A DNA stretch of 39,246 nucleotides from IMG/VR virus record IMGVR_UViG_2061766007_001614. One strand, given 5' to 3'. The DNA is from an uncultured virus (IMG/VR IMGVR_UViG_2061766007_001614). Lineage: Duplodnaviria; Heunggongvirae; Uroviricota; Caudoviricetes. Position 1 is the stretch's first letter, and each line of letters opens with the position of its first letter. The notes under the pieces are model-generated. The model was given only the letters and a program-made list of their open reading frames with translations. It was not told the DNA's origin and did no database searches. A program made the position numbers and the translations under genes. Shown here piece after piece: positions 1 through 39,246 of the stretch.

Positions 1-2583
1 CAACTTCTTCAGATATATCACACGGTTACCGAAGCTCAGAAAGAAGCTGTTGCCATTATCAACAAGGCAAAAGAAGAATATGGTTCAACCCAAGAGGCCT
101 TGGAAGCTTTAAGAGAGAAAGAGAAAACAGCAACAGGCGTTGAGTTGGAAAATATCAGAAACGAAATAACAGATATTGAAAACGCTGAGATTATATTTGA
201 AGATTCAAAACAATATATNNNNNNNNNNNNNNNNNNNNNNNNNNNNNNNNNNNNNNNNNNNNNNNNNNNNNNNNNNNNNNNNNNNNNNNNNNNNNNNNNN
301 NCCAGGCTGATATCGATAGTATTGATGCTGTATTAAAGAAAGTATATGAACTATCCGGCACTGCTAAAGAATGGAATGATATGCAGATCAAGTCGATTTT
401 TAATAATGCAGACTTGGGAATATCAAAGCAGAAATTGCAAGAGATGGCTAGTGCTGGTGAATTGTCCGAANNNNNNNNNNNNNNNNNNNNNNNNNNNNNN
501 NNNNNNNNTTCTCGGAGACGGCGAAACAGCATGGAGCCTGTTTAAGAACGAAATGCTTGCCAGTGCCAAAGCTGCAAAACAGGTTGACAATGAGCTTAGT
601 AATGCACTTGATTCAGCGAAATCTTGGGAATCAGAGCGCAACCAGGCTCTTGAAAAACTAGGACTTGCCAGGGAGAACAACGGAGAAATCGAGTATGACG
701 AATCCTGGACTAAGTATCTTGAAACAATCAAGCAGCTTAACCCTGAGTTAGCAAATAACGAGGAGGAAGTTGAAAAGTGCGCCCTTGCTAACCTGCAGTT
801 CTCTCATGCTGTAGATGACCTTAGCAAGAACTTTGAGACTTACAAGGCTGCGCTTCAGGATGCTGACGCTCTTACTCCAGAATTCTCAAATGCTATAAAT
901 GCATTGGCAGATGACCTGACATACCTTACTGGTATAAACTTCTCTGTCGAGGCTGCATCTAAGTTCCTTTCAGATGCAGAGAATCTTAATACGCTTGAGC
1001 AAGCAATCAAAGGTAGTGATGAAGCCTTACAGAAGTTACAAGCAACGGCTGCAAAGGCAATTCCTATAAACATTGATGCTAAATCTGTTGAAGAATTAAG
1101 AATACTCACTAAGGAATCTCTACCGCTAATTAAAGAAGAATTAGCATCAATAGGTGAAGGTGGCAATGTTAATCTTACTNNNNNNNNNNNNNNNNNNNNN
1201 NNNNNNNNNNNNNNNNNNNNNNNATGCTACTGTTTTCTCGTACACTGCATCAAATGCTCTTGGAGATGTGGCAATTAACTTTACTCCTATAATGGTTGAT
1301 CCTAAAACTGGTGAATTTTTAGGAGTAATGGAAAAGCAAGCTTTTTATGATTATTGTGATAAAGTTGTTGAAGGAGCTCCTGATGATTTAAATCTCCAGA
1401 TAGGTGCCAAGTNNNNNNNNNNNNNNNNNNNNNNNNNNNNNNNNNNNNNNNNNNNNNNNNNNNNNNNNNNNNNNNNNNNNNNNNNNNNNNNNNNNNNNNN
1501 NNNNNNNNNNNNNNNNNNNNNNNATGGTTGGATACTGCTGAATTAGGGACACTTGAAGCCCAGACATATCTTAATGAAAATCCATTTATTAATGGATTGA
1601 TTCATTTAATAAGTGCGTCCGAAGATATGGCAAACAAGATTAGACAGATATTTGCTGATCTNNNNNNNNNNNNNNNNNNNNNNNNNNNNNNNNNNNNNNN
1701 NNNNNNNNNNNNNNNNNNNNNNNNNNNNNNNNNNNNNNNNNNNNNNNNNNAATGCTGCTGGTGGTGCAGTTAGATATGAAGATGTAATTGTTCCGACAAA
1801 TATCCATTTCGAGAGAACTGGAGGTGCAGGGGCAAGACGTTCTGCTACTTCAGGCTATACTCCAAGATCAACGTCTCCATCACAAAAAGCCAGCTCCTCT
1901 CCTAGTAGCGGAGGAAGCGGCGGAGGCGGAGGCGGAAGCAGCNNNNNNNNNNNNNNNNNNNNNNNNNNNNNNNNNNNNNNNNNGGTCCTTGATCAAAGAA
2001 TAGATCTTCTTCGTGCCCATCTTGAAGATGTCGTAGGCTCAGTAGCAAAGAATATGCTGCTTGATGCCCAAGAAGCACAGATAAAGCAAAAGATGGCAGG
2101 CTATTCTTCTGCCATCGAAATGTATTCAGAAAAAGCTTCTGAGGCACTTTCCAAAATCCCGAGCNNNNNNNNNNNNNNNNNNNNNNNNNTTGCTATCGAC
2201 GAATTTATCGGCGAAGAAAACGAAGACGTTGTCCAGGCCATGAAAGATTATGATGGCTGGGCAGACAAAATTGCCGAGTGCAATCAACAACTTGTAGAAC
2301 TTAAAGAAGTATTAAGACAACTGGAGCTTGAAAAGTTCAATAATATCGTTCAAGACTTTGATACCTTGTATGATGTCAGACAGACACAGATAGACCTGAT
2401 AGATAAGTCAATTCAGCTGTTCGAAGCGGCAAGTGATAAGGTAGTAAGCAGAGCGTTCTATGATACATCTATTGACCAAAAGTCCAAACAGCTTGATAAG
2501 CTGATGGAGGAGAAAACCAAGCTGACCAATCAGATGACAAAGGCCATGGCAAATGGAATAGACGTTGCCAGTGACGAATGGTT
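1..2583 (+). CDS. Tape measure protein, 5' exon (start lies upstream of window)
   Basis: Successive + strand ORF pieces (100-336, 346-1278, 1154-1546, 1528-1773, 1613-2617) separated only by N gaps; helical Ala/Leu/Glu/Lys-rich with a Gly/Ser linker; lies upstream of distal tail gene. Ends at predicted intron 5' splice site (..SDEW-F). Confidence 0.85.
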
Positions 2584-2870
2584 TAGTAATAGACCGCTTA
2601 TGCAGAAATGCATATGAACAATAACACATTGAATTGCTGGAAAACCCTGAGAGCCTTATAGACTACAACGTAGAGATGAAAGATGCTCAGGCGTGAATGT
2701 TAAAAACTATAAGGATTGGGCAATCAGCAGCCAAGCCCTGAACAAGGGAAGGTTCAACGACTATCCTATATGGAGTAGGTGGCAAGCGCCACCGAAGCAG
2801 TGTGCATCCCACGTGGATGATGATATAGTCTGCTCTCTATANNNNNNNNNNNNNNNNNNNNNNNNNNNNN
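2584..2870 (+). ncRNA. Group I self-splicing intron (IA2-like, no ORF) in tape measure gene
   Basis: P1 GGTTTA-GTAA-TAGACC with U.G pair at 2583; P AATTGCTGGAAA 2632-2643; Q AATCAGCAG 2722-2730; R GTTCAACGACTA 2752-2763; S ATGATATAGTCT 2820-2831; P3 CACATT/AGTGTG; P7 GACTA/TAGTC; two extra helices P7.1/P7.2. 3' end lies in gap 2842-2872. Confidence 0.92.
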
Positions 2871-2872
2871 NN

Positions 2873-5566
2873 CAATGCCATTGAGGCAGTTAATGGTAAG
2901 ATCCTTGAAAGTCAGATGGCAATAGAGAATTATAAAAATGCTATAGCCCAGCTTTATCTCGAAGCATTCCAGCGTGAAGCCCAGAGATATGAGCATGTTA
3001 TATCTGCAAGAACTAAAGCAATTTCCGGTCTTGAGAACCAGATAGCTCTGCTTGAAGCACNNNNNNNNNNNNNNNNNNNNNNNNNNNNNNNNNNNNNNNN
3101 NNNNNNNNTCTGCTACAGAAAAGAACATAGATGTCCTTGAAAGAGAGCGTGTATCTCTTATAGACAAGCTAAACGATGGTCTTGCCAATGGCGTTAAGAA
3201 AGGTTCAGATGCCTGGTATGAAATGATAGATGCCATCAACGCTGTCGATACAGAAATACAGCAAGCGAAAATCTCTGTTGAACAATATAAGAAAGCTATC
3301 ATTGATACATACACTGAATTGTTTAATAGAGCCGCTAAGAACAATGCTAATGTACAATCCTTCAGGTCAATGGCAGTTAGTGGCATGCAGAAGCAGATTG
3401 AAGNNNNNNNNNNNNNNNNGTCCATTGAACAGACACAGAAACGTCAGGCCCAACTCGTAGCAGAGCGTAAAGAGCTCATGAAGAAGATGTCCGATGCTAC
3501 GAAGAATGGCGTTAAGGTCGGTTCGGACCAATGGATGTCAATGGTCAAGTCGCTCAATGATGTGGACATGGAGATTAAGCAATGTACCATCGATGTGAAC
3601 GGCTTTGAGGATGCTATCCTTGCACTAGATGATGCTTCATTTGATAGAATCCATGCCAAGTTCTCCAGCCTTGAAAGTGAACTGTCTAACCTGGCAGATT
3701 TGTTCTCGGGTGAAGATGTTGCTACTGAAGACAATAAATGGACCCGTTCTGGTCTGACACAACTTGGTATAGCTGCTCAGCAGTATGAACTTGCCAAGGA
3801 AAGTGTATCACAGTATAACAAGCAGATTGAAAAGCTGAACAGTGACTATGAAGCCGGTAAGTATTCTGTAACACAGTATACTGAGAAGCTTGCTGCACTG
3901 AAGAGTGAACAGTGGAATTCTGTTAAGTCAGCAGAGGCAGCCAAGAAGTCTATGGTTGAACTCAATAAGGCAAGAGTAGATATTGTCGTTGAGGGAATTA
4001 ACAAGGAGACAGAGGCCTATAGGAAGCTAATTTCTGCCGAAAAAGAGGCCTTAAGCGCTGAGAAAGAGTTGCATGATTATGAGAAGTCTNNNNNNNNNNN
4101 NNNATCGATAAGATTCAAAGGCAATTAGCTTCACTAGCAAATGACACATCACTTGCTGCTAATGCAAAACGTGCTCAGCTACAATCTCAACTTATAGATG
4201 CTCAGAAAGACCTCGCCGAGCTTGAGTATCAGCACTCTATCGAAACACAACAGGAAGCACTTGATACTCAGCTTACTAATTACGAGGATGCCCGTAACAG
4301 GGAGATTGAAACTCTTCAGCTTTCACTGGAAAATGAGGAACTGCTTATATCTGAATCCCTTCTCCGTGTGAAGGAAAACACTGATATCATCCATCAGGAA
4401 ATGCTGACAAAGGCACAGGAGAATGGTATCCAGCTGTCGACAGAAATCACTGCTCCATGGCTCGCCGGTGAAAGTGCCCTTGCTGGTTATGAACAGGTTC
4501 TGACTGAAAAGACATCTGCTTTCATTGAGCTGTTAAGAGGTGTCGAACAGAAAGAGTTTGATCTGCAGACCAACGCTGATATTGCCGGTCAGAAGATATC
4601 AGACATGCTAGGCAAAGATGCTGATAAACTTGTGGGAGAAACCGGTAAAGCAATCCTTGCATTCCAAGAGGAGGAAAAGGCTGCCAACCAGGGCGCTGAA
4701 AGTATTGAGAAGAACTTCACTAAAGAGTCTGAAAAGCTTGCGACTGAGATAGAAAAAGTCAATGAGAAGCTTCGTGATGAAGAGCGTGATTCAGACGCTG
4801 CCGCTCAGAGTATTTCAAATATGTTCGGGCTTACAGCGAATACTCTGATTAGCCAGATAGAGACAGCTTGGAATGACACAAAAATGCTCAAGGATGCTGC
4901 TGATTTTGCTGCGGGTAGTTTGAGTAATGCGATTGATGGTAAATATTCAGGGTCAAGTGCAGTAAGTGCTTTAGGTAATATCAAGGAAGCAGCTAATGGA
5001 GTAAAGGACGCTGCAGAGAGTGCGGCCCGGGCTCTACAGTCTATGGCGAGTATTACTCCAACATCACCGAGCGATCGTCCCACAAGATACAGAGTAACAA
5101 ATGCTAATGGTAATGTTATTTTTGATGGTACAAGCCTTTCTGCTGCACAGTATCAGGCACAATGGTACTCTGGTTCAACAATCACTCAGTATGCAAAGGG
5201 TATTANNNNNNNNNNNNNNNNNNNNNNNNNNNNNNNNNNNNNGAGAAGAGGCGATCATTGATCCGTCAACTGGAGGTATCCTGACCCCGCTTTCAAAAGG
5301 CAGTGCTGTGTTGCCAGCTGATCAGACCAAAAATATTTGGGAGTGGTCAAAGTTTGATCCGACAGAGTTTGCTTCTAAGCTTGCTCAAAGTATCAATAAC
5401 GTTGGAACAGGAAAAGTACAAACCAATACAATGCAAGTTGGCAGCTTAATAACGTTTAACGGTCCGGTAAATGATACCGCCGAAATGATACAGATAGCTG
5501 CNNNNNNNNNNNNNNNNNNNNNNNNNNNNGTCTTTCAGAGAACTAAGCAATGGTCTGACAGGCTGA
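2873..5566 (+). CDS. Tape measure protein, 3' exon
   Basis: Resumes NAIEAVNGKILESQMAIENYK; ~100-aa repeats (NGVKKGSDAWY, NGVKVGSDQWM); C-terminal YAKG...LSKGSAVLPADQT motif; ends FRELSNGLTG-TGA at 5566. Frame breaks coincide with N gaps. Confidence 0.85.
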
Positions 5567-5575
5567 TTTTTATTT

Positions 5576-5609
5576 TAGGGAGGGTGTCCTGCATAAGGGC
5601 ACTCTCCTA
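5576..5609 (+). terminator. Intergenic hairpin after tape measure gene
   Basis: TAGGGAGGGTGTCCT-GCAT-AAGGGCACTCTCCTA followed by a short T run. Confidence 0.45.
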
Positions 5610-5631
5610 TTTCAAAAGAAAGGAGGTAACT

Positions 5632-6450
5632 GTGGTACTTACATGTGATGATTTTATATTCAATGATTTTAAGATGACAGACTATGGTTTCATAAGTGGG
5701 AATGGATCAGATGGAATGATTGATGATGTAGAAGATATGTCTATGGCCCCTACTTCTACTGTAGTATTCAATGGCGAAAGTCCTCATAGTGCATTCATCA
5801 GCCAGAAATATGAGACTTCCCCGGAAGTGACCATAAAGATGAGTAAGTCAGACTGTATGAGCCGGGAGTATAGGTTCACTGAGAACGAACTCCGTAACTT
5901 GAACAGGATGCTTACCGGTAAGTCAGGATATTCATGGCTGAAGATAGTAAACGACTCTGCCATGGAAACGGATTATTACTATCGTGCACGGGTATCCCGC
6001 ATCGAGTATGAAAGACTGGGTATTGATGTAGTCGGATACAATGTGACATTTGAGTGTGATGGCTCGTATGCATACTCAGAAGAGCAAAGCATTACCATCA
6101 GTGCAAAGGCCAATACTGCCTTTTATATATTCAGTAACAGTGATGATCTGTATGGTTATGAACTGCCAGTGGTTACCATAACTGCAAGTGCTGCAGGAAC
6201 CCTCACGTTAAGAAACAATACAGACTCATCATGGACTTCGCAGATAATTGTAAAAACAGCTGGTGAAGTCATAACGATGGACAGTAAGAATGACTTGCTG
6301 ACATCATCCAGGACAAGAGCGTATATCTTGAATGATTTTAATCTTCACTGGCCACGTCTCTTACCCGGAAAGAATGCCTATGTATGTAGCCAGAACGCAA
6401 CCATTAACTTTAAGTTCAGGGCTGCAAGAAAGGTAGGGTTCGTAAGTTGA
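5632..6450 (+). CDS. Distal tail protein (Dit-like)
   Basis: RBS AGGAGG then GTG at 5632; DFIFNDFKMTDYG N-terminus and FNLHWPRLLPGKN C-terminus typical of Dit; directly follows TMP. Confidence 0.8.
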   Translation: MVLTCDDFIFNDFKMTDYGFISGNGSDGMIDDVEDMSMAPTSTVVFNGESPHSAFISQKYETSPEVTIKMSKSDCMSREYRFTENELRNLNRMLTGKSGYSWLKIVNDSAMETDYYYRARVSRIEYERLGIDVVGYNVTFECDGSYAYSEEQSITISAKANTAFYIFSNSDDLYGYELPVVTITASAAGTLTLRNNTDSSWTSQIIVKTAGEVITMDSKNDLLTSSRTRAYILNDFNLHWPRLLPGKNAYVCSQNATINFKFRAARKVGFVS

Positions 6451-6479
6451 GAAAAATGTTTATGAAGGGAGGATAACTT

Positions 6480-9400
6480 ATGGTAATTACAAGAGACTCA
6501 CTTGGACACTTGGAAGTGCCTGAAGTTATTCTCTGTAAGGCATCAGAAGAAAGAATAGGCGCACTGCAATGTACACATAAGACATGGACCCATAAATACA
6601 ATGACCTTGATACTCTCTCTCTGGAAATACCTTATCTGACTGATGGTAAGGAAACACCTTTCTATGATGAGATAGATATCATGAAATATATTGAAGTTCC
6701 AGCTATAGGACGGTTTTGTATTAAAGATATCGATATAGTCAGTGAAGGTCAAAGGACTGAGTATAAGAAAATTGAATGTGTTGACTACGCTTCTTTGCTG
6801 GGTCAACAGTATCTTGAGGAATTTTACATCCTGGGTCTTCCGGAAGAGGGCTATATAGACGATGTTGATTTCTATAACCCAGGGCTTCAGACTAAGTCAT
6901 TGTTGCACTTAATCTTGGAGAAATTCCCCGAGTGGTCCTATGATTATGTAGCCCCGTCACTGTGGACTATGCAGAGACACTTTGAGGTTTCAAGGCAGGA
7001 TGTTTATAGCTTCATGACTCAGGATATATCTGAGGCTTTTGAGTGCGTCTTTGTTTTTAATTCACTTGCAAAATCAATCAACGTTTACTTAGCAGACCAG
7101 TATGGAATAGATACAAATATCCATGTTTCGTATAATGCTCTTCTCGAGAATACAGAGCTGAGTTATTCGATTGATGATATTAAGACTGCCCTTACCCTGT
7201 CAGGTAATAGTGATGAGGTAAATGTCAGGGAACTTAATCTTGGGTATGACCGTATCTATAACTTTGAATATTTTGCCTCAGAAGAATATATGTCCGCTTC
7301 TCTCCTTGCGGCTTATACAGCCTGGAAGAACCTTGTTAACTCTCCTGTTGATACTTCGCTCTTTGAGTATAAGGCTGGCGTAATTACACAGGCAGAATTA
7401 CAGGGAAAGACATATGAACAGGCATTTGAATATCTCGGGACTAAGTATCAGGATCTGTATACTAAGATAAGCCAGTGGACAAGTACTAAGCTCCCGGAGG
7501 GTATCAATACGAGAGCTTCTCGTCCAGGTTATGGAACAATAGAATTCTATACTTCTAGCGGGACTCCATACACGGTTACATTTGAAAAGCCTGACACAAC
7601 GACATTAGTGACTTCTATCCCGTCGTCAGGAAATGAAACCACTTTGTACCTTGTTAAGAACACCAATAACATGTATAGGTTCAAAGGTGGTACCAGGTAT
7701 AACGTTAACGAGTGGAAAGAATGCTGCTTGAATGAGCTTAAGACAATTCAGGCATCAGCTGAGAGAATGCGTGCTACGTCTATGAAGGCGAAGCATGGAG
7801 AAGAATCCAGTACGTTTTACATCCCTGAATACCTTCCCAGGCTGTATATGTACAATGCAGTTACAGCACAGATTGGTACGGTACAGACACTAGTCAATAC
7901 ACTTACAAGCAATCTGACCGATTATATTGAGTATGATAAGTCAGCAATCGTTCAGAGATTGGATATCAAGAACTCTCTGAACTTTAATACTCAGCAGCGT
8001 AAGGAATTGTCTACATTCTTACGTGAAGACACTTTGTCATCTTCTAACTTTACCATCGAAGATAACATGACTGAGGCAAAAAGATTTGAAATGCTGCGCA
8101 GTCTGCTAGACTATGGCGAGAAAGAACTTGTACGGGTCTCTACTCCTCAGTTACAGTTCAGTGCGGGGTTAAATAATTTGTTTGCAATCCCGGAGTTTGA
8201 CCAGTATTCAGGTGACTTTGATATAGGCAATTATGNNNNNNNNNNNNNNNNNNNNNNNNNNNNNNNNNNNNNNNNNNNNNNNNNTACTTGAGGTAGAGTT
8301 AGACTTCCTTGATCAGAGCAGCTTCCGTGTTACATTTGGAAACGTCGTTAGGAAAGCGAAGAATATCTTTACCGATGTTACTGATGCAATCAATGCAGCT
8401 ACTTCTGCGGCTACANNNNNNNNNNCATCAGCTAAGGAAACGAATTCTATCGGTCAGGCTTTGGCAGATGGTCTTCTCGCGCAGTCTTATTACCTATCAA
8501 ATGATCCAGCTAACAATGAGACTCTTATCAACGATGCAGGTTTGTGGATAACGACTACAGATGATCGTGAGCATGGACGTATCTATACGCAAAACTATGA
8601 TGCAATCTATCTGGGTGGTGGACGTATCCTGTTCACCAGTGATGGTTGGCGTAATGTAAGAATGAGCGTTGGTCGTGCTGATGTAAATATGCCATCTATC
8701 AACTCACAGGGGCAACTTGTTTTTACTGAAGAGTCGATGTTTGGTGTCTTTGCAGACTTCCTGATTGCCGGATATGTTGGTGGATCTTTGATAGTTGGTG
8801 GAGATATTTATTCTTCTAATTATACAACTACATCAGATAAGAATAGCGGTAACCGTGGAGCCCATATAAATCTTACTGATGGCTCTTTTGAGTTCAATGA
8901 TAAAAGTAGCGGACGAAAGAGACTTACACTGTCAGAAAATACCTTGGAAGTAAATGGTATCATCCATGCTCGGGAAGGAAATATCGGTTCTAATGCTGAT
9001 GGTGAGAATGGATTTATCATCAAAGCAAACCAGTTATATAGTGGCAAAACAAGCTGGAGTGATGCCAACAATGAGGGAATATATATAAACTCTACCGCCA
9101 GTGGAGGAATCGCACTTGGTAAGTATTATACAGACACCAAAAACGTAAAGCGTAATCCCTTCCAAGTTGACATGGCTGGAAATCTAAAATCAACCAGAGG
9201 CTATATTGGTGGATTCACGATTGACGATAGTGCTTTGCATACAACCAAAACATCGTTTACCGATACATCACATGCTGGAATATATATGGGTGATGACGGT
9301 ATAGCACTTGGAAAATCTTACTCTAGTGGAGGCAAGTATGTAAGCCCATTCAGTGTGGATTCAAATGGAGCTTTGTATTCTACAAGCGGACACATAGGCG

Positions 9401-10645
9401 GATTTACTATCGACAAGACATACCTAGCTAATGGAAAGACTGCCATAGATGATGTTGACCATAATGGTGTGTATATTGGCACTGATGGAATATCTTTAGG
9501 AAGAAGANNNNNNNNNNNNNNNNNNNNNNNAAATTATATAGATTCTTTCAAAGTGACCAGCGGCGGAGCCCTTACCTCAACAGAGGGAACTATTGGTGGA
9601 TGGACTATAGGTGAAACTTCCATAAGTCATGGAAATATTGTCCTTAATGCTGGTACAAGCGAAATAAATGTAAATTCTAAGTTTATCATTTATAACAATG
9701 GTTCTTTTTCAGCGTCCAATTCATTGTTCTCGGTGGATTCAACTGGAAATATAAACGCCAGAGGAGGAACGATTGGTGGTGTGACCATTAACTCTTCTTC
9801 TCTTGCGACAGGAGGTAAAACGTCTTTAGATGATGAGAAAAACGACGGAGTGTTTATCAGTTCCAGCGGTATATCTCTCGGAAAAGTTACTACTTTGTCT
9901 GACGGAAAGACGAAAAAATATCCATTTAAGGTAACAAGTAGTGGTGTTCTTACTTGTATGTCTGGAACTATTGGCGGATGGACTATTGGGACGACTTCTC
10001 TCACGGCTGATGGGNNNNNNNNNNNNNNNNNNNNNNNNNNNNNNNNNNNNNNNCTTACAAAGATTCTAATACGAGCTGGTATATAAACAGTGACGGAACA
10101 GCATCTTTTAAGGATGTCCATATTTCAAATGTGAACAAAGGCAGTCAGTTCGGAAATTTTGGATATAATGAAGATGGATACACATGGGGACAATTTAGTC
10201 CCAACTTCGGGTCATATTTTGGAAGCAATGCATCGGACCCCTTCAGAGGAACATGTGTTACTAAAATACAAAGTTTAGCTGNNNNNNNNNNNNNNNNNNN
10301 NNNNNNNAAGCCAGGGCTATAGAGGCTGGATTTATCACTTCAGAGACTATTAAGGCAACCTATGCAACAATAACAAGTCTAAATGCAGCCTCCGCAAGGA
10401 TTGGAACTCTTGAGGCAGACCATGTTACTACAAAAGAATTTAATGCTGTAAGCGCTACAGTTAAAACAATTAATGCTTCTTATGTTACGGCAACATATGT
10501 TGACAACGCTATATCATTTATCAATACCGTTCATTGTAGTAGGGTTAACTGTGATGGTGAAGATTTTGATACTGCTCATACAATAAATACATTTAGTTCT
10601 GATGGTACTTATACAGGACAGATAACAGTTTTTGCAACATCATGA
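6480..10645 (+). CDS. Long tail/baseplate hub-spike protein (Tal-like) with GxIGG(W/F)TI repeats
   Basis: ORF pieces 6480-8291, 8233-10086, 10131-10322 and continuation to TGA 10645 join across N gaps; tail hub-like N-terminus, repeated G(T/Y/H)IGG(W/F)TI beta units in the C-terminal half. Confidence 0.75.
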
Positions 10646-10660
10646 TCAAAAGGAGAATGT

Positions 10661-11020
10661 ATGAAATTAACAAATCAAAAAATGGATGAATGCTTTATTG
10701 CATTAAATAGTATTGCGGAAAGAACTAATGGCAAACTAGGCTATGCTATAGCAAGAAATATCAGAAAGCTTTCCGAAGAACTCGTAGAATATCAATCTTT
10801 AAAGGATAAGGCAATAATAAACTACGGTGAAGAAAACGATGATGGCCATTATTCTATCCAGATAGGATCTGAAGCCTTTGATAGGTACCTTGTTGAGATG
10901 AAGGAATATATGAACATAGAGCATGATGTCCAAATATTCACGGTGACTGAAGACGAGGTTTTAAAGTCAGACCTTAACGCAAAGGAAATGCTTGCGATAG
11001 ACTTCATGATTCAGGACTAA
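10661..11020 (+). CDS. Small tail-associated hypothetical protein
   Basis: 119-aa ORF, RBS AAGGAG, directly after the tail protein. Confidence 0.75.
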   Translation: MKLTNQKMDECFIALNSIAERTNGKLGYAIARNIRKLSEELVEYQSLKDKAIINYGEENDDGHYSIQIGSEAFDRYLVEMKEYMNIEHDVQIFTVTEDEVLKSDLNAKEMLAIDFMIQD

Positions 11021-11030
11021 GTGGCAGTAC

Positions 11031-11058
11031 AAAGAGCGGTTTTACTGGCCGCTCTTTT
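11031..11058 (+). terminator. Rho-independent terminator
   Basis: AAAGAGCGGT-TTTACT-GGCCGCTCTTTT. Confidence 0.7.
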
Positions 11059-11090
11059 ATTATGCAAATTTTTAGGGAAGGAGGAAATGA

Positions 11091-11679
11091 ATGAACGCTG
11101 TAACACAGAATTATATTATCGACTTCTCGTCAAACAACAATTTTGTACAAGTGCCTGCTGTTCAGGGCGATGGTAATGATACAAGGTATATAGATATTGA
11201 GATGATTGAGAATGGAGTGCCCTTCTTGGTAGACAGTGAAACAGACTATGTGACCATCGCAGGAACAAAACCTGACGGAAAAGAAATCTGGAATCTATGT
11301 GAAATAACGAGTGCGGGCAAGATAAAGGTCGAAATTACATATCAGATGACTACTGTAGTTGGCCGAAGTGATTACGAGATAGTCATCTTTAGTAAGGGGA
11401 AGAACGATCAGATAAAGTCCTTCCCTTTTATTTTGCTTGTAACTCCTGCAACATTTGATCCGGGATATATCATCTCATCAAATGAGTTTGAGGCGCTTGC
11501 TCAGTTTACCACAGCTGCAGAGGCGGCTGCAGAGGCNNNNNNNNNNNNNNNNNNNNNNNNNNNNNNNNNNNNNNNNNNNNNNNCGAAATACCGGACACTT
11601 AATCTGCGAGAAGGTTGACCCATGGAGAGGAAGCTTTGAACTCGTAGACCATAAGAACCTACTGGTTCACTGGGAATAA
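11091..11679 (+). CDS. BppU-family baseplate upper protein
   Basis: VPAVQGDGNDTRYIDIEM...GTKPDGK N-terminal BppU-type motif; RBS GGAGG; continues across a gap to TAA 11679. Confidence 0.8.
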
Positions 11680-11696
11680 CAAACAGAAAGGAGTAA

Positions 11697-12725
11697 ATGA
11701 TGGCTACAACACAAGACTTAGGTTTAGTCACTTCATATGGATACGCAGNNNNNNNNNNNNNNNNNNNNNNNNNNNNNNNNNNNNTATCTTGCTCATCTTC
11801 CGGATTATACATCTGATGCACAAGCTGCCGCTGATGCCGCTGACGCAAGTGCTCAAGCGGCTGATGCTAGCGCACAGGCGGCTGATGCTAGCGCACAGAG
11901 TGCTGCTTCGGAAGCTGCGCAGGCTGCTACGTCTGAGAATAATGCAAGTCAGTATGCTACTAACGCTGCTACTTCCATGGCACAGGCTGCTACATATGCA
12001 AGTAACGCTTCTGAATCGGCAATAAATGCAGATCATTCAGCGGATAGTGCATATGACTCAGAACAGAGAGCTGCTCAGGCAGAACTAAGGGCTGCTGCTT
12101 CTGCTACTAATGCTGAGACTTTTGCTCATGATGCTGCTCTGTCAGCTGAGAATGCGGCTGCTTCAGAGGCCACAGTAGCTGCTGATGCTGCTTCAGCAAG
12201 AGAGGCTGNNNNNNNNNNNNNNNNNNNNNNNNNNNNNNNNNNNNNNNNNNNNNNNNNNNNNNNNNNNNNNNNNNNNNNACATCAGAAGCCAATGCTGCTA
12301 CTTCTGCTGAGAATGCAGCTACATCTGAGGTTAATGCTGCCACATCGGCTGAGAATGCTGCTACTGCAGAGACAGCTGGTATTGCACATGAGGTTAATGC
12401 AAGGACAAGTGCTATCCTCTCCCACTCATGGGCTGAGGGTGGTACTGGAGCAAGACCTGATGAAGCAACCAACAATGCCAAGTATTGGGCTGCACAAGCC
12501 AAGGCTATTGCTGGCATTGACGTATTTACCGGTGCAACAGCAACAACAAATGGTACTTTAGGCCTTGTACCCGGCCCTGGTATGGGACAACAGAACAGCG
12601 TGCTTTTTGGTGATGCTACATTTAAACAGTTGAATTATACATTTATTGGAACACCTACAGACTGGGACGACCTCTCTTCAGATGAGAAGTCGTTTTATAG
12701 AGTAGTTGTCCTTGATCAAGTATAA
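11697..12725 (+). CDS. Ala-rich coiled-coil tail fibre/adaptor protein
   Basis: MATTQDLGLVTSYGYA start, A/S-rich stalk, SWAEGGTG..NNAKYWA and FTGATATTNGTLGLVP motifs common in fibre proteins; stop TAA 12725. Confidence 0.7.
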
Positions 12726-12738
12726 AGGAGGAGGACAT

Positions 12739-13879
12739 ATGAGTCAGCATATTTATACATATGATCCCGTCAATGGTCTTGAAGAGATTGGCGGAGCTGG
12801 NNNNNNNNNNNNNNNNNNNNNNNNNNNNNNNNNNNNNNNNNNNNNNNNNNNNNNNNNNNNNNNNNNNNNNNNNNNNNNNNNNNNNAAACAACAAGACAGT
12901 TGTCACAATAACAGAGACAAACTTTGTTGGAACCATGGCAGAGTGGAATGCACTGACAGCTGATGAAAAAGCACAGTATAAGACTGTAGACCTGACGGAT
13001 GACTTTAACGGAGAGCCTATTGACTCTGAGCTTTCAACCACATCTGAACATACCGTACAGAATAAGGTTGTTACCGCTGCGATCAATGGAAAGGCTCAGA
13101 CTGATCACGCATCATCTTCGGCAACATACGGCCTTGGTACAGCTGCTAACTATGGCCATAACAAGATAATTGACAACCTGACAAAGACATCCCTGACAAG
13201 TGGAGAGGCTCTGTCAGCGCACATGGGTAATACACTTGGAAAGATGTTTGCTCCTATTGAAGCTGGTCCTAAGTATAGTACTAGTTATGCAGCCGGTACT
13301 CAGTTTGTATATAATGGCATACTTTATAAGACCACTACAGCAGTAACATCTGCCAGCGATATCAATACAGGAAGCGGTGGAAATGCCACTGCAGCCGGTA
13401 ATATCACTTCACAAATTAGCAATTTAGAGAGTAAGGTAAATGATAAATACCTACTGTTAGGAACTAAAGTTGTAACATTAGCCACAGGCAATGGTTCAAG
13501 AACTTGCAACACTCTGATGACATTAGCTCTGACAGCTTTAAATGCGATAGTTCCATCGTCTGAAGTTGCAGGTGCGACACACATGAAGCCTGTTTATTGT
13601 GCACTTCCATACGCTGATGGCGCGGGCACTCGTACTATATTAATACCCGAAAGTGGTTTATCACCTGTTGCTTCATTTAGTTCCAGCAGCTACAAATTTA
13701 TCAAAGTAGATGCAAGTTCAACAGGAGACGGTATAACTTTATGGAATGCTGATTTTGGATCTACAAATAGATGGTTTCTTCAATCAGTAACTACCGGAGC
13801 TCTTAGTGATTTCTTAACACGTAAACCAAGTAACGGCACTACTCTTGATGTTTGTTTGGAGTTTTACGCTAAATACTAA
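12739..13879 (+). CDS. Tail fibre/receptor-binding protein 1 (constant part plus currently attached variable C-terminus)
   Basis: RBS GGAGG, ATG 12739; conserved YNGILYK..TGSGGNAT..TSQISNL junction with site TAGCAATTTA at 13417-13426. Confidence 0.8.
13404..13428 (+). repeat. Putative recombination site in fibre gene 1
   Basis: TCACTTCACAAATTAGCAATTTAGA, identical copy at 14844-14868. Confidence 0.8.
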
Positions 13880-13917
13880 TATAGCAGGTGATCTAAACGG
13901 ATATGCTTAATGGCAAT

Positions 13918-14247
13918 TCAAATTATATATGCCAAAGACCCATAAGCAATGCCTGATGGTGCTCCACTTGATGAGGTACTTTCAGGAACAAAAGTCGAAA
14001 TAGTTATATTTCCATTCGTCGCAAGCGTGCATAATCCAGCATGATATCTCTCCGCTGAGTCTCTGACTCTGACAATAGTGGTAGTACTGCTCAACGGTCT
14101 ATAATCATTTGGTACGCTTCCGATCGCACCAGAGCTAACGGTGGCACCATTTAATACTAACGAAATGACATTACCAGTCTTAATCATTGAGACATTAGTT
14201 ATTCCAGAGTTTATACTTTTGCTTTCCAGGTCCTTTGATATATTGCT
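13918..14247 (-). CDS. Silent alternative fibre C-terminal cassette (inverted)
   Basis: Minus strand reads CGCCAAAT-AGC AAT ATA (site 14239-14255), in frame for 20 codons into ORF 13918-14187 (..VPNDYRPLS.. fibre-tip-like); no RBS at the site. Confidence 0.8.
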   Translation of the reverse strand, partial: SNISKDLESKSINSGITNVSMIKTGNVISLVLNGATVSSGAIGSVPNDYRPLSSTTTIVRVRDSAERYHAGLCTLATNGNITISTFVPESTSSSGAPSGIAYGSLAYII

Positions 14248-14404
14248 ATTTGGCGCTGAACGGTGGGGAGAGACGTGGGCAAAAATGAGTAAAAGGAACC
14301 GGCACTATTAAGTGCCGAACAAATGAATAAATATTCAAAAATATTAACAAGAGCGAGTGCTATTGGCATCTGCTCTTTTTTGATTTCGAAGAAAGGAGAA
14401 AAAA

Positions 14405-15319
14405 ATGAGTAGAAACAAATATGATTCATCTACCGGTACACTCACTCAAATCGGAGGATGGCAGGGCGTAGATAACGCTCTGTCAGATACATCCGAAAAT
14501 CCTGTTCAGAACAAGATCCTTAAGGGCGTACTGGATAAGACATACAAAGATGATGATACAGCAGAGACTGCCATAGCTGATGGAGATTACTTCCCATACT
14601 ATGACGTATCTGCCAGTGCAAAAAGGAAGACCCTGTGGAGCAATGTCGTTTCTAAATTGAAGAATGTATTTGCTACCACCACAACAGTAGCTCCTATAGA
14701 GACAACTACAACTGCAAGTAGGGCATATACTACTGGCCAACAGTTCATCCTTAACGGGATCCTCTACAAAGCCACAGCTAACATTTCGTCTGGTGGAACC
14801 ATCAATACCGGCTCTGGAGGAAACGCCACAACGGCTGCTGATGTCACTTCACAAATTAGCAATTTAGANNNNNNNNNNNNNNNNNNNNATACTACTGTGA
14901 AAACTTTTGAAGGAACAGCAACAGCGGCCGCTGATAATACTGTGAGCATTTCTTCAAATGACAGATTTTTTTGGTTTTCGCGTAGTCTGTTTATAAAGAG
15001 TGGATCTCTCACCTGTACTCTTTTATTTGGCGGTAAATATTATGTCAGGTTACAACAATTTAACATTTCTCAACTGAAGGATTTAATTCCTGCTGCTGAA
15101 ACTGTTGCAGTCGGTGGCTTGATAAAATCGATTGCAACCGTTGTTACAAACCAAAATTCCAACAATACATTTATATCTAATATTCTTTTAGTAAAAGAAA
15201 GCGCAACTGAAGCAAGATTAATATGTGATATATGGAGTTCAGACACAAGCGGAAACATTGTAAAAAATGATCCTTATCAAATAGGGTTACGTGTCTCAGG
15301 AGCTATGTCAATTTACTAG
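14405..15319 (+). CDS. Tail fibre/receptor-binding protein 2
   Basis: VDNALSDTSENPVQNK motif; shares the junction domain and 25-bp site with fibre 1, then an unrelated C-terminus. Confidence 0.8.
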   Translation: MSRNKYDSSTGTLTQIGGWQGVDNALSDTSENPVQNKILKGVLDKTYKDDDTAETAIADGDYFPYYDVSASAKRKTLWSNVVSKLKNVFATTTTVAPIETTTTASRAYTTGQQFILNGILYKATANISSGGTINTGSGGNATTAADVTSQISNLXXXXXXXXTTVKTFEGTATAAADNTVSISSNDRFFWFSRSLFIKSGSLTCTLLFGGKYYVRLQQFNISQLKDLIPAAETVAVGGLIKSIATVVTNQNSNNTFISNILLVKESATEARLICDIWSSDTSGNIVKNDPYQIGLRVSGAMSIY

Positions 15320-15383
15320 GTGGAATCACTGCTGAAAACTCGAGGTTTTACTTCAGTTCAGGCCAAACCAATGCGACATGCGC

Positions 15384-15400
15384 AATGTTGCTATTTAGCG
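15384..15400 (-). repeat. Putative inverted recombination site
   Basis: Minus strand CGCTAAATAGCAACATT; TTGCTATTTAGCG matches TTGCTATTTGGCG (14243-14255) at 12/13. Confidence 0.6.
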
Positions 15401-15543
15401 AAACAACTTTGACGAGAATGGTAGGTGGATTGTAGTGGACGACGGGGAAACTGAGTAAAAGGGATTTAACATTTTGACAGATGAGTAAAAGGACAAATAA
15501 ATATAAACGTGGCTGACTTTTGTTCAGCCAAATATTAACACGA

Positions 15544-15576
15544 AAAGAGCATCTGGCTACGGCCAGGTGTTTTTTG
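15544..15576 (+). terminator. Rho-independent terminator
   Basis: AAAGAGCATCTGGC-TACG-GCCAGGTGTTTTTTT. Confidence 0.7.
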
Positions 15577-15611
15577 TTGCAATTAACAACTCATAAAAGG
15601 AGGAATTTAAA

Positions 15612-15854
15612 ATGAATTACGATGGAAAGTTTTATCTTGTTGAGGTTACAAAGTACGTGGACGGTACAGCTGATGCAAAGGCTATCTATACCTATGACAC
15701 AGAGACAGAGGCCATCGCTAACTTCCACAGCAAGATGGGTGGAGCTATGAAGAATGCTAACTATGCATTTGAGATGCTTCACGTAATCAGCGACTACGGT
15801 GTTGTTGTTAAGACCGAGTACTTCGAGAGAGCAGTTGAGACACCTGAAGAGTAA
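15612..15854 (+). CDS. Small hypothetical protein after fibre genes
   Basis: 80-aa ORF with strong RBS AAGGAGG; followed by hairpin 15874-15906. Confidence 0.75.
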   Translation: MNYDGKFYLVEVTKYVDGTADAKAIYTYDTETEAIANFHSKMGGAMKNANYAFEMLHVISDYGVVVKTEYFERAVETPEE

Positions 15855-15968
15855 TCTCTAGATAGAAATAATTAAGAGGCTGGCACCTTTTGGTGTTCAG
15901 TCTCTTTCTTATTTTCTAGAGTCTCTGACAAAGGATGCAGCTTGTGTCTTTTCTCAGAGATTTTTGGA

Positions 15969-15997
15969 ATGACATGTAAACTAAATTGTGATATAAT
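15969..15997 (+). promoter_or_regulatory. Sigma70-type promoter for recombinase
   Basis: ATGACA-17 bp-TATAAT with extended TG. Confidence 0.6.
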
Positions 15998-16126
15998 ATT
16001 ACCCAAAACTAAAAAATGAGATGAGCGCCGACTACCAATCAACTACTCATCTCCAACCACGAAGGTTCGGGTATATTATAACACGAACCCTTACCTTTGT
16101 GTACCACAAAAGGAGGGTTTTTTATT

Positions 16127-17105
16127 ATGGAAAAATTCGTAAATGAACTGATGGCTAGCTTGCTTGGAAAGATCCGGGATGATGACCTGAAGACTGTAAG
16201 AGCCGTAGTCTTTAACACACTGAAAGAATACGACGTCAAGAAGAAAGAGAATGCTATTGTCCCGCTGACCTATGATATCCCCAAGGAAGTAAAGGAGTAC
16301 ATCGTATCCAAGAGGATTGAAGGCCTCAGTTATAAAACTCTTCAGCAGTATTGGTATTGCCTGAAGCTGTTCTTTGAAGCTGTGCAGAAACAGGTAACAG
16401 AGATTACTGCAGAAGATATCAGACTCTATCTGTATAACTATCAAAAGAATTCTAACGTGGCAGATATAACCCTTGACAGTAAGAGGCTTTATCTCCACTC
16501 CTTCTTTGAATGGCTTACCCTGAATGATTACATCAAAAAGAATCCATGCGGTCTTATCAACCCTATCAAGTATGAGAAAAAGGTGAGACAGCCGCTTAAT
16601 GATATTGAGATGGAGAAACTCCGCCAGGCATGCTCTACTCCCAGAGAGAAGGCTTTTGTTGAAGTCTTATACTCTACTGGCTGNNNNNNNNNNNNNNNNN
16701 NNNNNNNTTGACTTTGAGAAAAGAGAAGTTTCATTGTTTGGTAAAGGAAAGAAACATCGAAAGTCCTACTTAAATGCCAGGGCTATCATTGCGCTGCATA
16801 AGTACATCACTTCTAGAGAGAGTGACTCTGAATATGTCTTCACCTCAGAGAAGAAACCGTCTAACCCTATCCATGCCAGAACTGTACAGACAACAATCAG
16901 AAGCCTTGGAGAAAAAGCCGGTATACAGGGAAGGGTGTACCCACATCGGATCAGGCATACCACTGCCACAGATGCTCTGTCCCGTGGCATGGCTATCGAG
17001 CAAGTACAAACGCTCCTCGGCCATGAGAAGACTAGCACGACCTTGATCTACGCAAAAATAAATCAGACGGGAGTAAAGATGGAGAGCCTGAGGTGTATCG
17101 TCTAA
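16127..17105 (+). CDS. Tyrosine recombinase (XerD-like), putative shufflon invertase
   Basis: RBS AAGGAGG, ATG 16127; SAM-like N-domain, LYSTG.., FGKGKKHR, HRIRH, LLGH, TTLIY catalytic motifs; frame split only by an N gap. Confidence 0.9.
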
Positions 17106-17145
17106 TTTGCGATGCAACCATTCCTATGGGCATACTGCGCCCTAT

Positions 17146-17982
17146 AGCAATTTAGACTCCAACGTAAGCAATTTAAACACGAATTTAAACAATGAAACAT
17201 ATGATTTGCAGAGGGTTGTTTACAATGAGCGCTACAATAATTCTGTGAATTTTCTTCCAGTACAGGTAAATACGCTGAAGCTCTATAACACAGCTGGAAC
17301 CTGGAACAACTCAACCAATACATATACGATAGGGAATCTCTCCTTTGCGGTGTCAAATGGAGTTGTTACTGTGCAAGGTTCATACAGCGGAACTGTATCC
17401 TTTGATATTCCTTTCCCTAAGTTTACATCGTATGCCTCTGCCTCTGTCCAGATGAGTGGATGTCCTAGTGGTGGAAGTTCTTCGACATACAGAATGATGC
17501 TCCAAGACTTCTCTGGTACTGCGACTGTTCTTGCTAGAGATACTGGTTCGGGGGATAGTGCTACGCTACCATCATCTTACACAGATCTTAGATGTAGAAT
17601 TGCTCTGACTAATCCGTCAAATGTGAATCTGAGATTCAAACCGATGATAACTATATCTGGTATGCCGGAGTCTGATTATGACCATTTCAGACCATATGCA
17701 ATGAGTAATTATCATCTGCAAAGAAGTTTACTTATTACAAGAAGTTTCACCGTTCCTACTTTTAATATGCCAGAAGGTATTTTCGTTGACACTATAAACG
17801 TAGAACTTCCAGAAGGTTATCAAATATTAGGAATTGTTGGCTATAATTTATCACGCAATAAATATATAACTTTAATGCAGCTTTATTGGTCGAATGAAGA
17901 TAGTACGGTTTCAATTGGTGGATATGCTTCGTCAGCGGCTTTCTTTAATGGTTCTATAACGTTGCTACTAATAATGAGATAA
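17146..17982 (+). CDS. Silent alternative fibre C-terminal cassette
   Basis: Begins at CGCCCTAT-AGC AAT TTA GA (site 17145-17154) just after the recombinase stop; no RBS/ATG; beta-rich fibre-like sequence (LRFKPMI..DYDHFRPYA). Confidence 0.78.
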   Translation, partial: SNLDSNVSNLNTNLNNETYDLQRVVYNERYNNSVNFLPVQVNTLKLYNTAGTWNNSTNTYTIGNLSFAVSNGVVTVQGSYSGTVSFDIPFPKFTSYASASVQMSGCPSGGSSSTYRMMLQDFSGTATVLARDTGSGDSATLPSSYTDLRCRIALTNPSNVNLRFKPMITISGMPESDYDHFRPYAMSNYHLQRSLLITRSFTVPTFNMPEGIFVDTINVELPEGYQILGIVGYNLSRNKYITLMQLYWSNEDSTVSIGGYASSAAFFNGSITLLLIMR

Positions 17983-17987
17983 ACTTG

Positions 17988-18257
17988 CTAATTGGCATAG
18001 TTGTACAGGAAGTATAATGAACCCGNNNNNNNNNNTGTTCCATTACAGTTAAATCTAACCCACATTTCATTGGTTGTACTACTATTTTTAACTGCTTGCT
18101 GAGCAACATCTTTTGCAGTACCAGCGGAATCTGTACTTGCATAAGTAAAAAACACGTACTGGTTATTAGCTACTGGAATATTTAAAGCATCTGGATACCC
18201 ATACGCTATGGTATTTAAAGGAAGACTATTTACATCTTTAAGAGGCAGAGGCTCCAA
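17988..18257 (-). CDS. Silent fibre C-terminal cassette (partial, inverted)
   Basis: DVNSLP..ALNIP..AQQA..MWVRF knob-like motif; stop codon embedded in site-like TGCCAATTAGCAAG; 5' end merges with an unrelated + strand gene. Confidence 0.6.
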   Translation of the reverse strand: MEPLPLKDVNSLPLNTIAYGYPDALNIPVANNQYVFFTYASTDSAGTAKDVAQQAVKNSSTTNEMWVRFNCNGTXXXXGSLYFLYNYAN

Positions 18258-18402
18258 CGCAGCCCGTGATTCAAGAGGAAGGTATTACGAGGGTGGTTAT
18301 CCAAGGGATACAAAATCCGAACTCGAGAAACTTATGCACACAACAGAAAACGACCGTGAGCGTGAAGCAATCAGAAGCGCACTCGATCATATGAACAGAT
18401 AA
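18240..18402 (+). pseudogene. 3' part of a phage protein (RGRGSNAARDSRGRY...)
   Basis: Coherent C-terminal reading frame followed by hairpin 18428-18463; N-terminus missing. Confidence 0.45.
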
Positions 18403-18493
18403 TGAAATACGAATAGATTTACTGATTAAGAGCACCTGACATGATTATGTTGGGTGCTTTTTGTCTAGAGATTTATTTAGGAAGGAGGCAATT

Positions 18494-18865
18494 ATGGACT
18501 ACGAAAAAAAGATAGCTGATGCAATGGAACATGCGGAAAAGGTCAAACTAAAACAGGAGTTGTATGAACTAAGGCATTCGAATGACAAACAAAGAGAGAA
18601 ATTATCCTTCAGTAAGATTGCCTTCATATTCATGATGACTAACTGCGTAGTGATTGAGATCTATGCTTTGTTCGCGATGTTTTACTTCGGGGACTTATCT
18701 TCTCTCTCAGCTTTGATTGCCGCAGTCGTAGGAGAATGTGTTTCTTTTCTATGTTTTGAGATTAAAGCCGGGAAAGAGAATTCCAAGAATGGAATCGTAT
18801 ACGAAACCGCCATGAAGAAGCTTGAACATGAACTAGAAAATAATAACGACGATGCCGTCGGGTAA
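18494..18865 (+). CDS. Holin-like membrane protein
   Basis: RBS AAGGAGG, two hydrophobic segments, upstream of endolysin. Confidence 0.65.
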   Translation: MDYEKKIADAMEHAEKVKLKQELYELRHSNDKQREKLSFSKIAFIFMMTNCVVIEIYALFAMFYFGDLSSLSALIAAVVGECVSFLCFEIKAGKENSKNGIVYETAMKKLEHELENNNDDAVG

Positions 18866-18874
18866 GGGGGTTCT

Positions 18875-20234
18875 ATGGATAGAAACTATACATTGTATAT
18901 GCATATCGTTCCAGCAAATCTAACCGGGAAAGAACATGATATGTATTATATTGGAGCAACAGGAAGAAATGTCCAAGATCGATGGAAGGTTAATGGTGAT
19001 GGGTACCATAGAGGAACTGTTTTCAGAGAAGCTATTGAACAATATGGATGGAAGAATATAAAACATATAATCATTCTTCGAGGGCTAAGTAAAGAAAACG
19101 CTTATTACTGTGAGAAACGGTATATTCAAAGATATAAAAGCAATAATGAAGAGTATGGTTTTAATAGAACAATCGGTGGGATTGGAGGGAACATTAAGCC
19201 GGTTGTCCCAGTTATTCAATATGATCTTGAAGGAAACTTCATAAGAAGTTGGAAAAGCGAAGCCGAAGCTGCACGGCATATGGGTGTAATTAGGAGNNNN
19301 NNNNNNTCAATTCAGCAGATGTACTCGCTCTCAATGAGTCATCTAAAATAAAGAAAGTAGTTGCACTATACCTATAAATTCTCCAAGTTGTAGTTGCCAG
19401 CTGATCAGTACCACGAGTCATTCTTGTTAATGCCACAGTTTCGCCGTTATTTGTAGGTAATAATGATCCTAATAAAATTCCTGCATCAGTACCTGATAAT
19501 GAGTACAGTGGTGCGTAATGATAGGTGGAACCATTGATTGTAATTTCAAAGTCATTAGTTACACTAGTTTTATCAACACTAAATACTCCATCATAATAGA
19601 ACATAACATTTGTAATACATCTCATAGTGATCTCAGTATTTGCATTAGCTCCTGACGTTTTAGCGGTAATGCTTTGCCATGGAGATATACGAAAAATGTT
19701 ATTACTTGATGATAATCCAATGCCGGTCGTAGGAATGTTGTTTATTAAATTGCTAATAAACGTGTTTACACTACTTGTAGTTGCATAAGAACTTAATTCG
19801 CTTTTTGTGGCGTAGTAACTTAAGTCATCAGTGTTTGTAAGTCTTTTCCAAGATGTCCANNNNNNNNNNATGCCACTGTTAAAGGATATCAATTTAAAAA
19901 AGCCGATGCTCCTGTCCCAGGGAAGTATAAAAAAAGAACAGGGATAAATAGTACTGGTCCCAGACCACATTGTAGAGGTGAAAATAATTCAAAATCAAAA
20001 AGCGTCGTTCTTTTAAATACTGGAGAAGTGTTCCCATGTTTACGTGAAGCATGCAAAAAAACTGGTGCAAACATATGTATGGTTTCAAAAAACTGCATAA
20101 CCCAAAAAGGCTCATCTGGTAGAGATCAAAACAGGAAACGATTAGTATGGCGATTTTATCAGGACTACATCTGCATGACACAAGATGAGATTAACGATGC
20201 TGTTGAGCAAGCACAACATCCAAATCATAGATAA
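18875..20234 (+). CDS. GIY-YIG homing endonuclease with NUMOD1-like HTH domains (split by a gap-flanked insert 19307-19859)
   Basis: YTLYMH..YYIG..RW..E..GFN motifs; PVIQYDLEGNFIRSWKSEAEAAR and VVLLNTGEVFPCLREAC domains on either side of the insert. Confidence 0.8.
19307..19859 (-). CDS. Fragment of a third fibre gene with shufflon-type site (probably misplaced contig)
   Basis: WTSWKRL..YATKSELSSYATTSSVNTF-ISNL; ATTAGCAATTTA at 19746-19757 (minus); bounded by two 10-N gaps. Confidence 0.65.
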
Positions 20235-20245
20235 AGGAGGTTTCT

Positions 20246-21739
20246 ATGGCTACAGCTAATGATTTAATCAATTGTGCCCAAAAATATATAGGTATTGAAG
20301 AGACGTATAATAATAACGTCATTTTTAATACAAGATACTATGGACATAGCGTTAATGGTTCTCAATATAGTTGGTGTTGTGTCTTTATATATTGCCTGTT
20401 CGAAGACTGTAATGCCTCTGAATTATTCTACGACGGAAAGAAGACTGCCCTGTGTCAGACATTGGCTGACTGGTTTAAGGCTAAAGGGCAATGGTATACC
20501 ACCCCTCAGGTCGGTGACTGTGTGTTCTTTAAGTATGGAAGTTCAGTAAGATATACCGATCATATCGGGATAGTTGAAAAGATATATGCGGATGGAAGTA
20601 TTGGAACGATAGAAGGAAACACCTCAGACAAGAATAACCGTAACGGTGGCATGGTAATGAGGCGGACACGTAAGAGCGGAATCGTTGGATATGGCAGACC
20701 AAAGTATAGTACTTCTGCTCCGTTCTCTCCTGTAAAGCCATATATGTTCAAAGGAGTGGACGTGTCAGCATGTCAAAGAAATGTTGATTACTCAAAATTA
20801 AAAGAGTCAGGTGTTGAATTTGCTATCATAAAAATAATCCGTAAGAATCTTAATCCGGACGAAATGTTTGAAAAGCACTATACGGGATTCACATCTGTAG
20901 GAGTGCCAGTCTTCGCTGTATATAACTATTCATACGCGACTACTGTTGAGAAAGCTCGTATAGATGCACAGGCAGTGATCAGGACACTGTCGGGAAGAAA
21001 AATCCCGGTTTGTTTTGATGCTGAAGATAATGTTCAGAAAGGACTGGGAAGTCTTCTAGTTGACATGATAAATGCTTACCAGGAAGTTATAGAAAAGGCA
21101 GGACTTCCATTTATCTTATACACAGGTCCCGCTTTTTACAACCAGTATATCAAGCCATGGGAAAGGAATCTGAAGTGCAAAGATATCTGGATGGCACGAT
21201 ACTATAAAGGTAACACCATCATGCCGTTTAATATGGATCCTGACCAGTCAAAGAAACCACTCGACGGAATTGTTGGATGGCAATACACATCTCATGGAAA
21301 TGTTAATGGTTATAATGGGAATATAGATCTTGACATCATTTATAGGGATATATCTTCACCTATGCCCGCTGCAGACAAGAGGATTGTCGCAAGAGTAAAG
21401 ACTATGGGGTCAAGGCTGAACGTCCGTAAAAAGCCTAATAATGGAACCGTAGTAGACAAATTAAACAATGGAGCTGTGGTGAATATTTTAGATCTTGATT
21501 ATACATCGGGATGGTACAGACTTGGTAAGGACAGATATGTCTCTCCCAATTACATAGATGGTGCTGTTGGAGTTGTGACAACCGGAGCTCTTAATATAAG
21601 AAATGCAGACTCTACCAAGGGACAGATCGTGGGAAGATTTTTAAAGGGTGATACTACTCCAATCGTCAAGCAGTCACAGACCGGCTGGTATCTCACTCCG
21701 AAAGGATGGGTCTCCAATAATTATGTTAAGCTACTCTGA
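20246..21739 (+). CDS. Endolysin: CHAP + GH25 muramidase + two SH3b-like domains
   Basis: WCCVF..HIGIV..IEGNT (CHAP); GVDVS..FDAED..WQYTS (GH25); LNVRKKP and LNIRNA SH3b-like repeats. Confidence 0.9.
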   Translation: MATANDLINCAQKYIGIEETYNNNVIFNTRYYGHSVNGSQYSWCCVFIYCLFEDCNASELFYDGKKTALCQTLADWFKAKGQWYTTPQVGDCVFFKYGSSVRYTDHIGIVEKIYADGSIGTIEGNTSDKNNRNGGMVMRRTRKSGIVGYGRPKYSTSAPFSPVKPYMFKGVDVSACQRNVDYSKLKESGVEFAIIKIIRKNLNPDEMFEKHYTGFTSVGVPVFAVYNYSYATTVEKARIDAQAVIRTLSGRKIPVCFDAEDNVQKGLGSLLVDMINAYQEVIEKAGLPFILYTGPAFYNQYIKPWERNLKCKDIWMARYYKGNTIMPFNMDPDQSKKPLDGIVGWQYTSHGNVNGYNGNIDLDIIYRDISSPMPAADKRIVARVKTMGSRLNVRKKPNNGTVVDKLNNGAVVNILDLDYTSGWYRLGKDRYVSPNYIDGAVGVVTTGALNIRNADSTKGQIVGRFLKGDTTPIVKQSQTGWYLTPKGWVSNNYVKLL

Positions 21740-21812
21740 GTTCTTGGCTGATATGCATTTGGTTGACACTGAAATGGCACGGATGATATATGAGATTTAC
21801 CTGGCAATTACT

Positions 21813-21852
21813 AAGGGATACACTACCTAAATGGCGGTGTATCCCTTTTTTT
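21813..21852 (+). terminator. Rho-independent terminator ending the late operon
   Basis: AAGGGATACAC..GTGTATCCCTTTTTTT. Confidence 0.8.
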
Positions 21853-21862
21853 GATTTAATAA

Positions 21863-22060
21863 CTAGTTATACCTGTGTTCCATCTTATCTGTTATGCTAC
21901 CATCTTTATTAATCTTTCGCGTAGCTCTATATTGAGAACCATCAGCGTCATTGTAAACTTTGGTGACACGAGCGGTATGTTTACCAGCATATGTTTCAGT
22001 TTTATCTGGTTGTTTCCCATTAAGATTTGGAAGAAAACTATTGTTGCTCAGTTCATTCAT
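21863..22060 (-). CDS. Hypothetical protein
   Basis: 65 aa with RBS AGGAGG. Confidence 0.65.
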   Translation of the reverse strand: MNELSNNSFLPNLNGKQPDKTETYAGKHTARVTKVYNDADGSQYRATRKINKDGSITDKMEHRYN

Positions 22061-22084
22061 TTTAAAATGCCTCCTAAATTTTAC

Positions 22085-22289
22085 CTATTTTGAAAAACTG
22101 TAAGTAGCGCCACAACTGGTGCATTTATTGTCAAAAACTGTCAGCTTGCCGCAATTAGCACATTTTTTCCCCCTGCCACCTTTGCCATTATTTGGCGGAA
22201 CAATCATCTCGTAGCCGCACTTACTACATTTTCTGTTGTTCCCTGTTGTCTTAAAAAAAGTCAATTCGTTACAGTTTGGACATAATTTT
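22085..22289 (-). CDS. Small multi-CxxC zinc-ribbon protein (start in gap)
   Basis: CPNC, CSKC, CANC, CTSC. Confidence 0.65.
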
Positions 22290-22540
22290 NNNNNNNNNNN
22301 NNNNNNNNNNNNNNNNNNNNNNNNNNNNNNNNNNNNNNNNNNNNNNNNNNCTAAAAGATACACGAATTCTCTTCCACATAATTGATTTTTCATTCCATAT
22401 CGCATCTTTATTTTCCTACTGATGTATGGTAGAATCCATTAAATCTTGATTAAATTGAGTGGACATTGCATTGAAGTTTTANNNNNNNNNNNNNNNNNNN
22501 NNNNNNNNNNNNNNNNNNNNNNNNNNNNNNNNNNNNNNTA

Positions 22541-22785
22541 TCCCACTACATGTTAATTGTTTCCTACCACAATTCTCCACCACAACTGAGCTAAAAATAA
22601 TCGGTAAAAAGCGGTAAATACAGGGAACTCAGATTGGTCCCAAAATAGCCTTAATCCCAGTGAATATGCGGGTTAGAACATNNNNNNNNNNNNNNNNNNN
22701 NNNNNNNNNNNNNNNTTGATTAATCCCAGTATTTATGCTATATTTTAAACATCAATTGTGGTAAGTAACGGTATATCTACCACAT
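22541..22785. other. Putative attP with arm-type repeats
   Basis: C(T/C)ACCACA-like repeats at 22543, 22564, 22577, 22756 (inverted) and 22777; TTAATCCCAGT direct repeat at 22651 and 22720; immediately 5' of the integrase. Confidence 0.65.
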
Positions 22786-22804
22786 GTGCTTCGAGGTGAA
22801 AAAC

Positions 22805-23963
22805 ATGAAACGTAAAAATGGTGAAGGGACATGGGGATTTAAAACCATCAAAGGTGTAAAGTATGTTTTCCACAGGAATTCTAATGGAAAATACTTTTAT
22901 GGCAAGACTGAAAAAGAAGTCTGGGACAAGATTGAGAGACAGAAACGAATAGATGCAATGGCCTCTTCTGTAAATGATGTCGTAGGCAAACCCTCCATGA
23001 TATTCTATAAGTATTGCATCAATTATGTTGAAAGCATCAAGATGACTCTCCAGCCGTATACCTATTATAATTATACTCATATGATTAATAACTTTCTTGA
23101 ACGGAGCAGCATTGGTCGTAAACAACTTCACCAGCTGACCCCTGATATGTTTAGTCGATGGTATAGCACACTTGCGGAGGAATACTCTTATGGCACAATA
23201 CGATCCATACATAAGATACTTAAAGGTCCACTAAATGCTGCTGAAGATGAGGGGCTTGTTAAACTAAATACACAAAAAAAGATTAAGCTCCCGATGGAAC
23301 GATANNNNNNNNNNNNNNNNNNNTATCCCAGATTTAGATGAAATGAAAATGATTGAAGAATTGTGCTATAGAAAGAATAAGCATGGAAACTATAAACTAG
23401 GGAACAATGGGCTTGCTTATATCTTTATCTTGCATACCGGGCTAAGATTAGGAGAGCTGATTGCTCTACGGTGGAACGATGTTGATACAAAGAATCACCG
23501 GATTGATATAAATAAGTCTGCCTCGTTTAGGGTAATAAATGGCAAGCAAGTTTACGAGGACAAGGCCCCTAAATCCAAGGCAGGTTTTAGAAAGATTCCT
23601 TATGATAATACTGTTGAAACAATCCTTTCATATTTAAAAGAAAACTATCCTCCGGAACTTGATTCTGTAAATGGACATGTGTTTACCAATAGTCGTCACA
23701 GTCACATGTGTAAGTCTACTCTAGAAGAATGCTTAAGGAAAAATATTGCAAACAAGTATAACATGCCAAGGCTTACACCTCATACATTAAGACACGGATA
23801 TAGTAGTTTCTTAGCCTCAAAAAAAGTCAATCCAAAAGTAATAGCAAAGCTTATGGGGCATGAAAGGGTAAATTTCACATTTGATGTATATGTTGATAGT
23901 TATGAAGATGACATGATTGAAGCGGCAAACCTTTTAAACGAATTAGGATCAAATGCAGAATGA
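22805..23963 (+). CDS. int: Phage integrase (tyrosine recombinase)
   Basis: MKRKNGEG arm-binding start, HTGLRLGEL, PKSKAG, HTLRH, MGH, DVY motifs; frame split at an N gap. Confidence 0.92.
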
Positions 23964-24052
23964 TATAAGAAAAAGATTATAGAATTTTAATGGTATTTCG
24001 TTACTGAAATAAGTACTATTAATCTACCCAGCCAAAGAAAGGAGACAGTTTT

Positions 24053-24802
24053 ATGAAGAAATTGTCTAGAATTTTTGCATTGTTATTATCAGTGTTAATA
24101 ATTTTTACTGCACTTCCTGTCCGTGTGTGTGCTGCAAATAACAAATCAATTGTTTTGGGGAAATCTGCTAAATATCAGAACAGCTACTATCGTAGTGAAC
24201 CGATAGGATACAAGCTTACGTTAAAAGCTGATTCCTTAGTAACAATTTCAAACGGTAATAAAACTGAAATTGGATACTATGTGTATTCAGACAAATTACT
24301 TAGGTGCTTAATCTCTGAAGATGCAATCGCTGCCAAGAGTAATGAGACTATCGTCATGGCAAAGGGTGTTTACTATATTGTGTTTCATTACTATGAAGAC
24401 ACCAAAAATGTATCTGTAAAGGTAAAAGCTACGCCATATTCTAAGATAAAAGACAGAAAAAACTATAGCAGATCGACCGCAGCAAAACTAAAAGCGAAAA
24501 CATTTGAGACTGTTACCCAAACCCCAAATAATAATTATTCGAGATGGTATAAAATCGTTCTGACTAAAAAACAAACAATTCATATATCGTATCCTCTTGA
24601 CAATTCTGTTGACTTCACACTATATAATTCTACTTTTGAGGAACCAAAAACGGTTACTTTTTCAACTAAAGGATACATTGTTACTGAATCAAAGCAAGCC
24701 CCGGGGACATATTATTTAAAAATCAATGATTATTATATGCGCTCTTATAATGAAACAGCATACTTATGGAAAGATACAAGATTTAAGTTTAAGTGGTATT
24801 AA
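24053..24802 (+). CDS. Secreted/surface protein with signal peptide (moron)
   Basis: MKKLSRIFALLLSVLIIFTALPVRVCA signal peptide; two beta-sandwich-like repeats (KGVYYI, PGTYYLKI). Confidence 0.75.
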   Translation: MKKLSRIFALLLSVLIIFTALPVRVCAANNKSIVLGKSAKYQNSYYRSEPIGYKLTLKADSLVTISNGNKTEIGYYVYSDKLLRCLISEDAIAAKSNETIVMAKGVYYIVFHYYEDTKNVSVKVKATPYSKIKDRKNYSRSTAAKLKAKTFETVTQTPNNNYSRWYKIVLTKKQTIHISYPLDNSVDFTLYNSTFEEPKTVTFSTKGYIVTESKQAPGTYYLKINDYYMRSYNETAYLWKDTRFKFKWY

Positions 24803-24807
24803 AAAGT

Positions 24808-24840
24808 TAAGGCTCTTCCAAAACGGGAGAGCCTTTTATT
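24808..24840. terminator. Bidirectional terminator
   Basis: AAGGCTCTTCC-AAAAC-GGGAGAGCCTTTT between convergent genes. Confidence 0.7.
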
Positions 24841-25105
24841 ATTCCAGTATTATCTTACTATACTCGTTATCCTTTAGCCATGATTTTAATGCCTCAGCAG
24901 AAACAAGCCACTTCCGGCCTAATTGAGTAGAAGGGAAACATTCTGACTTCATAAGAGCATATGCAGAGTTTTTTCCTATTTTAAGTATCTTCTGGAGATC
25001 TTTTATCTCTAGCATAACTATATCAACATTGTTTGTCTCGATTTCTCCAAACTTTTTTAGATCTTCCTTCATTAAATTATTGTTCTGTGCTGATACCTTT
25101 ATCAT
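24839..25105 (-). CDS. Excisionase-like HTH DNA-binding protein
   Basis: LEIKDLQKILKIGKNSAYALM..FPSTQLGRKWLV. Confidence 0.8.
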   Translation of the reverse strand: MIKVSAQNNNLMKEDLKKFGEIETNNVDIVMLEIKDLQKILKIGKNSAYALMKSECFPSTQLGRKWLVSAEALKSWLKDNEYSKIILE

Positions 25106-25268
25106 CTACCTCACCAACTTTCCCAAAATATTCCTCGTATATTTCACGGACTATTTTCAGTTCTGCAATCGAATCATGGGACACCCACACATATCCTGGC
25201 CTACCCTCTACCGGTTTATATGATGCCAGTATTCTTTCTACCTTCTCATCACTCATCGTAGTCCTCAT
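25077..25268 (-). CDS. Hypothetical protein
   Basis: 63-aa ORF overlapping the xis-like gene start. Confidence 0.5.
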   Translation of the reverse strand: MRTTMSDEKVERILASYKPVEGRPGYVWVSHDSIAELKIVREIYEEYFGKVGEVDDKGISTEQ

Positions 25269-25395
25269 CGTCGAGATCTGATCCGCTGCACTCTGTTTGA
25301 TGCATACAAAGATTACAATCGCATTCGTCCGAGTAATTTCCAGTTTCCCAACATCTTTCGTTTGGATTCATAGCCAAAACCTCTTTTCTTTTTAG

Positions 25396-25650
25396 TAGGG
25401 ATGTGCTGACCAGCTTTGGGGGCTCTGATGCACATCCCCGGATACCCGTTTGGGTGAATAGACTACAGAGCTGTTACACTCTGCAGTCCAATTGAATTAC
25501 GGAGGTGCTTGCTGCACCAAGTCCTCTGGGAAAAGGACCAGGAGACCATAGGACTATGACACCCTATGATCTCAACCACACAACATGAAAGGTCAGTACA
25601 GAAAAACATGATAAACTGTACCGAATGAGTAACGGAGCTGTGACACTCCG
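25396..25650 (-). promoter_or_regulatory. Array of stem-loops with recurrent G(A/G)GTGT(C/A)A(C/T)AG motif
   Basis: At least eight hairpins; three share the loop TGTMAYAG (25461-25488, 25542-25573, 25633-25650). Confidence 0.55.
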
Positions 25651-25938
25651 CCACCCAAGGAGTTGGTTTTACTATGTACAAATTATCAAAGCCTTAGAAA
25701 CCTTTAACTGTGGGCTTGCACGTTTTTAACTTAGGCTTTCAGATTTGCAGATGCGTGTCTTACCACAAGACTGTCGTATTTGAAAACTACACTCCACTCG
25801 GGATTTATAGTTACGAGATAATTTCGATTGCTAAATTACCTGAATCCATCTGCCAATCAAGTTTTTCGGCGTTAGTGCAATCGTTTAACAATACCAAGGA
25901 TTGTTTTGGTATAATACCTTTGGGGAGGTATTATATCC

Positions 25939-26160
25939 ATGAGCGATATTAAATTAGACACATATAAATGCCCAAAATGTTGTGCAACAATTATTATCCC
26001 TAAGGGACGAGATGAAGCAATATGTGAATATTGTGGATCTCTGGTGAAGAAGCCGGAGAAAAAACTTACAACTGCAGAAATTATTGCACTTGTGGCATTG
26101 CCACTTATTAGTGTTATTCTGTTTATCTGCATTGCATTATTCTGGCTACATATCACATAA
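25939..26160 (+). CDS. Zinc-ribbon protein with C-terminal membrane anchor
   Basis: CPKC..CEYCG plus hydrophobic C-terminal helix; RBS GGAGG. Confidence 0.7.
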   Translation: MSDIKLDTYKCPKCCATIIIPKGRDEAICEYCGSLVKKPEKKLTTAEIIALVALPLISVILFICIALFWLHIT

Positions 26161-26229
26161 TATTTGCAATATACACGTCCTATAGTGAATGAAATATAAA
26201 AAATAATGTATACCGCACTATGCGGCTAA

Positions 26230-26319
26230 TAGTAGGTTGGAGATTCGAACCCCAATACATCTGCGTTTATAACAAAAACAAAGGAGCGCATTTTACTCTA
26301 CCTATTGAGTTAACCTACT
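26230..26319 (-). tRNA. tRNA-like gene with ~21-nt anticodon loop
   Basis: Acceptor AGTAGGT/ACCTACT, D arm ACTC-AATAGGTA-GAGT, T arm TGGGG-TTCGAAT-CTCCA; anticodon arm TGCG/CGCA with oversized loop; identity unassignable. Confidence 0.65.
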
Positions 26320-26355
26320 GACCAATAATTTTGAAAGCCCTATTGGGGAGGGCGA

Positions 26356-26449
26356 TACGCTAGAAGAGAATCGAACTCTCACCATCCTCTTATTATGAGG
26401 TGTGCTACCTTTCACGCATGATCGCACGTTACTTTTACACCACTAGCGT
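26356..26449 (-). tRNA. tRNA-like gene with expanded D loop (possible anticodon AAT)
   Basis: Acceptor ACGCTAG/CTAGCGT, T arm GAGAG-TTCGATT-CTCTT, anticodon arm CCTC-ATAATAA-GAGG, ~31-nt D loop. Confidence 0.6.
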
Positions 26450-26450
26450 T

Positions 26451-26686
26451 CCAGAGGGTTTATATCCCGCTACTCCTCTATCAGCGGTCTGCTGTTCATC
26501 ACAGCTAATGTACAATGCCACCTTTTCTAATAATTGACCCAGAAAAGCGTTGTTCAGGCGTTCCCTCCGTTGCCCCGCATAAATTATGGTCTTGATGCTC
26601 CATGCACCTAGGATTCACTCTCGTCATACATAATCGGGAGTGGCATTTCACATCTGCGGATAAGTTTAATGACATTCCGTATGGTC
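26451..26686 (-). ncRNA. Unassigned structured RNA candidate upstream of the tRNA-like genes
   Basis: No long ORF; GAC/GTC plus CGGA/TCCG 5' pseudoknot, AATGCCAC/GTGGCATT long-range helix, 3' H-type pseudoknot. Confidence 0.45.
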
Positions 26687-26864
26687 GAATTGAGCCTTAT
26701 TTTGTTTTAGCTTCTCACGCTCTATGAGAAGAAATCATCAAGACATATTATTCTTGTGTCTGATTTATCGCTTTCATGACAAGTTCCATCAGTGCCTTGA
26801 TTCCATGTTCTCTGATGTAATTTGACATTTCTCTCACCAATATCAGTTCATCCATATAACTCCT

Positions 26865-27200
26865 TCATAGGTTTGCAGCGTCAAATTTTGCTAAGTCTTT
26901 CAGTACTTTGTCGTATTCCTTCTTTACCATATGAACCTTGGCCTCAAGAGCATCCCTCATTATTTTGCGTGCCCTATTATCGTCGCCATCAAAGGAATAG
27001 ACAGTATTATTCTTAAAGCAATCAAACTTTTCGGCTCTTACTGAGTTGCGTCCTTGGCCATCAGGCTGTCGCATGTTTACCCTGAAATGGCTCCCATGTT
27101 CCTGAATATTGTATTCGATTATAGGTGTGTATTTCTTGATTGCACCATTGGACATTAGTGTCCACCGGTAAATTGGTTTATCTTGTTTAGTATACTTCAT
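26865..27200 (-). CDS. Hypothetical protein
   Basis: 111-aa ORF on operon strand. Confidence 0.65.
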   Translation of the reverse strand: MKYTKQDKPIYRWTLMSNGAIKKYTPIIEYNIQEHGSHFRVNMRQPDGQGRNSVRAEKFDCFKNNTVYSFDGDDNRARKIMRDALEAKVHMVKKEYDKVLKDLAKFDAANL

Positions 27201-27353
27201 GTTTTCGCCCCGTTAATTTATACCACTTATGCCCCTTCTCCAAAATGTAGAAAAAAAGTAGATGAGTGCGTGGAGAATTTTTCGGGGCATTTTGAAAAAA
27301 TCAGACATAGGATGAATCCTATTTGACACAGCTCTCATCTACTACCTAGGATA

Positions 27354-27545
27354 TCATTTCTGATCATTTTCGTCAACGGTTAATTTATCCTTGTTCTGCT
27401 CCATTTCTTCTCGCTGATGGTTCCTGATTTCCATTGATGTATACTGAAATGCCGGTCGCAAAAAGAACGGGCTCAGCTTTATCGGTCTCTTTAACTCCCC
27501 GTTGCTTTTGAATAAATCATCCAATTGCGCCCTTGACACATCCAT
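27354..27545 (-). CDS. Hypothetical protein
   Basis: ORF following the desulfurase gene. Confidence 0.5.
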   Translation of the reverse strand: MDVSRAQLDDLFKSNGELKRPIKLSPFFLRPAFQYTSMEIRNHQREEMEQNKDKLTVDENDQK

Positions 27546-27550
27546 GATTA

Positions 27551-28697
27551 TTAACCCCTCAGCAATGTTATGTTCTGCTTCAGGCACTCAATAAAATACA
27601 GTGCCTCTTCTTCTGTGTTGTCATCCCCTATACTTATCCTTATGGAACTGTTGGCCTGCTCATCAGTAAGGCCTATCGCTCTTAATACATGTGATGGTTG
27701 CCCTGAGTTGGAATTACATGCGGACCCTGTTGACAGATAAATCCCCTGTTCATTGAACAGTGCCTGGAGTTCTTCTCCTCTGCAGCCATCTACTCTTATA
27801 TTAAGATGCCTCGGATCCATTAATTCAATTTTACCATTAACATGCACACCTTCCAATTGGTTAATTTTCACCAATATAAGGTCTCGAATTTTACGTTCCC
27901 GTGCATCGCTGGCAGACATCTTATCCATGGTAAGCTCAGTNNNNNNNNNNNNNNNNNNNNNNNNNNNNNNNNNTAGAAGCTCTCATCCCTCTTTCCTGTT
28001 GTCCGCCACTGATCAGTGGAGCATAACGCTTTTTTACTTCATTTGATACAAATAGGAATCCGACGCCTTTTGGTCCACGAATCTTATGTCCACTAGCAGA
28101 TAGGAGCTTGATATGAGATTTTTTAACATCAATCGGCATGTGCCCAAAAGACTGGACGGCGTCAGTATGTAAGAGGATTGCGCGATCCTCACATAAAGCA
28201 CCTATTTCATCTATCGGTTGTATCGTCCCGATTTCATTATTGACCATCATGATAGAACATAACTCAGTGTTTAGCCTGAAAGCATCAGATACTTTCGTCG
28301 GATCTATCACTCCACTAGGCTCCGGAGAGACTAATGTATATAGAATGTCTTCACGCTCGTTCCACCGGTCCTTAAGAGATTCCAGTATAGCATGATGCTC
28401 TATAGATGAAGCAATAATATGCATGGGATGAAAGTGGTATCTGTTCTTTAACCCCTTTATAGCCCAGTTATCAGATTCAGTGCCTCCACTGGTAAAATAT
28501 ATTTCCTCAGGTTGGGCATTGATTGCTGCAGCTATTATCTCCCGGGATTCTTCAATTGCAGCCCTGGATTTTTCACCAAGTTCANNNNNNNNNNNNNNNN
28601 NNNNNNNNNNNNNNNNNNNNNNNNNNGGGAGCATAGCATTTTTTACATAAGGATGTATTTTAGTGGTCGCTGCGTGGTCGAAATATACATTGTCCAT
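27551..28697 (-). CDS. iscS: Cysteine desulfurase (IscS/NifS group I)
   Basis: YFDHAATT, FTSGGTESDN, HTDAVQ, SGHKIRGPKG (PLP lysine), STGSACNS (catalytic Cys), SIRISIG; split at an N gap. Confidence 0.9.
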
Positions 28698-28701
28698 ATA
28701 T

Positions 28702-28932
28702 TCACCTCTCTGCGCTTTTTACTTTCGAATCCTTAGCAACATTCTTCCTTGCCAGACTCTTAACCGGATCATTCTCCTCAAATCCAAATATATTGTTCAT
28801 GTTGAAGCAGGCAACTATTGTATCCCCAATATTGAAGTTTAAGATGTTATGGTTATCTATTGTCCAGTCTTCTGCCTGGATATTTATCACATCACTTGTT
28901 GATGCTGAAAAATAAACTGTAAAATTACTCAT
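28702..28932 (-). CDS. Hypothetical protein
   Basis: 76-aa ORF, RBS GGAGG. Confidence 0.65.
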   Translation of the reverse strand: MSNFTVYFSASTSDVINIQAEDWTIDNHNILNFNIGDTIVACFNMNNIFGFEENDPVKSLARKNVAKDSKVKSAER

Positions 28933-28944
28933 TCTTTTTTCCTC

Positions 28945-29406
28945 CTATTCTATGTAAACTAATACTTCGTTTCGCAATTGTTCAAGCTCTGTTGTTAATT
29001 GATTTCTTTCTGCTTCGAGATCCTCAAGACGTTCCTTGATATCCTGAATGTAAAGAATGGTCCTTGCAATCTCATCAGCTTTACTGTCAAAGCGCCGTTC
29101 ATACTTCGAATATTCTGAATCCTCGGATTCAACAACCTCAGGCTCATAAACTTCAGGCTCCGAGCCCACAGGCTTTTTCTTCAGCTCATTGTAAAGCATC
29201 CATTTACGCTTACCGTACTTCTGAATTAAATTGTATACTCTGTTTAGTTCGTCATCGGGAATGACATATCTTGCTTTTTTTGTTCCGTTTGATATGTCAT
29301 TAGATCTAATAATCCCATTACGACACCAGGCAGCTACAGTCTGTGCTGACACTCCTAACATCTGTCCGGCATCAGACGGTGATGTCTGTTCATATGTTGC
29401 ATTCAC
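28945..29406 (-). CDS. HTH DNA-binding protein with C-terminal coiled coil
   Basis: SPSDAGQMLGVSAQTVAAWCRNG MerR/excisionase-like HTH. Confidence 0.7.
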   Translation of the reverse strand: MNATYEQTSPSDAGQMLGVSAQTVAAWCRNGIIRSNDISNGTKKARYVIPDDELNRVYNLIQKYGKRKWMLYNELKKKPVGSEPEVYEPEVVESEDSEYSKYERRFDSKADEIARTILYIQDIKERLEDLEAERNQLTTELEQLRNEVLVYIE

Positions 29407-29526
29407 TGCTCACATTCCTCCTTGATTCTTTCTTGAATAATTTCTACAACAACATCTCTATCGATACACCATGACGTAGCGTAATTACATTCTCCTTCTC
29501 TAGAATCCATTTCCTCGATCTCCGAT

Positions 29527-31044
29527 GTGAAGCTTCACACGACTAAAGTCGCGTGCTTCCATACCACGTTTTCTTATGATATGGACTAACTGACTACAGA
29601 TACGGTTTATACAGCGATACCTGATTCCGCAGAGCCAAGCTCTCCATTTAAACTAATTAGTGTAGACAGTGTGCAGGTGCTTCTCTTTGCGCAGCCAGGA
29701 ACTTTTGCCTCGATGCGCTGCCTCTCCGTCACCGGCAAGGACTTTAATATCTCCCTTACGAAATATCTTGCGCCTATGTTATAGGATGCAGATAGATCGC
29801 AGTTGTAGATCTTTCCGTTCTGGAACTCACATAACGAATAATTGTTACCAGTCTTTGTAGACTTGTTGCCCCTAAGGACAGCACCGCTTCCGTCGAAAGC
29901 GAGTTTTGATGTACCCCATGCATTTATACGGCTTATACGTATGCCATTTACATGAGCTTTGTGCTCGACCATCTGTTGTATGTATCTTGCTTTCCATAGA
30001 GCGAGCTTCTGCTTTTTGGAGCCACGTTTCTTTTTACCAAGGTCGAGATGCTCAAATACTATGACATCCGCATTATAGAGTATTGCCACCTTCATGATGA
30101 AATCTGCCGTCTTGACTGCAATATCATCATTCACGCCCTTGGCAAATGCCCATAACCTTATTGTTGACCTTGAACCATGTCTCTGTGCATATTTGATATG
30201 ACCTATCTTTCTGTTCAGGGAGTCGTATTCTTTAGGAAGTTTTAAAAAATGTCTTCCTAAGACCGTGCCACCTGAATTTAAGACAGAGCATGTTGCACTT
30301 GAATTTATGCCAAGATCCACAGCTACTATGGTCTGTTCCTTTGTGGGAGTGGATTTAAGTTTTGACTTTTCCTTGAATGGAAAGTCTAAATACCAGACTT
30401 TACCACGTTTCTGTAATGTCGGAGCACATTCTTCCATACGGTTACAGTGATAGGTTATATAATCCACATCACTCTTATGGAGTTTAATTGTTATCCAGTC
30501 CCATGTATTGTTACGGAACACTTTTATCTTTGCAGTATAGTCATCTACACGGACAAACATATTCCCTTTATACAGGGAGGGATAACAGTAACCCGCTTTC
30601 GGAAAAGATGGTTTTTCTCCACGGATACGTGGATCAGATTCTTCCCAGTTGGACAGATTGCTCTTATAACTCGAAACTTTACCTACGGCCTCGCTTATAG
30701 CAGCTCGCCTAAGATAGCATGGCATCTTGTAGAAATGTTTATCAAAATTGTATGTCACCTCAGGCCTGTCTTTTGTTGGAACAGTTAATGTTTCCATGAG
30801 TTTGATATATTTACTCTGACTTTTAACAACAGAGCTGAAGTCTACCCATTCTTTTAAACAGACATCTATAAAGAAATCAACGGCAGAACGGTATATCTGC
30901 AATGATTCTTTAAATATATGCCTGTACTCTTTTATCTTAACAGAATACATTGATATGATATTCATCCTGCCTCCCTTTCTTTATCTTTCTGTTTTGGCGG
31001 CTAACTCATGACTAAAGTCACGAGAATGCGTCGCCCAATTTTTA
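29527..31044 (-). mobile_element. IS200/IS605-family TnpB-only (IS1341-like) element
   Basis: Subterminal hairpins GACTTTAGTC at both ends; left flank TTGAA; right end ..CTTCAC; no tnpA; no target duplication. Confidence 0.88.
29607..30965 (-). CDS. tnpB: RNA-guided endonuclease TnpB
   Basis: RuvC motifs VDLGIN, VFEHL, NCDLSAS; 452 aa. Confidence 0.9.
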   Translation of the reverse strand: MNIISMYSVKIKEYRHIFKESLQIYRSAVDFFIDVCLKEWVDFSSVVKSQSKYIKLMETLTVPTKDRPEVTYNFDKHFYKMPCYLRRAAISEAVGKVSSYKSNLSNWEESDPRIRGEKPSFPKAGYCYPSLYKGNMFVRVDDYTAKIKVFRNNTWDWITIKLHKSDVDYITYHCNRMEECAPTLQKRGKVWYLDFPFKEKSKLKSTPTKEQTIVAVDLGINSSATCSVLNSGGTVLGRHFLKLPKEYDSLNRKIGHIKYAQRHGSRSTIRLWAFAKGVNDDIAVKTADFIMKVAILYNADVIVFEHLDLGKKKRGSKKQKLALWKARYIQQMVEHKAHVNGIRISRINAWGTSKLAFDGSGAVLRGNKSTKTGNNYSLCEFQNGKIYNCDLSASYNIGARYFVREILKSLPVTERQRIEAKVPGCAKRSTCTLSTLISLNGELGSAESGIAV

Positions 31045-31147
31045 TTCAAGTCTGTAAGTACTTCGATAATCTTCTTATTTACATAGTCTTCTAACATCTT
31101 TTCCTGGTCTATATGTAAACCATGTGATGCATAGAATTCCCTGTCAC

Positions 31148-31489
31148 TTATTGCCATCTGGAGTCTCCTTTCAAGGCATTGATTTTCAGTTGGATAATAT
31201 CATCAAAATCTTCCCAAGTTCTGCAAGAAGCTACCGCCTGTTCGTCATTCTCTACCCATTTAGGCTCATACTGTTCAAACTCTGATTTTAATTCCTCAAG
31301 CATAGCCATCATATCAGCCTTGGTATAAGTTTCTACTAAAGGACAATCATCCTGCCTTTTATCAAATTGCCTAATATATTCGTATGTTAAATCACATAAT
31401 GGTTCATCATCACGATTAAAACTCCAATGATTACAACTATTACAACAACTAGGCATATCAAAATCTTTAATTCCTACCATCGCTTTCAT
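31148..31489 (-). CDS. Hypothetical protein (paralog array)
   Basis: MPSCCNSC..DCPLVE plus KADMMAMLEELK module. Confidence 0.7.
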   Translation of the reverse strand: MKAMVGIKDFDMPSCCNSCNHWSFNRDDEPLCDLTYEYIRQFDKRQDDCPLVETYTKADMMAMLEELKSEFEQYEPKWVENDEQAVASCRTWEDFDDIIQLKINALKGDSRWQ

Positions 31490-31727
31490 CCTCTAACTCA
31501 TTTTGAATAAATTTTCTCAATTCATTCATTTCAAAACCTACCCATACATCATCAGCTATTTTCGACCTGCTGTTTAAATAGCCTATTATCTTATTAGCAA
31601 AATTCTTCCTCCCACCAAGAAAACCTAAATTGTACGCATGGTCGAGAGCCAATCCAACATTTCCTGTCATTCTTGCTCTTAGATACTTTATATCAGATAA
31701 TTCCTTATCTTTCAGTTCTTCTGTCAT
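31467..31727 (-). CDS. Hypothetical protein
   Basis: Translationally coupled ORF. Confidence 0.65.
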   Translation of the reverse strand: MTEELKDKELSDIKYLRARMTGNVGLALDHAYNLGFLGGRKNFANKIIGYLNSRSKIADDVWVGFEMNELRKFIQNELEDESDGRN

Positions 31728-32017
31728 TCTTGCTCACCTCTTAACTTTTTAATTTTATCTTGTATCAAATTATCATAGTCATAAACTCCTGCCGCATAAA
31801 TGTCATTATCGTAGTCTGGACTCAATTCATCAGCTTCAAGGCTTATCTCTTCCAACATAGCTACCATATCAGCCTTTAAGCGGTTTTCGTAGTCGGCTTG
31901 TAGTTGCTGATACTTGCGCATGGTATCAACTGCTAAGTCATAAGCCACTTTATACTTGCCGCATGGTATCGTGTAAGTTTCTAATTGTTTTATAGCTTCA
32001 TCAATCGACATTCCCAT
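31724..32017 (-). CDS. Hypothetical protein (paralog array)
   Basis: MGMSIDEAI..MRKYQ..KADMVAML modules. Confidence 0.7.
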   Translation of the reverse strand: MGMSIDEAIKQLETYTIPCGKYKVAYDLAVDTMRKYQQLQADYENRLKADMVAMLEEISLEADELSPDYDNDIYAAGVYDYDNLIQDKIKKLRGEQE

Positions 32018-32300
32018 CAGCTATAACCTCCAATATCTCCTTTAACTCTTTTAAACCGCATTGTTTAAATTCTTCGTCATTCAAGGAAACTATACTTACT
32101 ATCTTCTGATACTTGCGCATAATATCAACTGCATATATTAACGCTTCTTTTTGCTCCCCAATAGTGCCCTGTTCGTAGCATAAATAGCAATCATCACAAT
32201 TATGAAAATTGCAATCGGTATATGTTCCACTTGTTTCACGTTTCATACATTCTATTATTGCTATAAGCATCTTGGCACATTCATCAATCAATCTTCCCAT
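32001..32300 (-). CDS. Hypothetical protein (paralog array)
   Basis: MRKYQKI module. Confidence 0.7.
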   Translation of the reverse strand: MGRLIDECAKMLIAIIECMKRETSGTYTDCNFHNCDDCYLCYEQGTIGEQKEALIYAVDIMRKYQKIVSIVSLNDEEFKQCGLKELKEILEVIADGNVD

Positions 32301-32526
32301 CTTCTATCACCTCTCTAATATCAATAAAAGCACTTCCGTAACTGCATAATTGCTGTGTATTTTTTACTATCTCTTTTATCTTCTGATACTTGCGCATGAT
32401 GGCTATTGCAACTTGTAATGTTTCTGCATCATCTTCCGTTACATAGCAAACAGAATTATCATCCTCTGTGGCTTCTGTTAATATTCCGCTTAGATTGTTC
32501 ATAGCTAAATCAATTGACATTCCCAT
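32284..32526 (-). CDS. Hypothetical protein (paralog array)
   Basis: MGMSID and MRKYQKI modules. Confidence 0.7.
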   Translation of the reverse strand: MGMSIDLAMNNLSGILTEATEDDNSVCYVTEDDAETLQVAIAIMRKYQKIKEIVKNTQQLCSYGSAFIDIREVIEDGKID

Positions 32527-32776
32527 CTTCCTGCTCCTTACATTCTTTTAATGGGCATTTCTCATGTTTGTAAGTCAGCACTTCATCATCTGTTAAATTG
32601 TAAATATACCTAATGCCATTACAAAACGGACAAGTTATCCCCATATATGGTTGTCTATCCATTACACATTCTTGTTTCACCGAATAGTTGTGAAACGCAT
32701 TAAAACCATGCATTTTTGCTAATGGGCAAAAAACGCATCCTTTTGGAGTATCTATTGTTAAAATTGATTTGCTCAT
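32510..32776 (-). CDS. Cys-rich hypothetical protein
   Basis: IDTPKGCVFCPL..KCPLKE. Confidence 0.7.
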   Translation of the reverse strand: MSKSILTIDTPKGCVFCPLAKMHGFNAFHNYSVKQECVMDRQPYMGITCPFCNGIRYIYNLTDDEVLTYKHEKCPLKECKEQEDGNVN

Positions 32777-32797
32777 GTTTTCTCACTTTCCTGTGGT

Positions 32798-33199
32798 TCA
32801 ACCACATATCGCATCTGCGACACTAAATATTTCTTTTAAGGACTCTTCTGTTTTAGTATCTGCATACTCATCTAAATGCATCTTATCAATCTCACCATTC
32901 AGAAACTTTAATATCTGTTCTTTGTTATTTTCCGTAGCATCCAACCTTATACAACTATCCACAATCCCGTTAGCGTGTTCGATATAAATAATCTGCAAAC
33001 TATCCTCGTTGAATTGTGAAGGTTTAGCCAAAACGAAAGTTCCGTGTATGCTCCCTCTTTCACCCTCTGCTAACAAGTCACACTCGACATCGGGTTTAAA
33101 ACAGTTGAAGAAAAATCCCGTCATATCATAAATTTCATACGGACAATAGCATTTGTTTTCTAAATATTCTTCCATATCTGCTATATCTTTTAGTTTCAT
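32798..33199 (-). CDS. Hypothetical protein
   Basis: 133-aa ORF. Confidence 0.65.
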   Translation of the reverse strand: MKLKDIADMEEYLENKCYCPYEIYDMTGFFFNCFKPDVECDLLAEGERGSIHGTFVLAKPSQFNEDSLQIIYIEHANGIVDSCIRLDATENNKEQILKFLNGEIDKMHLDEYADTKTEESLKEIFSVADAICG

Positions 33200-33297
33200 A
33201 TATCCTCACTTTCCTGTGGTTCAATCATACGGCAACCGCAGTNNNNNNNNNNATACATAAAACTGTGGGATAACATTGGCGAAGAAAGGAACAATAT

Positions 33298-34140
33298 ATG
33301 ATAACCAAAGAAGATGCTAATTATATTATTGGTTCTTCCCCTACGATGACAATTGATAACCTGTATGAATACTTTAATAAAAAATACTCGAAAGAGCAGA
33401 TAAGAAATTATTTTAAAAATAATCATATTCCTTATAAAAAATTATCGCTTGCTCAAAGAAAACATAATATTAGTATCGCAGTTGCAGGGGTTAGTAGAAA
33501 TCGTTTACCAAACACGGAAGTAAATGTTGATTACTTTAAAACATGGACGAAGAACATGGCTTATATATTCGGCTTGTGGTGTGCTGATGGATATATAGGA
33601 AGACAAAATAAAGGGTATTATTGGGGAATCAAATTAAATGACATAGATAAATACCTTTTGGAAAAAATTGATATAGTAATGGGCGGAAAGCATAAACTAT
33701 ATAAAAATCAGAATACATATAGTTTGGTCTTTAGTTGTAAAACGATTTATCAAGACATAGTTGCGTTAGGTGGAGTAGAAAGAAAGTCTTTAACTTTAGA
33801 ATTTCCTTATGTTCCTACTGAATATCTAAGCCATTTTATAAGAGGTTACTTTGATGGTGATGGTTGGGCTGGCAAACACAAATGTAGTGTATTGGGAACT
33901 TATTCTTTTTGCAACCAGATGATAAGAATTTTAAATTCACAAGGGATATGTGTGTCAGGGATAAAACAAAAACATCCAGAGAACGGCTTAACTAATAATT
34001 GCTACGAAATTGGCATATACCATAAAGAGGAATGGAGAAAATTTATGGAATATATATATTCGGATATGGATGTTGATACGCTATACATGAATAGAAAATA
34101 TAGCCAATATTGTCAACCTTGCCAAAGGAACACTATATAG
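33298..34140 (+). CDS. LAGLIDADG homing endonuclease
   Basis: AYIFGLWCADG and SHFIRGYFDGDG motifs; lies in gap-flanked segment 33253-34312. Confidence 0.88.
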   Translation: MITKEDANYIIGSSPTMTIDNLYEYFNKKYSKEQIRNYFKNNHIPYKKLSLAQRKHNISIAVAGVSRNRLPNTEVNVDYFKTWTKNMAYIFGLWCADGYIGRQNKGYYWGIKLNDIDKYLLEKIDIVMGGKHKLYKNQNTYSLVFSCKTIYQDIVALGGVERKSLTLEFPYVPTEYLSHFIRGYFDGDGWAGKHKCSVLGTYSFCNQMIRILNSQGICVSGIKQKHPENGLTNNCYEIGIYHKEEWRKFMEYIYSDMDVDTLYMNRKYSQYCQPCQRNTI

Positions 34141-34157
34141 ATGCAAGGTGCATAAGC

Positions 34158-34312
34158 GATTATCCCGAAGCAGTTCATCCTTGGTGTAAGACGGTTGTTT
34201 ATTACCAAAAGAAAGTGCGTTGCCACAACAGGCAAATACATAAAATGTCTATCTTAAAAGGTGGGGTACGCAAACTCAACCAAGCACCTATATATGTAAA
34301 AGGCTATAGGTT
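34158..34312 (+). ncRNA. Structured RNA fragment flanking the LAGLIDADG gene (possibly ROOL-like)
   Basis: Pairs with 33261-33273; hairpins TTGGTG..TTACCAA and TTGCC-ACAACA-GGCAA; AGGTG..CACCT. Confidence 0.45.
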
Positions 34313-34322
34313 NNNNNNNNNN

Positions 34323-34531
34323 TCTATATTAGCCGTGTAAGTCGATATAATATAACCGCATTTATCACACTCATAATCTTCGTGTGGTTCTTCGTCTATG
34401 CCTATCCAATGCCCTGTCTTTGGCTCTTGCTTAATTGTGGGTTGTTCATCAATCAACTGCCTTGCGGTAACTTCGTTATCATAAAATCGTGTCAAATCTT
34501 TTTTCAACGCATCAGCATCTATTGTTCTCAT
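34323..34531 (-). CDS. Zn-ribbon phage protein, 5' part (3' end at 33196-33242)
   Basis: MRTIDADAL..GHWI..YECDKCG; matching CGCRMIEPQESEDI on the far side of the insert. Confidence 0.7.
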
Positions 34532-34635
34532 TCATTCGCTCCTTCCTGTGGCTTAAAATGATTTAATAATTCATTCATAGTTTGTAATGCTTGCTTCATT
34601 ACTTCTTGATACTCATCATATTCATAATCTGTCAT
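34528..34635 (-). CDS. Small hypothetical protein
   Basis: 35 aa ending KPQEGANE, coupled to neighbours. Confidence 0.5.
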   Translation of the reverse strand: MTDYEYDEYQEVMKQALQTMNELLNHFKPQEGANE

Positions 34636-34818
34636 TCATTCGCTCCTTTCCCAAATTATTTCATACACGCCAATCCATTCTCCTATGGTTAAAAGAATAA
34701 GTATCCACTTAATAAAATCAAACCATCTAAAACAAAAACTACACGCTGTCAGTATTGGTATCGCTATAATGATAGTGGTTAAAGATGTTGTGCCTAATTC
34801 CCGAACAAATTTATTCAT
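34636..34818 (-). CDS. Small membrane protein
   Basis: Two hydrophobic segments. Confidence 0.6.
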   Translation of the reverse strand: MNKFVRELGTTSLTTIIIAIPILTACSFCFRWFDFIKWILILLTIGEWIGVYEIIWERSE

Positions 34819-34976
34819 TCCTTATTCTCACTTTCCTGCGCCACGATATAATACCTTTCCGAAGTAGTTTCATAATCAAGCACCAATACAAATCCTGCAT
34901 CTTCAAGTGCTTTTATCATCTTGCCATAATAGTCTGCTGATTTATCTACCTTTAATTCCCCTAATTTTTTATTCAT
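34815..34976 (-). CDS. Hypothetical protein
   Basis: 53 aa ending AQESENKE. Confidence 0.6.
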   Translation of the reverse strand: MNKKLGELKVDKSADYYGKMIKALEDAGFVLVLDYETTSERYYIVAQESENKE

Positions 34977-35438
34977 CTTTTCCCTCGCTTTCCTGTGGCT
35001 CAATTTCTGCCTTATATGGCTGTGGTATTATACGCTCTACCCATGCAATTACTTCTGCATCACCCCAATTAAGCATTGGTATGTTTCCCCAATCAGAATA
35101 ACCATGTTTATTGACCTCTTTTGGAATTGGCAAATATACTGTTTCAACAACCCAATTTTCTCTATCATCTACTAAACTTCTACAAGTAGCATTTACAAAT
35201 GTGAAAGGTTCTGGAAGTTTTTCACTAACAGGAATCCATCTAGGCTCTTGTGGTGTTACCGAGGGTAAGGCATGAATACCTTTAACCACTTGACCCATGC
35301 TCAAATCATAATCTGCTATCAATTCAAGCACTGCTTGTCTGCTTATATAACCAAGTCCTAAATCATTCTTAGTTGTTGGCTCATATTTACATCCGTACAT
35401 ATCACACTCCAAAACACCTTTGTTGTGTATACAGGTTT
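34969..35438 (-). CDS. Phage protein with DUF551-like WIPVSEKLPE module, 3' part
   Basis: ISRQAV..LPSVTPQEPRWIPVSEKLPE..VIAW; 5' part found at 37555-37798 (+). Confidence 0.7.
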
Positions 35439-35969
35439 NNNNNNNNNNNNNNNNNNNNNNNNNNNNNNNNNNNNNNNNNNNNNNNNNNNNNNNNNNNNNN
35501 NNNNNNNNNNNNNNNNNNNNNNNNNNNNNNNNNNNNNNNNNNNNNNNNNNNNNNNNNNNNNNNNNNNNNNNNNNNNNNNNNNNNNNNNNNNNNNNNNNNN
35601 NNNNNNNNNNNNNNNNNNNNNNNNNNNNNNNNNNNNNNNNNNNNNNNNNNNNNNNNNNNNNNNNNNNNNNNNNNNNNNNNNNNNNNNNNNNNNNNNNNNN
35701 NNNNNNNNNNNNNNNNNNNNNNNNNNNNNNNNNNNNNNNNNNNNNNNNNNNNNNNNNNNNNNNNNNNNNNNNNNNNNNNNNNNNNNNNNNNNNNNNNNNN
35801 NNNNNNNNNNNNNNNNNNNNNNNNNNNNNNNNNNNNNNNNNNNNNNNNNNNNNNNNNNNNNNNNNNNNNNNNNNNNNNNNNNNNNNNNNNNNNNNNNNNN
35901 NNNNNNNNNNNNNNNNNNNNNNNNNNNNNNNNNNNNNGCTTTGTGTATCGAGGGAGAATAAAGAAGATA

Positions 35970-36215
35970 ATGAGTGATTTAAAAGTAACAGAGGGTGAGA
36001 TAAAAACAGTGCCATTTATAACGGATATTCCAGAAAGCACTATATCGCTGGAAGTCAATGCAACAATCTTTGTGGATGGAGAACTTAAAGTGGCAACTAT
36101 GAAGATTGATGATGCCGGAACAATCCGAAAACAGATGATAAAGGGTGAGGAATACGAGGACGAAAATGCAGTTTATACGCTGACAGATGCAGCAAAGGAG
36201 CAGTTGGGGATATGA
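35970..36215 (+). CDS. Hypothetical protein
   Basis: 81 aa from ATG 35970. Confidence 0.6.
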   Translation: MSDLKVTEGEIKTVPFITDIPESTISLEVNATIFVDGELKVATMKIDDAGTIRKQMIKGEEYEDENAVYTLTDAAKEQLGI

Positions 36216-36604
36216 GATTATTTCTACTTGGTGCATTGTCCATGTATATAGTCAGTTGCATTGTGGCTGTTATTCTGGACGAAACAAGAATTGTAGATTT
36301 ATGGGATTTCAGCGAGTGGTACTTTCAACTGCCAATACTTCCGTTCGCCTTAGTTTTTGAGGTTATCAAGAAGCTGTTTGGGTCATGGTGGCTGTTGAAA
36401 TATGGGTTAAACCCATTTGGCAAAATGAGTCAATTAGACGGACTTAGCACCGAAAAGCTGAAAGAGATATATGGGAAGTGTGCNNNNNNNNNNGTTAGAC
36501 GGACTTAGCACCGAAAAGCTGAAAGAGATATATGGGAAGTGTGCAGATGGTTCAAATGGTAAAACATACATCGGAAGAATACTAAAGAAAAGGGGAGATT
36601 ATGG
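36212..36604 (+). CDS. Membrane protein (contains an assembly duplication; end approximate)
   Basis: Hydrophobic N-terminus; ~50-bp duplication around a 10-N gap. Confidence 0.55.
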
Positions 36605-36924
36605 ACAAGAAAGAACTTAATCAGCTTGTGTTCTGGATGAAGGAACGCAAAGAACTTACAGAGTTCAAGAACTTCCTAAATCATTGCAGTGAAGCAAGGG
36701 GAGTCAAGACAACTACCGAGACACGTTCGTTTCTGATATGGTCACATGGAAGATCATTCAAAGAAGAATACCCTTTAACGGATATCCAGAAAGCAAAACT
36801 CTGGGCGTTTCTTGATGCTGAAATTAAGCACTTAAATGGACTAATCAATGGGGCAGACCAAGAGGACAGAGAGATAGCCGAAGCCATATACAAGGGTGAT
36901 ATTGGGAAGGACGTGATTATGTGA
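36601..36924 (+). CDS. Hypothetical protein
   Basis: 107 aa, RBS GGGGAG. Confidence 0.65.
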   Translation: MDKKELNQLVFWMKERKELTEFKNFLNHCSEARGVKTTTETRSFLIWSHGRSFKEEYPLTDIQKAKLWAFLDAEIKHLNGLINGADQEDREIAEAIYKGDIGKDVIM

Positions 36925-37106
36925 CAAGGGCTGATGTAGATATGCTAAAAGAAGCGTTGATTCCACATGATGCTGACTATGATATACCTTGTATATCACC
37001 ACACAATCTGGAAATAGTATTAGAACAGCTATTGTTGGAAAGCCAACAGGCAGAGTGGGAGAGACATAGAAATGACTTTGAAAGATATCAAGAAAGCCAT
37101 ACATAA
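36921..37106 (+). CDS. Hypothetical protein
   Basis: Coupled ORF. Confidence 0.55.
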   Translation: MTRADVDMLKEALIPHDADYDIPCISPHNLEIVLEQLLLESQQAEWERHRNDFERYQESHT

Positions 37107-37314
37107 AATGGATTTACTTAAACGTCCGTGGATTGTATTTGCACATCCTAACGATGCTAAAGCTATCAAAGAAGCACTCCCAAGGATAGAGGAAGAAGTA
37201 GTGATAAAAGAAACAGAGAGCGTAGAACAGGGCAAGGCAGTAGTGGTTGAAAGAGAAGAGTTTGAGAAATGGGCTGACAATAATTTTGGATATACTTGGA
37301 GTGAATTAGAATGA
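37072..37314 (+). CDS. Hypothetical protein
   Basis: 80-aa ORF. Confidence 0.6.
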   Translation: MTLKDIKKAIHKMDLLKRPWIVFAHPNDAKAIKEALPRIEEEVVIKETESVEQGKAVVVEREEFEKWADNNFGYTWSELE

Positions 37315-37556
37315 GTTACTTTGACGATTTCATGGCAGACCATATTGCAGATCGTGATGCTGAGTATATGTATATGGAGCAGGAAGCCAAACAGGGCTAT
37401 TGGACAATGAAGAATGGTGAAACAATTCATATTTCCGATATGACCGAGAGCCACATAAGGAATTGCATCAAGTACATAGAGAAGCACGATAGAGAGGACT
37501 TGTATCTCCCTTGGATATATGAGTTCAGAGCAGAGTTNNNNNNNNNNNNNNNNTGA
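37311..37556 (+). CDS. Hypothetical phage protein
   Basis: WTMKNGETIHISDMTESHIRNCI motif. Confidence 0.65.
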   Translation: MSYFDDFMADHIADRDAEYMYMEQEAKQGYWTMKNGETIHISDMTESHIRNCIKYIEKHDREDLYLPWIYEFRAEXXXXXX

Positions 37557-37798
37557 TAGAGCGGAGAGAGAAAAACAGTTAGATTGGCTTTACAGACTTA
37601 AAAGCGATTTAAAAATATTCATTCCAAAAGATTTTCATTTAGCAGAATTTGAGCAATCACTTGATTACGCTATATCTTCAATCAAGACAGACCTAAAATA
37701 TGATTTGCTATACGAGGAAACAACTCATACTGCCGATGCCGACAAAAAGATAGAGCCAACACCAAATGATTGTGAAACCTGTATACACAACAAAGGTG
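37555..37798 (+). CDS. 5' part of the gene continued at 35438-34969
   Basis: Ends NDCETCIHNKG, overlapping TCIHNKGVLEC at 35438 (minus). Confidence 0.65.
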
Positions 37799-37808
37799 NN
37801 NNNNNNNN

Positions 37809-37958
37809 ATGATCTTTCTTGCAATATTCTTTGGCTAAACATCTACCGCAAGTATCTATAGATGTTTCATCTTCGTCTGATGTGTTGTCTGTAATCTGGC
37901 ACAATAGTTCTGCTACATCTTCCAAGGATGCTGATTTAATAAACTCGTATCTTGTCAT
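37809..37958 (-). CDS. Hypothetical protein (truncated by gap)
   Basis: MTRYEFIKSASLEDVAELLC.. Confidence 0.55.
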
Positions 37959-38188
37959 CCTAATCCTCTCTCTTCCATAAATGTTACATAGTCTATCTCG
38001 TCTTGTTTGCCACGATCATACTCAGCAAGCATTTCAAGTCCTTTTAGGCGGTACATTTCCACCATATCATTGATGGCTTCTTCAACTTCTTTTGGCGGTT
38101 TAAATAAGCCATAACAACATTGAAGATATCTTTTTGTATGTAGAAGATTGTTTGCTGTTCTGATTATGTCTTGTTCAGTTACCATCAA
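37955..38188 (-). CDS. Hypothetical protein
   Basis: 77-aa coupled ORF. Confidence 0.6.
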   Translation of the reverse strand: MMVTEQDIIRTANNLLHTKRYLQCCYGLFKPPKEVEEAINDMVEMYRLKGLEMLAEYDRGKQDEIDYVTFMEERGLG

Positions 38189-38193
38189 TTACC

Positions 38194-38553
38194 TCACTCT
38201 GGCGTTTCAATATACACAACGATTGCCTTTATCCATGGCAGACTATTGAACAACACTTCCCATTCTTCGTCTGTTAAATCATCCCAAATATCTTTACCGT
38301 CCTTGGTTTCTCCATATAGACAGCCGACCATATCTATTAACACATCTTCCATATCATCATCTTTGAAGTGTATGTATTCTCGCCCCTCATAATACTCAGT
38401 AACTTCGCATCTGCCCCAACTGCCAATCCAATAGGATGAACAATCATCAGCTACCACCTCTGTTCCAACCATCGGTATGATAGGTAAATCTGGGTTTTCT
38501 GCCATCAATTTGAGTAGTTCTTCTGTGTTATTCTTTTCCATCTGTATCTCCAT
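38194..38553 (-). CDS. Hypothetical phage protein
   Basis: ENPDLPIIPMV..W.G.WG..KAIVVYIETP. Confidence 0.7.
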   Translation of the reverse strand: MEIQMEKNNTEELLKLMAENPDLPIIPMVGTEVVADDCSSYWIGSWGRCEVTEYYEGREYIHFKDDDMEDVLIDMVGCLYGETKDGKDIWDDLTDEEWEVLFNSLPWIKAIVVYIETPE

Positions 38554-38794
38554 GTTTTCTTAATCTGTTATATTCATCAATCCATTTCTGAGCAGTATAC
38601 CTATCGTATTTGTTGATCTCTCTTTGAATTGGTAGCCATGTTCCACCAAGCAATTCTGTGTAATGCTTTTTCAAAGTAATTGCATATTCATTAGATAATC
38701 TTCTTAAATAAGGCTGATGAATAAAGGCTTCTGTATTATCATAAGGACTTCTGCAACTTGTAAGTCCTCTATCAAATAATTCTGTTCTTGCCAT
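38528..38794 (-). CDS. Hypothetical protein
   Basis: 88-aa ORF. Confidence 0.55.
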   Translation of the reverse strand: MARTELFDRGLTSCRSPYDNTEAFIHQPYLRRLSNEYAITLKKHYTELLGGTWLPIQREINKYDRYTAQKWIDEYNRLRKHGDTDGKE

Positions 38795-38905
38795 ATATTN
38801 NNNNNNNNNNNNNNNNNNNNNNNNNNNNNNNNTCTACACATTTCCAATCTGCTTCACAAATATACGGTTCTAATGGTTCATCAAATATACAAGCCATCTT
38901 CCACC

Positions 38906-39133
38906 TCACAGTTCATCCAACAGTTTTGTTGCTCTCTCTAATTGCGTTTCTACAAACTCTCCAAAAGCCTTGTAAATTTCATCAGAATAAAAATCGTCTA
39001 ATTTATATTCCAATGACCCGTTAGGCACTCTGAATCCTACCCAATGTTGCTTAGTCTGATGGTCTTTTAGTTCTGCTAATATCTCAATATCATGTTTTAG
39101 ATGATTTGCTTTTTCTAATATTTCCTGTGTCAT
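38906..39133 (-). CDS. Hypothetical protein
   Basis: MTQEILEKANHLK.. with RBS GAGGTGG. Confidence 0.6.
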   Translation of the reverse strand: MTQEILEKANHLKHDIEILAELKDHQTKQHWVGFRVPNGSLEYKLDDFYSDEIYKAFGEFVETQLERATKLLDEL

Positions 39134-39246
39134 TCTTCCACCTCTATCAAAGGACAATCCTCTTCTCTGCCATCGTATAGCCAAACTGTGTTAGTTGTGA
39201 TTGCGCAGTAATAACCAGGGCCTTCATCATCCCTATCATAGATGCA

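Follow-up and report, generated by a model that had tools for sequence, protein, structure and literature searches.

A putative tyrosine-recombinase shufflon at two tail-fibre genes of a cattle-gut phage or prophage

Results

Organization of the tail-fibre locus

The window, the whole 39,246-nucleotide stretch of DNA analysed here, derives from a cattle-gut phage or prophage. Within it we found two tail-fibre genes, a tyrosine recombinase gene and several start-less fibre-like frames, which fall into two modules and a store (Table 1). Module 1 comprises site A, tip 1, cassette C (inverted) and site C, and module 2 comprises site B, tip 2 and stub E. The store, which adjoins the recombinase gene, comprises site D, cassette D, site F, tip G (inverted) and site G. 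No expressed gene adjoins this D/G store.

Table 1 Features of the locus, in window coordinates.
Feature	Position	Strand	Remarks
Fibre gene 1	12739-13879	+	RBS and ATG at 12739; constant part up to joint at 13417; tip 1 (currently expressed), 13418-13879
Site A	13404-13428	+	Putative crossover site in fibre gene 1; core TAGCAAT at 13417-13423
Degenerate site-like sequence	13864-13885	+	At tip 1 stop codon; 77% complementary to site E over 22 nt
Cassette C	13918-14247	-	Start-less silent tip; 109 codons from Ser codon to stop at 13918; convergent with tip 1
Site C	14239-14255	-	Parked-type left arm (GCGCCAAAT ahead of AGCAAT)
Fibre gene 2	14405-15319	+	RBS and ATG; constant part up to 14857, then tip 2
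Site B	14844-14868	+	Putative crossover site in fibre gene 2
Site E and stub	15348-15400	-	Site 15384-15400; frame ends after 14 codons
Small ORF, 80 aa	15612-15854	+	Between module 2 and recombinase
Promoter-like site	15969-15997	+	Upstream of recombinase gene; 11/12 consensus matches with TG; consensus match only
Xer-like tyrosine recombinase, putative invertase	16127-17105	+	PF13495 (1.1e-10), PF00589 (2e-24)
Site D and silent cassette D	17138-17982	+	Site 17138-17154; intact frame, 278 codons from 17146
Site F	17981-17997	-	Between 3' ends of convergent cassettes D and G; overlaps TAG stop of G
Tip G, end	17988-18025	-	Last 11 codons and stop
Knob-like domain	18036-18257	-	Precedes 19859 on minus strand in probable true order; own 5' joint missing
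Site G and tip G main body	19307-19757	-	Site 19746-19757, in frame
Coding stretch upstream of site G	19758-19859	-	Part of long silent cassette; same stretch in P0056

The original prediction held that the two fibre genes share an identical 25-bp sequence and then diverge, and this was confirmed. The identity of sites A and B covers 25 nt, within a 68-nt stretch that is 79% alike, and the alignment of the two proteins, with 36% identity over 140 residues, stops at ...TSQISNL. An N-run follows 14868 at site B, and contig ends suggest that the exact repeat extends over about 30 nt. The TAGCAA(T) core falls on the codons for Ile/Asn-Ser-Asn in the fibre genes; AGC, the Ser codon within it, accounts for just 12.5% of the Ser codons used by phage genes of the window. 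Fibre gene 1 matches phrog_455 weakly, and the N-terminus of its product is common to the relatives P0050 and P0052.

The sequences quoted for further sites in the original prediction lie where they had been placed, and the start-less frames begin at these related sites in the same Ser-Asn codon phase as the genes. Cassette C, tip G and stub E face the genes, and cassette D runs in the same direction as the genes. The left arms of the parked sites are non-coding yet similar (GCGCCAAAT, GCGCCCTAT and TCGCTAAAT in the window; GCTAAAT in the viral record L069). Sites E and F were likewise found to be real, with the qualification that E opens only 14 codons and that F overlaps a stop codon, as a site of this kind does with the TAG stop of the L069 tip; site G is in frame. 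Degenerate copies proposed near 13878 and 13905 are present but weak (77% over 22 nt).

The first ATG of cassette C lies 20 codons in. Cassette C has weak matches to phrog_9468 and phrog_13141, and the Atlas model of its residues 21-109 may resemble baseplate proteins of the BppU/YomR type in their C-terminal head domains (TM by query about 0.7), which we treat as a lead only. Cassette D may have a start of its own, a TTG at 17107 that is preceded by GAGG at a distance of 12 nt. Tip G has sites in direct orientation at both ends. The knob-like domain at 18036-18257 is 96% identical to P0056, which carries an upstream ...YSNL... joint that is absent from the window, and no ribosome-binding site lies ahead of the TTG at 18257. 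There is apparent decay in these parts, with E reduced to 14 codons, F giving 11 codons when read in the Ser phase, and the long minus-strand cassette lacking its 5' joint. The 80-aa ORF has no Pfam or PHROG family, and it falls nearest to Atlas clusters of unnamed viral proteins.

The sequence of the window is a scaffold, and comparison with contigs revealed that its N-runs are mis-sized and not length-true. The fibre gene 1 ORF is continuous because contigs have 87 letters where the N-run 12801-12885 has 85, and the recombinase frame is restored because contigs have 14 more letters at its N-run. The pieces 18036-19296 and 19307-19859 are probably swapped in the scaffold; X2 contig sequence joins 19859 to 18036, and also 18025 to 19307 with 39 letters in between. 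The local sequence over sites A-F is reproduced in independent Logan contigs from four runs.

A Xer-like recombinase lies within the locus

Site E precedes the recombinase gene and site D follows it, with 33 nt between the gene and site D. Its product has SAM-like and catalytic domains and is without an arm-binding domain. The best NCBIfam matches are XerA, XerC and XerD, each below its cut-off, and an Rci-type model is absent among the 12 NCBIfam matches. In the best PDB match (4a8e, XerC-like/XerA; 2.9e-17), the Lys, His-x-x-Arg-His, Gly-His and Tyr motifs align. These domains, together with a separate integrase at 22784-23963, bear out the claim of a XerD-like recombinase in the middle of the locus that is distinct from the integrase. 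A Pfam scan identified no Resolvase-domain ORF among the 43 ORFs of the window. In Terrisporobacter phage TPELB_ph1 and Clostridium phage phiCp-D, distant relatives of the recombinase (32-38% identical) have the last tail gene on one side and the holin on the other, and no repeated sites were found around them. Relatives of the phage or prophage point to Clostridia-type hosts.

Similarity to relatives is lost at the sites

We compared the window with relatives represented by contigs at 90-95% identity in two other runs, X3 and X5. The constant parts are kept in these relatives and similarity is lost at 5 of the 7 sites, F and G being uncovered; depth is 0.4-2.1 in cassette bins vs 5-14 in constant bins. 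At sites A, B, C and E the breaks fall within about 10 nt of the core. The relatives' contigs end at 13422 (X3) and 13428 (X5) at site A, and X3 record 17 ends at 14866 at site B; at site C, two X3 contigs and two loose X5 ends diverge at 14232-14242; and at site E, X5 record 25 begins at 15388, while X3 retains only a 21-nt island (15388-15408). At site D, X5 diverges behind 17154, and the X3 contig stops 31 nt before the core.

Tips and joint also occur in fibres from elsewhere. P0012, a full-length fibre of 488 aa from another metagenome, has an N-terminus 53% identical to fibre 2 and matches tip G at 147 of 150 residues (98%) from I-S-N-L onward vs 1 of 6 before it; it is thus joined exactly at ...SQISNL, and it reads through the same tip G end (17988-18025). 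P0009 matches the constant part of fibre 2 at 95% identity over residues 1-154 and continues into a foreign tip. An x-x-I-S-N/D-L joint occurs in 12/40 and 4/15 retrieved fibre relatives, and in P0023, P0025, P0026 and P0029 it is followed by unrelated tips. The cassette D domain forms the C-terminal end of the full-length fibres P0004, P0006, P0050 and P0052. In L012 and L021, which were selected by scanning for TAGCAA, relatives of the recombinase (52% and 46% identical) are encoded next to fibre genes that have AAATAGCAA at their joint. The same DNA joint is also present in two viral records with a completeness rating of 100%. L069 has an inverted start-less cassette in addition, and L068 has an inverted copy of the joint within a second fibre-like frame, which is convergent and incomplete at the contig end. 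No match to PF00589 or PF00239 was detected in L068 and L069 (0/2 each), and the joint can therefore occur in the absence of a phage enzyme of this type.

The bare core is not enriched in the window. WTAGCAAT was seen 8 times vs 5.2 expected, and 7 of 23 matches to WTAGCAA lie within 13.3-19.9 kb (P 0.08); all matches to WWTAGCAABWT (7/7), a pattern fitted after the fact, lie in that interval. We consider the sites more than chance because similarity to relatives breaks at them and because P0012 is joined at site G.

Search for inverted junctions

Contig comparison revealed no inverted junction, with 0 strand changes among the 7 joints listed. In run X1, which represents the source sample, individual contigs (records 4, 5 and 6) continue without interruption across sites C, E, D and F at depth 7-9, as assembled in contigs, which drop rare variants.

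Discussion

We infer, with a probability of about 0.6, that the locus is a Rin-type tail-fibre shufflon whose recombinase acts on the sites and whose cassettes invert at present. The tip-swapping shufflon of the original prediction is partly supported by what we observed directly, namely the anatomy, the codon phase, the breakpoints at which relatives differ and the occurrence of tip G in an expressed fibre of another phage; the proposed inversion did not appear among the joints listed. In such a system, the Xer-like recombinase would cut and rejoin DNA within the common TAGCAA(T) core, and inversion between a plus site and a minus site would replace a fibre tip and park the old one. Inversion between A and C would yield fibre 1 with tip C, and inversion between B and E would yield a truncated fibre 2, an off state. 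Inversion between A or B and G would yield a fibre with tip G and flip the recombinase gene too, and use of cassette D would need two steps. Tip exchange between the two fibre genes, from one common pool, is possible; the D/G store could reach either gene because sites A and B are identical. The path from store to gene would run only through inversions of 3-6 kb, which would also flip the recombinase gene. Translation of cassette D alone from the TTG at 17107 would count against a Rin-type shufflon.

The locus might instead be an evolutionary mosaic, with SQISNL a conserved structural hinge, tips exchanged over evolution by homologous recombination within this short stretch, inverted cassettes left as relics, and the Xer-like enzyme doing another job (genome multimer resolution or a second integration function). 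No inverted junction was found among the joints listed, the locus has signs of decay, and the joint is widespread at the protein level (the 12/40 and 4/15 fibre relatives above), all of which would fit a mosaic, as would the two complete viral records with the joint and without a tyrosine or serine recombinase and the recombinase relatives that cultured phages encode at the same position, with no repeated sites. However, inverted start-less cassettes adjoin each gene in exact codon phase, in a layout that recurs in L069, and the conserved non-coding left arms of the parked sites are inexplicable by protein constraint. The placement of the recombinase between E and D, 33 nt from site D, also argues against a mosaic, and a common core of 6-12 nt is short for homologous recombination. 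We regard this explanation as unlikely. It is improbable, too, that an active enzyme serves only separate local switches, in which each gene flips its own segment (tip 1 or C for fibre 1, on or off for fibre 2) and the D/G store is a dead remnant outside any common pool. Each gene does have its own inverted partner site 0.5-0.8 kb away, the store is without an expressed neighbour, the long cassette is truncated, and long inversions would reverse not only the recombinase gene but also the other fibre gene. Yet A equals B over at least 25 nt, and D and G have 12 nt of core in common with A/B; the enzyme therefore could not distinguish those sites. Tip G, moreover, is intact and expressed elsewhere, and cassette D is an intact 278-codon frame.

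Coincidental A/T-rich cores, combined with odd frames from a mis-scaffolded metagenome record, would be consistent with the lack of enrichment of core 7- and 8-mers, the misordered scaffold and the mis-sized N-runs. This explanation is largely refuted, and we consider it very improbable: contigs from four runs reproduce the sequence across sites A-F, similarity to relatives breaks at the sites, and P0012 is joined exactly at site G.

In integrons, the IntI tyrosine recombinase acts on attC-bounded cassettes. Our locus is like them in its Xer-related tyrosine recombinase and in tip G, which has direct-orientation sites at both ends and a near-identical counterpart in an unrelated fibre context elsewhere; unlike them, it has no folded attC sites and no attI-promoter arrangement, and its cassettes are gene fragments fused in frame. 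In the R64 plasmid shufflon, the Rci tyrosine recombinase acts at sfx sites on pilV tips. R64 resembles our locus in its tyrosine recombinase, its several inverted short asymmetric sites and its convergent start-less C-terminal cassettes, and its multi-step inversions, which produce many isomers, would have a counterpart in those proposed here. It differs in its target, the adhesin of a conjugative pilus, and in having a single constant gene. PMC9881135 refers to this shufflon in its introduction. Gin (Mu), Cin (P1) and Min (p15B) invert fibre 3' ends and switch host range, the same outcome as proposed here, with a different enzyme, a serine invertase (PMC6109161).

The closest likeness is to the Rin shufflon of Bifidobacterium breve and Bifidobacterium longum prophages (Mavrich et al. 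2018; PMC6109161), which has also been reported in Eggerthella lenta prophages (PMC8778435). In Rin, the cassettes are flanked by a phage tyrosine recombinase that is XerD-like, has no arm-binding domain and is separate from the integrase. A receptor-binding gene provides the constant N-terminal part and start-less cassettes provide variable C-terminal parts, and a short asymmetric site, which spans 11 bp there, occurs within the gene and ahead of each cassette (PMC6109161). By description, these features are shared with our locus, and Rin also has a site directly after the 3' end of the expressed gene that is comparable to site F (PMC6109161). Unlike Rin as described there, our locus has two expressed fibre genes with an identical site, each with an invertible segment, and a separate store by the recombinase. 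The core is TAGCAA(T) vs TTCCCTAACCC in Rin, hosts are Clostridia-type, judging by relatives, vs Actinobacteria, and inversions were seen in Rin from prophage vs virion reads, with none among the joints listed for our locus (PMC6109161). A phage tyrosine invertase acting on receptor-binding-protein tips is already known in Rin, and the novelty that the original prediction implied does not hold (PMC6109161). The locus would thus be a host-range switch by tail-fibre tips, of a kind known since 2018.

Two fibre genes and start-less tips share an in-frame site

The original prediction described a shufflon in which a tyrosine recombinase supplies at least two tail-fibre genes from one pool of tip cassettes. 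All of the site sequences it quoted are present in the window, and the repeat in fibre gene 1 (site A) is indeed identical to that in fibre gene 2 (site B); this 25-nt repeat closes a 68-nt stretch over which the two genes are 79% alike. The two fibre proteins are 36% identical over 140 residues, and their alignment halts at ...TSQISNL, as had been noticed. The window holds two constant N-terminal fibre genes, each with a short in-frame crossover site (A and B), together with start-less cassettes that are preceded by a site in codon phase and are in some cases inverted relative to the gene (C, D and G). Site C (minus) opens 109 codons and site D (plus) 278, and tip G, whose site is in frame on the minus strand, extends for about 174. 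A site bounds tip G on either side: the one at its 5' end is in Ser-Asn phase, and the one at its 3' end covers its TAG stop.

Start-less frames in Ser-Asn phase (AGC-AAT codons) open at C and D, as the original prediction said, and also at G; at E and F the minus-strand frames run for only 14 and 11 codons. Site F does not mark the 5' end of a cassette. It is found where two convergent cassettes reach their stops, and overlaps the TAG stop of the minus-strand one. Cassette D has a possible TTG start of its own, which counts against the shufflon reading. The core is not enriched by itself (WTAGCAAT, 8 observed against 5.2 expected); 7 of 23 WTAGCAA matches fall within the shufflon region (P 0.08), and a site pattern fitted post hoc places 7 of its 7 matches there, which is circular. 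When the sequences following sites C and E were compared for paralogy, only the 13-nt site block proved to be shared, and a search for a second joint type at 18258 and 19800 found nothing above chance. We rejected a 23-nt pairing (83% complementary) between the left arm of site A and 15981-16003, in the -10 region of the promoter-like site of the recombinase, as by our own estimate chance alone would give about 15 pairs of this kind in the region.

Positions of the fibre genes, sites and neighbouring genes, and of the joints in two IMG/VR records
Feature	Record	Position	Strand	Description
BppU_N	window	11091-11618		tail gene upstream of the region
Fibre gene 1	window	12739-13879	+	contains site A
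Site A	window	13404-13428	+	
Site C	window	14255-14239	-	precedes cassette C
Fibre gene 2	window	14405-15319	+	contains site B
Site B	window	14844-14868	+	
Site E	window	15400-15384	-	
Recombinase	window	16127-17105	+	Xer-like
Site D	window	17138-17154	+	precedes cassette D
Site F	window	17997-17981	-	
Site G	window	19757-19746	-	precedes tip G
Endolysin (GH25/CHAP/SH3)	window	20246-21739		downstream of the shufflon region
Tyrosine integrase	window	22784-23963		downstream of the shufflon region; separate from the recombinase
Locus of the joint and an inverted start-less cassette	L069	7320-8030		GCTAAAT left arm; 3' site over TAG stop
Locus of the joint and its inverted copy	L068	8000-9150		inverted copy inside second convergent fibre frame

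The locus lies in a phage scaffold whose pieces are probably misordered

The window is a phage or prophage scaffold in which the tail genes DUF6558, Prophage_tail and BppU_N lie upstream of the region. It contains 40 N-runs, whose lengths are not true. Public contigs have 87 letters in place of the 85 N in fibre gene 1, 14 extra letters at the N-run of the recombinase, which restore its frame, and 9 extra letters at the N-run behind site B. On these lengths fibre 1, fibre 2 and the recombinase are all continuous reading frames.

Comparison with the contigs further suggests that the pieces 18036-19296 and 19307-19859 are swapped in the window, the true order probably being ...18025 / 19307-19859 / 18036-19296 / 19870.... 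In run X2, which by its label comes from the same sample, one contig bridges 18025 to 19307 with 39 letters between them and another bridges 19859 to 18036; loose ends in X1, a second run from the source sample, are consistent with the 18025-to-19307 joint. All three boundaries of the swapped pieces are 10-N runs, and the corrected order makes three reading frames continuous. With it, tip G continues into a short end (18025-17988) that matches the reading of P0012, a 488-aa fibre from another metagenome; the stretch ...NCNGT/WTSWKRL... matches the retrieved relative P0056; and a GIY-YIG/NUMOD homing-endonuclease frame passes from 19296 into 19872-20234. We took the piece order in the window to be a scaffolding error rather than a rearrangement. 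On the corrected map the recombinase is followed by cassette D on the plus strand, by a single long minus-strand frame whose end is at 17988, and finally by the lysis genes. Sites of the shufflon type cause breaks and wrong piece orders in assemblies from short reads, of which this scaffold is an example.

The homing-endonuclease gene (GIY-YIG/NUMOD1; 18875-19296 and 19872-20234), whose frame is cut by the misorder, stands between the endolysin and a 134-aa membrane protein (18461-18865) that is possibly a holin. Beyond the integrase are a class-V aminotransferase (27554-28697, split by an N-run), a TnpB/Cas12f-like ORF (29610-30965) and a LAGLIDADG endonuclease ORF (33298-34137), which may come from the host or from a different element.

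The long minus-strand frame has no RBS. Over its knob-like domain (18257-18036) it is 96% identical to P0056, which has a ...YSNL... joint ~20 residues upstream of that domain where the window has none. The upstream joint of P0056 and the missing RBS point to a two-module silent cassette that has lost its 5' joint, in which the inner site G would be the sole remaining usable site. At 19800 (minus strand), contigs of X1 and X2 share 19800-19859 and then continue into a differing and shorter sequence, which, much like P0056, has an ...ISNL... joint to itself and a tip of another kind. This divergence begins 43 nt upstream of site G, off the core, and may represent a second strain or an older joint. 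A further protein, P0058 (928 aa), repeats the knob-like domain of 18036-18257 five times in tandem, and its end resembles, by eye, an SGNH/GDSL-type hydrolase.

Relatives diverge at the sites and carry other tips behind the joint

Two comparisons give independent evidence for the sites as joints of recombination. In the first, runs X3 and X5 hold relatives of the window at 90-95% identity. Their contigs cover the constant parts (the fibre N-termini, 18302-18795, and the stretch with the recombinase from 15388 to about 17113-17154) and end or diverge at 13422/13428 (site A), 14232-14242 (C), 14866 (B) and 15388 (E). At site D, divergence occurs at 17154 and an X3 contig ends at 17113. Depth in these runs was 0.4-2.1 in cassette bins versus 5-14 in constant bins. 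The breakpoint comparison covers sites A-E, cover being absent at F and G, and stretches uncovered in a run (e.g., 18248-19099 in X1) were excluded as evidence.

In the second, protein relatives revealed tips changing at the joint. A search with fibre 2's constant part retrieved P0012, whose own constant part shares 53% of its residues with that of fibre 2 and which matches 1 of 6 residues just before the joint; after ...SQISNL, 147 of 150 residues are identical to tip G. P0009 matches fibre 2 at 95% identity over the constant part, and what follows is a tip that does not occur in the window. An x-x-I-S-N/D-L joint was present in 12 of 40 and 4 of 15 retrieved fibre relatives, and unrelated tips stand behind it within groups whose constant parts are near-identical (P0023/P0025/P0026/P0029 and P0033/P0037/P0038). 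The conserved domain of cassette D forms the C-terminal end of the full-length fibres P0004 and P0006, and it also ends P0050 and P0052, whose N-termini are of the fibre-1 type.

Other results count against the shufflon reading. Among the seven joints listed in the contigs of four runs, none changed strand, and contigs of X1 cross sites C, D, E and F without a break. A blastn search of 12600-20300 against phage records returned one 70-nt match only, tblastn of fibre 2 against phages returned nothing, and the 25-mer site had 0 matches in IMG/VR. The constant part of fibre 2 found only short N-terminal motif matches (5 loci in genome_contigs and 26 in viral_contigs). In viral_contigs, P0012 found nothing and the fibre of L069 found itself and one 24-residue match only. 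L069 and L068, two IMG/VR records rated 100% complete, have the same DNA joint as the window. Neither record contains a match to PF00589 or PF00239, which also counts against the shufflon reading; with no tyrosine or serine recombinase of their own they would need a trans-acting enzyme.

An Xer-like recombinase is encoded beside the sites

The recombinase had been called XerD-like and distinct from the integrase. A second integrase does lie downstream, and the recombinase is Xer-like: its best NCBIfam matches are XerA, XerC and XerD, none of which reaches its equivalog cut-off. It has PF13495 SAM-like core-binding and PF00589 catalytic domains only, without an arm-binding domain. Its closest solved structure is 4a8e (XerC-like/XerA), to which its Lys, His-x-x-Arg-His, Gly-His and Tyr align; the position of the first catalytic Arg falls within an N-run of the window. 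There is a strong promoter-like site upstream of the gene, and site D lies 33 nt past its stop codon.

Searching metagenome_contigs with the recombinase yielded 32 loci, none above 58% identity. Relatives that are 44-58% identical lie directly upstream of endolysin genes in L005, L006, L010 and L011, whereas in L012, L015 and L021 they have fibre genes as neighbours. A scan for TAGCAA singled out L012 and L021, where the core, flanked on its left by AAAT, stands in frame at the fibre joint. More distant relatives come from two cultured phages, the Terrisporobacter phage TPELB_ph1 (PP197244.1, 4920-5915) and the Clostridium perfringens phage phiCp-D (MW478291.1, 4989-5966). They are placed between the last tail gene and the holin, and no repeated sites were found around them, which counts against the shufflon reading. 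Both are annotated 'integrase', a label that makes such loci easily missed; a larger, second integrase is encoded elsewhere in TPELB_ph1.

A 12-mer screen around 22 loci with recombinase relatives detected repeat families in a few. L015, L025 and L009 were rejected as same-site loci, as the repeats present differ from the TAGCAA site. L015 (1-5330) has two fibre genes in tandem, and behind each of them come a small ORF and a direct repeat of 83 nt without mismatch. Its recombinase, 49% identical to that of the window, is preceded by a 19-nt repeat in four direct copies. This layout differs from that of the window in having no inverted cassettes, and the 80-aa small ORF of the window did not align with the small ORFs of L015.

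Inversion at the TAGCAA core would place several tips on two fibres

The reading of the locus with the best support is that the neighbouring Xer-like enzyme inverts DNA at the TAGCAA(T) core. Left arms would remain with the upstream DNA, either as an expressed joint or as a parked non-coding arm of the form GCGCCAAAT, and right arms would move with the tips. From the present state, single inversions would produce fibre 1 with tip C and either fibre with tip G, and a single inversion could also produce fibre 2 with tip C by flipping fibre 2's own 5' part. Cassette D would be reached in two steps, and inversion via E or F would yield truncated fibre forms. Sites A, B, D and G have 12 nt of core in common, so the enzyme could not distinguish the genes, and it is possible that one tip pool serves both.

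Among known systems, the Gin/Cin/Min serine-invertase switches do not match the window, which has no Resolvase domain beside its fibre segment; PF00239 was found in none of the 16 + 27 window ORFs scanned, with smaller ORFs scanned within 10-22 kb only. Shufflons of the R64 type have a recombinase of the Rci family, 19-bp sfx sites and pilV as their target. They are not matched either: the targets in the window are phage fibre genes beside BppU_N and tail genes, its recombinase is nearest XerA/XerC/XerD, and its TAGCAA core differs from sfx. The Rin shufflon of Bifidobacterium prophages combines an XerD-like invertase encoded by the phage with a constant gene, tips that lack a start and a short site that is asymmetric; one such site stands directly past the 3' end of the expressed gene (PMC6109161). 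A further paper reports it in Eggerthella prophages (PMC8778435). The window has the same elements, namely an Xer-like enzyme, constant genes, start-less tips and a short in-frame site. Our literature search, which took in PMC9881135 and PMC12823448, found no two-gene or Firmicutes example of the Rin type, and one may still be in print. We judge the locus to be a genuine Rin-type shufflon of tail fibres, well formed and in part decayed, with putative activity and putative exchange between the two genes.

A broader scheme would make the TAGCAA sites the bounds of mobile tip cassettes, with one enzyme both shuffling tips and excising or inserting them, and rumen and gut phages sharing a cassette market in which L068 and L069 use the enzyme of a helper phage or host in trans. 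Such exchange would resemble the gene sharing of integrons. Tip G is bounded by sites in the same layout as the tip of L069, and its 98% copy sits behind a constant part that is 53% identical, so one enzyme could perform both tasks; we nonetheless consider this scheme unlikely.

The principle of such a shufflon has already been in print since 2018. The in-frame ...SQISNL joint, with its interchangeable natural tips, is a guide to modular fibre parts, and the near-identical tip G in another phage shows this joint to be a mark of exchange between phages. If active, the locus would let a temperate rumen phage show several receptor-binding tips on two fibres without mutation, and would matter for host range and for the dynamics between phages and their hosts in the rumen.
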